Part shown: positions 1-64,000 of the stretch, piece by piece
Layout of the letters: every line of letters starts with the position of its first letter
Numbering within the stretch: the stretch's first letter is position 1
Assembly (NCBI GenBank): GCA_020184695.1
Contig: JAANOX010000278.1
Span: 62,001-126,000, forward strand
DNA from: Histomonas meleagridis 2922-C6/04-290x
Lineage: Eukaryota > Protista > Parabasalia
DNA length: 64,000 nt
Reading direction: 5' to 3'
Notes under the pieces: generated by a model
The model's input: the letters and a program-made list of their open reading frames with translations, nothing else
What the model was told of the DNA's origin: nothing
The model's database searches: none
Translations under genes and position numbers: made by a program

Positions 1-282
1 TAAATGAAATATATTTCATTAATCAGAATGTATAGAATAGAAGATGAAAAACAGTAATAGATATAGTAGTAGATAATTTTGCAGATTTTAATCTAAACAA
101 AGAGGAGTGCGCAAATGAAGAGAATATTGCAATGGAGAAAAAAATTGCGCTAAATTTAAATAATAACTTTTTCAATGTATAAACTATTCATTCCAAAATT
201 GTATACCTGGATCCAGGTATCCTTCCATCGGCCTTACAAGCATAATAAAGTCTTTCTTAGACTTAAAAGAGTTTTAGAAATC

Positions 283-520
283 GGTTGGACGGGAAATGGT
301 CCCATTTCGTTGTAAAAATACGATACAGTGATTTCTAAACATCGATGGTTATTTTCTTAAGACGACGATCACGAAGGTTTTACGTATTCAATATTCCCTA
401 TCGTAAATATAACCGTTGCTAGTGGACGATAGATTTTTTTCTGTAGATTAACGATCATTTGCTCTTTCTGACAAACACAATATATATATTCGAAATCCGG
501 GGACCATTTCCCGTCCAACC
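283..520. mobile_element. 238-bp MITE with perfect 21-bp terminal inverted repeats, probably Merlin-type and non-autonomous
   Basis: GGTTGGACGGGAAATGGTCCC (283-303) and its exact reverse complement (500-520). Flanks TAGAAATC (275-282) and AAGAAATC (521-528) form an 8-bp target-site duplication with 1 mismatch. No ORF inside. Confidence 0.85.
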
Positions 521-1076
521 AAGAAATCTCCCTGGTGATTTTCCTGTTTGAAATTTATTAACTCTATACTTTCGGGTGTAAGGGCAACTCATAATTGAAT
601 AGTTTACAAAATTCTGCAGCTAAATTTATTGGTATTGACTTTCATTCAGCATCTTGAATGAAAAGTACACATATTTTCTTTTCTTATGCAGAATATTATG
701 GAAAGATATTTCACAAAAAATCCAGTAATGTTCAAGGAATACCTTCAAGTCTGAAATTTGAGCCGGTTTGTTAGATTTTAAAGTATGTTTTTTCTGACTT
801 TGGGTATGCACAAACAGTTTATCTTTTAAATATTTTAACTTGGGCGGAGATTGACTCCATTCTTGGGCAGAATAAATAACCTCATAATAAAAATTAAAGA
901 CTTTTATTTGTTGATTGCCGAAATTTTATACGGCATGTTTTTACAACCATGGACCCATGAACTTTTTGAACGCTTACGGGTAAGGAATTAATATAAAAAG
1001 CCGATAAGTGAGGGATTTGAGTTGGTTGAACGTTGATAGAATTGAGTGGGGGTTTGTACGTTTTTTAGAGGTGGGA

Positions 1077-3203
1077 ATGGGCTGCGTTTTTTCCGAACCA
1101 GATTTCCCTCAACGAAATAATCGTGTCTCACCATCAGCATTTAGAAGCAAAAGACAAAAAGTGTTAAGTTCAAATGAAGGAGATATTCTTCAAAAAGGTG
1201 TTGATTTTATTTTACAAGGAATCACCTCATTGCAAAATATTGAAAACATAGTACCCGTTGTTTCTCTTTCCCCAACGTCAATTCCAATAATGTTAAATAA
1301 TTTCCCAATCAACGAAGATCAATTTATTGAATTACCTGTTGCAGCCATTTCAATTGTTGGTGCTGGGAAAGTATTTGCAATAGGTACTCCTTATTTTCTT
1401 TCGCATGAAGCACTTATGGATCCTGAAACATCCACATTTTTAGAGAATGCTTTTCTTTGGGGATCAGGAAAAAGGATGCCACACATATTAATATCCGGAT
1501 TTCCGAACTCAGTTTCTTCTCGTATTTCTGCAGATTTAACATCTTTTGGGTATTTTGTCGAATCACAAAATCCAATATCAGATGCATCAAATTCTAACAT
1601 TATTATTCTTCAAAGTGACGTCAACGTCAGTCGTATTGCAGATTTGATCCTCGATTTCCTTCAAAGAGGATGCGCCATTTTTATATTTCCGGCGCATTTT
1701 AAAGTGCATGAAAACATTTACGCGTTTAGTAATTATATTTCTGTTCTCGGTCTTGAATTTCTTGACAATGGACTTCATTCAGAGAATGCTACAATTGAAG
1801 TATCGGATTTTAAAGAACTTAAAAGTTATAATTTTTATTCAATTTCAAATCGATATATCGAATTAATTCATGGGTCACCAACACTTGAAGAACTTGACAA
1901 TGTCGTTTGTAAGCTTCGTTTTTATGTTTCCAAACTCACTTGTTGTTTTTTTGAGACTTCTTTAAATCTATTAAATGAATCATGGGATTATCTCATGAAA
2001 ACTGGTGCTAAGACAGTTAATGGGTATTGTCCTAAAGAAGTTCATGAGATTGTTTTCATTTTAATCCTTGAACTTCTTGCGAAAATCCCTGTTGAATATA
2101 CCCCAGTATTTGATGGAGTTGATGAATTTCCTGGATTAGTAGGCGAAGATACTAAAACAACGAGCAGGACCTTAAAGCTGTTTTTGCGCAAAGGTAAATG
2201 GGCTTCGAGCGGGCTCTACTTGCCGCCAGGTCAAGTTGCACAAATTGAATGCTCGTCGCCCGTTAAGATAAAAATCGGTTGCCACACTAACGTTCTCTTC
2301 ACCAAGCCGGGCCCATGGAAGCGTTGGCCAGTTATTTCGTTTGATTATGAATATGACGATGAACCGTTGTACTTAGCAACCCCATTTGGTGGTATTATGT
2401 ACTTTTGTTCAGATGTCTCATGTGATGTTACAATGATTTGCTCGGGATTCGCTAGATTTCCTTATTATAATAAGCAAGTGAAGTCGATTTGGGAATCTAC
2501 AAAGTCAGTCAATGCACCGTGGTCAGAAATTGATATGATTAACTTGGTATTAACAATACCTACAAAATATGCAAAGAAGATTCGCAATCTTGATAAATAT
2601 GTTTCAAATATGCATTCACTCGTGGACTATGTTCATTCATTCCTTAACTCAAAGGTCAAAGAAGCACACCGAGTTGTTTTTGATATTGATTTGGCATATG
2701 ATTTTCAATCAGATTTCGATGCAATTTTTGCGAAATTGACGGCACTCGAAGGAATCCTTTGCGAAACCGGACCAACAAAGGATCTCTTAAACCTATTCCA
2801 AGTAATTGCAGAAGCATCAATTGAACAAGACTTATTCGATGAAGAGTTTAAGGTCATTATTTCATTGGTAGCTGCATGTGCAGCTTTCAAATCGTTGTGG
2901 AATGACTTTGAGCCAAAAGATTTCAAATCTCCAAATCCGCCAGAACTTTTCTTTGACCTATGGCAAGTGTTTCTTGAGTTCGGATGGAACATATTTAATG
3001 AGTCCATAAAGGCTTTCGCTGCTTCAAAGGAGGAACATAAAGATTCACTCGATACTGAAGCTTGGGAAGCTTTTGTGAATGAGCTTGAAAAGAGGGCTGG
3101 AAAGAGGCTAGAAAGGCTTCGGGATAGGTTCACTCAATTAGACAAACTTGAAATGAATTTTTCAGAAGATTTGTCAGAATACAGAATTGTTAATTATATA
3201 TGA
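1077..3203 (+). CDS. M60-like/TCAF (immuno-dominant variable surface antigen-like) protein, apparently lacking the HExxH catalytic motif
   Basis: Long ORF with M60-like N-domain motifs WASSGLYLPPG, KIGCHT, RWPVIS, TPFGGIMY and PWSEI. The first ATG at 1077 gives MGCVFS, a myristoylation/palmitoylation-type start. Confidence 0.75.
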   Translation: MGCVFSEPDFPQRNNRVSPSAFRSKRQKVLSSNEGDILQKGVDFILQGITSLQNIENIVPVVSLSPTSIPIMLNNFPINEDQFIELPVAAISIVGAGKVFAIGTPYFLSHEALMDPETSTFLENAFLWGSGKRMPHILISGFPNSVSSRISADLTSFGYFVESQNPISDASNSNIIILQSDVNVSRIADLILDFLQRGCAIFIFPAHFKVHENIYAFSNYISVLGLEFLDNGLHSENATIEVSDFKELKSYNFYSISNRYIELIHGSPTLEELDNVVCKLRFYVSKLTCCFFETSLNLLNESWDYLMKTGAKTVNGYCPKEVHEIVFILILELLAKIPVEYTPVFDGVDEFPGLVGEDTKTTSRTLKLFLRKGKWASSGLYLPPGQVAQIECSSPVKIKIGCHTNVLFTKPGPWKRWPVISFDYEYDDEPLYLATPFGGIMYFCSDVSCDVTMICSGFARFPYYNKQVKSIWESTKSVNAPWSEIDMINLVLTIPTKYAKKIRNLDKYVSNMHSLVDYVHSFLNSKVKEAHRVVFDIDLAYDFQSDFDAIFAKLTALEGILCETGPTKDLLNLFQVIAEASIEQDLFDEEFKVIISLVAACAAFKSLWNDFEPKDFKSPNPPELFFDLWQVFLEFGWNIFNESIKAFAASKEEHKDSLDTEAWEAFVNELEKRAGKRLERLRDRFTQLDKLEMNFSEDLSEYRIVNYI

Positions 3204-3299
3204 ATAAATAGAACTTTCGGAATATATTTGATGATATTTTTCTTGATTTTAAAGTTTCCAGTAAATACTTGAATTTTTTTGTTTTGCAAAAAGTTATGC

Positions 3300-3532
3300 A
3301 AAATTCGCATAAAAATTATACAATAGTTGGATTACTTCTTGAACAAAAAGGAATTGATGTTAATGCTAAAGATATTTAAATGTTTTATTTAAAAATTATT
3401 TGAATAATTTTATATTTCATCATAATATTCGGAAATTATTTAAAATATTTTGGTAACATAAAATTTTAAAATAATATTTGGGAATTATATTAATTATTTT
3501 ATACTGCACTTGATTATTGCAAATCTTGATGC
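3300..3532 (+). pseudogene. Isolated ankyrin-repeat relic carrying 17+3 modules
   Basis: LLLEQKGIDVNAKD, then 4 x 20-nt modules (3374-3453) decoding K-Y-G-W, a 9-nt junction, then 2 modules decoding G-Y followed by TALDYCKS*. Confidence 0.7.
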
Positions 3533-4012
3533 TGAAATAGTTGGTTTATTTAATAAATTAAATTAAATTAGGGGGTAAATAATGATCCCTCCCGTTTTCA
3601 CTCAATAAAACGAATTCGATTTTCATTTTGATTTATTTGGTAAAGTATTCCGTATTGTACTCAATGACCCTGTTAAATCGTATATATTTGATTTTGTGTT
3701 ACTTTAGCTTAAACTCTAAATGTTTTTAATTATATAGATTTAGTAATTTTATAAATAAATGACTTATTGAAGAAACTTTTAAATTCAATAAGGATGATAA
3801 AAACAATATTTAAGTAAAGAGTTGATAAGTTTAAAACTATTTCTATGGAAAAGCATTTTGCATTAGACAACATTTTTTTCTAAACGGCTCTTTTTAACGG
3901 TCTCTTTAAAATTGTCTTTTTGTCATAATTGTTTCCAGAGAAAATTTCTGGCATAGAAATTTAACGCAACAAAAATGGGAACAATTTGAATTTTCAATAT
4001 GGCTAACCGCAA

Positions 4013-6724
4013 ATGTCTAGTGCGAACACATCCATAATCGAATCGGAAGATATACATTCTCATAAAAAATCTACATGCTTGGAATTACTTACTGAACTTG
4101 AGAAAGTTATATTTAGTTTAACAAAAGAAAATTTAAATCTTACAGTTCAAAAAATAATAAAACTATTTGATACAAATTTTCCTTATACATTTAATACTAT
4201 TATATGTAATTTAGTATACAGTGCATTTTCATCACAAAGGAATTCATTTGATATTTACATAAATCTTTTATCAATGATTCAAACAAAAGAAGAAGAAATT
4301 AATCAGAACATAATCAAAATAATTTCAATTTTCATCAAGTGCATATCTAAAACTAAAACTCACGAAGCATATAATATAATATCACGACTTATTGAACAAA
4401 ATCTAATTGATGCAAATATCACCAAAAACATTAAATCGAAATATTTTGCACATTATAAAGAAGAATACAAAAAACAAACTAATGGATATGAATTTCATAG
4501 AATTTATCCATTTAAAAAACCCTTTGGAGATCCAATAGAAAGATACTTTATGGATCATTATGAAGAACTATCAAAGAATGATTGGGAACTTCATAAGAAA
4601 TATATTAAAGAGGGACATAATCCAAATGAAATTGCAAAAATAATTCGAAATGATGAAATCGAAAAACTTCAAGAAATATCATCACAAACAAAATTTAATA
4701 TTAATCAAACAATTGATCCATCACTTTATGAAATATGTTCATTTATTAACAAACCAAATGTTACATTAATTGATTATGCAGCATTTTTTGGAGCAATTCA
4801 ATGTTTTAAATATTTACTTATGAATGGTGCAAAATTAGAAAACACAGCTAAATATGCAGTTGCAGGTGGAAATCTTGAAATTATTCATTTGTGTGAACAA
4901 AATCATTCATCATTTGAAGATGCTTATGAAACAGCAATAGAATTTCATCGAAATGATATCTTTCATTATATTTATGAAAATAAATTAGAAAAAATTAATC
5001 ATGGAGAACCACATCCAATGCCAAATAATTTGATCTTTGGAAATGGAATGCAATTTAATAATAATAATAACAATTATGATAATGATATAAATATTTTAGT
5101 AAGATTTTGTATTCAGAAAGAAAATTATGAAATTCTTACATTTTTAGAAGGAAAAAAAATGAAAATTGATAATAATGTTATAAATGAATCAGCAAAATCT
5201 GGAAATTTATATCTTGTTAAATATTTTCAACAAAATTATCAACTTCCAAATAATGTTTTAGTTTTTGCTACCTATTCAGAAAATATTGAACTTATTAAAT
5301 ATATCTTAGAACATAAAGGATTTAATATCAATGCAAATACTATTCATTTTATTAATATTTGGTTTATTTTTTCCATTTATAATTAATTTTAATATTTTAA
5401 TATTTGTTTTATTAATATGGGATTTAAATTAATTATTTGAAATTGGTTTTATTGATTTGGAGTTTTTTCCAATAATTTTTTACATCACTTCTATTAGCAA
5501 TAAGAGATAATAATTTAGAAATAGTAAAATTACTTTTAGAACAAAGTGGAATTGATGTAAATGCAAAAACTATTTGTTTTGATTATATAGAAATTGCTTT
5601 AATTATTTGGCGTTTATTTAATAAATTTAGAAATTGATTCTTTAATTTAGAAATCGTTTTGAAATTTTGGAAATCATTTTTATAATTTGGAATTTAAATT
5701 ACAAATTTGAATTTTATTTCAATCATTTTTTACATCGCTTCAATTAGCAGTCCAAAACAATAATATAGAAATCGTGAAATTACTTTTGGCACATAAAGAT
5801 ATCGATGTAAATGCAAAAACTGTTTGTTTTAATAATTAAGTAATTGCTTTAATTTTTTGGGACTTATTTATATGATTTAGAAATTGATTTTTTAATTTAG
5901 CAATCGTTTTGAAATTTTGGAAATTATCTTTATAATTTGGAATTTAAATTACAAATTTGAATTTTATTTTAATGATTTTATAAATCAATTCATTTAGCAG
6001 TCCAAAACAATAATATAGAAATCGTGAAATTACTTTTGGCACATAAAGATATCGATGTAAATGCAACAACTATTTGTTTTAATAATATTTTATTTGTTTT
6101 AATATTTTGGTATTTCTTTTTATGATTTAGAAATTGTTTTAATATTTTGTTATTTGTTTTATTAAATTAAAGTTTACTATAAAAACTTGGAGTTTGTTTG
6201 CGTAATTCGAAATATGTTTTAATAATTGTATACAGCACTTCATATGGCAGTTGAGAATAACAATGTGGAAATTGTGAGATTACTTATAGAACATCAAGGT
6301 CTTGATATTAATGCAACGACTATATGTTTTAAAAATTTATAATTTATTTTAGGAATTTGGCTTTTATTTTGATAATTAGAAATTTATTTAAATGTTTTAA
6401 TGTTAAATTATAATCATTTCGTATTTATTTTAATAACATTTCACAGCACTTCAAATAGCTCAACAAAAAGGTTATAACGATATAATAAATTTACTTCGCG
6501 AAAAAGGTGCGAACAAGAATTCTAAGGAAGGACCTTCTTCCAATGAACTCAACTCTTTATTTTCAAGAAGAATTGAAAAAAATATTACAAATAATCGAAA
6601 TCAAACTGTTCTTCAAGTGAATAAAAAGGAAAACATTAAAAAAAAAGTTGAAATGAGCACTCAAACTCAAACATGTAAAAATCAAATTCACAAATCTTCA
6701 ATTTTTCAAATAAATTTATATTGA
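4013..6724 (+). CDS. DUF3447-type ankyrin-repeat protein, about 693 aa after removal of 37 spacers; the ORF track truncates it at 5386
   Basis: Continuous ORF 4013-5341 (LIDYAAFFGAIQCFKYLLMNGA, YAVAGGNLEIIHLC). Four 90-nt ankyrin segments (5482-5571, 5732-5821, 5982-6071, 6232-6321) and a terminal segment 6443-6724 (TGA) are separated by clusters of 17-nt spacer + codon modules. Confidence 0.85.
5342..6442 (+). repeat. Five clusters of 20-nt modules (17-nt spacer + 1 codon): 7, 8, 8, 8 and 6 modules
   Basis: Clusters 5342-5481 (140 nt), 5572-5731, 5822-5981 and 6072-6231 (160 nt each), and 6322-6442 (121 nt, one 21-nt module). Confidence 0.9.
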
Positions 6725-8126
6725 ACGCATTGGAGATGTAAATGTTGTCTCAAACCTAAATTGCATCACTCAAAGGTTTATCATTAAATCTTATATAATA
6801 AATCACAGTTGTAGAACATTTTTGTTCAATCATATCAATATTTTTTGGATAATTATAATCATCAAATAGATTATGTGTTGCGATTTTGTTGTATTAAATA
6901 TTAAATTCATTAAACATCTTCCAATCATTTGATGATGGTATTGGAGTTGCAGAAATGTGTTGAACATTGAGCTAATAAGCTTTACTCTTTGAAAATAACC
7001 AATGAAATTTCATCATTTATACATTTTATGGTTTGCTATTGTTTCGAAAAGTGAAAAATCTCCATAAGAAAGAAGCAACCCAAAATTTTAATAATTTTTT
7101 GTCTGTTCAGAGGGGGTGACAATCACATCAGACGATCAAAATTTATTCATTTATGCACGATAAAACGTCAAATATAACACAAAAAGTAAAGGATTGGAAT
7201 CTTACACCGAATATTTACGACTCAAAAATCTCGATTATCGCACAATAATTGAATGGTACCAAAATAAACTATTCATTTTTTCCGAATGAAGTTTTATTTT
7301 ACAACAACGAGTTCTCAAAAATTGTCAATGTGTTGCTGAATATGAGTTAAACACACAACGATCAAAACTGATTCGAAAAGTGGACGTCATACAAAAAGTG
7401 AAATTCACGATCAAAAACAAGTGTAAAAGTCGCTCGTTTGAATACTTTACATTGCAAAATCAAAAATTAATTTTTCTCGAAATTAGTACCTACGATTTTT
7501 ATTTAACTTTAGTATATTCATATAAATATATAATATATTAAGATATTATAATTAAAAAAATTCTACCGACTAAAATTGATAATATAGTAATTTGATAATT
7601 CAATATATATATGGTCAAAACTTTTGCTCGAATGAAGTGCCTTCTTCGAAAAAAAAATTCCGACTTCATCCGAAAGAAAATTTTTTCAATGAGCTCATCA
7701 AAAAATTGAATAGTTTATCGAATAGGGTTTCTTTCATCGTTTTCCTCTCAAATCCGATTGTCATCCCCTCTGTCTGTTCGAAATAATTTGAATGGCTCGT
7801 CTACTAAAAAAACGTTATATTCTGAAATTTAAATGTCACTTTTTAAGCCATGGCTACGTACAGGTCCTGTATTCGATTTATGAACAAAGACTCACAATTT
7901 ATTCCGATTTCATATTATGCACGTTGAGTTTTATTTTGAGGCTTGGTATCAAGCAGGTTTGTAGGTTATAGCTAGCCGTTTATTAACGGTCATCAAAGAA
8001 AACACGTAAAAGTGCCAGGAGATGGGCTTTCAAATTATTAACGTTCAAAGATCTCTACGGTTTTCACTTCACCTGGGGCGTTTTTTGTTGTGCGCGGCGC
8101 TTTTGTGCTGAGTGGTAGCTTAACTC

Positions 8127-9775
8127 ATGAAACAATAAAGGATCATAAATTTCAGAATGAATGGGAAGTGTTACTAGTGATCAAGAAGCTCGTTTTTGAT
8201 TTGAATGAAGAAAATATTACTCAATCAGCAAAATCGATAATTGACAAATTTGAAAAAAATCATACTATTTCATTATATTTAATTATTATCCATATGATAT
8301 ATACTTTATTTGTTCTAAGGAAAAAAGATTATGATATATATTTGAAATTTTTAAAAGAAATTATAATTTTAGAAGATGACCAAACAAAATTACCTCATGC
8401 ATTAATACGTTTCATTTCTCTTAAAAATACTCAAGAAAAAAATTATCTTATTTATAAATTACTTGAATATGGATTTATCCATCCAAAAATCACAAAAGAC
8501 AAATTTTCACTGAATCCATATTATATTCAATATGCATCAAAAGAAGAAATTGAAAACCCAATTATTTGGTATTTCATGAACCAAACAGAAAGAGAAAAAT
8601 TTGAAGAGAATTATGAAGAACTTTCAAAGAATGATTGGGAACTTCATAAGAAATTAATTGAAGAAGGAGTTAATCAGAATGAAATTGCAAAAATAATTCG
8701 AAATTATGAAATAGAAAAACTTCAAGAAATTTCATCACAAGAAAACTTTGATTTTAATCAAACAATTGAACCATCACTTTATGAAAGATGTTCTGTTATT
8801 AATAAAGAAAATGTTACATTAATTGATTATGCAGCATTTTTTTCTTCAGTTAAATGTTTTAAATATTTACTTATGAATGGTGCAGAAGTAGATAACACAG
8901 CCAAATATGCAGTTGCAGGTGGAAATTTAGAGATAATTCATTTGTGCCAACAAAATAATTCATCTTTTTATAAAGCATATGAAGCTGCAATTAAATTCCA
9001 TCGAAATGATATCTTTAAATATATTTATGAAAATAAACTCGAAATAATTAATGATTTTGAAGAATTGGGTATTGAATGTATTGTAAATCTTAATTATGAA
9101 ATATTTTCTTTTTTAGAAAAAGAAGGAATGAAAATTAGTGATTCGATTATTGATGAATCTGCAAATATTGGAAACATTTTACTTGTAAAATATTTTCTAA
9201 AAGAAAATTCATTACCAAATGATATTTGAGTTTGTGCATCGGTTTCAGGAAATTCTGAACTTGTTACATATATTTTAAAGCAAGAGGGGATTGAGATTAA
9301 TCAAAAAATTTATTTGTTTTTGTTAAAATTTATTATGATATTTTGATATTTCAAAATAATTTTTGGAAATTATTTAAATTATTTAAAACAGCACTTATGT
9401 TTGCATCTTTAAATGGTCATATAGAAATCGTTAAATTACTTCTTGAGCAAAAAGGAATTGATATTAATGCTAAAGATATTTATTTGTTTTATTTGAAATT
9501 TATTTTGATATTATAATATTTCAAAATAATATTTGGAAATTATTTAAATTATTTAAAACAGCACTTATTTTAGCATCTTCAAATGGTAATACAGAAATAG
9601 TTAAATTACTTATTGAACAAGAAGGAATTGATATTAATGCTAAAGATATTTATTTGTTTTATTTGAAATTTATTTTGATAATTTCATATTTCAAAATAAT
9701 ATTTGGAAATTATTTAAATTATTTGAAACAGCACTTACGAAAGCACATGAAAATGGTCATATTGAAAACGTTTAA
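8127..9775 (+). pseudogene. DUF3447-type ankyrin-repeat gene with three 4-module clusters, disrupted
   Basis: Paralogous to 4013. The ATG at 8127 is out of frame by one base, there is an in-frame TGA at 9227-9229, and TAA at 9773-9775 replaces an expected AAA. Clusters 9308-9387, 9478-9557 and 9648-9727 decode KDGK, ENGK and EHGE. Confidence 0.75.
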
Positions 9776-10567
9776 TTACTTTCTGAATAAAATCATATTT
9801 AATTTTTTTTTTAACAATTTCAAAATGAGGTCAAATGGCACAAACGATCACGATTTGCGGCTACACTTTAAATTCCATATAAGATTATGAATATCGAAAA
9901 AGCTTTGGAAGAAAATTTCTGAGCAACTATAACAACTGCTGAGCTCACTCCTCAGAGAACTTACTATTGATGATATTCACGGCATTTAATGATTTGAGTT
10001 TCAACCATTTGATCAATTTTCAAATTACTTTTGAAACTTCAGGATCTTTTTATGCTCTGATGAATTATTTACAAGAATATCATTAAATATTAATCTATTT
10101 CTTTTTATCGAATAATATTTTGATTCATTAATGTTTTTTTCTCATAAATTTATGTTGAATTCAACATGATTCAGATCTAGATACAGGCTTTATTCTGTAT
10201 AGAAGTTCCATTGCTTCTTTTGGATAAGAAGAAAAATTATTTTTAATATTTATTCGAAGAGATTTGTGACATTTTTTTGATTTAAATTTTTACATGTGCA
10301 AATATTACAATAATAAAAAATAATATTTGAGTGAAAATTGGTTGTATTTATAAAAGCTTAAATATAAAAATTCAATATTTTTATTTGAGTGATATATTAA
10401 TCATTAGAAAAAAAAATATTTTATGTGATTTTGTTCTAAGGATATATTAGTGAAGCAAATATAGGAATCTTCTTTAAGTAATAGAGCACGAGTTTTGCTT
10501 TTAATTTAAGCATATTGTTATTACACATAAATTCACAATAAAAATATAAATAATACAAACAAAATAT

Positions 10568-11130
10568 TTATTTCGGATATGCCGTTTGTGAAAGAACTTT
10601 TCTCAATCCTTCATATTTACTTCGAATAGATTCATATTGTTGTTTATAATATGTTGCAAGATTTTTGTCATTCGGTGGTTGTGCTTTCCCTTTGCGAACG
10701 GTGATGGTTGGACTTCGAATTTGAACTGGTTTAAGTTCAGGATTATTATTATTATTACTCGAAATAGCATTATTACTATTATGTCCTCGTTTGTTTTGTG
10801 TATCATTGTTCATAGTAAATGAAAGTTGTTGTTCTAACTCTTGAATTTGTTTCTCAAGAAGTTGAATTTGAACGGTTAAGTCAATGCTTTGATGTTCTAA
10901 ATCTAAAACATGTGAACGTAGATATCGCGTATCTTCATCTTCCGCAAGCGATGGTAATGGTTTCAATCCATTCGTATGAAACCGTCGTTCTTTAGTTCGT
11001 GGTGAACTTGAAAGTCCAGTAAGTTTAATTGGTTTTGGAAGTGAAACTGGGTCAAATAAGATAGAATCATTATCTTCAATCGTTTTTAATTTCTTTTCTA
11101 AATGAATTTTTATTTTGTTGTGTCAAATCA
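10568..11130 (-). pseudogene. Coiled-coil protein fragment with a poly-N tract (copy A); 5' part has stops and frameshifts
   Basis: Heptad segment LEHQSIDLTVQIQLLEKQIQELEQQL; duplicate at about 27100-27686. Confidence 0.5.
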
Positions 11131-11467
11131 AGCTTGTAAAAGGGATGATCTATCGGCTAACACTCTTTGTCTATATTTCCTTATAAACGTTTTTTTATAT
11201 ATTTTGAAAATTAAAATCATCTTCTTTTGCTATTTATTTGAAATTTCTCTCTAAATTTTTTCTTTTTTTTTTTTTTTGGTTATTATTAATAACCTGATAG
11301 CATAAGGTGTAACTTGGTTACCAAAATATAATTTAGAACTTCAAATTAATTTTCAAAAAAAAAAAAAACTTCATTAACATTCCTTAAAAAAACAAATGGA
11401 TATGTTCAGTTCTATTCAAAGAAAAATCAAAATAAAAACATAAAATTAAATCAAATTCGCAAAGTAT

Positions 11468-12097
11468 TTAGTAATATTGATTATAGTAGTTTTGTGGGAT
11501 TTCATTTGATGAATTTTCATCTCTTTGATATTTACCTTCACTCAAATTTGTGGTTTGTTCTTGTGTTGTTTGCTTTAATTCTTGAGAATCACCATAGTCG
11601 TTCATTACAAACGCAACGATAAAGAACAAATGCGTTATGAAAAAGAATGGGATCAATAATGCAGTCCTTGAGCGTGGTTTAATACATTCATCAATAAGTG
11701 AAGTATAATTTTTGGAATTTTGTAAGCATTCTTTAACAGGAACAATACTGACTGTCATATCTTGTAAGATAAATATTACAAATGCAATAATGACGGTAAA
11801 CCAAAATAAGACTTTTGTTGCACACTTTGAACGACACTTATTTCGAACAACAAGTGTTATAATTCCTAATACGACTTCAACTGATGATACAATTATTATT
11901 GCAATAGAGAATGCACCAAAATCTACTTCAACACCACTACCATCTTCATGTCTAAAAAAAAACGGTTCTGGAGAATAAGTATACCAAAAGCCATAATTAA
12001 CATAAGTCAATACTATCCCGACAAAGCAAATGAAGCCAAGAAATATTGTGATTATTTTGGATTTTGTGCATGTGAATATTTTCTCGTTTAAAATCAT
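11468..12097 (-). CDS. Hypothetical membrane protein with about 4 TM segments, 209 aa (intact copy)
   Basis: ATG-initiated ORF with four hydrophobic stretches and a polar Q/N/E tail. Confidence 0.7.
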   Translation of the reverse strand: MILNEKIFTCTKSKIITIFLGFICFVGIVLTYVNYGFWYTYSPEPFFFRHEDGSGVEVDFGAFSIAIIIVSSVEVVLGIITLVVRNKCRSKCATKVLFWFTVIIAFVIFILQDMTVSIVPVKECLQNSKNYTSLIDECIKPRSRTALLIPFFFITHLFFIVAFVMNDYGDSQELKQTTQEQTTNLSEGKYQRDENSSNEIPQNYYNQYY

Positions 12098-12228
12098 TTT
12101 AAATTAATTAGTCACTTTTGAATACAGAACAGAATTTTTCTGAGGTTTAATTGATCGTTAAAATCTTGAAATTATATTTTAAAAAAGAAAAAAAAAAAAC
12201 ATACAAATATTTTTATTAATTTATTCTT

Positions 12229-13759
12229 TTATTCTATATCAAAATTAAAATTTTGAATCTTTTTGTTGCTTTGTTCAAGGAATTCTTTCATTTCTTTTCG
12301 ATCATATTTAATTTGTTCTTCAATAGTTTTATCTAAATATTCTTCAACTGGAATATTTTCTTTAATAAATGGATTTAATATTGTACTAATTTCAAGAATA
12401 ATCCCTGTGACTGTTTTATTTCGATTTAATCGTTCAATCCATTGATTAAATGATTTAGATTTAATAATCCCTTTATTAAATAAAAAAAGAATATGTAAAA
12501 AAATTGTAATACCTTTTTGGCTCGTAATTATGACGACGAAAATATTTATGAAATCGTTTTAATGTATGAATTTGGATATTATCATTGTTATCTCGAATAA
12601 ATTTTTGAAATATTGGTAAATATCCTTCATAATAATATTTAATTTCTTCAAATCGTTTTTTATCAAGTTCAAGATTCGTAATATCTTCAAATTGTTGTGT
12701 TAATATTTTATCATAAAGATATTCGATGAAAGGATCAATTAAACTTTTTAAGATTCGTTTAGATAAAAAAATACTTTTTAATCCAATGTTTTCAATATAA
12801 ATAATCGTGGTGTGAATATCTTTAATACCTTTTAAATATTGATAAATAAATCCATAAATAATTAAATATGGAACGAAATTACTAATATCAGTACTAATTA
12901 AAAGTCCTGGAATTTCTTCTGGATAACGAAAAAAACATGAAATAACCATTTAGTTTGAAATAATTTGTGTAGAAGATAAAATATTTCATTCGATTTAACA
13001 ACACTATGAATACTTGCAATAAGATAAATAATTAAATATTCTGAAAAAACTGATGGACGAAATATTGATATCGATTTACGAACTGATTTATATGATATCT
13101 TTTCTTGAATAATTAATGTAGTAAGTAATTCTAAAAATTGTAAACTCGTGGGAACTAAATAAAATAATTTACTTTCTGAATAAATACATTCTTCAAATAT
13201 ATTACTAATAACATTAATAAGTGTATTACTAACTATATTAGGAAAATTTAAATTTGAAGAATAATTTGGATTTAAATAACTTAATATTGATTTATGAAAA
13301 ACACTGTTCTCTAATTGAATAACTTCTAATATTGCTTGCGTTAAAAAATATTCAATAGTTCGTTGAAATAATGTGGTGGATAATATATTTTTATTAAAAA
13401 AACATAACTTAAAAAAATGATGTTTGTGTAAGATCTTCTGGAATAGGTAATCCTTTGTTTTTAAGTTTTTGATATTGTTCTTCAATATTAAAGGAATGTT
13501 CACTTAAAAAAAGATGATATTCTCCACTTGGAATATTTCGTGCAAATGACAATTCAATTGAAATACTTCGTTCTGGTGATTTAAGTAAAATATTATGATT
13601 CGGTGAAACTTGAAGAACTGTTTGACAAACAGAATTAACTTCATAATAATTATCTTTTTGATCTAATGTAATTATAAATGGTTCGTTACATTCTGATGAT
13701 TTAATTTTAAGAAATGTTGGCATTGATTTTTCTGTATATGGATCATTCCTTTCTTTCAT
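12229..13759 (-). pseudogene. Frameshifted copy of the 504-aa hypothetical gene at 24545
   Basis: Same sequence as 24545-26059 but split into several ORFs by small indels, mostly in homopolymers. Confidence 0.7.
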
Positions 13760-15043
13760 TATTATTGTGGATGTTAAATAAACGGTCTCAAAACAGAATT
13801 TGCAAATTCAGATCGAGAAAATCGAAGGATTGATCATGTATGCATTTTCATTGAAATGCCACACAAAATTCAAAAAATATGGTAATATAACACAAAAAAA
13901 AATTTACACTGCTTTTAATAATCATTTAAATGTTTTGGCATTTCAAAACCCTTTTCTCTTTCAAAAACTTCAACAAATGACCTCACCTACATTTTTCGAA
14001 AATTAATAATAATAAGTAAAAAAAATTTAATGGATAATATGCGAACGAAGAATGAATTCAAAGAAATGAATTTCTACTAAAAAAGTATTTGAAAAAGTAT
14101 GTTTGCATTTTGATATAAAACCGTAAATTTCCAACAACAGATAACAGAAGGAAAGGAAAATTTTCTTTACATTCAATATTGTACATCAGATTTTCCTCGA
14201 GACATGGGGCTTACCATTCGAAATTTCACTGATGTATCTTTTTCAGCAAAAAGAAGTTTTTATTTTGATATAGAATAAAGGAATAAATGAATAAAAATAT
14301 TTGTATGTTTTTTTTTTTTTGAATTAATATAAAACAGAGTTACTTCAACTCCCAAAAAACAGATTTTTTTTTCCATTCCATATGTAAGCATTCCATGATT
14401 GATACAATAATTAATATTTTAAATTAAAAAATTTTATAAACTCATGAAATATATTTTTTAATCGATTTTTTTAAAATTTATTTTTTCCAGTCACCCATGA
14501 TTAATTTATGATGGATTTTATATCGTATTGATTTGACAACCTGATACCCACCAGGGAAAAAATATTCATTCAAATTTTTCATCAGTTCCCATTTTTTAAA
14601 AAAAAAAATTGATGTAAAAAATTATATAAAGTGGTGACCTGGTTTATTTTAGATATTTATTTTCAGCACAACTTAGAATCGTTGTTTTAGAAATTATATA
14701 AATAAATTTTATTGAAAAATAAGAATGAAAATATTTTATAATCGAAAAAGTGTCGTAATTTTCAAAATATGAAATTTTTGCAATAAATAATGAAAATTAA
14801 AATATAATAACCAACACAATCGAATTCTATTATGTCATCGTATTATAATATATATATATCAGAAAATAATAAATTTTTATTTTCATTCATAAAAATGAAA
14901 TGATCATATATATTTATATGTTTTTAATATTTTTTCACTTTGATGATAACATAATATGTTGAAAATTAAATATAAATAATTTTGTTTTATAACATAATGT
15001 TGTAGATATATTTTCATTTTTTAATTTTTGATGAAAAAATTAT

Positions 15044-18009
15044 GAGTAATAGTAATCGACACGAAGTGACGTCACTTTTGTATTCGACACGTAAGTTTTA
15101 TCCCAATTAAAAGTGCCAATATGAAAGGAGTTTAAAAAAATTTTAATATCAAATTTTTAAAAACTATCAAAAATTCCGAAAATTATTACAATCTTTCTTA
15201 AAATATTCAAAAAGTACATTTGGTCATCAAATATGATAGAATCTTATAAGTTCAGATGAATGGAAAACACAACATTAGATGAATGGGATAACACGACTGA
15301 TACTTCAGAAATTATAGGTCCTGTTCTACCTAAAAATTGGGAAATGTCGATTAACTTACAAGAGACTTCCCCTTCTGATATACAAGAAATGTTCAAGCAA
15401 AATGTTGGTCATTATTCACTCACAATAACGAAGGTCTTTGGCCAATTTGAATATTGCGATTTTTGGTGTCGTTTTGGAGGACGTTGCAAAACAAAAAAAA
15501 AACCGTACGCTAAAACAATATGATCGCAAGAGCTTCATAAGATTGAAAGTTGATCATAATTTATCAAAAGTTATGTTTGTTGAAGGCAATTTTCGACAAA
15601 AACATCCAATATCACAAGATTTCTATAATAGTTGGTTGGGTCCATCAAATTCTACGCGAAATTAATGTATAACTTACACTAAACAACGAGAAAATGCTGC
15701 ATAAATCAGAAGGAAAATAACATAATCTGTCAGTGTCCGGAAATTTTATGATATCAGAAGTTCTTATTTAAAATCAAGAAATGTTGATACAATCAAATCA
15801 ATCCAATCTATTATTCAACAGTTATCAAATAATTATGAAACGAGATTACATTTGAACAGAGCAGATAATCAAATTCTCACAGCAACATTTGTTTCAAGGA
15901 GGTTTAAAAATAAAATAATATCTATAGATATATTGCAAATAGATAACATAATGATGACTAATGATTTTGATATGCCTATTCTAAATTTCTTATTCATTGA
16001 TGAGAATAATAATCCACAGATACTAGCATTTTCAATAATGTCCAGTAAAGAAAAGGAAATATTTAAACTTGTATTTGATGATATAAAAATATAGTTGGCA
16101 TACCAAGAGTTGTAATCATTGATAGACTAAAAGCACAAAAAGCAGTAATTGAAGAGGTAATGTTAAATACTATGATTGTTTTTTGCAAAGTTCATATGAT
16201 GAGATCAGTTGAACAAACATTTGGTCCTCAATCTATAATATATAAGTCATTTCATAAATTCATTGAAAATCGAATATATCGTAAATGAATATATTAATTC
16301 TTTAAATCAAACCATTCGGAGTACTGTCAAAAAAATACAAGAGCTATTCAAGCATTAATTGATGATGCCGATTGTTATGATCCTAGTTTCTTATTTTCTG
16401 GAAATTCGAGAGAACAAAGAACGACTAATGCGATTGAAGGTTTAATGGTAATATACGGGAAAGATTAGATGTGAAAAGAGATATTGAGATTATTATAAAT
16501 ATATTGGATTATTTATCTACAGAATTTGCTTGGCGAAGTGAGAGAATGCTCACAGAAATTGACAATAATATTTATAAAGATAATATTATAGGTTCAGTAG
16601 CAGTAAATAAATTGAAAAATGTAGTCGAAATTGCTAAGAAAACTAAAAAACAAATAATGGATGGAAGAGCTAATATCGAATTATTGTAATGTATTAATGA
16701 GAAGAATTGCAAATGTATTACAAAGATTGAATATGGTCTCCCTTGTGTTCATGAAATCATTAATCGTTTAAATAAGCAAATCCCATTAATATCACAAAAT
16801 GAAATATATGAGATTTATTTTAAAAAATTGTACCAAATACAGGAGAACAATTTATTTATAAATAAAATCATAAAACATGTAATTCAAGAAATACCTCATT
16901 ATGATCTGAGTTACTACTCTTTATTTACAAGAGCATTCGAAGAAATTGCTTCAGTTGTATAAATAAATGATAGAGTTAAAGTACTAGTTCTTAAATTATA
17001 TGATTAATCTAAAGATATAAATTCAAATTTATTCTCTGGAAGAAAAAAGACAAGACCAGCATATTCAATAAGAAGGTCAGGAAGATATAGTCAGAAAAGA
17101 CATTATTCATGCAGTATATGTGGAAGATCAGGTCACAATAAAGCAACATGTCCAAATCTACATGAAGAGAATATAAACGAAAAGTTAACATTTAAAGAAG
17201 AAAAAATAAATGAAAACAATATTTTAGAAATTGAAAAAAAATAATAGAAGACAACTATTCAGAAATGGAAGAGGAAAGCACAAGAATTGATATTAATATT
17301 GAAAATGGAGAAATGTTGGTCAATTTAACACCTAAAAAACTTGAAATATTAGAATCACTGTCATCAAATCAATTAAAGCTATTTCAAAGATAATTTGTTT
17401 TTCATGTGTTTTTGTTTGCTATAGGACGAAAAGAAAATCCACGAGACATAGAAACACTGTATGGAATTTATCATATTCAATGGAAAACAATAAAAGAGAT
17501 TATACAAAATCAGTTTATGGATGTCTCAGATGAAATAGGAATTATACAACTAATATATATAATAAATTATGGTAAAAAATTAGAAGACAATTTTATGTTA
17601 AATCATAATATATCTTAATTGATATTATATTTAGAAACAATACCTGATTCACTATAATAAAAATTATATTAATTTCACATTTGTTTAATAATTCATAAAA
17701 ACATATATTCTAAATGAGATATGATTAAAAGGGATAAAAGAAAATAGTTATTATCCATCAATTCCACGAAATTGTCGAAGTATAATCAAAATTTCATTTT
17801 ATTTATGATCTTGCAACTAAGAATAATTGACATTTTATTATTTATTGTGAAATTCTTGATAAATGACATTGAATTATCATAATTAACTTTCTTCAATCTT
17901 CCTAAAACATGTCGATTTTTTTTAATTTCCTCATGTTAGCACTTTTAATTGAAAAAAATTTCGTGTTGAACGCAAAAGTGACGCCACTTCGTGTCATTTA
18001 AGATTCCCC
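15044..18009 (+). mobile_element. Decayed Mutator-like (MULE) DNA transposon, copy 1
   Basis: ~90-100-bp imperfect TIRs (GAGTAATAGTAATCGACACGAAGTGACGTCACTTTTG...). Fragmented transposase with IDNIMMTN, IIDR, FCKVH (CxxH), TTNAIEG, a SWIM-like CKCITKIEYGLPCVH and a CCHC knuckle CSICGRSGHNKATC. Confidence 0.85.
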
Positions 18010-18048
18010 ATATTATGAGTCTTCTATTTATATTTAGATTTTTATTCG

Positions 18049-19932
18049 GGATCAATTACACAACCGCAGACCAAATCTCCAAATCCTCTCAATCGATTTT
18101 TTAAGGGTAAATTTCGAACGATAGGAAACGATCCCGCTTTTTCAAAGAAATTATCATTCTTTCAATTTGATTTTCAATAAAAATATAATTGACACGTGTT
18201 TTAAATGAAAATAGAAAATGAAAAACGGTTTGACAAAATATAATCCGATTAAAAAACATTAAAAAAGTGATATATGTCATAATAATTCATTGAATACTTT
18301 ATGATAACAACTTTTTGAATGAGTTGTTTTACACATGTGTGCTTGTTTGTGATGTATGGCTACCATACTAACTTTTAAGATACATATGCATAAATCAAGC
18401 TATATTTTGAATACTTAAAAGATCAAGAAAAATATGATTGACAATATTGAAAAACAAATCATGAATAAAAATTGGAATATGAATAAAAAATGTAATATGA
18501 ATAAAAACAAATCATGAAAAAAAATGAAATATGGATAAAAAATGAAATATGAATAAAAAATGAAATATGAATAAAAACAAAGCATAAATAAACAATAAAG
18601 CACAATTAAAACGAAATATAAATAAAAGTAAAGCATGATCAAAAAATAAGACTCATTAAAACAATAAAAATTATAAATAAGAATCAAGATAAAAATTGAT
18701 TTTTTATTCATATTGAATATCTCTAAGTGCTATTAGAAAAGCATTTTACAAATTTTCTTTGTTTTGTTTTAGCCAAATAAATCTAAATAAATACCCTCCA
18801 ATATATTTTTGATTTTTATAAACTGAACACAGTCCACACTTGATACCATTCCATGTTTCCTCAATGGTATTGGTATGTATTCCTTCATCGGATTTAAATC
18901 CTTCGGAATGGTTCACTTGTTTGGATGTGTAATTACAATTTAGATTTTTGTTTAAATATTCGATTGCTGGCATGTATGCACTCCAACAATCTGTATATAT
19001 TATTGATCCTTTTTCTACATTAAAAAAAATTATATTAGATAAGGTTTCAATGTTTCTACTGTTTACCTTTTGTGCGAATAGTTTCTTCTCTGGAGTTCTC
19101 TCAACTCCTCCCACTACCCATGATCCTTCTACTGGATGTCCTCTATGGTGCTTATTTTTCCGAATTTACTTTCATCTATCTCGACGATAATGTTTTCACC
19201 ACCAATTTTCTGTAAATTATCCTTTATTTGAAATGAAATTAATCGATCAAACTCATGATAATAATTACAAATTGTTGTAAAAGAATGTCCTATTTGATTC
19301 TGTACAGAAGTTACATTGATTTTATTTATCCAATTATATAAAAGACGCATTATTTCGTTAATTGGCAAATGACAATTGTAAAGAAAAGTATTTTTTGTAA
19401 TAGAATATGTTTTTCGACATCTAGGATTTGTACATCTAAAAATTATGAAATGCCTGGTGCAAGTGCCTTTGCAAAAATCGCATGTATATGTATCAGGTAA
19501 AACATTGTAAAATTGGAGATATCTGATTGCAATTTCTTCATTAACAAAAATTTTACTAATTTCATCATAAAAGGAAATGGATTTTTGCCTTGATTGATGT
19601 TGTTGTAATTGTTCTTGTGTATAATCATGCCGTCCTTCCATTGTTTTTTAAGTTTTATCCAAAAATATACGCATTCTCATATGGTATTCAATGGATTATT
19701 GTGACATATATCACTTTTTTAATGTTTTTTAATCGGATTATATTTTGTCAAACCGTTTTTCATTTTCTATTTTCATTTAAAACACGTGTCAATTATATTT
19801 TTATTGAAAATCAAATTGAAAGAATGATAATTTCTTTGAAAAAGCGGGATCGTTTCCTATCGTTCGAAATTTACCCTTAAAAAATCGATTGAGAGGATTT
19901 GGAGGTTTGGTCTGCGGTTGTGTAATCGACCC
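18049..19932 (-). mobile_element. Merlin/ISXO2 (IS1595-like) DNA transposon, nearly intact
   Basis: ~250-bp TIRs (18049-18297 and 19684-19932) and an 8-bp TSD TTTATTCG/TTTATTTG. Transposase has N-terminal CxxC pairs, VEIDESKFG, IYTDCWSAY, VNHS and HTNTIEETW. Confidence 0.92.
18746..19641 (-). CDS. ISXO2-like DDE transposase with one 1-nt frameshift near 19160
   Basis: ORFs 19129-19641 and 18746-19114 join into ...ESKFGKNKHHRGHPVEGSWVVGGVER... if one A is added to an A5 run. Confidence 0.85.
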
Positions 19933-20332
19933 TTTATTTGAATCCGACTGCTAGTTTTTTTTAATTTGTGATTTTATTTTAAGTGCTTCTTGATGAAACC
20001 TATCAAAAAGCTTTTATCATTTATCTCAATTTCCATTTTTTGAATTGCCGATCATGTAAAAACGTTTTCATTCAAAATATTCCGAAATTGTGTAAACAAA
20101 TTATTTTTTATTAGAGATAGTAATCATTATTTGCAATGTTGAATTCAACATATATACTAAGAAAGGGAGTTCCAAGGGTTCGAAAGTGGTAGTTTCCGTA
20201 GATTTAATATGAAAAAAATTATTATCAATTATTGATAAAATTTCACGAATGGTATTCAAAAAGGGAAAAATAAGTTTGAAAATAAGTAAGTGTTACTTTG
20301 TATATTTGAACTTATCGCCACTAAATTTTATT

Positions 20333-20827
20333 TTAAAAATCAAACAATTCTTCAATAAGTTCATTCCCTGCAAATAAATCGTGCAGCACGAATAGATCTT
20401 GTGGATTAATATCTATTGTTTCATTTGGGAAAGAATCCATCTCCAATTTCTTTTTCAAATGATTGTTAAATCTATTTTTAATCCCGTTGTTAGTCCTTTT
20501 ATTTTTAAAATGTTCTGCAATAAGTGACCAGTTAGGTCCGTATCTTCTGTATAGATAGAGAATAAGTTGATCTTCTTCCTCAGACCATGGATCTTTTGAT
20601 AGTCCCGGTGCTAAATAATGCTGATATCTATCTCTACATTGGCGACATGTTTTGCCTGGTATAGATTTTGCAATTTCTTGCCAATTTGGAAATTTTTCAT
20701 TTCCAACTAATTCAATGAGTTGTTTATCTTCTTCTTTTGTGAACTTATGCTTAATTATTTTTGCTCTCTTGTAAGGCGCTTCTTGGGAGATATATGGTTG
20801 AAAATGGACACAGTTTTGGAACGTCAT
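20333..20827 (-). CDS. R2R3 Myb-like DNA-binding protein
   Basis: KFTKEEDKQL...WQEIA...GKTCRQCRDRYQHYLAP...WSEEEDQLI...YGPNWSLIA...RTNNGIKNRF. Confidence 0.95.
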   Translation of the reverse strand: MTFQNCVHFQPYISQEAPYKRAKIIKHKFTKEEDKQLIELVGNEKFPNWQEIAKSIPGKTCRQCRDRYQHYLAPGLSKDPWSEEEDQLILYLYRRYGPNWSLIAEHFKNKRTNNGIKNRFNNHLKKKLEMDSFPNETIDINPQDLFVLHDLFAGNELIEELFDF

Positions 20828-21846
20828 CGCAATTTGTTATGTGATAAAAAATGTCTAAAAACATTGAATGCATTCAACCACAGAACATGTCACAACTGGA
20901 AAACAAGCACTCAAAAATCGTACTCAAATTCATAAACAACAGGTTAATCAACTGTTGTTGTTTTGACTCTTTCAAAATTTCAATTCATTGAATAAATGAA
21001 TTCATTCAATTTGGGTCATAAAACATGTCACATTTGTAATCATTTTAAAATTAAAAACATGAATATTTAATCGAATATTCAAATCTACATAATAAAACAT
21101 AAATTTAATTATCACATATATTACATTATCTATGTTTATCAAAATATAAAAGTTATCGCATAATAAATGACAAGATATTTATATTTGATAAAATGCATTT
21201 TATTGCATTTATTTAAATATCGGTTTGACTCTAACCTCCTAAATATTCGATTGAATTTACAATTATTTGTGCGAATTATGAGGTACACATACTTTCAATC
21301 TTCCCTCAGACATATGATTTTTCATTCGCTTGAATATAAATGTGGAAAAAAGCATTATTTTCAATCGAAATCATAAGATATAATCGATATAGATATAGAA
21401 CATTTTTTGTATTACTTTCGATTTACTTAGTTTACTAACTCTATTTTCCCTAATTTCGAATGAGCCATTATGAAAAAATGCTTTTTTTATTCTGTAAACT
21501 TTCACAAAGTGAATAGCATAAGTTATAGTAAAAATGAGATAATAATTTTTCCCCATACAAGTTGGTGATAAACTCGCACACGTGCATTTGCAGTCTAGAA
21601 ACATTGGTGTCACAAATTTGGTGACATGATAAGCACAAAATTCGGAACGTCACCCTTAAACCCTACCAGTTTAATCATCATAGCTTTTTCCATACGATAT
21701 TATCGTGTGTAGCCGTTTTTTGAATTAACCGTTATACCAATCCAACCGTAGAGTGTTTTTAAAGAAACATTTATATAAACTATTCAAAATATTTATTGAC
21801 ACTTTTAAGAAGATATCTTTTAACGGTCCCCAATAGCTGTTCGGAG

Positions 21847-23634
21847 ATGAAATTCGTTGTTACTTCCAAAAACCAAATGAAAATAGATGCCGTCAAATCA
21901 GTCATTCAAAAAATCCTTGGAAGCAATGATGAATTTGTTGTTGAAGGAATTTCTTCTTCATCAGATGTTTCTGAACAACCACTTTCTCTTGAAGAAACAA
22001 AACGAGGCTCAGTTAATCGCATTTATAATGCCAACGTAGATGATGCCGATTTTTATGTTAGCATTGAATCAGGTGTTGAGCGGGAGTTTGATTCATTTTA
22101 TGGATTTACATTTGCAACAGTTTGCGATAAGACAAAAAACAAATTTGGATTTGGAATGTCTACTAAATTCCCAATTCCTGATGATGTTTCATTCGGTCTT
22201 GAACAAGGAAAATCTCTCTCATCAATTTCTCACTCCGAAAATGGCCTTATTTCCATTTTAACGGACAGTTTTATTAAGCGTTCTGATCTTGTTGAAGAAG
22301 CCACATGCACTGCACTTATTCCATTTCATTTTTTCCCAATTTCATTTCCAACAAACTCTCCACCAGAACTCACGCGCTTTATAGACAGCATCACTCAAGT
22401 CGAGAAGAACAATCTAGCATCTCAATTACGTCAACTTGATTTCCGAGATCAAAAGATAGTTGATTCCTCTACCACAGCTTCTTCTCTTTCTGTTGTGGAA
22501 CCACCAGCTGACTACAGCGAAGTTTCCGACGACATATTTGATAATGGAGTCGAAGCCATCAAAGCGGGTGAAGTGGCGGTTGTCATCATGTCGGGCGGTC
22601 AGGGAAGCCGTTTATCAGCTCCAGTTCCTAAGGGAATGATGCAACTTGACATTCCCTCCAACTCGAGCTTACTTGAGCTTCAACTCCAACGTGTTCGTAA
22701 TCTGGAACGTAAGTACTGTTCAGGGAACACGTGTATTCCTGTTTATATCCTTACATCCGATGCTACACATTCGCCATTAGCTGCATATCTTATAAAGAAT
22801 CAAAACTTCGGAGTGAAACATTTAATGCTTGTCAAACAAAAGACGCTTCCAGCTCGTTCAGCTGATGGACATTTTGTTCTCAGCGAACGATCCAAAGTTC
22901 TCGCTGCGCCAAATGGGAACGGCGCAGTCTTTGCATGTCTTAAAGACTCCGGTGCACTTTCAGAGATGAAAAGCCTCGGAGTAAAGTACGTCGATATCCA
23001 TCCGATCGATAATGCGCTTGCGAAGCCTGCAGATCCATCGTTTGTTGGCGCAATGATATATGAGGATGGCGATGCAGCGCTTAAAGTCGTGCGGAAAGTT
23101 GGCGGCGGGGAAAGAATGGGAACAGTCTGTACCCGAAATGGTAAAACAGCTGTTGTCGAATACTCAGAGCTACCGCAAGGACAAGCAGAGCAATACATGT
23201 ACGGAAACACAGCAATGCATTTGTTCGCAACAGAGATAATAGAGAAAGCGGCAGAAGCCGAGTTGCCATATCATGTCGCGATAAAGAAGGAAAAGGTGGT
23301 CAATGAAAAAGGTGATATAGTAGTGGGTGAAGTGAGGAAGTTCGAAAGATTCATTTTCGATGCATTGGAACTCTGCGAAAGAGTCGTTCTATATGAAGTG
23401 AAAAGAGATGATGAGTTTGCGCCCGTTAAGAACGCGCAGGGTGCCCCGGTCGATAGCCCAGAAACCGCTAAGGAACTTTTGCTTAAACTTCATAAAAAGT
23501 GGGCAATTGATAACGGGGTGGTACTAAAGGAGAACGGTGTAATAGAGTTCAGCCCATTAACAACTTACGCGGGTGAAGGGTTGGAATACTTCGGCCTTGA
23601 TGGAAAAGTGGTGGATAAGCCAATGGTCATTTGA
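21847..23634 (+). CDS. Fusion of a YjjX-like inosine/xanthosine triphosphatase domain and UDP-N-acetylglucosamine pyrophosphorylase (UAP)
   Basis: N-domain: VVTSKNQMKIDAVK, SSDVSEQPLSLEETKRGSVNRI, DFYVSIESGV. C-domain: MSGGQGSRL, PKG, PNGNGAVF, IDNALAK, VVEYSEL, RKFERFIFD, EFAPVKNA. ATG at 21847. Confidence 0.88.
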   Translation: MKFVVTSKNQMKIDAVKSVIQKILGSNDEFVVEGISSSSDVSEQPLSLEETKRGSVNRIYNANVDDADFYVSIESGVEREFDSFYGFTFATVCDKTKNKFGFGMSTKFPIPDDVSFGLEQGKSLSSISHSENGLISILTDSFIKRSDLVEEATCTALIPFHFFPISFPTNSPPELTRFIDSITQVEKNNLASQLRQLDFRDQKIVDSSTTASSLSVVEPPADYSEVSDDIFDNGVEAIKAGEVAVVIMSGGQGSRLSAPVPKGMMQLDIPSNSSLLELQLQRVRNLERKYCSGNTCIPVYILTSDATHSPLAAYLIKNQNFGVKHLMLVKQKTLPARSADGHFVLSERSKVLAAPNGNGAVFACLKDSGALSEMKSLGVKYVDIHPIDNALAKPADPSFVGAMIYEDGDAALKVVRKVGGGERMGTVCTRNGKTAVVEYSELPQGQAEQYMYGNTAMHLFATEIIEKAAEAELPYHVAIKKEKVVNEKGDIVVGEVRKFERFIFDALELCERVVLYEVKRDDEFAPVKNAQGAPVDSPETAKELLLKLHKKWAIDNGVVLKENGVIEFSPLTTYAGEGLEYFGLDGKVVDKPMVI

Positions 23635-24544
23635 ATAATAAAAATTGAATGGCAAATTCGCCGATTTTGATTTTATGGAATATTCCAATAATTGGTGAGT
23701 TTGGTCTCATTTGAAACAATGTAAATTGGTATTCATTAAATATTGGAATATAATTTTCGTATGGATAAAAATTGGTAAAATTAGCTAGAAACAAGCTTTT
23801 TCTAGATATAAAACTTCATGTTGTATAGCAAATATTTAACTTCATATAAATCCATCGATCGATTATCATCTTCATTAATTGCATAATTTTTTTTAATAAT
23901 TACAAGAATTAAAACAAGAATTGCAATTGAACAACATTTAATACAAATAAAAATTTTTGTTGTGATCTTATTACTATTGCTTTTATTTTTATTACTATTA
24001 TCAAATTTGATAATAAGTTGAATAAATAATATTAATATATTCATAATAAATAATTTTAGTGAAACCACAATAAAATGATGATTTAATCATAAAATAATTA
24101 AGGAATTCCATGTGTGAATATAAGGTGTTGATTTGTATTCATCAATCACATCTTAATTTGCAAATTTTCCGAATATATTGGTTATATAATTGCAAATGTT
24201 ATTAAAACATTCACTTTCAATTGTTGGCGAAATGTCTCCATATAAACAAATGCATTCAAAGAGAGAAGAACTATATAAAAATCGCCACTTCCAAAATTTT
24301 TCACTATTTCTCCAATGATAATCGTTTCGAATTGTTTGCGTGAGTATAACCATCAATAATATTATCATAGAAATGGATAATAAAAGACTTTTAATTATAT
24401 ATTTCCATTTTTTCCATACAAATTCAATAACTGCATTTGTACATTTCGTTATCAAATAAATACTTTATGAACAAGTGCATATTTTCTCTATCGTAATTTG
24501 CAAATTCTGTTTTTGAGACCGTTTATTTAACATCCACAATAATA

Positions 24545-26059
24545 ATGAAAGAAAGGAATGATCCATATACAGAAAAATCAATGCCAACATTTCTTAAAAT
24601 TAAATCATCAGAATGTAACGAACCATTTATAATTACATTAGATCAAAAAGATAATTATTATGAAGTTAATTCTGTTTGTCAAACAGTTCTTCAAGTTTCA
24701 CCGAATCATAATATTTTACTTAAATCACCAGAACGAAGTATTTCAATTGAATTGTCATTTGCACGAAATATTCCAAGTGGAGAATATCATCTTTTTTTAA
24801 GTGAACATTCCTTTAATATTGAAGAACAATATCAAAAACTTAAAAACAAAGGATTACCTATTCCAGAAGATCTTACACCAACATCATTTTTAAGTTATGT
24901 TTTTAATAAAAATATATTATCCACCACATTATTTCAACGAACTATTGAATATTTTTTAACGCAAGCAATATTAGAAGTTATTCAATTAGAGAACAGTGTT
25001 TTTCATAAATCAATATTAAGTTATTTAAATCCAAATTATTCTTCAAATTTAAATTTTCCTAATATAGTTAGTAATACACTTATTAATGTTATTAGTAATA
25101 TATTTGAAGAATGTATTTATTCAGAAAGTAAATTATTTTATTTAGTTCCCACGAGTTTACAATTTTTAGAATTACTTACTACATTAATTATTCAAGAAAA
25201 GATATCATATAAATCAGTTCGTAAATCGATATCAATATTTCGTCCATCAGTTTTTTCAGAATATTTAATTATTTATCTTATTGCAAGTATTCATAGTGTT
25301 GTTAAATCGAATGAAATATTTTATCTTCTACACAAATTATTTCAAACTAAATGGTTATTTCATGTTTTTCGTTATCCAGAAGAAATTCCAGGACTTTTAA
25401 TTAGTACTGATATTAGTAATTTCGTTCCATATTTAATTATTTATGGATTTATTTATCAATATTTAAAAGGTATTAAAGATATTCACACCACGATTATTTA
25501 TATTGAAAACATTGGATTAAAAAGTATATCTAAACGAATCTTAAAAAGTTTAATTGATCCTTTCATCGAATATCTTTATGATAAAATATTAACACAACAA
25601 TTTGAAGATATTACGAATCTTGAACTTGATAAAAAACGATTTGAAGAAATTAAATATTATTATGAAGGATATTTACCAATATTTCAAAAATTTATTCGAG
25701 ATAACAATGATAATATCCAAATTCATACATTAAAACGATTTCATAAATATTTTCGTCGTCATAATTACGAGCCAAAAGGTATTACAATTTTTACATATTC
25801 TTTTTTATTTAATAAAGGGATTATTAAATCTAAATCATTTAATCAATGGATTGAACGATTAAATCGAAATAAAACAGTCACAGGGATTATTCTTGAAATT
25901 AGTACAATATTAAATCCATTTATTAAAGAAAATATTCCAGTTGAAGAATATTTAGATAAAACTATTGAAGAACAAATTAAATATGATCGAAAAGAAATGA
26001 AAGAATTCCTTGAACAAAGCAACAAAAAGATTCAAAATTTTAATTTTGATATAGAATAA
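24545..26059 (+). CDS. Hypothetical protein, 504 aa (intact copy)
   Basis: ATG-initiated long ORF; no recognisable motif. Confidence 0.7.
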   Translation: MKERNDPYTEKSMPTFLKIKSSECNEPFIITLDQKDNYYEVNSVCQTVLQVSPNHNILLKSPERSISIELSFARNIPSGEYHLFLSEHSFNIEEQYQKLKNKGLPIPEDLTPTSFLSYVFNKNILSTTLFQRTIEYFLTQAILEVIQLENSVFHKSILSYLNPNYSSNLNFPNIVSNTLINVISNIFEECIYSESKLFYLVPTSLQFLELLTTLIIQEKISYKSVRKSISIFRPSVFSEYLIIYLIASIHSVVKSNEIFYLLHKLFQTKWLFHVFRYPEEIPGLLISTDISNFVPYLIIYGFIYQYLKGIKDIHTTIIYIENIGLKSISKRILKSLIDPFIEYLYDKILTQQFEDITNLELDKKRFEEIKYYYEGYLPIFQKFIRDNNDNIQIHTLKRFHKYFRRHNYEPKGITIFTYSFLFNKGIIKSKSFNQWIERLNRNKTVTGIILEISTILNPFIKENIPVEEYLDKTIEEQIKYDRKEMKEFLEQSNKKIQNFNFDIE

Positions 26060-26189
26060 AAGAATAAATTAATAAAAATATTTGTATGTTTTTTTTTTTT
26101 TTTTTTAAAATATAATTTCAAGATTTTAACGATCAATTAAACCTCAGAAAAATTCTGTTCTGTATTCAAAAGTGACTAATTAATTTAAA

Positions 26190-26783
26190 ATGATTTTAAA
26201 CGAGAAAATATTCACATGCACAAAATCCAAAATAATCACAATATTTCTTGGCTTCATTTGCTTTGTCGGGATAGTATTGACTTATGTTAATTATGGCTTA
26301 GACATGAAGATGGTAGTGGTGTTGAAGTAGATTTTGGTGCATTCTCTATTGCAATAATAATTGTATCATCAGTTGAAGTCGTATTAGGAATTATAACACT
26401 TGTTGTTCGAAATAAGTGTCGTTCAAAGTGTGCAACAAAAGTCTTATTTTGGTTTACCGTCATTATTGCATTTGTAATATTTATCTTACAAGATATGACA
26501 GTCAGTATTGTTCCTGTTAAAGAATGCTACAAAATTAAAATTATACTTCCCTTATTGATGAATGTATTAAACCACGCTCAAGGACTGCATTATTGATCCC
26601 ATTCTTTTTTTCATAACGCATTTGTTCTTTATCGTTGCGTTTGTAATGAACGACTATGGTGATTCTCAAGAATTAAAGCAAACAACACAAGAACAAACCA
26701 CAAATTTGAGTGAAGGTAAATATCAAAGAGATGAAAATTCATCAAATGAAATCCCACAAAACTACTATAATCAATATTACTAA
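26190..26783 (+). pseudogene. Broken copy of the 4-TM protein at 11468
   Basis: 34-nt deletion near 26299 between T-runs, plus further indels. Confidence 0.8.
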
Positions 26784-27099
26784 ATACTTTGCGAATTTGA
26801 TTTAATTTTATGTTTTTATTTTGATTTTTCTTTGAATAGAACTGAACATATCCATTTGTTTTTTTAAGGAATGTTAATGAAGTGAAAATTAATTTGAAGT
26901 TCTAAATTATATTTTGGTAACCAAGTTACACCTTATGCTATCAGGTTATTAATAATAACCAAAAAAAAAAAAAAAGAAAAAATTTAGAGAGAAATTTCAA
27001 ATAAATAGCAAAAGAAGATGATTTTAATTTTCAAAATATATAAAAAAACGTTTATAATGAAATATTGACAAAGAGTGTTTGCCGATAGATCATTTTTTT

Positions 27100-27686
27100 T
27101 TTCCTTTTTTTTACAAGCTTGATTTGACACAACAAAATAAAATTCATTTAGAAAAGAAATTAAAAACGATTGAAGATAATGATTCTATCTTATTTGACCC
27201 AGTTTCACTTCCAAAACCAATTAAACTTACTGGACTTTCAAGTTCACCACGAACTAAAGAACGACGGTTTCATACGAATGGATTGAAACCATTACCATCG
27301 CTGCGGAAGATGAAGATACGCGATATCTACGTTCACATGTTTTAGATTTAGAACATCAAAGCATTGACTTAACCGTTCAAATTCAACTTCTTGAGAAACA
27401 AATTCAAGAGTTAGAACAACAACTTTCATTTACTATGAACAATGATACACAAAACAAACGAGGACATAATAGTAATAATGTTATTTCGAGTAATAATAAT
27501 AATAATAATAATCCTGAACTTAAACCAGTTCAAATTCGAAGTCCAACCATCACCGTTCGCAAAGGGAAAGCACAACCACCGAATGACAAAAATCTTGCAA
27601 CATATTATAAACAACAATATGAATCTATTCGAAGTAAATATGAAGGATTGAGAAAAGTTCTTTCACAAACGGCATATCCGAAATAA
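27100..27686 (+). pseudogene. Coiled-coil gene fragment, copy B
   Basis: Duplicate of 10568-11130 with a 1-nt deletion near 27303 and an AAT tract two codons longer. Confidence 0.5.
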
Positions 27687-28286
27687 ATATTTTGTTTGTA
27701 TTATTTATATTTTTATTGTGAATTTATGTGTAATAACAATATGCTTAAATTAAAAGCAAAACTCGTGCTCTATTACTTAAAGAAGATTCCTATATTTGCT
27801 TCACTAATATATCCTTAGAACAAAATCACATAAAATATTTTTTTTTCTAATGATTAATATATCACTCAAATATAAAAATATTGAATTTTTATATTTAAGC
27901 TTTTATAAATACAACCAATTTTCACTCAAATATTATTTTTTATTATTGTAATATTTGCACATGTAAAAATTTAAATCAAAAAAATGTTACAAATCTCTTC
28001 GAATAAATATTAAAAATAATTTTTCTTCTTATCCAAAAGAAGCAATGGAACTTCTATACAGAATAAAGCCTGTATCTAGATCTGTATCATGTTGAATTCA
28101 ACATAAATATTAGAAAAATCTTGTATATAATTTCTCAAAAGTATTTTATTCATAAGAATTTATTCTTTTAATGCTGCAATAAACGATTTAATATTTAAAA
28201 TAAAAACGAAACACTCGAGAACACATTAAAATTTCCCATTAAATAAATGTAAATCATGAAATAAAAACATTTTATCATTTGTTAAT

Positions 28287-28820
28287 TTATTGAGTACTTT
28301 CATTTTTGTCTTTTTCTGTCTTTTCATCTTCTAAAACATCTTCTGAATGATTTTCTTTATTTTGTGCTGCATCTTCTGCTTCTTTCTGTTCATTTTCATT
28401 ATTTGTTTCTTTGTTTTCTGTCATTTCTTCTTTCGATTTATTTTCGATTTGAACATTTTCTGGAGGAGGTTGAGTTTTTTGTTGAGATATCTGTCTAGTC
28501 TTTAAAATTGCTTCAATTTTGTTCAGCCTATTCCCGATGGCTATTATTCGCTTTTTGGAATTTTGGATTCGATCAACACAAATTTGGAGATGTTTCATCC
28601 CAGATGGATACATTGGAAGTGCTGTTAATTGCTTTATCATGTTAATGTCTTCTTGTAATTTATCCGCTGCTGCTGCCAACCTTTCTTGACTTTGAAATGC
28701 ATCTTTCCAAATTCCTTGTGCTGCATTGAAAAAATGAAGAAGTTTCTGATCTAAAGCTTTAGCCTTTTCGTTCTCTTGTGAATTTATATGTTCATCTTGT
28801 TTTACTACTGTTTCACTCAT
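28287..28820 (-). CDS. Small coiled-coil protein, possibly a Snapin/Pallidin-like BLOC-1 subunit
   Basis: Helical core of suitable length with an acidic tail; the family assignment is by resemblance only. Confidence 0.4.
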   Translation of the reverse strand: MSETVVKQDEHINSQENEKAKALDQKLLHFFNAAQGIWKDAFQSQERLAAAADKLQEDINMIKQLTALPMYPSGMKHLQICVDRIQNSKKRIIAIGNRLNKIEAILKTRQISQQKTQPPPENVQIENKSKEEMTENKETNNENEQKEAEDAAQNKENHSEDVLEDEKTEKDKNESTQ

Positions 28821-28880
28821 TTTTTTATCAGATAAAATTCACAACTACTGTGAATTTTTTCACTGCTTAGGACCCAACAA

Positions 28881-30806
28881 ATGGAATTTGTTGATGAATC
28901 TCAAAATTTCATACAATCAAGCGAAAAGACAGAAATAGAAACAGATTCATCAAATATAGAGATGAAAAAGCAAAATATTATTAAACTAAGAGAAGAATTA
29001 AAATGGTTAAAATTGGAAAACTTCGAAAGTAAAAAGCAAGTAAAGGAACTTGAAAATATGATAATGCAATACGATAATCAAGCAAGTCAACTTAAACAGC
29101 TTTCTTCAATTTTCGAAGATATGATATCAAAAAGTCAATTTGATGATAAAAATCTCAAACAGTTACCGAAGGATATGAACCGAGCAATTCAAGCTAAGGT
29201 CAATTCCATTTTTGATATTGTTTTACATGAGTATTCGTCATATGACATAAATAAATTAGAAGCAGAATGGAAATCTCTTAATGATCTTAAACTCTCCCTA
29301 GAAAAAGAAATCTCTATTTTATCAGAAATTTCAAGTAACGAAAGTTTTTTTGATGATGATCAATTATCAATTTACATTGACGAATTTGAAACCAAAATGT
29401 CCTCAAACGACAACTGTTCTCCTATTTCTTACATACTATTTAGTGAGCATATCAAATCTCCAAAGATATATCATCATTACTTTGAACAAGATAACACATC
29501 ATCTTCACCAACATACACCAACATTCCAATTTCTGATGCTGTTTCAGCACATGAAAGCGTCGAAAAGTCAATTTATTCATCACAAATTCGATTTTTCTCT
29601 CAGCTCAAAAATGCACTTTTACGTAATGACAAAACAATTGAAGAAATTCCTCAAATTGACATCAATCAATCCATGAATGAAATGATGTCATTTGAAATAC
29701 CACAACAAGAGCTCTTTAATGCATGTGATCCTTGCGAAGTACTTCTTTCTCAGTTCCAAAATTTCTACGAAACACTTCAAAATCAAAACCCGCCAAACGA
29801 AAGGTTCAACCTCATCAAAGGAAATTTCGAAAAGGAGCTTGAATTTCCCGAGTTTGTTCCACCACCAAAACCTCAGTGTACAATAGAGCAAATCACTACA
29901 AATAACGAATCAAACAAATTTTTGCATTCGCAACTCAATCAAATGAAAATTAACGCATCCCAATTGAATGAAACCGCATGTAATGTACAGAAAAACGAAA
30001 TTGAACCAAATTCGACGACCGTTTATGAAAAAGAAGAAAATTCTTTTTCATATCCAATTCCAATTGGCGATAATGAACAAAATGATGATGAAGTAATCAA
30101 GAATTTCCATGATGTCATAAAAGAAAAAGGTGTTGAAATTAGTGAGGACTTTCAATTTGACATAATAGAAAAAAATGAAGAAATTGATATATCAGAAAAT
30201 ACTTCAAATGAACAAACTAATACAGGCATTGAAGCACGAATGAATAAGCTTCATGAGATTCTAACTCAACAATCAAACATTTCAAATCCAAAATTTGAAA
30301 CAGTTCCACTGATTCCAACAACTTTAATTAAAACAGAAAAGTACAAAACAGATCCGATTTTACAGACCATAAATCAAATTCTCATTCCAAATCAGTATGA
30401 TACTGAAATTCTTTCCAATGAGATTGATAACCTTTCTCAAAGAATTGTGGATATCCAGAACGCCCTTGCAGCAGCATCATCAGAAGAAACATTCGACGAC
30501 TCTGAACTTGTCAGATGCGAATTCGAAGCGAATGAGCTTATGCAAAAAGTGGCAGCCGAAAAGGAAAAATTTTTCCTCGAATCAGCTCAGAGCCAAATAA
30601 CAGAGCTTTCTGAAAAGAAGAAACAACTACAAACCGAACTCTCACATCTCGAAAAAGAACTAAGTGCTATTGATGAATATACAGAAGAATCAATTACTGA
30701 TCTTGAGAAAAAATATCAAAATGCTAAAATAGAATATAACACAAAGAAACAAGAATGGGAGGAAGAGCAAAAACTAAGGGCACAACTTCATATGGGATTT
30801 GTATAA
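28881..30806 (+). CDS. Hypothetical coiled-coil protein, 641 aa
   Basis: Long ORF with E/K/Q/L heptads at both termini; head-to-head with 28820 at 60 bp. Confidence 0.75.
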   Translation: MEFVDESQNFIQSSEKTEIETDSSNIEMKKQNIIKLREELKWLKLENFESKKQVKELENMIMQYDNQASQLKQLSSIFEDMISKSQFDDKNLKQLPKDMNRAIQAKVNSIFDIVLHEYSSYDINKLEAEWKSLNDLKLSLEKEISILSEISSNESFFDDDQLSIYIDEFETKMSSNDNCSPISYILFSEHIKSPKIYHHYFEQDNTSSSPTYTNIPISDAVSAHESVEKSIYSSQIRFFSQLKNALLRNDKTIEEIPQIDINQSMNEMMSFEIPQQELFNACDPCEVLLSQFQNFYETLQNQNPPNERFNLIKGNFEKELEFPEFVPPPKPQCTIEQITTNNESNKFLHSQLNQMKINASQLNETACNVQKNEIEPNSTTVYEKEENSFSYPIPIGDNEQNDDEVIKNFHDVIKEKGVEISEDFQFDIIEKNEEIDISENTSNEQTNTGIEARMNKLHEILTQQSNISNPKFETVPLIPTTLIKTEKYKTDPILQTINQILIPNQYDTEILSNEIDNLSQRIVDIQNALAAASSEETFDDSELVRCEFEANELMQKVAAEKEKFFLESAQSQITELSEKKKQLQTELSHLEKELSAIDEYTEESITDLEKKYQNAKIEYNTKKQEWEEEQKLRAQLHMGFV

Positions 30807-31042
30807 AGTAATTAGAGATACATCGGATAAAATGTTATAATATTATATAAACTTGATCTTCTATTTTGTTTGTAAAATTAAACGTTTTTCCTGTTATTCT
30901 TTTCTATCATTGCATATTTCTTTTTTTTTGACGAACTGTACAACTGTAAAATCCCCCAAAAATAAAGTTTTCAAATTATCATTTGAAATATCAAAAAGTT
31001 ATCACATTCAATAATTCTGTGCTTAAACAGAGTTCACAACAA

Positions 31043-33475
31043 ATGTTTTTGTTTATTCTTGGGTTTGCAGTCAAGTTTAAAGAATAACATTGGTGTCAGA
31101 CTCCTTGCACAGCAAGTGTAGAAACAGTTAATGACGTTTTCATTGGAACACATAAAGGATCAGGTAGTTATTCTTTCAACACAGAAACATACGAAATTAA
31201 TTCTGGCGCTTTGTTAACTCTTGATCTTGATGCTAAGTTTTCAACGGAGCTTGGTTTGTATGTTATTCATCTGATGAGAATGATACTCACCTCACATCAA
31301 TATCTCCTGGTACATCTTTGTTTATATCAAAAGAATCTCATTACTCGCATACATTTTTAACTCCAAAAGGAACAAAATATGTTCGTTTCAATTTTGATGG
31401 AACAGGTCAAGAATCATTTGAGATTCGTAATTTTGAGTGCAACATTCGTAGTTACTATAATTTGCCAGATTCTCCTAATTTTAGTATTGAAACAGAAAAA
31501 ATCAAAACAACAATTAATATCGATACTGCAATAATGCAAATTTATGATAAAGTATCAAACAAAACATGGCAAATCCTAGCTAAATCCATAGCAGGAAATC
31601 CTTTTTTTCCTTGTTAACCCAGTTAAAACAGGTAATACGAAATTAGAATTTGATATGGGAAATTTGAATATGACGATTATTACTCATATCACACTTGAGC
31701 TTTCAGATGATGAAATGAAACTAACTTTCTCACGTGATCCACAAGCAAACTTTGATGATAATTTACCATATTGGCCTCTTTTTCAAGCAGACAAAAATGA
31801 CAAACATTTTATTCCATATGGAGAAGGAATTCTTATATATGCTGACATTAATTTAAACAAAGTTAAATGGGTAGGAGCAGGTGTTAATGGTTTATCAATG
31901 CCATTTATTGGAACTACAAATGGTGAATATGCGATGCTCACGTATATTGAAACACAAGCAGATGCAGGACGTGTCGGACTTCTTACCAATGATGATACAT
32001 ATACAACGATTTTATGGAGTTGGGAATCAGAAAAACATAAATGGGGATATGATCGAATAATTCGATATTCTTTTTTCCCAGGTAATCATGTAACAATAGC
32101 GAAACGATATCGAAATTATGCAAAAGAAAAAGGATTAGTTGTACCCTTTACTGAAAAAAGGAAAACGCGTCCATTAATTGATAAATTTATAGGGTCAGGC
32201 CTAATTTATTATGAAAGTTTTCAACCTATTTGGGAAGAAACAAAATTATTAAACTTAACAAAAGAAATGCAAAGTTTAGGAATGGAAAAACTTGTACCAA
32301 ATCTTATACTTGATAATTCATGGCATGATGAAGAACGAAATGTACTTTATGAAATGCAAGGAGTACTTACAAGTTCATATGAACTATTTTCATCAGTAAA
32401 CGATCCTGAATGGATTGAAAAAGGATGGACTGGATCAATTTATAATTGTCCAGAAACATTTCCAGATGCCGTACAAATAAATGAAACAGGACAATTTGTT
32501 CAAGATACATGGCCATTATATAATCGTTCTGAAGAATGTCAACATGTTCAATGTCCTTTAGTTTATGCATATGACGTCTGTCAAAAATCATTACCGAGTT
32601 ATGTACGAAATAAAATTGAAAACGAAATGAAAACAACAAAAATCGGCGCTAAATATCTTGATACTCGGAAGGACCTACAGAATGTTATTCAAGTAGTCAT
32701 CCAATGACAAGAAGAGAATCATCTAAAGCCAAACAAGAACTTGGAAAGATAATGAACGATTATGGATTTGTTGTATCGACTGAAGGTGGTCGAGATGAAG
32801 CTGTACCTTATTATGATTATTTACAAGGTTTAATGACTTATGGCCAACATAGAATAATTAATAATGATCCAGTTGGTTCAATTCCTTCGAATATTCGAAA
32901 CGTATTATTCATTTCAATATAATGAAACAATTCGTGTTCCTCTTTTCGAATTAGTGTATCATGATTGCGCAGCAGCTGCTTGGTATTCTGAAGCTTATAT
33001 GATGGTTCCTTATTTTAATAGGAAAAGAGATTTGTTCCAAATATTAACTGGAACACCTCCAACTTATTTGTATTATGAAGATAAATGGGAAAATGAAAAA
33101 TATGAATTTGCTGAACATTTTAAAAATGGTACAAAAGTGTTTAATTTAACTGGTTATGCACAAATGATTGATCATAAATATTTAACTAATGATTTAAGGG
33201 TTCAACAAACATTGTTCTCGAATGGAGTAAGAGTAACAGTGAATTTCGGTGATGAACCATTTAATGGTATTCTTGCTAATGATTTCAAAATTGAAGAAAA
33301 TGTAGATGTATGTGGTTACGATATTGATGACCAATTAAATCAGGCTGATGATTCAAAATGGTGGATAGCATTAATCGTAATAGGAATTTTAGTAATTGTC
33401 GCAATTGTAGCTTTCTTTGTATATAGAAATATGAAAAAGAAAGAAAAGAATGACAGTGGCTCAGTGGATGTATAA
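31043..33475 (+). pseudogene. Frameshifted surface glycoside hydrolase (GH101/GH129-like alpha-N-acetylgalactosaminidase type) with a C-terminal TM anchor
   Basis: Hydrophobic leader at 31043. Motifs FIPYGEGILI, GAKYLDT..ECYSSSHPMTRRES, VVSTEGGRDEAVPYYDY and RVPLFELVYHDC. TM segment WWIALIVIGILVIVAIVAFFVY followed by RNMKKKEK. At least 5 single-base frameshifts. Confidence 0.6.
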
Positions 33476-34371
33476 TAAATAAAAATAATATCATGACAAA
33501 AGCATTATTCAATGTAAATGATGGATGACAAAATTAGTTTTAATTATTATGTTTATATAAATAAATAAAATTAAATTAAGATATAACACTGTCAACCAAC
33601 TTTCCCTCTCATAGATTACTTTTAAATTTTAAAATTATTTGTAATGTATCTAATACATATCAGATTTTAACATATAAAAACAGTAGACATATTTTTATGA
33701 AGATATAATAATTCTTTCAAAATTTCCTTTGAATTTAGTCACTTTCCATTCAAATTCGTGTACGATACAATACACAAACGGTCATTAAAGACTGGATGTA
33801 CCAATGAACCACATCTCAACCAGTATAAACAAGTATTGTTAAAGGAATGTTTAAAATATTTTTATCTTCTGTTTAATTTTGTGATTGTTGACCATTAATA
33901 CCATGCGGACAGAAATTTCCGGCCGATGGACAGATTTTCGTGTCCGGTACTGTATATTCTGGGTTTTTATAAAGTTTACAACGATGAGATTTAAAATATT
34001 AAATCATATGTTTTTATTCAAAAATAAATACAGACGAGCGCCACTTCGTATAAAAGTTGCATTTGCATAAATCTTGGAGAAGTTGTTTTTTTCATATATT
34101 TTCACTTTTTCTCAAAAATTTCAATAAAATTGATCAAGATAATAGTTTAGAAAATAAACATATTTAACATACAACATTACTATATTGGAAAACTTCCAAA
34201 ATTCCCAAAAAAGAATGGTCGAAATCATATCGAATTTGGAAAGATTTCATGAAACGACCGTTTACTTTTGAAATAAATGAGATCTAATTATCTTTTGAAT
34301 TGTAATATTTTTCAAAAAAATCATACCATTTTAATAATAACAATAATAAATAATAAGAACAAAAAAAAGAT

Positions 34372-36957
34372 TTAGTTAATATCATTTCCTTTGTATTCAC
34401 GTAGTAATTTAACTATTTCTGTATAACCATTTGAAGATGCCCACATAAGTGCTGTTTGAAATAATTTAAATAATTTTCAAATATTATTTCAAAATATAAA
34501 ATTATTAAAATAAATTTTAAATAAAACAAATAAATATCTTTAGCATTAATATCAATTCCTTTTTGTTCAAGAAGTAATTTAACTATTTCTGTATGACCTT
34601 TTTCAGATGCTAAAATAAGTGCTGTATCAAATATTTTAAATAATTTCCAAATATTATTTTGAAATATGAAATTATTAAAATAAATTTTAAATAAAACAAA
34701 TAAATATCTTTAGCATTAATATCAATTCCTTCTTGTTCAAGAAGTAATTTAACTATTTCTGTATGACCTTTTTCAGATGCCCATATAAGTGCTGTATCAA
34801 ATATTTTAAATAATTTCCAAATATTATTTTGAAATATGAAATTATTAAAATAAATTTTAAATAAAACAAATAAATATCTTTAGCATTAATATCAATTCCT
34901 TCTTGTTCAAGAAGTAATTTAACTATTTCTGTATGACCATTTGAAGATGCACACATAAGTGCTGTTTGAAATAATTTAAATAATTTCCAATTATTATTTT
35001 GTAATATCAAATTATTAATATAAATTTTAAATAAAACAAATAAATATTTTTAGCATTAATATCAATTCCTTCTTGTTCAAGAAGTAATTTAACTATTTCT
35101 GTATGACCATATTGAGATGCTAAAATAAGTGCTGTTCTAAATAATTTAAATAATTTCCAAATTATTAAAATAAATTTTAAATAAAACAAATAAATATTTT
35201 TAGCATTAATATCAATTCCTTTTTGTTCAAGAAGTAATTTAACTATTTCTGTATAACCATTATAAGATGCAATCATAAGTGCTGTCCAAAATAATTTAAA
35301 TAATTTCCAATTATTATTTGGAAATATAAAATTATTAAAATAGACGCAATTTAAAGCAAATAAATATCTTTAGCATTAACATCAATTCCTTCTTGTTCAA
35401 GAAGTAATTTAACTATTTCTATATGACCATCTCTAGATGCCCAAATAAGTGCTGTATTAAATATTTTAAATAATTTCTAATTATTATTTTGAAATATTAT
35501 ATTATTAAAACAAATTTTAAATAAAACAAATAAATATCTTTAGCATTAATATCAATTCCTTCTTGTTCAAGAAGTAATTTAACTATTTCTGTATAACAAT
35601 TTCTAGATGCATTAATAAGTGCTGTACATAATAATTTAAATAATTTCCAAATAATATTTGGAAATATTAAATTATTAAAATAAATTTTAAACAAAACAAT
35701 TTAATATCTTTAGGATTTACATCAATTCCTTGTTTTAAAAAGTATTTAATTAATTGTTTATGATTAGACTTTGATGCCCATAAAAATGCTTTTTCAAAAA
35801 AATTAATGAAATTTTAAATAAATATTTATCACATAGAATTATGTAATTTAACATCATCATTCTCAATCTTAATTCCTTTTTGTTTGATGAGCCATTTCAC
35901 TACTATAGGATTTCCATATCCAAGAAATTGGGAAAAAAGTTCTTTTTTAATCATTTTTCCTTCATAAAATATATGTATAAATGGAAGATTATGCAAACTT
36001 AATGCACCAGCTTGGAGTGAAAGATTTAATTTTGATAAACCTTCTTTCTCTAAAAAGATAAAAATTTCATAATTAATGTGTTTTTAAGCATTGTATTCCT
36101 AATTCATTTAAATCTTTGTTAATGATTAAGTTTTTCTTTCTTCAAATTTTTTTGATTTCTTTCATCATAAAAAAAATAATAAAAACGTCATTTCGATGAA
36201 ATTGAATTGCTGTTTCTAATACATAGCTAATAGTCGAATTATTTTGTATGCATAAATGAATAATTTCTAAATTTCCGCCTGCAATCGCATATTTTAATGT
36301 ATTTTTAACATTTGATCCATTAATTAATAAAAACTTAAAACATTTAATTGACTTATAAAATGCACAAAAATCAATTAATGAAACATTTTTATGATTAACA
36401 AATGAATGTTTTTCATAAGATGATGGTTCAATTGTTTGATTGAAGTCAAATTTATTTTGAGTTGACATTTCTTGTAATTCTTCTAAATTATCATTTCGAA
36501 GAATCTCCAATATATGATTTTCTTTCTGATTTTCTTTGTCTGCTTTATTTATAATTTTTTTTAGATAATAAAAAAGATTTGAAGGTATCATTTTATGGTC
36601 GTTCATTTCGTTAAGAAGACATTCTGATTCACTTGTATTTTTTAGGTAAAGATAAATGGTTAATACCTTAAGTAGTTTTGAAAAACTTAAATTTTTTGTA
36701 TTTGATAACAAGTTTAAAAATGAAATGTATAATTTTGCATCTTTATTTTGGGTAAAATAAGCCATATAAATACACTGAGTAATATAAAATTCATAGAGTA
36801 AAGGACAACTTGGCTGAACTTCTAATACTTTTGAAACTTTCTGAGAAATTAATTCGAGATTATTTTCATTTAATTCTAAAAACAACTTTTCAATTGCAAG
36901 AGCTTCATCAGGAACGAGTTGCAAAACTGATGGACTTGGTGGAGGAGGAATGTCCAT
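34372..36957 (-). CDS. DUF3447-type ankyrin-repeat gene with nine module clusters (34 modules); 1-nt frameshifts at about 36080-36185
   Basis: ATG at 36957 (MDIPPP), DUF3447 motifs LIDFCAFYKSIKCFKFLL and YAIAGGNLEIIHLC, a 170-nt periodic ankyrin array, and TAA at 34372. Confidence 0.75.
34456..35852 (-). repeat. 170-nt tandem ankyrin array: 90-nt coding segment + 4 x (17-nt spacer + codon)
   Basis: Clusters 35793-35852 (3 modules), 35626-35705, 35456-35535, 35286-35365, 35136-35195 (3 modules), 34966-35045, 34796-34875, 34626-34705 and 34456-34535. Confidence 0.92.
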
Positions 36958-37199
36958 AAAAATTATAGAAACGATCATAAGTCACTCAATTTATCAAAAA
37001 GTGAATTCAAAGTGTTGCTGGAATGAGGAAGAAATTCATCCCAGTAAATATACTGATCTTAATGAATATAAACCAAATATGATTCGCTATACTGTTGTGT
37101 ATGTTGCGAAGTTCACAAAGCCTATGAGCAATTGGCATTTTCCGGACAGACTGGAATATCATAATATATAAATATATTATATTTATTTGATCTTCGAAA

Positions 37200-37271
37200 T
37201 CGCTGATAGTGTAATGGTTATCATGTAGGATTGTCGTTCCTGTGATCCGGGTTCGATTCCCGGTCAGCGAG
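37200..37271 (+). tRNA. tRNA-Asp (GTC)
   Basis: Acceptor stem TCGCTGA/TCAGCGA, D-loop AGTGTAATGGT, anticodon arm TAGGA-TTGTCGT-TCCTG and T-loop GGTTCGATTCC. Confidence 0.95.
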
Positions 37272-37278
37272 TTTTTTT
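37272..37278 (+). terminator. Pol III oligo-T terminator
   Basis: T7 run immediately after the tRNA discriminator base. Confidence 0.8.
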
Positions 37279-37484
37279 GCTCTTTAAATTAATATTAACA
37301 CTTGAATAATTCATAAAATAAATTATTTTTATCCTAAAAAAGACATCGATAATAAGTATAAAAAACAACAATAGTTCATGAATCTAAAAAAATATGTGAA
37401 TTTTAGTAATTTAATTTTATTGATTTTCCTAAAACATATATTAAACGGATAGTATATTCATAAAAAAGGTATTTCTGTAAATGT

Positions 37485-38024
37485 TCATTGTGATTTTAAT
37501 CTTTTTGGTGTTGAAGTAATTAATGGAGAAAGAATAGCAAATGAAATAAATCCGCTTAATATTGGAACAAAAGTAAAAGCTCCATTAAAAATCACCGTAG
37601 AAATCAATAAAACAAGAAGAAGAACTTTTTCATTTGTTGGAAACATATTGGATTTAATTGTTGGAAATGTTATTGAGTACAAAAATACCAAGCATGTTAG
37701 AACAGAGATAGGACCATTCACATTAAGGTTAATATTTAGAAGAATTAATATTGATCTGATTACGACATCAATTAAATAAGTAGCAAATATAATTATTATT
37801 GTTTTTATTGAGCCGGATACTAATTCTAATGGCTTTATTGATAATAAAATTATTAAAGTTATAATAAATGTTGGAATATTTGTGAGAAATATTGGAGATA
37901 AAAGTGGATTATTTATAAAAATATTATCTGACTTATTGATTTCGCTTTGAATGGTAATTCCAATTGGTGTACTAACTAAATATAAAACAAATAATATGGT
38001 AAGAATTGGAGAGCCAAAAGCCAT
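37485..38024 (-). CDS. Polytopic membrane protein, possibly rhomboid-like/derlin-like and inactive
   Basis: Five to six hydrophobic segments; LELVSGS resembles the rhomboid-family (L)ER..GS loop. Confidence 0.5.
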   Translation of the reverse strand: MAFGSPILTILFVLYLVSTPIGITIQSEINKSDNIFINNPLLSPIFLTNIPTFIITLIILLSIKPLELVSGSIKTIIIIFATYLIDVVIRSILILLNINLNVNGPISVLTCLVFLYSITFPTIKSNMFPTNEKVLLLVLLISTVIFNGAFTFVPILSGFISFAILSPLITSTPKRLKSQ

Positions 38025-38085
38025 TTCTGGTATAAAACCGTTAAGCCAAATAAACTAACCGTTTTTGTACGTTTAAAAAATCAAA
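38025..38085. promoter_or_regulatory. 61-bp bidirectional promoter with AACCGTT motifs (M3/Myb-type core element)
   Basis: Two AACCGTT copies between divergent ATGs. Similar motifs lie upstream of 21847 (AACCGTTA) and near 3890 (reverse strand). The match to the trichomonad M3 element is from recalled consensus. Confidence 0.35.
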
Positions 38086-38898
38086 ATGAATTTTATAGAT
38101 AAAATATGGTCGACATTAAAAAATTTTGCGAATGGAGGATTTAAAGATATCTACAAAGTTGTATATGGGTCACCACAGTTTCCATATTGGTTTACGTTTC
38201 AAGCAATTTGGTCATGCTATGTCGTTTGCAGATCAACATTACATAAGAAAAAAACAGTACTTTTATGGATAATTCAACTAATTATTACTTCACTTATGAT
38301 ATTTGCACCGCGTGAAATATTTGCATTTCTTTTTCATAAATTATCACCAATCATTCATAATCCTGTGATTCTTGGAATATATATTGTTGTTTTTCTTTTT
38401 ATGACTTTAGCACCAAATAATATATTCTATAAAATAGTAGATATTTGTTATTATTTTATTGGAATAATCCAAGGTGCTAATCAAGCAAGGTTATTTAACT
38501 TAATCCTTAGAACAGTTAAAGGGCCAAGCAATATACAAAACCTTTCAATTGCAATTGGATTCATTATAATGGATCAGGTAATTGAAATTGTTACAAGAAA
38601 GATATCAAAGGGAGAAAAAACAAAAATGTCAAACTACCTTACTGTCATAAGGACAGGTCTTCTTTCGATTCTATTCTGGTTAACGACACATCAAAATCCC
38701 CTTACAAAGTATATTGGAATATATCAAATTTATATTCCGGCTTTAATATATGCATTTGTATTGGGGTTATTTAATGCTTCTGCCGTACTTGATTTTGGAG
38801 AACGCGAAAGAATCCCAACTCCACCTCCAACGCCAAGACCAAAAAGATCAGCAACACCAACTCCATACTCTGAAAGGTATCCAAATGAAAGGTATTAA
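38086..38898 (+). CDS. Multi-pass membrane protein, TRIC/TMEM38-like
   Basis: About 7 TM segments with a TRIC-like pattern (FLFHKLSP..., APNNIFYK) and a P-rich cytosolic tail. Confidence 0.45.
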   Translation: MNFIDKIWSTLKNFANGGFKDIYKVVYGSPQFPYWFTFQAIWSCYVVCRSTLHKKKTVLLWIIQLIITSLMIFAPREIFAFLFHKLSPIIHNPVILGIYIVVFLFMTLAPNNIFYKIVDICYYFIGIIQGANQARLFNLILRTVKGPSNIQNLSIAIGFIIMDQVIEIVTRKISKGEKTKMSNYLTVIRTGLLSILFWLTTHQNPLTKYIGIYQIYIPALIYAFVLGLFNASAVLDFGERERIPTPPPTPRPKRSATPTPYSERYPNERY

Positions 38899-39000
38899 AT
38901 ATTATTTCTTTTTTCGTAATTTTTTTTTCCTCCTTCTGAAATGAACGATACTATCGGTGGAACTGAATATCGACTTTTTGTTAGAATAACTTCTTTTGGA

Positions 39001-40011
39001 ATGTCAACAGAAGAAACATCGAATGAACCAGCCAAACCAAAAACATTAACAGTGGAAATGGTACGAAAAAGAGCAGAACATAATGATGGAATGCTATCAA
39101 CACTTGAAGAAGTTGCTTTGCATCAAGATGAAATTGGCGTTATAACCAATGTATTCGAAAGATACACACCACACTTAAAGATCCTCTATCTCCAGAATAA
39201 CTACATCGAAAAAATTGAACACATCACCCTTTTACATGAACTCGAATATTTAAATTTAGCTTTAAACAATATTCAAGTAATAGAAGGCCTAGAAGGTTGT
39301 GAGAAACTCAACAAATTAGATTTGACATGTAATTTTATTGTTGATTTAGTATCTGTTCAAGTCCTTGAACAAAATATTTTTCTCCGCGAACTTTATTTAA
39401 TTGGTAATCCATGTGATAAATTTCAAGGCTACCGTGAATTTGTCATTGCTTCTCTCCCTCAACTCACGACATTTGACGGCACCGAAATCACTCCATCAGA
39501 ACGCATAGCCGCGAAACGTAAATATTCACAACTTCTTAACCAAATCATTGAACAAGTTTCCAAATGCGATACTGGGCATTACACTCCAGAAGAACGCATG
39601 AAAGCATGGCAAGAAATAGAGGAAACGAAAAAGAAGAACAAACCGCCGGAGCCTAACGGTCCATCGTTCCAACCGCCAAAACCGCCTGCGCCTCCAAACG
39701 GTCCCGATGAAAACGGTCACATCACCCAATGCAACACAGGAAAATGGAACTTCAAGTGGTATCAAGAAGGAACTAGGCTTTGTCTTGATACTTCTGTACC
39801 ACGGTATCTTTCTACATCATTGATAGATATAGATGTTAATCCAACATGGATTAGAATAGAGGCAAAAGGAAAAGTTTTACAATTAGTTCTTCCTGCTGAA
39901 GTTAAAAGCGAGCAAGTAGAAGCTCTAAGATCACAAGCATCAGGTCATTTGGTTGTTAAAATGGAATTAGAACATCCTAATCAATCGCCTGTTGTACAAA
40001 AAAAGAATTAA
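39001..40011 (+). CDS. LRRC6: Dynein axonemal assembly factor LRRC6/DNAAF11 (tilB) homolog
   Basis: VEMVRKRAEHNDGMLSTLEEVALHQ, LEYLNLALNNI, LEGCEKLNKLDLTCNFI, YREFVIASLPQL, C-terminal CS-like domain VPRYLSTSLIDIDVNPTWIR. ATG at 39001. Confidence 0.9.
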   Translation: MSTEETSNEPAKPKTLTVEMVRKRAEHNDGMLSTLEEVALHQDEIGVITNVFERYTPHLKILYLQNNYIEKIEHITLLHELEYLNLALNNIQVIEGLEGCEKLNKLDLTCNFIVDLVSVQVLEQNIFLRELYLIGNPCDKFQGYREFVIASLPQLTTFDGTEITPSERIAAKRKYSQLLNQIIEQVSKCDTGHYTPEERMKAWQEIEETKKKNKPPEPNGPSFQPPKPPAPPNGPDENGHITQCNTGKWNFKWYQEGTRLCLDTSVPRYLSTSLIDIDVNPTWIRIEAKGKVLQLVLPAEVKSEQVEALRSQASGHLVVKMELEHPNQSPVVQKKN

Positions 40012-40298
40012 ATTATATTATTATAAATGAACTTAGTAAAAATTGTGAGTAATATTTTATAAATTGTTTTTTTAATTCGTTCTTTCATGAAAGTAATTTA
40101 ATTCAACAAAACCTTTTTAAGAAATGGACTCTCTAGAGCAATAGAAATGAAAAATTTTATATAAGTTTTTTGGGTATCTTCAAAACTGGTAAAAATAAGA
40201 GAGGCTTTATAAGGAAAAAATATAATTCTTGTTGTGCAAAATGAGAACGTTTATTCTTTTGGTCGTTGGGCTAAACCAGGGGGGCCCCATATGTTGGA

Positions 40299-41570
40299 AT
40301 GTCTGCATTCCTCGAAAAATTGTTCCATTGGGCTTCTTCAAAGACATCAAAGGATGAATACACCAAATACATGCCTGAGCCCATTGGGTTTGGAAAACCG
40401 AAGCCTGTAAATAATCCAATTTTAGTAACAGTTGATCGTGTCGATGTTGCTGTTCAAGCATACCCAAAATATTTAGGAATTGATGAAGCAAATAACGAGC
40501 AATTTTTAAGAGTTGAAAAATGTGTTGAAACTGATGACCAAACTTCAGATCCTTATGTTCCAATTAGCAGAGCATCATTCTGGGATATTCCCGAAAGTAA
40601 GGAAGAAAGTGAAGACGAAGATCAAAACACAAGTAATCTTAGCACTTCCAATAAATCCGATTTGTCCGACAAAGAAACAAAAACAGACGAAAAATCAAAC
40701 TCCTTTACTGGTCTTATCTCTTTAGGTAGCACTACAAGTACAGATTCGTCGTTAGATAAAAAATCAACATTCAGCTTCGGTATAACCAAATCAGAAAATA
40801 CAGAAAAGAAAGATCTAACCACAACAGAAACTTCTACGTCAGCAACGTCAGAGGAAAATAAAGGAAATTCAATTTTTAATTTCCCAATTTCAGATACATC
40901 ATCAACAAAAACGGACGAAAAGAAAGAAACACTAGGATTTAGCTTTCTACCAACATTAAATACTTCATTTACAACAACAACTGAGGAAAAGAAAGACACT
41001 CCGACAATTAATCTCACAACCACAGATACAACATCGGCAACAAAACCTGAAGAAAAGAAAGAAACGACAGGATTTAGCTTTCTGCCAACATTAAATACTT
41101 CATCCACAACAAAAACTGAGGAAAAGAAAGAAACGACAGGATTTAGTTTTCTACCAACATTAAATACTTCATCCACAACAACAACTGAGGAAAAGAAAGA
41201 CACTCCGACAATTAATCTCACATCTACAGATACAACATCGGCAACAAAACCTGAAGAAAAGAAAGAAACGACAGGATTTAACTTTATGTCAACATCAAAT
41301 ACTTCATCAGCGCCAAGCCTTAGTTGGGGCAAGTCATCAAATACAGATGGCACATCAAGTTTTAGTTGGGGCAACTCATCAAATACAGATGGCACATCAA
41401 GTAATAGTTGGAACTTCTCACTTACATCAGGAACATCATCAAATGGATGGGGCAATGCATCAAGTACAACAGGAACATCAAGTACATCAGGAACATTATC
41501 AAATGGATGGGGCAGCTCGTCAAATGCAGGAGTCACATCGTTTAACATTCCGCCTCCGCCGAAACAATAA
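40299..41570 (+). CDS. S/T-rich low-complexity protein with FxF and WG repeats, nucleoporin-like
   Basis: Repeats of EEKKETTGFSFLPTLNTSSTT, and SWGxSSNT/NGWG near the C-terminus. Confidence 0.5.
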   Translation: MSAFLEKLFHWASSKTSKDEYTKYMPEPIGFGKPKPVNNPILVTVDRVDVAVQAYPKYLGIDEANNEQFLRVEKCVETDDQTSDPYVPISRASFWDIPESKEESEDEDQNTSNLSTSNKSDLSDKETKTDEKSNSFTGLISLGSTTSTDSSLDKKSTFSFGITKSENTEKKDLTTTETSTSATSEENKGNSIFNFPISDTSSTKTDEKKETLGFSFLPTLNTSFTTTTEEKKDTPTINLTTTDTTSATKPEEKKETTGFSFLPTLNTSSTTKTEEKKETTGFSFLPTLNTSSTTTTEEKKDTPTINLTSTDTTSATKPEEKKETTGFNFMSTSNTSSAPSLSWGKSSNTDGTSSFSWGNSSNTDGTSSNSWNFSLTSGTSSNGWGNASSTTGTSSTSGTLSNGWGSSSNAGVTSFNIPPPPKQ

Positions 41571-41687
41571 TACATAAAAATGATTTATTTTTAATTATTT
41601 AATTCCGATTGCTCACATTGAAGAAATTATTGGTTTAAATATGTTTGATAATGATATTTTTATTTGACAAAAAGTTTTTCTGATGCA

Positions 41688-44681
41688 TCACAAGCCAAAC
41701 CTTTCGCAAAAGCTTTTGACTTTCTCCTTATCCGCAACAGTAATTACATTATAATGGATTCTCTTAATGTATTCCATTATATCTTTAATTGATGGTCTGT
41801 TTAATGGATTTTTATCTAAACACTTAATCAATAGATTTGTAAATTCGTCACTTAATTCGATAGTTTTCTTTAAATCTGGTATTATTCCATTTATTCTTTC
41901 GAATGGATAACTTAACTTATTTATATCACCAAATGGATCCTTTCCATCCAACAAAAACAAAACTGTTAGAGCGAAGGAATAAACATCTGTAGCCTTTGTT
42001 AAATTTGCATTTGAAAATTGTTCTGGCGAAAAATATAACGGATCACCGTAGTCGTAAACCATTGAAACCTGTGAAAGTACAAGTTCAAAGTGTTTGTTTA
42101 CTAAAATTGACGATGGGCAAATATTACAGTGTAAAATGTCATTTTTATGTAAGCATTCAATTGCTGACGCTAAAGAAACAATTGAAATGCTTTTCATCGT
42201 CGAATTGAACATGTTTGCGAATTTTTCATTTGACACAACTTCGCGAATATTACCATATCTATAAAAAGGATAAACAACAGATTTTTCATTATATGTAATA
42301 ATCGGCACTAAAAATGGATGTTTTATGTTGGTATATTTTGTTAAAACAGAATTATTAATTGGTATTTCAAACGTTTTCATCAAAAATTTGTTTTTAATTT
42401 CAGGGAAAGAAACTAGTTGTGAAATGCTTAAGTTAGAATAACCCAAATTCTTTTCAACTTTAACATTATCTAATTCTATATGCTGAATGTTCTTTTCATG
42501 AATATTTCGTACATCATAATCAATGATAAAGCGTTTGTTACGTTCGTTCATCCATAAAATTGTAGGTTTAATATAAAGTGAATTAACAATAAAATTAGAT
42601 TCTTCACTTTGTGTAACAAAACCACTTGGAGGCATTTCGGAGATACACTCATTCAAAGTGGCTTTACCTTGGTCATTTAATTCTATGATATAATGTTCAG
42701 TAATACCAAATCGTGATTGCGATATCGTAATTTCGCCTTGTTGAGAACAACAAATCACTGATTTAGATGCATTTCTGAAGTCACATTGTATCATGTTAAC
42801 TACACTTTTATCCTCAACCTCAATTACATTTTTCGAAAATAGTTCAAATTTACAATTATCGAAAAACACATTTGAATCTTTCATTACACGGAAACCTGAA
42901 AGGCTTCTATTCGAGTAACATTCAATAAATTTCACATTAGAATTTCGAATAATTATTGGTAATGTAAAATTACAACCTTGAATTTCGGCAACTGAATTTT
43001 CGAATGAAATTGCTGTTTCAAGTGGACCACTAAAGTTAACGTTACAATTATATAAGAAAGTTTTAGCCTTTGATTTGATGTAAAATCCGATGTCACTTTT
43101 GTTGATTGTAAAGTTATGAAAAATTCCACTTGATCGGTCTTCTAATATAACCGCTCCTTGATGTCTATCGGCTATACAATTTGACACGCGAATTTGTGAT
43201 GTTCCTGAGCCAACAATTCCGTGTTTATTATCACAAAAGTATGCGTGATCAATGTTACCGAATGATTGGCCACCAAGCATTATTGATGAGTCATTTGGAT
43301 TTCGATTAAATAATGTTCCAATTAAATATATTTTTGATTGATCATTTACTATGATTGATTGATTTCGTGCATTTTCGAATATCGAAAATTTGTCATGATA
43401 TTGTGATTGTTGATTGAGTGCAATGTTATATTGTTGATATGAAAAGTTACAAGAAAATGTATATAATTGACTGTTTTGAGATAACGTAATTCCGCATGTT
43501 TCATTGTTCTTAAATGTGCTATTTCGTACGTATAATATGATATTTGCTTCGGCATCTCCACCAAATGATTGATTTTCAGTTATCGTACAATTATCAATAT
43601 AAATGTTATTTTTGGCTTCGCTTTTAGTGGTTAAAACAAAGCCATTTCTGCCATTGTTTCGAATGGTTGTGTTAGTTAAAAATGAATAATTGCAATCTTC
43701 GATTTGAATGCCATTCGAACCTGACTCATTGAATGTACAATTTAGCAACGCGCTTTTTTGTACACGCCTTAAGACTATTCCGACCAATTTATTTTTATAA
43801 AATTCGCAATTTCGAAAAATTAATTTTTCACCTCCAACACAAAAAGCGCCAATTTCATTGTTATTATTAAACTTACAATTCTCAAAAATGCCTTCAATTC
43901 CTTCAAAGAATAAACCGCAATTTTGGCAATCTGATAAATCACAATTAATTAAAAGCAGCATAGATTTTGGTTTGGTTATAATGCCTTTTTGAATTGTGCC
44001 AGAAAATGTTGTGTTTTTGATGAGACCACGTGCTTCATTTTGGAAAAGAATTGATCCATTTGAAATGAGACAATCATGAATTGTGGTAACTGTGTTATCT
44101 AATAAAACAAGAAGAGGATCTCTGCTTTCAGTTGAGGTATGTGTGAGCTCACATTTGTTAAGATACAAATGTCCTTTTGAAGATACTTTGATTAATAACG
44201 TTTGTACACCAGTAAATTTACAATTGTTGCAGCAAATTATAGCTGATGGCGAACTTTCAATACAGCATGTTTGTCTTGTAGTAAAAGTACAATTATCAAA
44301 TTGAATGAAACCTGCAAGAGCTATTACACAAAAGCCTTTACTATCCTCACCATCAACGCGAAAATCAATTCCTTCAAAACTTACATAATTTGTAAGAATT
44401 TCAACGATATCATCTTCTGTTTGTGAAATTGTTACTTTACCATTAGCTTGAAAGAATAAAGGTCTTGATATGTTAAGATGTTCATTATATGTTCCGCTGT
44501 TAATAAGAATTGTATCTCCAGCATTTGAATTTGAAATTGCATCATTTATTGTATTATAATGTGATGATGGTCCAACTTCGAGTGTTTTGTTTTTAATTGG
44601 TTTATTAGCTTGTTGGATCACAAAAGAGCTTTCATTTAATGTGTCTGATAAAGAAAGTATTTCTTCAAGATTGCTATTCAT
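41688..44681 (-). CDS. Parallel beta-helix (pectin-lyase-like) repeat protein with a C-terminal degenerate protein kinase domain
   Basis: AISNSNAGDTILINSGTYNE followed by many NCxF/G repeats. Kinase C-lobe ILHCNICPSSILV, YFSPE, DVYSFA, CLDKNPLNRPS. First ATG at 44681. Confidence 0.8.
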   Translation of the reverse strand: MNSNLEEILSLSDTLNESSFVIQQANKPIKNKTLEVGPSSHYNTINDAISNSNAGDTILINSGTYNEHLNISRPLFFQANGKVTISQTEDDIVEILTNYVSFEGIDFRVDGEDSKGFCVIALAGFIQFDNCTFTTRQTCCIESSPSAIICCNNCKFTGVQTLLIKVSSKGHLYLNKCELTHTSTESRDPLLVLLDNTVTTIHDCLISNGSILFQNEARGLIKNTTFSGTIQKGIITKPKSMLLLINCDLSDCQNCGLFFEGIEGIFENCKFNNNNEIGAFCVGGEKLIFRNCEFYKNKLVGIVLRRVQKSALLNCTFNESGSNGIQIEDCNYSFLTNTTIRNNGRNGFVLTTKSEAKNNIYIDNCTITENQSFGGDAEANIILYVRNSTFKNNETCGITLSQNSQLYTFSCNFSYQQYNIALNQQSQYHDKFSIFENARNQSIIVNDQSKIYLIGTLFNRNPNDSSIMLGGQSFGNIDHAYFCDNKHGIVGSGTSQIRVSNCIADRHQGAVILEDRSSGIFHNFTINKSDIGFYIKSKAKTFLYNCNVNFSGPLETAISFENSVAEIQGCNFTLPIIIRNSNVKFIECYSNRSLSGFRVMKDSNVFFDNCKFELFSKNVIEVEDKSVVNMIQCDFRNASKSVICCSQQGEITISQSRFGITEHYIIELNDQGKATLNECISEMPPSGFVTQSEESNFIVNSLYIKPTILWMNERNKRFIIDYDVRNIHEKNIQHIELDNVKVEKNLGYSNLSISQLVSFPEIKNKFLMKTFEIPINNSVLTKYTNIKHPFLVPIITYNEKSVVYPFYRYGNIREVVSNEKFANMFNSTMKSISIVSLASAIECLHKNDILHCNICPSSILVNKHFELVLSQVSMVYDYGDPLYFSPEQFSNANLTKATDVYSFALTVLFLLDGKDPFGDINKLSYPFERINGIIPDLKKTIELSDEFTNLLIKCLDKNPLNRPSIKDIMEYIKRIHYNVITVADKEKVKSFCERFGL

Positions 44682-44737
44682 TTCATAATGTAAACTATTC
44701 AAATCGTGAATATTTACCAAAAAAAAAGTCAGTTTAC

Positions 44738-45703
44738 TTAAACATATTCGATAGGCGCTGTTGAAAACGCTCTGTTTCTAAAGCGAATATAATTAATACT
44801 TCTATCGTAAATTATCAAGTTTGCATCAACAGCTTTGTTGATATAACTTTGGATATTTTCAATAGGCTTTTTCATGTTAGCCTTAAGCAAAGGTTCAATT
44901 TCTCCCATCGAAATCATTGATTTACCAATAGATTTCATTGATTCAATTAATGTCTTAAATTGACTATCAACTTGAATTGCTTGTTCTTTTGGAACATGTC
45001 TTGGTGATTTTCGTGGGGACTTAGATAAAGGAGATCTAAGGTCAATCTGATATTTGAAATCTGAATTTGAAAGTGGTTGAATTAAATCTTCAACACCATC
45101 ATTTTCAGTTTCTTCTTCCAATCCAATAGATTGGTTGTAATTGTTAATTTCTTCTTCTTCAAAAAACATGTCGTCATCAAATTCTTCTTTCTGTGATTTT
45201 TCTGATTCAGATTTCTCTTCTTGGATTTCATAAACAGTACTTGTTTCTTTGATAGTTGATGCATTGTTTTTAAGTGGTTCGAGGCTAGGCCATTTCAAAA
45301 AGGTAATTGGAAATTGACCAACGACAAATTCATATTCAAATGAATCTTGAGGGTTCTTAGATGAAGCCAAAATGACATTTTTTGGTTTGATTTTTTGGAA
45401 TAAAGATAACCAAATTGAAAACATGTTTGAAATTAAGATAACAGAATATTCACCACCGCATGAATTTGAGAATAACACAATATCTGCAATTGCGTCATAA
45501 ATAGATTTTTCGCCTTGACGAATTGAAACTTGAAAAATTACACTTAAATCATTAATTGATGAAGGAATTGTTTTGGGATCATTTGCTAGAACAATTACTT
45601 TTGAGATTGATGACTTATTCATTTTTGAAACTTTCCTAATGAATTCAATATTATTAGATGGACATTGAGTGCAATCCCAAACAAGAATTGTTCCTTGCTT
45701 CAT
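44738..45703 (-). CDS. Hypothetical protein, degenerate NYN-like N-domain with a possible C-terminal winged-helix/LOTUS-like region
   Basis: ILVWDCTQCP ... IADIVLF ... VILISN resembles NYN motifs; start codon uncertain. Confidence 0.4.
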   Translation of the reverse strand: MKQGTILVWDCTQCPSNNIEFIRKVSKMNKSSISKVIVLANDPKTIPSSINDLSVIFQVSIRQGEKSIYDAIADIVLFSNSCGGEYSVILISNMFSIWLSLFQKIKPKNVILASSKNPQDSFEYEFVVGQFPITFLKWPSLEPLKNNASTIKETSTVYEIQEEKSESEKSQKEEFDDDMFFEEEEINNYNQSIGLEEETENDGVEDLIQPLSNSDFKYQIDLRSPLSKSPRKSPRHVPKEQAIQVDSQFKTLIESMKSIGKSMISMGEIEPLLKANMKKPIENIQSYINKAVDANLIIYDRSINYIRFRNRAFSTAPIEYV

Positions 45704-45880
45704 GATATGAATACGTTTAAATAAATTCAAAACGTACATCATTTGGTTCCTAATGTTCGACTCTTTATAAAACAATACAAACAAGAGAAACACGAAGTCG
45801 AAGCTCTATAGTTACAAAATTATCAAAAATAAATTATTGAAAAAAAATTACATCTTTTGATGAATAAAGTTTTATTAAAA

Positions 45881-46324
45881 TTAGATCAACCCATTGTCCT
45901 TTAGGAACCCGGGCATTGCTGCTTTTATGTTATCAAACATGATCTGGAAACCATTATCACCACCATAATATGGGTCATCAATTCCTTCTGGTGGATTGAA
46001 CAAAACTAATGATGCTTTTGCATTTTTTGGCTTTTGGTATTCAAGAGTTTGATAAACTGATTGATCAAGTGCAGCAATAACATCAAAAGTATCCCAATCT
46101 GAGTTTTTGATTTGACGAGCTCTTTGATGGCTGATGTCAACGCCATTTTTCTTGCAAACATTTTCAGAACGAGAATCAGGACTTTGACCAACATGGAAAC
46201 TACATGTTCCAGCGCTATCAACCTTAATAGAACCATTGACAATACTTCTGCAAATTCCTTCACATGCTGGTGAACGGCAAATGTTTCCAAGGCAAACGAA
46301 AAGCACTGATTTCTGCATGGACAT
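45881..46324 (-). CDS. Low-molecular-weight protein tyrosine phosphatase
   Basis: VLFVCLGNICRSPACE, VDSAGT, HQRARQI and IDDPYYG. Confidence 0.95.
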   Translation of the reverse strand: MSMQKSVLFVCLGNICRSPACEGICRSIVNGSIKVDSAGTCSFHVGQSPDSRSENVCKKNGVDISHQRARQIKNSDWDTFDVIAALDQSVYQTLEYQKPKNAKASLVLFNPPEGIDDPYYGGDNGFQIMFDNIKAAMPGFLKDNGLI

Positions 46325-46680
46325 TTGTAGAAATGTGATATGAAAACCCCTTTTTTTCACATCTTCCAAATCCATAATTCGTAAGGATTAAAGACAAAAA
46401 GACAATTTAATCCAACTAACGATGAATAATCGAAAATGATTTCAATCAAATTTTCATTAATCTAATTTGCATCAAATTCAAACTTTTTTTATTTTCATCA
46501 AATATATGTTAATATTCTATGAAACAAGAAAACATAATGATTTTAAAAAGGAATTTCATAATATTTTTTATGAGATAATCCTGAAAAACATTTTATGCTT
46601 TTGCACATTGAAAAAATTTTAAACGGACACAATCAAAGTATTCAAATCCAACTTCCCGTGAAGTTGATGATTGAATAAAT

Positions 46681-49176
46681 ATGAGGGGGTCTATTCCCTC
46701 AAGCTTTTTTGATGAGTCAAATCAAGGCTTTCAAAGAAGAAAAATCGAAAGGTTCCGATCACCAGAAAGTGGTCATAGAACCACAAAAGAACATTATGAA
46801 ACAAATCAAGATATGACTGATGTAGGAATTCCCCCTTTTTTACAAAATTCTTATTTACAAGGGACACCACCACCGAAGGTAACTCAACTTCGGCCTTGGC
46901 AAAAAGAACTTCTTTTAAGTGATGATTGGAAAAGTAATAAAAATGCAATTATCTTAGTTCCAACATCTGGTGGTAAAACATTAGCGGCTGATGTTGCTTT
47001 TGCTCAACAATTAGAACAAGACCCAGAATCCAAAATGATTTTTTCATTACCATTTGTTTCACTTGCATCAGAAAAAGCACTTGAATATCGTTCACGTTTT
47101 AACAAATTCCATGTTCGCCCATTCTATCAAAATGTTGGTGGTATGGATTTTCGTCGTGGTAACATTGCAGTTTGCACATTTGAGAAAGTTCACTCACTTC
47201 TTAACAGTGCAATTCGCGATGGATACATCAGCAAGTTCAAAGTTATTGTGATAGACGAGATACATATGATAGGCGAGTCAGAGCGTGGCGCTGTCATCGA
47301 GTCCATCATCGTGAAGCTTCTGTTACTTCGTCCGCACATCAACATCCGCATCATCGGCCTAACCGCCACATTGAACGTTGCGGACGTTAAGCGAATTTCA
47401 ACGTGGATTAACGGTTTCTCCTATGTGTGCTCACAAAGACCTTCTCCAATCAAAAACTATTTCAAGGCATCGAATGGCGATCTTTACATACTTGAGAATG
47501 GTGTACAAAGGCAAATACTTAAGTTAAATTCAATACCAGAAGATAACAAACATATTTTACACCCAGTTAGAACATGTCTTTCACAACATCCTTCAAGTAC
47601 TGTTTTGGTCTTTGTTAACACACGTAAACTAACTGTTCAGGTGGCACTTTTCATAGCGCGACATTTATTTGATGAAAATAATTCATTACCACAGATTCAA
47701 CAACCATCAACACGGCTTTCTGCGTCACGAGACTTATTAATTCAACGACTTTCCAAGCTTGAAACTGGTATTGATCCCAACATTGGTCGATGCATCAAAT
47801 CAGGCGTTGCATTTCATCATGCAGGAATGTTATTAGAAGAACGAAAGCTTATCGAAGATGCAGCGCGTGATTCTGTGATCTCTATAATCGTAGCTACCAC
47901 AACTTTATCTGCCGGAATTAATATACGAAGTGTATCCAGAGTAATCATTTATGACTTATATCGACAGGGGAACATATTAATACCGAATTCGGTCTTTATT
48001 CAAATGGCTGGACGAGCAGGACGAAATGAGTTAATTGGCGGCGATGTCTTTATCTTAGCCCGGACAACAAATGAACGTGAAATACAAGACGCGTGTGCCT
48101 TATCACGCAATGAAATCGAGAATATAACACCACAACTTTTTATGTCTGAGAAATCATCAGATCGATATTTTTTACAATGTTTATATTTAGGCTTATTACC
48201 GAACGTTTTCGACTTTGTTAACAATTCGTTGCAATTTTATAATGATAATGAATCGGATGAAAGCGCAAAACAAAAAATAATTAATGAAATTGTTTTCCGT
48301 TTATTAACAAATAATTTAATAGAAAAAAATGTAACAAAAGAAGATTTGATAATATATAAACCTACAAAACTTGGAACAGCTATAGCGAGCTCAACATTAT
48401 CTATTGATGAAGGTTTGGAACTTAAAGAGACAATTGATAATTTGCAAGAAAAATTATATCTGAAAGATGACGTTCATTTGTTATATTTGTGTATCCCAAC
48501 GAATTTGACGACATATGAAAAGACTCCGTCATATGATAATAAGATTTGGAACATATTAATTAATGAACATTATGAAGTGTTGAAACTGATAACGAAGTTG
48601 GACAATAAAATGTTCGAAAGACACTTCATAATTACGTTAAAAAATGGTAATCGAAAAGGTATTACAAAAGAATTATTGAAATTGGATAATTTGTTGGATC
48701 GGTTTTTTTACGCTTGTATATTGGGGAAATTGATATCAGAGATACCAATCATTAGCTTAATGAATGAATTTAACATCGAAAGAGGAACAATCCAAATGCT
48801 GCAGATGAAGGCCGCAAACTTTGCCAACCAAAGCTTTAAATTCTGTGAAATTAACGGTTATAGCACGTTAAGCAAGGCACTGAACACGTTTAAAGACCGT
48901 TTAAACTTCGGAGTGAAAAATGAATTGTTACCTTTGATGAAATTGCCTTCTTGTAATAAGGAAATCGCTAGAACTTTGATAATAAATAGAATTATGACGC
49001 CTATTGAATTGGCGGAATATTCATCTGATTTCATTTTGGAATTGGTGGTAAATGGAAATAAAAATTTGAAAAATAATAAGAAATTCGAAGAAATGATATG
49101 CAAAATTATCGAGGAAGCTAAGAACGTGGCAAAAAGTTTGAACATAATAGATGATATAGAAAATAATATGAAATAA
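46681..49176 (+). CDS. Ski2-like SF2 DNA helicase, HELQ/Hel308 (Pol theta helicase-like)
   Basis: PTSGGKT, VIDEIHMIGESERG, GLTATL, GVAFHHAGM, ATTTLSAGINI, QMAGRAGR and RLNFGVKNELLPLM. No polymerase domain. Confidence 0.9.
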   Translation: MRGSIPSSFFDESNQGFQRRKIERFRSPESGHRTTKEHYETNQDMTDVGIPPFLQNSYLQGTPPPKVTQLRPWQKELLLSDDWKSNKNAIILVPTSGGKTLAADVAFAQQLEQDPESKMIFSLPFVSLASEKALEYRSRFNKFHVRPFYQNVGGMDFRRGNIAVCTFEKVHSLLNSAIRDGYISKFKVIVIDEIHMIGESERGAVIESIIVKLLLLRPHINIRIIGLTATLNVADVKRISTWINGFSYVCSQRPSPIKNYFKASNGDLYILENGVQRQILKLNSIPEDNKHILHPVRTCLSQHPSSTVLVFVNTRKLTVQVALFIARHLFDENNSLPQIQQPSTRLSASRDLLIQRLSKLETGIDPNIGRCIKSGVAFHHAGMLLEERKLIEDAARDSVISIIVATTTLSAGINIRSVSRVIIYDLYRQGNILIPNSVFIQMAGRAGRNELIGGDVFILARTTNEREIQDACALSRNEIENITPQLFMSEKSSDRYFLQCLYLGLLPNVFDFVNNSLQFYNDNESDESAKQKIINEIVFRLLTNNLIEKNVTKEDLIIYKPTKLGTAIASSTLSIDEGLELKETIDNLQEKLYLKDDVHLLYLCIPTNLTTYEKTPSYDNKIWNILINEHYEVLKLITKLDNKMFERHFIITLKNGNRKGITKELLKLDNLLDRFFYACILGKLISEIPIISLMNEFNIERGTIQMLQMKAANFANQSFKFCEINGYSTLSKALNTFKDRLNFGVKNELLPLMKLPSCNKEIARTLIINRIMTPIELAEYSSDFILELVVNGNKNLKNNKKFEEMICKIIEEAKNVAKSLNIIDDIENNMK

Positions 49177-49568
49177 ATTGTTTGTATTATATAAATGAAT
49201 TTTTTTTAATTGTAACAATATGTGAATGACTTTATCTAAAAATAAGAGAAGTTAATTACAATAATTTCTTTTTGGTGCTTGTTATAATGTTTTGTAAATT
49301 TACATAATGGAAGAATGTGTTTAATATAAATGTATAAAGTTGCATGAGAAAAGTAGATTACATATAACTTCTCTAGAAACTTCACGCATAATTCCAATGC
49401 TTTTTAAAATACATGTAAAAGCATCATAAAAAAGCAGAAAGGCCTTTTAATAAAATGATTTTACTTTTAAAAGTTCAGAAATATTAAGATAAAAGCAAAT
49501 ATATTATATATAACAACGAATGCATTTTCTTATGGAAAAACACAATTATTGATAATCATTTATTCGCA

Positions 49569-50612
49569 TTAACACTTTATATTTACAATTGCCTTTCCTG
49601 TTTCCTTATATTCGCACATTGTTATTGCAATCTTATCAAACAGTTGCACCTCTCCAATCGCCGCGCCTCCGATCCACACCGCATTTTCTCTTTCAACATT
49701 CGCCAAAACTTTAACTTTTCGATTAAATATATTTTTCGGCGCAATTTTCTTTATTTCTCCTTCGATTCTTTCAGGGAATCCCTTTAACATTGTATTTCCG
49801 CCAGCAATAAATATTTGTCCATACAACAAATTTCGTTCAGTTTTACTTTTAATACTTTTTATCGATTTATTTATCATTTTATGCAATCCATGTGATGAGT
49901 CAAAAAGAATTTCGGCGCATTCGAATAATTCTTTAGATAATGTGATTTCATGTTCATTAGGAAGTAATATTTTAGTGAATGGAATCGATTTGGACGATGA
50001 TTTAGTAGCGACATATGCATATTTCTCTTTGATGTCTCGGACAATTTGGAGCCCAGAAGCTGAAGCAAGACTGCTATCATGGCTGGAAATAAGTTTTTGA
50101 AGCTGAGTGGTCACATCAAAGCCTGAAAGTTCAATTCGATTGGCAGAATTCATAATTTGAACTCCATCAATAACTGGAAGAGAACAAGAAACACCGTCAC
50201 CAGAAACAAAAACAAGCATGTTGAGAAGACCTGATGAATATAAAGCAAGAACAGCTTCATTTGTAGTATAATATGTAGGTATATTAAAGGTTTCGAAAAG
50301 AAGTTCTGCCATCTTCTCTCGTTTTTGTTTGGGGTTAAACATTGTTTCCGAAAGAATCGTTGGACGTTGGGATGGATCAGTTTTTAATTTATCGAAATAT
50401 ATGTAATGGAGAAGCTTTTCCATATCATCCCAATTTGTGACAACGCCACGATTAATTGGACCCTGGAAACATTGTGTTTTTTTTAAATCGTTATCAACAT
50501 TTTTAATTAATGCGTCAACAGGTTGAAAAACTGTTGGATTTTGATTTCCTGAAAAGCCAATTTTACATCTCACTGAACCACAATCTATTACAATTGCTTT
50601 TGTTTCTTCCAC
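49569..50612 (-). CDS. Divergent actin-related protein
   Basis: IVIDCGS..KIGFSG, PINRGVVTNWDDMEKL, LSETMFNP..REKMAELLFETFNIP, AGGNTMLKGFPERI and VWIGGA. The frame opens with GTG; there is no upstream in-frame ATG. Confidence 0.85.
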   Translation of the reverse strand: MEETKAIVIDCGSVRCKIGFSGNQNPTVFQPVDALIKNVDNDLKKTQCFQGPINRGVVTNWDDMEKLLHYIYFDKLKTDPSQRPTILSETMFNPKQKREKMAELLFETFNIPTYYTTNEAVLALYSSGLLNMLVFVSGDGVSCSLPVIDGVQIMNSANRIELSGFDVTTQLQKLISSHDSSLASASGLQIVRDIKEKYAYVATKSSSKSIPFTKILLPNEHEITLSKELFECAEILFDSSHGLHKMINKSIKSIKSKTERNLLYGQIFIAGGNTMLKGFPERIEGEIKKIAPKNIFNRKVKVLANVERENAVWIGGAAIGEVQLFDKIAITMCEYKETGKAIVNIKC

Positions 50613-50735
50613 AACTTTAAATACGATAGAAAATTTGAATGATTAAAACGATTTTGAATTTTGACTTGTTTTTGATCGTTTTTGTTGAATATAAATGTGT
50701 CAAATAAAATTCAAACAAATAATTAATGTCAGCAA

Positions 50736-52712
50736 ATGGATGATTCTATCAACAAACTTATTGATGTTTTCTATCACAATAAAATCCAGGATCCAAATGC
50801 TGCCATCATAAACATGGATTACAATAATTTTGTGACACAATTTAAAAAAGGATTAAATAAAAAAATTTTAGATTTATCAAGGCAAAACATAGGAATGAAT
50901 ATTTTAAATCAACTACCAAAAATTCTTAGACAGTTAAAAGACATTCGAAATATTCAGCTATATGGAAACTCAATTGGTGATGGAGGGATAAGTAATCTGT
51001 TTCAAATTTTATATTCCAATCCAAATATTACTGTTTTAAATATTGGATGTAACGCACTTACAGATCAGTCATTTACTTCAATTATTGATATTATAACATC
51101 TAGTTCAATTGTATCACTTCAAATTGGAGGAAAAGATGGTCGCTTCAATAAATTTAGTATTTTTTCAATCAAAGAAATATTACATGCAATTCGTGAAACA
51201 GAAAGAATTAGCTGCTTAGGAATTGGTGGCATCAAACTTAGCATTAGAGAATTTGGGAGAAGAAGAACGATAGCTCAGAAACTTGCCACTTTTGTTCGTA
51301 AGTACAGAAAATTGAGAACGCTGTCAATTTTTGATTGTGGTTTTAATCAAGAAGAAATGGAATTATTCATTAATAATGGACTTCTTACAAATGATCAATT
51401 ACAAAACTTAGATGTTCATATGTTACCGATGTCAGATCGTGTTGGTAATAATTTTATGCATAATTTATATCAAATGCATAATCTACGATATATTGATTTA
51501 AGTTATTGTCAATTAAATTCTCAATCTGGAATAGAACTTTCCACATCTCTAAACCAAATGAAATATTTAACATCGATTAATTTAAGTCATAATGAAATTC
51601 GTGATTTAGGATTTATTGAAATATTAAAAGTTCTTTTAACAAATGATATTATCACAGAAATTGATATTTCATATAATTCGATTGGACCGAAAATATCAAA
51701 TTATTTATCACAATTAATTTCAGATAATAAAGTATTATATTCGATAAACTTAAGTGGAAATTATATTTGTGATGAAGGAGCAAAATCAATTTCTTTATCG
51801 ATAGAAACAAATGAATCAATAAAAAAGTTATATTTATCATCATGTAAAATCTCTGATGATGGAGCAATTAATTTATGTAAATCACTTTCAAGGAACAAAA
51901 CATTAAACTGTTTAAAAATTAATGATAATTTCATTAATAGAGAAACTGGTTATGAAATAATAAATTCTCTTCGTGAAAATAATAACATTATAATTCTCGA
52001 TTTAACTTCAACACAAATTGATCATTTTGTTATTCAAGCAGCAACAAATTTATGTAAACGTAATAAACAAATACAAAAAGAAAAGAATTTTTTACCACTG
52101 AAAAAACAAATTATTCAATTGTCTATTCAACAAACAAAAATTCCTGAAGCTGAAATGCAATTAAATTCTTTGGATTCGACACTTAAAGATTTGGAAAATA
52201 ATATAAATGATGTTAACCAAACAATGGAAACAATTGAAAATCAATTAAATAAAAAAATATCAAAATTAGAAAAGGCTATAAGTGAAATAGAAATAGATAT
52301 TAATGAAAAAGAAAAATCAATTCAATCAAATGAAGATAAAAAACAAAAAATGGAAAATGAATTTAATGATAAATATAACGAAATTATCGAAAATACTGAA
52401 AAAGAAAAAAATTTAATTCATGCGCTTGAAAAAGAATCAAATGAATTGGATGAAAATAATATCGAATTTAATAAAGAATATAATATTAAAAAAGATGAAT
52501 TAGAAAAAGAACTTCAAAATTTGGTAAAAATTTTGGAAGAAACAAAAAATGTTCGAAACGATCCAATTGCTATAAAAGATTATGAAATGCCTGATTTAGA
52601 CTTCTTAAAGGACTTTAACGAAGATGAAGAGAAAATCTTCATCGTAGATGATGTAATAAACAAAAAAGAACAAAAAAAGAAGAAAAAAAGCAAAAAGAAA
52701 AAGAAAAAATAA
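50736..52712 (+). CDS. RNI-like leucine-rich repeat protein with a C-terminal coiled coil and K-rich tail
   Basis: LxxLxLxxNxIxDxG repeats, heptad region and terminal KKKKKSKKKKKK. Confidence 0.85.
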   Translation: MDDSINKLIDVFYHNKIQDPNAAIINMDYNNFVTQFKKGLNKKILDLSRQNIGMNILNQLPKILRQLKDIRNIQLYGNSIGDGGISNLFQILYSNPNITVLNIGCNALTDQSFTSIIDIITSSSIVSLQIGGKDGRFNKFSIFSIKEILHAIRETERISCLGIGGIKLSIREFGRRRTIAQKLATFVRKYRKLRTLSIFDCGFNQEEMELFINNGLLTNDQLQNLDVHMLPMSDRVGNNFMHNLYQMHNLRYIDLSYCQLNSQSGIELSTSLNQMKYLTSINLSHNEIRDLGFIEILKVLLTNDIITEIDISYNSIGPKISNYLSQLISDNKVLYSINLSGNYICDEGAKSISLSIETNESIKKLYLSSCKISDDGAINLCKSLSRNKTLNCLKINDNFINRETGYEIINSLRENNNIIILDLTSTQIDHFVIQAATNLCKRNKQIQKEKNFLPLKKQIIQLSIQQTKIPEAEMQLNSLDSTLKDLENNINDVNQTMETIENQLNKKISKLEKAISEIEIDINEKEKSIQSNEDKKQKMENEFNDKYNEIIENTEKEKNLIHALEKESNELDENNIEFNKEYNIKKDELEKELQNLVKILEETKNVRNDPIAIKDYEMPDLDFLKDFNEDEEKIFIVDDVINKKEQKKKKKSKKKKKK

Positions 52713-53849
52713 AATTGCGGTTTATTATTAAACGTGTTTTTAATATGAATTTGGCACTTTTTGGTCGTTTAAATGTCACTTTTTAGCTAAGGCATCGAAA
52801 CCGAAGATGCTGATGTAAAGTTAATTAGAATCTATCATTTTTCTAAATCAATTCCATCATTATTTGAAATTTTTGAAAATTTTCCTGATATAATTATTAA
52901 CAATATTCATTGCACACAATCTCTGTGTGTATTGGTTCACTCCTTAACGTATAAAAGAGTGAATAAAAATTGGACGGAAGAATTAATATGTGTAAATCCA
53001 ACTGATAAAGTTCGAATCAGTCATATTTCATGCGGATTCTTTAGCATTACAAGCGTTGGCTAAAATCACCAAATATTTATGTAATCAAGATTTTTATTGT
53101 TATATTAAATGTGACTTTGCATTTAAATGAACAAATAAAATTTTTGTTTATTCCTTTTGTGAATGATTTTTTTAATTCTTTGAACTTGAGATTAATAAAT
53201 GAACAAAATAACTCTTCGATTTTAACAGAAACTATTGTGGCGGCATTAGATATTTTAGGAAATTGTATAATAAAGGAACAATTTCCTTTCGATAATTTGT
53301 TGAATTTAATGGTGAATGCTTTTCCTATTGTGGAAGGCGTCTGTTAATGTTATTACTTTTATGCATTTTTAACTTGTAACTTCGATAAAATGGAAAATGA
53401 AACAAAAATAAAATATTTGAAAATGTTCATTATTTTGTTGGTACAGCCGTATAGTAACTTGTTGGAAATGAAAATAGGTTTGGAAACTTGTAAAGTTATT
53501 TTTGACTTGTCAAAACAATTGTTTAATATTGAAGCAATTCTGAACCTTCTGAATGGTAATGAAAAAAAATTTTCGTTTTTCATGGACTCGGTACAGGAAA
53601 TTATATATGAATTTTCGGCAACAGATAAATAAAATATGTTTTGTTTGGATATTTTTGTAGTGTATAAAATCATCATTTTATTTATCAAAATTGATTCTAA
53701 TATTAGAATTATTCAAAATTATATATTTCACAAATATAAATGTGTTATCATTTGTTTTTTTCTAAAATTCTCATCCTCATACAATTAAACAAGTTATTCA
53801 TTTTAAAATAAGTGAATGAAAAATATTATTAAAACTAGTTTAAATTTAT

Positions 53850-54689
53850 TCATATATCATTAATGAATTTTTCTTCTTTGAAATCATCTGCAAAAGGATC
53901 TTCATCAATATTGGTAACAATAACGCCTGTTTCAAATGAGTTTTCATGTGGTTCGTTTCCTTCAAAACTTTCCCCTTCTATCTCACTTAAATCTTTTTTA
54001 TTTCGTAATCGAATTAATACCACAATAAGTAATATGATAATAATGACAACTATAACAACTAAAACACATGCTGCTATGGTTAATGTTGTGTTATTATTAT
54101 CATTCATAATTATTTCATTTTCATATAAAATAGTAAATGAATTAATGTAATAACTATAATAAAATGTATATGCAATAACTATGTATTCATAATATATATG
54201 TTCTGTTTGAATATAAGTAAAAATTGAATTAAATAATGAAAGCGAAAATGTCATTAAATTTGTTGATTTATAAATTAAAATTTTACTATTAATAGTAATG
54301 TTTGTTAGACCAGTGCAATAACCAAAAGCAGAATCCCCTATTTATATTATGTTTTCAGTAATTAATTTTGGGAATAAAGAACATTTATAGAATGCATAAT
54401 TTCCTATTGTCATAACTGATTCGGGAATAAAAATATCATTTAAATTAGAGCATTCATAAAATGCATAATTGCCAATTATTGTAACTGTACATCCCATTGT
54501 GACTGTATTTAATGAATTACATCTTTCAAAAACATTATTTGGAATTTCGGTGATTCCTGGATTTATAACAACAAATTTTGCTTCATATTTGCTAGTATCG
54601 ATAAAATCATTGGGATTATAAATTATAATTAAAGTAGTTCCATCATAAGATTGAAGTGAATGAGAAAAAAATAAGATATAAAATATCAT
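53850..54689 (-). pseudogene. BspA-like (TpLRR) surface protein remnant with a TM segment and acidic cytoplasmic tail
   Basis: Leader MIFYILFFSHSL; repeats ITEIPNNVFERCNSLNTV, VTIIGNYAFYECSNLNDI and VMTIGNYAFYKC; TM IAACVLVVIVVIIIILLIVVLI; tail DEDPFADDFKEE. The frame is broken between the LRRs and the TM. Confidence 0.7.
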
Positions 54690-55590
54690 GACAAAAGTAT
54701 TTTTGATTTTTAGCTTTCTTTTATATTTATTCATGAGAATTTTTGCTTTACATTTTTTTCTCCTGAATAAAAACAAAACAATTATGGTTTTAATAAAATG
54801 AAATAAAATTAATGTTGCACACATTAAAATTATATGAAAAACATTAAATTGTTCCTTTTTTAGATTATTATAAAGAAAATTGGATCTATTCAGTAACACA
54901 TCTCCAATACATTCAAACGAAGTTAAACTTTTGATGTTTATTTAATATCAAAAATTTAAATGAATATTGATTAAATTGATGAGAATTCATGATGAAATTT
55001 TCTTTTATAACTTTAATGTTCATAAAGGTTGAGCGCTGAAAGTTTCTTCTGCTATCTAATTTCATCAAAAAAAAAATTATATTTTCGAAATGCTCTTAGT
55101 TTCCCTTCATTATAAATAGCATAATTAGAAGAAAAAAGTGTGTTGATAAGAATGAAATGAATGATAAATGAAAATTCTTCTCCATAACGACAACAGGTCA
55201 CCTGACTTTTTTTCTTCAATTTAATTCAAATATTGTTTAATCAATATGATACAAAAAATCACGCACAAATAATCAATTGAAATCAATGACTCTTTATTAA
55301 GAAATAAAGAACTCAAATATAAGATTAAAATTATTAAAGGATGTTTTATTTTTATAGAAGTGAAAAAACTGATTTATGAATTTTCAGTATATCGGATTTA
55401 TCGCAAAATAAACATCAAAATAAAAAATCCATCCCTACACTCACTTTTATTATGTGGATAATATTTCGTTAAATAATTGTTTTAATCTTCAATTTGACTT
55501 TACTCAGAGTATTATGGATGTCCATAAAAAAATATCCAGCTTAGAGTGAGAATTTTCAATTAGGAAAATAATTGTAAATAATTATTGACT

Positions 55591-56559
55591 TTATTTATTA
55601 TCTAATGCATCATCTACTGCTCCAACAATCAAAGCAAGTGGCACTTTTACGGTTATTGCGTTCTTTTGGAAGAACACAATGACAACAATTGCGTCCTTCT
55701 TCGAGTCAGGTGCCGCAAACAAAAACTTTGAACCCTCCAAAGGTTTTGTCAGTTTTACTGTAATTGTTTTATTGTTGTTATCAATATTTGTGATTGATAA
55801 AAATGCGCCGTTATGAAGCGCAACAATATAACCGCACGTTACATCCCATAATTGCAGTGTACACTGGCTTAAACCAAAGGACTTGCCGCCAACCAAATGG
55901 AACTTTAGATTGTGCTTCTTTAATTGTGTCGCAATTATTATTTTTGTATCATCGACTTTAAGAAATGATTTCGGTGGAAAATTAGGATAAAAATCTGTAA
56001 GCTTTCCATCAGAATAAAGTTGCATACCATCGCTGGTTGTTAGTAAGTATCCATCAAGATAAGGTGTGATTGATGTAGCACTGACATTAAATTGTTTAAC
56101 AATGGAATAGTCATCTAAATTTACTTTAACAACAAGAAACCTACTTGGTGTAATAATAGCTATTTCAAATGGTTCGACGTTTGAGCCACAAAAACTTATT
56201 ATATCATAAACATCAGATATTAAAAATTTGGATAGAACAAGACGACGTGGACAATCAAAAACCGTGAAGTGATTACTTTCATCAAGACATATAAGCGAAG
56301 GCTGGGGCTTTGGAAGATGTGATTCATTGATGAGAATATTGGCTTGGCTACAATCAACAAGAATACAACTTGCTTGGCGTATCTTGCACATGTGTTTGTA
56401 GAAGGTATTGTGCATACCACCAAGTGGGCGATTTGCTTCAAAAGGTGAACATATCATAATATCGGTTCCCATTATGATGGCTAACACAGATCTGTCGAAT
56501 TTAACAACGTTCTCTACTTCTTGCTCAAAAACAAGTAGATTAGTTTCTTGAGGATCCAT
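55591..56559 (-). CDS. Hypothetical protein, 322 aa, beta-rich
   Basis: ATG-initiated ORF with normal codon composition; no recognised motif. Confidence 0.7.
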   Translation of the reverse strand: MDPQETNLLVFEQEVENVVKFDRSVLAIIMGTDIMICSPFEANRPLGGMHNTFYKHMCKIRQASCILVDCSQANILINESHLPKPQPSLICLDESNHFTVFDCPRRLVLSKFLISDVYDIISFCGSNVEPFEIAIITPSRFLVVKVNLDDYSIVKQFNVSATSITPYLDGYLLTTSDGMQLYSDGKLTDFYPNFPPKSFLKVDDTKIIIATQLKKHNLKFHLVGGKSFGLSQCTLQLWDVTCGYIVALHNGAFLSITNIDNNNKTITVKLTKPLEGSKFLFAAPDSKKDAIVVIVFFQKNAITVKVPLALIVGAVDDALDNK

Positions 56560-57014
56560 TTTTTATCTCTTGCGTTTTGAGTCCGCGGGCTGTTCAATAT
56601 AAGGAGACCGTTTTTCATATGCTGACACTTATTTTCTTGAAATAGATAGCATGTTGTTTTTCGAACAAAATTAATAAGTAAAGCCCAACGCCCTTGAAGC
56701 AAAAATACATTTTATTGCTTAAAAAATAGTGATTAAATTTTGATTAATAATTTTCGAATTTCATGAAAAATTAAAAAAGCTATCACTCGATTTATTTATA
56801 TGATAAAGTTTCTTTATATAAGCGTTCAAGAAAAATTATGTATAAACATTTAAAAATAAATACGATGATATCCTTAGATTGGGAATTACAAATGTTATCA
56901 TTTATTATTGTTACACTATCAATCCATTTTTAAAGTATTTTAATGAAAATCAAAAATTATTTTATTTCATTTTTAAAATATTCAAAAATTAGAATTAAAT
57001 AAAAAATATTTCTT

Positions 57015-57746
57015 TTAGTTATTTTCTTTTTCAACCCACAATAAATGATTTTCTTGCAACAATCGTAATATCATAAGTGACTCATTGTAATCTGAACTCA
57101 TCGAATCCAAATTATCAACTGTCTCTGTGAATGTACGCGATGCGAGTTCGATCGCTTGTTCATGGAAGCCCATAATTTCATATAGAAAAACGGAATAATT
57201 TAATACAACACCTAAATATGTTGACGAAGTGGGTGAAAGTTCATTCTTAGCAATGGCAAGTGCTTCATCATAACATTGACTGGCTTTGGTGATGTATTCG
57301 GAAACATCTTCGCCTTTGTTCTCACAAATATACCGGTAATAATCTCCTTGCATTTTCGCATAAAAAACTCGTTGTTCACCTGCATATGTTTGTGGTAATA
57401 ACGTGTCCTTGATAAGGTTAATAAGATCTAAGCAAATATCTTTTAATTCGCTTTTGAGAATAGTTAAATATTCAAACAACTTTTGTTGACGTGCTGGTTT
57501 GTTGTTATTAGATGGATCTTGTAAATGTGTCTCAACTTCTCGAATAGCATTTCGTCGCAATGTAACTGCATTTTTATAAACTAAAGAAAGAAGAACTTTC
57601 TCATCTTCACTTAATACTGGATTAAGTTCAATAATCTTCTTAATCATATCAATATATTCATTTTGTTCTTCCATACCTTCATTAGGAACTCCATTATTAT
57701 ATTGAATTCGAAGATAATAAATAAGTTGTTCTCGTTCGTCACTCAT
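57015..57746 (-). CDS. Divergent 14-3-3 protein
   Basis: LSEDEKVLLSLVYKN, VFYAKMQGDYYRYICE, YLGVVLNYSVFLYEI and ESLMILRLLQEN. Confidence 0.92.
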   Translation of the reverse strand: MSDEREQLIYYLRIQYNNGVPNEGMEEQNEYIDMIKKIIELNPVLSEDEKVLLSLVYKNAVTLRRNAIREVETHLQDPSNNNKPARQQKLFEYLTILKSELKDICLDLINLIKDTLLPQTYAGEQRVFYAKMQGDYYRYICENKGEDVSEYITKASQCYDEALAIAKNELSPTSSTYLGVVLNYSVFLYEIMGFHEQAIELASRTFTETVDNLDSMSSDYNESLMILRLLQENHLLWVEKENN

Positions 57747-58185
57747 ACGAAATACGTTTATTTTATATTTTTTGTAAATATCTGAAAAATATTGTAATGA
57801 TAACCGTAGTTGTAAATAAACGGCTTCCTATGATTTATGAAATATTCTGTTTTAATAAAAGATATATAAAATCTTTATCAACAAGAATCCACTATCAAAA
57901 AAAAAAAATATTATCAATTCGAAGAATAAATTAATTATCATTAAGATTAATGTTTATTTAATTTATGTACTTGATGAAAAAAAAAAAAATAATATTTTAG
58001 AATAACAAAATTTAAAAAATATATAAAATAAAAATTATTTAGCAAAATCATCAAAATTATGAATCATGAAGAAAAACGTCTTCCTCTTGTAAAAAGAATC
58101 CGTTAAAATCGATTGAAAATTAAATTCAAGAAGATTTTGGCCAAACACAACCAAAATTTTAAATATCACGATATAAATAAGGAAT

Positions 58186-59895
58186 ATGAAAAGTATGAAT
58201 GAAGAAGAAAACAAAGATGGACGTTATTTCCCAAGTGATAGTGAAATGCAAATTTTAATTCATTATCTTCAAATTTATTTTTCACATCCAGAAAGATCTA
58301 TTCAACGATCACAAGTTGTTCAAACAGTTGTAGGTATTCTTTCTACGACTAATAAACATTGGAGTCATCGAACAGTTCGTTTATGGTTTAATAATAATAA
58401 ACGCGTTTTTTTACGACCAAATTCACCTAATTCATCTAATTCGTCAAGTTCAAGTCAAAGTCCTAATCAGAATATTGTTTCAAGTCAATCACAAGAAATT
58501 AAAACAGAAACGAGTTCAAGTTTTTTTCGTCACAAGTCAAATTTTTTGATTCCAACGCGATCTTTATCAGTTACACAATTTCCTATTAAACAAGAACAAG
58601 AACCACAAATCATTTCAACGCCACAATATGTTTCATCACAAAGTAAACAACCTAAACGTGGTACATTAGCTATGGAATTATTAATCTCTAATGAAAACAT
58701 ATTACAGAAACCACAACAAATTTTTTAAGCACAAGTTGAATCAGAGAATCATATTACAGAGAAAATTATATCATTACATAATCAAAGATCGGCAGACTTA
58801 ATTGGAGTTCAACAATCGCGAACATCATTAATTGATTTTTCGACAGTTCCACAACATGAATTTCAAAACATTCGCCGAATTAATACATTTAATAATAATA
58901 ATAATTCTATTAATATTAATCCTAATGAAAACAAAGAAGATAATTTACCTACTTTAGATAATTATCAACCATATGAACTCATTGAAAGTAGTTATATATT
59001 ACATAATGGTGAAAGTATTATTATTACATATAATACAGAAGAACAACGACGAAAGATTCATATTCAAGAACAAGTTAATGATATTGAATTTTTATCACCA
59101 GTCACATCTATAGTTTATAATTATCAAGATAATTTAATATGGGTTCATAGTGATAAATATATTAAATCATATTATCTTGATACATTTGAAAATGTACATA
59201 ATCTTCTAATTAGTCATCGTCGATCATATCAATCAGTAATTAATTTTTGGAATGATAATTTAGTATTAGCGACAGGTTCAACTATTCTTTCATGGTCACC
59301 AGAACTTTTAAGTCAAGTTAAAGAAACGGAAGATGAAGAGAAATTTGATATTTGTTTATGTTTATCTCTTCCGAATATTTCATCTGTTACTACATTAGGT
59401 GAATCACTTGTAGTTGGATCAAGTGAATATCATAGTATTCAAATCTATGCGAAGAATGGAGCCATAATTTCACGATGTATTGGCCATTCATCAGGAATTA
59501 CATCATTATCAAGTTATGATGAAAATATGTTTTTATCAGGATCAGCTGATCAAACGTGTAAAATGTGGGATTTACGAGTTTCACAACCTATTTTTAATAT
59601 CATTCGACATGACGGGATTGTTACTAGTGTTTTTGGGAATGTTACAGAAAGTCCGAATTTAATCTTTACAGGGGGTAATGATGGAATAGTTCGATGTTGG
59701 GATATTCGAGAATTTAAACATTTATTTACATTACCAATTGGTGAAACGTCACCACAAAACATTCATTATAATCATGAAATGCAACGACTTACGATTGTTA
59801 CTAGTGAAGTTACATCAGATTATTTTTTTATGATAATTGTAAATTCGGACAAAAATTTGATCGAAATATTATATTTCAACCAAATTCTGTTTTAA
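58186..59895 (+). CDS. Homeodomain-like N-terminus + WD40 C-terminus, interrupted by one in-frame TAA (58726-58728)
   Basis: WSHRTVRLWFNNNKR helix. The same frame stays open after the TAA through GHSSGITSL, LSGSADQTCKMWD and FTGGNDGIVRCWD. Confidence 0.7.
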
Positions 59896-59986
59896 ATTTT
59901 CATTTTTAAATAAAATATTAAATTCGAAAAGATAAATTTTAGAAAATTTGATTCCAATAAAAAAATTTTTTTTGTTTTCTTTTTGA

Positions 59987-60508
59987 TTAATGTTTTTTAA
60001 CAACAGCATCAGATAACCAATTCATTCCATCAACAAGTCCTAACCCTGTAAGTGCACAACTTGCTTCAATGTGATATCGCGATTGATCAATGACTTGTAA
60101 ATCTAATGCTTCACTAAGCTTTTCAACTGAAACTGCACCTTCTATGTCTTGTTTGTTGGCAAATATTAAGATAGGACATCCTTTAAGTTGTGGTGATTGA
60201 ACAATTTGATGAAATTCTTGTTTGGCAGTGGCAAATTGTGTTTTATCTGAAGAATCAACGACAAAAATTACTCCTTGTGCTCCATTAAAATAATGTCGCC
60301 ATAATGGTCGAATTTTATCTTGTCCTCCTAAATCCCAGACACAAAATTCTAAATCTCCAAAATGAACAGTTTCCATGGTAAAACCAACTGTAGCAACTGT
60401 ATGAACAACTTCATTCTTCTTAAGACGATACAATATAGTGGTTTTACCTGCGGCTCCAATACCAAGCATCAAGATTCGATACTCTGGTTTCGCGCTACAA
60501 CCTCCCAT
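59987..60508 (-). CDS. ARF/ARL family small GTPase
   Basis: MGG start at 60508; GIGAAGKTT, TVGF, WDLGGQDKIRPLWRHYF, FANKQD and SCA. The longer ORF in the track runs into the transposon TIR. Confidence 0.95.
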   Translation of the reverse strand: MGGCSAKPEYRILMLGIGAAGKTTILYRLKKNEVVHTVATVGFTMETVHFGDLEFCVWDLGGQDKIRPLWRHYFNGAQGVIFVVDSSDKTQFATAKQEFHQIVQSPQLKGCPILIFANKQDIEGAVSVEKLSEALDLQVIDQSRYHIEASCALTGLGLVDGMNWLSDAVVKKH

Positions 60509-60560
60509 ATTGTTGAACTGCTTTATATGAAACCGTTTATTACGATGGAAAAAAATTTTC

Positions 60561-63092
60561 TGGTAATAGTAAATGACACGAAGTGGCGTCACTTTTGCGT
60601 TCAACACGAAATTTTTTTCAATCAAAAGTGCCAACATGAGGAAATTAAAAAAAAATCAGAAGATTGAAGAAAGTTAATCATGATAATTCAATGTCATTTA
60701 TCAAGAATTTCACAATAAATAATAAAATGTCAATTATTCTAAGTTGCAAGATCATAAATAAAATGAAATTTCGATTATACTTCGACAATTTCGTGGAATT
60801 GGTGGATAATAACTATTTTCGTTTATTCCTTTTAATCATATCTTATTTAGAATATATGTTTTTATGAATTATTAAACAAATGTGAAATTAATATAATTTT
60901 TATTATAGTGAATCAGGTATTGTTTATAAATATAGTATCAGTTGAGATATATGATTTAACATATCATTATCTTCTAATTTTTGACCATAATTTATTATAT
61001 ATATTAGTTGTATAATTCCTATTTCATCCGAGACATCCATAGACTGATTTTGTATATACCCTTTGACTGTTTTCCATTGAATATAGTTAATTCCTGACCT
61101 TCTTATTAAATTTGCTGGTCTTGTCCTTTTTCTTCCAGAGAATAAATTTGAATTTATATCTTTATATCATTAAATAATTTAAGAACTAGTTTTTTCACTC
61201 TACCTTTTTCTTGAACAACTGAAGCGATATCTTCAAATGCTTTTGTAAGTGGAGAGTAACTCAGATCATAATGAGGTATTACTCCAATTTCATGTTCTAT
61301 GATTTTATTTCTTAATAAATTGCCTTCCTGTATTTGGTACAATTTTTTAAAATAAATCTCAGGTATTTCATTTTGTGATATTAATGGGATTTGCTCATTC
61401 GAACGATTAATGATTTCATGAACACAAGGGAGACCATATTCAATTTTTGTAATACATTTGCAATTTTTCTCATTAATACATTACAATAATTCGATATTAG
61501 CTCTTCCATCCATTATTTGTTTTTTAGTTTTCTTAGCAATTTCGACTACATTTTTCAATTTATTTACTGCTACTGAACCTATAATATTATCTTTATAAAT
61601 ATTATTGTCAATTCCTGTGAGCATTCTCTCACTTCGCCAAGCAAATTCTGTAGATAAATAATCCAATATATTTATAATAATCTCAATATCTCTTTACACA
61701 TCTAATCTTTCCCGTATATTACCATTAAACCTTCAATCGCATTAGTCGTTCTTTGTTCTCTCGAATTTCCAGAAAATAAGAAACTAGGATCATAACAATC
61801 GGCATCATCAATTAATGCTTGAATAGCTCTTGTATTTTTGACAGTACTCCGAATAGTTTGATTTAAAGAATTAATATATTCATTACGATATATTCGATTT
61901 TCAATGAATTTATGAAATGACTTATATATTATAGATTGAGGACCAAATGTTTGTTCAACTGATCTCATCATATGAACTTTGCAAAAAACAATCATAGTAT
62001 TTAACATTACCTCTTCAATTACTGCTTTTTTTTTTTTTATTCTATCAATTATTACAACTCTTGGTATGCCAACTATATTTTTTATATTATCAAATACAAG
62101 TTCAAATATTTTTTTTTTCTTTACTGGACATTATTGAAAATGCTAGTATCTGTGAATTATTATTCTCATCAATGAATAAGAAATTTAGAATAGGCATATC
62201 AAAATCATTAGTCATCATTATGTTATCTATTTGTAATATATCTATAGATATTATTTTATTTTTTTAAACCTCCTTGAAACAAATGTTGCTGTGAGAATTT
62301 GATTATCTGCTCTGTTCAAATGTAATCTCGTTTCATAATTATTTGATAACTGTTGAATAATAGATTGGATTGATTTGATTGTATCAACATTTCTTGATTT
62401 TAAATAAGAACTTCTGATATCATAAAATTTCCGGACACTGACAGATTATGTTATTTTCCTTCTGATTTATGCAGCATTTTCTCGTTGTTTAGTGTAAGTT
62501 ATACATTAATTTCGCGTAGAATTTGATGGACCCAACCAACTATTATATAAATCTTGTGATATTGGATGTTTGTGTCGAAAATTGCCTTCAACAAACATAA
62601 CTTTTGATAAATTATGATCAACTTTCAATCTTATGAAGCTCTTGCGATCATATTGTTTTAGCGTACGGTTTTTTTTTGCTTTGCAACGTCCTCCAAAACG
62701 ACACCAAAAATCGCAATATTCAAATTGGCCAAAGACCTTCGTTATTGTGAGTGAATAATGACCAACATTTTGCTTGAACATTTCTTGTATATCAGAAGGG
62801 GAAGTCTCTTGTAAGTTAATCGACATTTCCCAATTTTTAAATAAAACAGGATATATAATTTCTAGAGTATCGATCGTGTTTTCCATTCATCTGGGCTTGT
62901 AAGATTATATCAAATTTGATGACCGGATGAACTTTTTGAGAATTTTGAAAGAGATTGTGATGATTTTTGATGGTTTTCAAAATTTGATAATTGAAATTAT
63001 TTTTAACCCCCTCATGTTGGCACTTTTAATTGAAATAAAATTATCGCGTAGAATACAAAAGTGACGCCGCTTCGTGTCAATTACGATTCCTC
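60561..63092 (-). mobile_element. Decayed MULE transposon, copy 2 of the 15044 family
   Basis: Same TIRs and transposase fragments; ~380-bp internal deletion removes the CCHC knuckle; flanks AAATTTTC/AAATTTTT are a candidate TSD. Confidence 0.85.
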
Positions 63093-63329
63093 AAATTTTT
63101 TGTTTTGAGTGTACTAAAATTTTAGCTTATGAAATTCTGAATTCATTCAATTTTACTTGGGAGCGTATTTAACGGTTCCATTTCAGGATGGAGGAATATC
63201 CTTTTCAAATGATTGCGAAAAAAAAATTAATTTATGATAAAAATAAAATAAATTTTTAACAAATGTGCATGTTAATTTTCTATGTCATGGAGTAATTTAA
63301 CTATTGGTGCAAGGAAAAGGTGTAACTTC

Positions 63330-63660
63330 TTAATTAAAATTCAATTATAATCTTAAAATATTGTGTTAACAAAATAAATATTATATAAAACAAATAGCCA
63401 TTTTTTACATCAATATTAATTCCTTTTAGTTCAAGAAGTAACATCGCTTTTCATTGTGTTTATAATTAGATGAACAAATAAGTTATTAATTATTAAAAGA
63501 AAAATTCAAATGTCGTCTTGAAACATTATATAGTAAAAAAATATCAAACAAAACAAATAAAAATCATATCCGTTTTGTTCAAGAAGTAATTTAACTATTT
63601 CTAAATTTCCTTATTTTGCAGTACATATAAATGCTGTAAGAAATATTTTAATCACCTGTA
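63330..63660 (-). pseudogene. Highly degraded ankyrin relic with spacer-like sequence
   Basis: LTAFICTAK*GNLEIVKLLLEQNG followed by TTTTATTTGTTTTGTTT, a variant of spacer 1; the module phase then decays. Confidence 0.45.
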
Positions 63661-64000
63661 TCATAGTCATTTACACCATTCATATACAATAAGTAAATTT
63701 ACTTATTGATTTCCTTCGATATAAATGTCATTGTAAATTAAAATACTTGATGAATAATTAATCGAAAAAATCCGAATTTGAACACGATTAAAGTCAAATT
63801 TCTAATTTTGGATCAACAATTAAAATTAATATAATTTTATTGTTTATTTTTCATGATATACATTTATATTCGCATCAAAAGATTTGCAGCATTTCGCCTT
63901 CGTCTTCAATTAGCATTTCATTTGAGTATTCCTTATTCATTGTTGGCGATGTTGTTCTCGGCGCAAATATACCCGCGTTTATTAGGTCCTTAGGTTCATC

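Follow-up and report, generated by a model that had tools for sequence, protein, structure and literature searches.

How an ankyrin repeat gene can code for a regular protein when every loop between its repeats is broken up by AT-rich DNA is the question raised by the minus-strand gene at 36978-34372 of the 64,000-nt stretch analysed here (the window). The gene joins a DUF3447 region to ankyrin repeats that are split by AT-rich elements of 17 nt, and it has to be asked whether these elements are removed on the way to the mature message and, if so, by which kind of machinery.

Architecture of the gene

The gene starts with an ATG at 36978, ends with a TAA stop at 34374-34372 on the minus strand and consists of 10 long exons, 34 elements of 17 nt each and 25 single-codon exons, the decoded product of 34372..36978 having about 674 aa. 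Eight ankyrin exons of equal length on the minus strand run from TAL to ...INAKD/N; they measure 90 nt, or 93 nt if the loop codon joined to them is counted, and the blocks between these eight exons measure 80 nt in seven cases and 60 nt in one. Counting another 60-nt block at 35852-35793, seven of the inter-repeat blocks are exactly 80 nt long and two exactly 60 nt. Within a block, every 17-nt AT-rich element is followed by one triplet, and since most elements lie only one codon apart, 25 of the 34 leave a single-codon exon. In the order of transcription the parts are:

35853..36978, minus strand: exon 1, N-terminal region with DUF3447, ending in ...GIKIENDD; PF11929 match, RNA contigs over 35853-36805
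35796..35852, minus strand: block 0, three 17-mers (35852-35836, 35832-35816, 35812-35796), loop YKE
35835-35833 and 35815-35813, minus strand: single-codon exons TAT and AAA of block 0, whose third codon, GAA, is joined to exon 2
35706..35795, minus strand: exon 2, 90 nt, E-KAFLWASKSNHKQLIKYFLKQGIDVNPKD, first regular ankyrin repeat; RNA contig match
35629..35705, minus strand: block 1, four 17-mers (starts 35705, 35685, 35665 and 35645), loop KNGC; single-codon exons AAA, AAT and GGA, with TGT joined to exon 3
35536..35628, minus strand: exon 3, 93 nt, C-TALINASRNCYTEIVKLLLEQEGIDINAKD
35459..35535, minus strand: block 2, four 17-mers, loop KNRN (third triplet AGA)
35366..35458, minus strand: exon 4, 93 nt, N-TALIWASRDGHIEIVKLLLEQEGIDVNAKD
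35289..35365, minus strand: block 3, four 17-mers, loop CYGW
35196..35288, minus strand: exon 5, 93 nt, W-TALMIASYNGYTEIVKLLLEQKGIDINAKN
35139..35195, minus strand: block 4, three 17-mers only (classes 1, 2 and 4, the class-3 module being missing), loop KGR
35046..35138, minus strand: exon 6, 93 nt, R-TALILASQYGHTEIVKLLLEQEGIDINAKN
34969..35045, minus strand: block 5, four 17-mers, loop KDGQ
34876..34968, minus strand: exon 7, 93 nt, Q-TALMCASSNGHTEIVKLLLEQEGIDINAKD
34799..34875, minus strand: block 6, four 17-mers, loop KHGD
34706..34798, minus strand: exon 8, 93 nt, D-TALIWASEKGHTEIVKLLLEQEGIDINAKD
34629..34705, minus strand: block 7, four 17-mers, loop KHGD
34536..34628, minus strand: exon 9, 93 nt, D-TALILASEKGHTEIVKLLLEQKGIDINAKD
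34459..34535, minus strand: block 8, four 17-mers, loop KYEQ (third triplet GAA)
34372..34458, minus strand: exon 10, 84 nt plus TAA stop, Q-TALMWASSNGYTEIVKLLREYKGNDIN*

Cutting out the 34 elements yields a 900-nt open frame without a stop. The exons score 62.9 bits with the Pfam profile PF00023 (Ank; cut-off 21.1) and are aligned, as exemplified by exon 3, at profile positions 3-32, so that it is precisely the loop positions that are absent from them, and the ankyrin period of 33-34 residues with its x-x-G-x loop before T-A/P-L is present only once the 17-mers are removed. The 278-aa ORF at the 5' end scores 33.9 bits with PF11929 (DUF3447; cut-off 26.9, E 3e-8). The gene codes for an ankyrin repeat protein (PF00023) with the N-terminal DUF3447 region of trichomonads (PF11929), and this domain, together with the same layout in an H. 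meleagridis locus (see below), speaks for the parabasalid origin that had been guessed in the first-pass annotation. In the window copy, exon 1 has frame errors at six homopolymers (36051, 36060, 36081, 36130, 36147 and 36179); with the homopolymer lengths of the DNA and RNA contigs it forms one frame of 374 codons without a stop, in which the window copy has 10 stops.

The triplets as codons

From the letters alone it had been proposed that each 20-nt module contributes one codon while 17 nt are skipped, and that the array is thereby read as D-x-x-G-x-T-A-L repeats. Cutting at 17 + 3 returns exactly the residues listed at the time (YKE, KNGC, KNRN, CYGW, KGR, KDGQ, KHGD twice and KYEQ), with Gly as third residue in five of the seven four-module blocks and with AGA and GAA, as had also been stated, as the third triplets of the other two. 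The proposal is further and strongly supported by the register, the distribution of stops, the variability of the triplets and the 12-nt length of the normal loop.

With respect to the register, 17 unique 80-nt blocks from the window and its relatives were scored at all 20 offsets against a profile derived from 232 uninterrupted ankyrin loops, of which 82% have Gly as third residue. Offset 17 reaches -13.0 bits per loop as compared to -17.6 for the best among the other 19, and Gly comes third in 12 of the 17 loops at this offset as against 0-1 at others. Among the triplets of the window's three genes, stops number 0 of 77 at offset 17 and up to 37 of 77 at other offsets, and the triplet G + C content is 0.33 there versus 0.01-0.31 elsewhere (at most 0.20 except for the overlapping offset 16). 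Pairwise differences within the gene amount to 0.357 in the triplet columns and to 0.09 in the 17-mer columns, register 17 being the maximum of the 20. In comparison with the relatives, the triplets have an identity of 0.58, against values of 0.80 in the 17-mers and 0.83 in synonymous third positions, which gives no support to the idea that the 17-mers are more constrained than neutral sites. In normal ankyrins (79 uninterrupted loci), the end of a repeat is mostly separated by 12 nt from the next T-A/P-L, and in this gene the corresponding distance to the next TAL is 12 + 4 x 17, 12 + 3 x 17 or 9 + 3 x 17 nt.

Two simpler partitions of the blocks are ruled out. One GT...AG intron per block (gttttat...atacag) results in a wrong reading frame, and if a single intron of 68 nt is assumed, with the 12 bases that remain lying together at either end, every way of splitting yields loops devoid of Gly (e.g., IYLF and KIFD). 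The "17 + 3 code" of the first-pass annotation holds on the minus strand as a description of the layout, but does not imply a mechanism.

Evidence from RNA and DNA reads

Runs X4 and X6 were taken as RNA and run X1 as DNA, the labels of the runs ("RNA?", "DNA?") being themselves a guess. The RNA/DNA depth ratio falls with the spacer fraction per bin (Spearman -0.84 and -0.87), with values of 0.6-0.7 in exon-rich bins versus 0.02-0.08 in the most spacer-rich bins; in the bin 35614-35714, which holds block 1, it is 0.022 (X4) and 0.005 (X6), as compared to 0.72 and 0.27 in the neighbouring exon bin. The spacers are 10-30-fold depleted from RNA, at a residual ratio of 2-8% that lies above zero, and abundant mRNA keeping the spacers, for which the first-pass annotation had been prepared to abandon its reading, is not seen. 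Of the words of 35616-35865, a fraction of 0.26 occurs in run X6, which is the share that exons alone account for (60/220), and RNA-run depth over the intergenic flanks is near zero.

RNA contigs hold 11-14 letters between repeats versus 60-80 in DNA, and at least 15 joints occur in RNA runs X4 and X6 that have depth 0 in DNA run X1, where some joints may have gone uncounted. Among the joints listed, the letters between the two sides decode to NEGE, IYGD, ENGH and KGGR, and among the listed loose ends of RNA contigs KDGE, KDGN and YDGN are decoded. Among the RNA contigs listed, none runs across a whole block of this gene and shows the loop decoded from it; the loops that can be read belong to paralogs. 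That the 17-mers are skipped, as claimed earlier, is supported by RNA for the gene family, but at this particular locus in part only.

Here, RNA contigs that are tied to the locus by unique sequence depart from the genome exactly at 35853|35852 and 35706|35705. One of them, of 199 nt, matches 36045-35853 and goes on with 6 unmatched letters from exactly 35852, the start of block 0, and another, of 157 nt, matches 35795-35705 without mismatch and is followed from the element border by 66 unmatched letters; a DNA contig is colinear with the genome across 35746-35855, elements included. At block 4, a joint 35136->35195, which skips 58 nt, is carried by 4 X4 contigs and 5 X6 contigs, whereas the DNA run X1 has none. 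At block 5, an RNA loose end at 35045 reads ...AKN-KDGE-TALMIA and stems from a near paralog. At block 7, an RNA-only joint connects 34628, where the GAT codon and the rest of exon 9 begin, with the 3' end of an exon, its landing place being ambiguous because the exon ends are identical. We consider it quite probable that the RNA of the gene is processed as described, each 17-mer being removed and the single codons kept, and in this particular copy every element would presumably be removed likewise.

Properties of the 17-mers

The 17-mers, rich in A and U, interrupt the frame in phase 0 and follow the consensus A-U-U-U-N9-A-U-U-U. A is the first base in 31 of the 34 elements of the gene, and when 85 unique elements are pooled, 89% have A at position 1 and 89% have T at position 17. 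The A at position 14, 3 nt from the 3' end, is conserved and precedes UUU. Four position-specific sequence classes of 17-mers are common to paralogs and relatives, and in the window the elements are confined to ankyrin repeats.

As to known classes of introns, GT is found at the 5' end of 3 of the 34 elements and AG at the 3' end of none, CTAA, which is part of the ACTAAC/TCTAAC branch motif, is present in 0 of 34, and all are 17 nt long versus a criterion of at least 23 nt (PMC12316389); the parabasalid form of the U2-type spliceosomal intron therefore fails with respect to ends, branch motif and length alike. An alignment fold of 17 blocks reveals no conserved RNA structure (-0.56 kcal/mol, with a 5-bp helix away from the element ends), and since the element ends remain without pairing in this fold, euglenid nonconventional introns do not provide a match either. 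Nor does it contain a conserved helix of the tRNA or bulge-helix-bulge type, where the method could miss weak AU pairings. Introns of the U12 type (AT-AC) have the consensus /ATATCCTT at the 5' site and TCCTTAAC at the branch site, whereas the 34 elements start with ATTT or AATT and none has ATATCC or CCTTAA. All tested definitions of known intron classes are thus failed by the elements, bar bulge-helix-bulge, for which the said reservation about weak AU pairings applies.

The pooled 17-mer profile amounts to 8.9 bits only, and 191 of 32,469 positions in the window's ordinary ORFs score like true elements. ATTT-N9-ATTT is also rejected as a sufficient signal, as it is not depleted in the ordinary ORFs of the window (6 seen versus 7.2 expected). 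The sequence of the elements by itself cannot specify their removal.

Paralogs and relatives

The same 17 + 3 layout is found in a bona fide H. meleagridis locus, for which two H. meleagridis assemblies agree in all of 9,197 nt; the H. meleagridis protein at NCBI, a paralog with 41% identity, comes from a gene arranged in this way, and the public gene model there ends inside the first element. Contigs from four metagenome samples, with names in several styles (NODE_..._cov, k87_, scaffold_), also have this layout, and the family members examined, i.e., the window's three genes, the diverged H. meleagridis paralog L085 and the contigs of the four metagenome samples, are all interrupted. In L085 the elements stay 17 nt long (one of 18) despite sequence drift.

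Natural presence/absence variants are exact: one variant, L003, is without the first 17-mer, the corresponding codon being fused to the exon, and block 4 lacks one 20-nt module. The number of modules varies, from the three of block 4 to 7-8 per loop in the window's gene 1. If exactly 17 nt are excised each time, the duplication or loss of a 20-nt module (17 + 3) in DNA would alter the message by exactly one codon, and the binding loops of a large ankyrin family could in this way grow, shrink and diversify residue by residue without frameshifts. A protein search for RNA-derived products ending in ...ENDDYK (query 35853-36050) gave no match, and a search with the read-through ORF returned only read-through ORFs of metagenome DNA, with no spliced form among the matches. 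In a search of representative sequences, giant ankyrin proteins dominated the matches.

Possible mechanisms of removal

At a little short of an even chance, the account that we tentatively favour is that of one expressed gene with DUF3447 and 10 ankyrin repeats in which each 17-mer is excised singly by a strongly diverged use of the spliceosome. The gene would be transcribed with the codons of its beta-hairpin loops separated by 34 intervening 17-nt sequences, each 17-mer would be cut from the pre-mRNA by itself, and the 25 three-base exons in between would be retained; because the single codons are kept, the mature message would encode ordinary ...AKD-x-x-G-x-TAL... repeats. The enzyme would presumably be a lineage-specific, strongly diverged spliceosome that works element after element and might choose its sites by the fixed length of 17 nt, a purine-U-U-U start and the conserved A at position 14 with its following UUU. 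Within the case of RNA processing, the spliceosome is the machinery to which we would commit, albeit at slightly less than even odds, and some other machinery is a lesser but substantial prospect.

Against the spliceosome stand the absence of AG ends (0/34), the scarcity of GT starts (3/34), the want of an ACTAAC-type branch motif and the exons of 3 nt between adjacent introns. To our knowledge, no known branch site lies as near to the 3' end as an A at a distance of three bases would. In favour of the spliceosome, a fixed and minimal AU-rich length is known from the introns of Stentor coeruleus (15-16 nt, about 75% A + U; PMC9505925), which resemble the 17-mers in being near-invariant in length and rich in A + U and in having a conserved A a few nucleotides before the 3' end; introns of Bigelowiella natans have 18 nt (cited in PMC12316389). 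Unlike the tiny introns of Stentor, however, the 17-mers end in AG in 0 of 34 and start with A in 31 of 34 cases, have their A only 3 nt from the end, and are arranged in tandem with 3-nt exons between them. Trichomonas vaginalis type B introns (23-25 nt; PMC12316389), from the same phylum, are likewise very short, T-rich and fixed in length, which also argues for the spliceosome, but they have GT...AG ends, a (T)CTAA branch motif and a frequency of at most 1-2 per gene, whereas the present gene has 34 elements with none of those motifs, 6 nt below the shortest known parabasalid intron. That GT/AG can be abandoned is evident from tunicate genomes, where the spliceosome handles introns ignoring these ends genome-wide (PMC13326754); these introns are, in contrast to the 17-mers, of ordinary length and not set around single codons. 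Finally, 3-nt micro-exons of animals and plants (PMC8042270, PMC8831610) resemble the single-codon exons in that one codon is included by splicing, but they are isolated between long canonical introns and do not form runs of two or three single codons 17 nt apart.

Alternatively, the 17-mers might be removed from RNA exactly as described by a non-spliceosomal machinery, either an endonuclease and an RNA ligase cutting beside U-tracts at a measured distance or excision by guide RNAs, a possibility that we regard as serious though doubtful. It would be consistent with the failure of all tested spliceosomal signatures in the 34 elements, with their confinement to ankyrin repeats within the window and with the four position-specific classes common to paralogs and relatives. 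Moreover, there is precedent in euglenid nonconventional introns (PMC6221363, PMC12501133), which are nuclear, lack GT-AG and are lost from RNA by an apparently non-spliceosomal machinery that is not known; yet those of Euglena depend on pairing between their two ends (CAG...CTG, with fixed spacers), exceed the 17-mers in length and vary in size, whereas the 17-mers are uniform in length, contain hardly any G or C and do not pair at their ends. An endonuclease of the tRNA/bulge-helix-bulge type would need a conserved fold, which is absent (-0.56 kcal/mol), and the drift of the L085 elements at a maintained length argues against sequence-specific guides. In addition, no candidate enzyme or guide was seen, and the prior for such a machinery is below that of a modified spliceosome (PMC13326754). 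A spliceosome-independent RNA-excision system that measures out exactly 17 nt per step is, in our view, rather unlikely, if still worth considering.

Other readings of the interrupted copies

That the interrupted copies, this one included, are dead or silent, and that the contiguous 12-nt loops in RNA come from uninterrupted paralogs elsewhere, is improbable. No loop string among those listed equals a decoded loop of this gene, the window copy has frame breaks at 36051-36179, and degenerate relics of such repeats lie in the window at 3320-3540 and 63340-63640. However, the frame breaks are homopolymer lengths contradicted by DNA and RNA contigs alike, codon-like and stop-free triplets would not last in dead DNA, and RNA contigs that unique exon sequence ties to this locus stop matching it precisely at the borders of the elements; furthermore, DNA run X1, in which some joints may have escaped counting, yielded no joined form, and all examined family members are interrupted.

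Even less probable is the removal of each 60/80-nt block as one intron, with noncoding triplets, or the retention of the blocks in mRNA with ribosome hopping. The blocks are short, and in gene 60 of phage T4 ribosomes hop over 50 nt, mitochondrial bypass elements being known as well. The RNA contigs, however, hold 11-14 letters between repeats, neither 0 nor 60-80, the triplets fit the ankyrin loop profile in one register only, and a repeat without its loop would miss the Pfam Ank positions 33, 1 and 2; a translational bypass element, as an insert kept in the mature mRNA, is at variance with the 10-30-fold depletion of the spacers from RNA.

Elimination of the 17-mers from DNA in some cells or nuclei, for which the very short AT-rich eliminated sequences of ciliates set a precedent, or an artefact of assembly, is scarcely credible, given short-read DNA contigs colinear with the elements, joined forms at depth 0 in the DNA run (subject to the possible undercounting in X1), and the recurrence of the layout in both H. 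meleagridis assemblies as well as in metagenome contigs from four assemblies whose names differ in style.

Implications

Searches of the literature for introns of 17 nt, for exons of a single codon and for Histomonas in connection with introns or ankyrin brought up no account of such elements. If the RNA evidence holds, no shorter intervening sequences than the 17-mers would be known from parabasalids, where the shortest reported so far has 23 nt; among the shortest known anywhere they would be the sole ones without GT-AG ends, and they would provide the first case of single-codon exons in runs. The puzzle is that elements with less than 9 bits of sequence information, no fold and no canonical ends are apparently removed to the base, which would imply either that the spliceosome is capable of a mode of action regarded as impossible or that an excision activity of a new kind exists. 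New in this analysis are the layout in the metagenome relatives, the conservation of element length in a diverged paralog and the insufficiency of the sequence to specify removal.

Since the published model of the paralog ends inside the first element, other members of the ankyrin family may be mis-annotated likewise, which bears on proteomics and virulence studies using the published annotation.

As regards the window as a whole, exact look-ups of five of its proteins gave no match, and the sole Rfam match within it is a tRNA. Its probable assignment to the poultry parasite H. meleagridis has indirect support from the paralog at NCBI, from the dates of the runs (2013, 2021 and 2023), which agree with the published data sets, and from its G + C content of 24-34%, the published figure for H. 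meleagridis being 28%.

Layout of the interrupted ankyrin genes

The DUF3447- and ankyrin-repeat-bearing gene on the minus strand (36978-34372, the ankyrin gene in the following) contains a tandem array with a 170-nt period, in which eight exons starting with ACAGCACTT (T-A-L) were placed by script at 35625, 35455, 35285, 35135, 34965, 34795, 34625 and 34455. The first seven of these TAL exons are each exactly 90 nt long and have the 3' end ...AATGCTAAA(G/A)AT, and the eighth is terminal and shorter, comprising 81 nt up to the TAA stop. These exons are separated by DNA of exactly 80 nt seven times and of 60 nt once, and an additional 60 nt separate ...GIKIENDD, which ends at 35853, from KAFLWAS.... 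When every block, i.e. every such run of 80 or 60 nt, is divided into modules of an AT-rich 17-mer plus one triplet, the triplets read Y, K, E; KNGC; KNRN; CYGW; KGR; KDGQ; KHGD; KHGD; and KYEQ, with the final triplet of each block joined directly to the next exon, which gives 34 elements of 17 nt and 25 one-codon exons. These are exactly the strings that the first-pass annotation had decoded from the sequence alone. Its Gly count is likewise reproduced, Gly being the third residue in five of the seven blocks with four modules and the third triplet of the remaining blocks being AGA in one and GAA in the other. The block layout is exact, and the observation that the decoded modules complete the ankyrin motif repeat after repeat is confirmed.

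Within the window, such elements are confined to ankyrin repeats, namely to the ankyrin gene, two further genes and two degenerate relics:

Gene 1: plus strand, ATG at 4013, blocks at 5342-6442; five blocks of 140, 160, 160, 160 and 121 nt
Gene 3: plus strand, ORF 8090-9229, blocks at 9308-9727; three blocks of 80 nt that decode as KDGK, ENGK and EHGE
3320-3540, plus strand: degenerate, intergenic ankyrin relic with spacer modules
63340-63640, minus strand: degenerate, intergenic ankyrin relic with spacer modules

The blocks of gene 1 consist of 7, 8, 8, 8 and 6 modules of 17 + 3 nt and decode without a stop to LINGEGF, RGRRGGEF, SGRSGGEY, FGRVKGEY and IGENSF. These Arg/Gly-rich loops have double the normal ankyrin length and look like the outcome of a tandem duplication of the 20-nt module. 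In gene 3, an in-frame TGA (9227-9229) lies between the N-terminal ORF and the first regular repeat, which could reflect an error or a pseudogene, or have another cause. The two fragments are remnants of the interrupted ankyrin family.

Coding behaviour of the triplets

In 79 uninterrupted ankyrin loci from metagenomes, T-A/P-L usually follows the end of the preceding repeat after 12 nt, occasionally after 15 nt, and in the interrupted family this spacing is 80, 63 or 60 nt, corresponding to 12 + 4x17, 12 + 3x17 and 9 + 3x17, respectively. Each exon aligns with the Pfam Ank profile at profile positions 3-32, the missing part being exactly the loop. With a loop profile built from 232 uninterrupted 12-nt loops, 82% of which have Gly at position 3, all 20 registers were scored on a set of 17 unique blocks of 80 nt. 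The best score, -13.0 bits per loop, was that of register 17, as compared to -17.6 for the runner-up, and the loops at register 17 have Gly third in 12 of 17 cases and no stops. In the window's three interrupted genes taken together, none of the 77 triplets at register 17 is a stop, in contrast to 37 at register 16, and the triplet G + C content is 0.33 at register 17 versus 0.01-0.31 elsewhere (at most 0.20 except for the overlapping register 16). Within the ankyrin gene, the triplet columns differ fourfold more between repeats than the 17-mer columns (0.357 vs. 0.09), and the variable exon columns are the surface codons following TAL and AS. Block layout and coding behaviour of the triplets thus exceed chance.

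RNA evidence

The exons are common to a very large family, and much of the RNA evidence therefore applies at the family level. Three read runs were used, of which X1 was taken as DNA and X4 and X6 as RNA, their labels being a guess. Each of the 15 best-supported joints leads from the 3' end of an exon to the point where a TAL exon begins, and all of them occur in X4 and X6 at a depth of 0 in X1, with some X1 joints uncounted. The letters between the two sides of a joint, where listed, number 11-14 in most rows and 6-14 overall, and decode together with the matched flanking bases to NEGE, IYGD, ENGH and KGGR. RNA loose ends at exon borders read KDGE-TALMIA, KDGN-TALMNA and YDGN; the decoded RNA loops are x-x-G-x, i.e. 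12 nt long. A DNA loose end at the equivalent site runs into the spacer (...tattt AGA).

At the ankyrin gene itself, a 199-nt RNA contig matches 36045-35853 and continues with six non-genomic letters beginning exactly at the first element, and a 157-nt RNA contig agrees perfectly with 35795-35705 and then, from the border of the next element onward, has 66 letters that do not match. Over 35746-35855, a DNA contig is colinear with the genome. The joint 35136->35195, which spans the 60-nt block, was found in 4-5 RNA contigs and 0 DNA contigs. Among the RNA contigs listed, none bears the ankyrin gene's own loop letters. In a word search over 35616-35865, X6 contained 0.26 of the sampled words, which equals the proportion lying wholly within a 90-nt exon (60/220).

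Across 13 bins within the array, the RNA/DNA depth ratio drops as the 17-mer fraction of the bin rises (Spearman's rho = -0.84, p = 3e-4 for X4 and -0.87, p = 1e-4 for X6), from 0.6-0.7 in exon-rich bins to 0.02-0.08 in the spacer-richest bins (17-mer fraction 0.60-0.67). The RNA runs have almost no depth over the intergenic flanks, where the DNA run has its normal depth, and DNA carry-over is therefore small. RNA contigs and depth, together with the triplet statistics, support the first-pass reading that the 17 nt are skipped to yield ordinary ankyrin loops.

Related loci in other assemblies

A protein search with the read-through ORF matched only similar read-through ORFs in metagenome assemblies. 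Five metagenome contigs (L001, L002, L003, L083 and L084; ENA assemblies ERZ24773472, ERZ28614798, ERZ25039391 and ERZ28614790) from four samples share this block structure, including its four position-specific 17-mer classes. L001 and L002 represent one gene in two samples and agree in having an 18-nt variant as first element. Because two independent assemblies of metagenomes carry this variant in identical form, a sequencing error is ruled out. In L083 the blocks measure 80 and 81 nt. L003 precisely lacks the first element, the codon of which is fused to the exon (GAT AAT | 17 | GAA ...), as would be expected if one element were lost exactly at these borders.

Searching with the 5' ORF of the ankyrin gene retrieved an H. 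meleagridis protein labelled 'caskin' from the NCBI assembly GCA_020186115.1, the locus of which (L085) is also interrupted:

L085: WSYJ01000186.1:1659870-1669066, GCA_020186115.1; interrupted ankyrin locus at L085 4001-6770
18-nt elements: L001 705-722; L002 396-413; L085 about 5996-6013

Nine further blocks lie downstream of the public protein model and decode to EYGN, DSKV, KYGV, HFGN, EDGN, QSGQ, VLGL, DEGL and one ambiguous string, and the locus is identical in two H. meleagridis strain assemblies. Its 17-mers have drifted in sequence and nevertheless all measure 17 nt save one of 18 nt; the conserved property of the elements is their length and not their sequence. The public protein model of 398 aa ends in ...FDINVIIS, i.e. 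it reads into the first 17-mer, and about 1.5 kb of interrupted ankyrin repeats 3' of it lack annotation. Other family members may be cut short likewise in public annotation.

Properties and probable removal of the 17-mers

The element profile pooled from 85 unique elements shows A (89%) or G (9%) at position 1, T (96-98%) at positions 3-4, A (89%) at position 14 and T (86-89%) at positions 15-17. Ends, sequence and fold together do not account for the choice of the right 17 nt, because the profile holds only 8.9 bits of information, 191 of 32,469 positions in ordinary ORFs of the window score as high as 90% of the true elements, the motif ATTT-N9-ATTT is not depleted in these ORFs (6 observed vs. 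7.2 expected), and the consensus fold over 17 blocks is essentially empty (-0.56 kcal/mol).

According to the published H. meleagridis genome paper, which does not mention ankyrin genes, introns are scarce and no gene has more than one. The parabasalid introns known so far have GT-AG ends, a branch motif and a length of at least 23 nt, in contrast to the 17-nt elements of the ankyrin gene, of which 0/34 end in AG, 3/34 start with GT and 0/34 contain a CTAA-type branch motif. Every testable defining feature of U2-type, U12-type and euglenid nonconventional introns, as well as of eliminated DNA and bypass elements, was found to be absent, and a full-text literature search for 17-nt introns, single-codon exons and Histomonas introns or ankyrins retrieved no description of this layout. 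With regard to the bulge-helix-bulge introns of the tRNA type, the fold over the 17 blocks showed no conserved helix, but weak AU pairings may be present. The ankyrin locus is a very regular case of a seemingly undescribed class of intervening sequences.

The data establish the layout, the codon-like behaviour of the triplets and the constraint on length, and they show that RNA is depleted of the 17-mers and has loops of normal length. We infer that the pre-mRNA of the ankyrin gene loses each 17-mer in a separate excision. The preferred, though uncertain, explanation of this removal is a diverged use of the spliceosome, because a fixed minimal length and AU-richness, both shared with the 17-mers, characterize minimal spliceosomal introns, for example the 15-16-nt introns of Stentor (PMC9505925). 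The T-rich short introns of Trichomonas (PMC12316389) and the ability of spliceosomes to abandon GT/AG in tunicate genomes (PMC13326754) also count toward the spliceosome, whereas the ends of the elements, the place of the sole conserved A and the 3-nt exons argue against it. A non-spliceosomal excision route, itself somewhat doubtful, is nearly as likely. Silent copies accompanied by uninterrupted expressed paralogs, whole-block introns, ribosomal hopping, DNA elimination and an assembly artefact are each contradicted by the contigs of the read runs and the statistics, and are improbable even when taken jointly.

Reading frame of the whole gene and its neighbours

DUF3447, a domain typical of trichomonad ankyrin proteins, is encoded by the 5' ORF of the ankyrin gene (36978-36145, 278 aa), and both other ankyrin genes of the window likewise begin with it. 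As assembled, this ORF stops at 36142, and a second frame shift follows near 36081. Six homopolymers (36051, 36060, 36081, 36130, 36147 and 36179) differ between the window and the contigs of the DNA and RNA runs; with the read-supported lengths, 36978-35853 becomes one frame of 374 codons with 0 stops, as compared to 10 stops in the assembled version. The frame breaks at 36051-36179 are therefore probably residual long-read homopolymer errors of the assembly and not the mark of a dead gene. Once the 34 elements are taken out, 900 nt follow in frame without a stop up to the TAA at 34374-34372, and the predicted product has about 674 residues.

About 220 nt upstream of the ankyrin gene's start, and on the strand opposite to it, is a tRNA gene (37200-37271, plus strand; Rfam, 60 bits). 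A 1010-aa ORF at 41691-44720 on the minus strand contains right-handed beta-helix repeats and, at its C-terminal end, a protein kinase domain.
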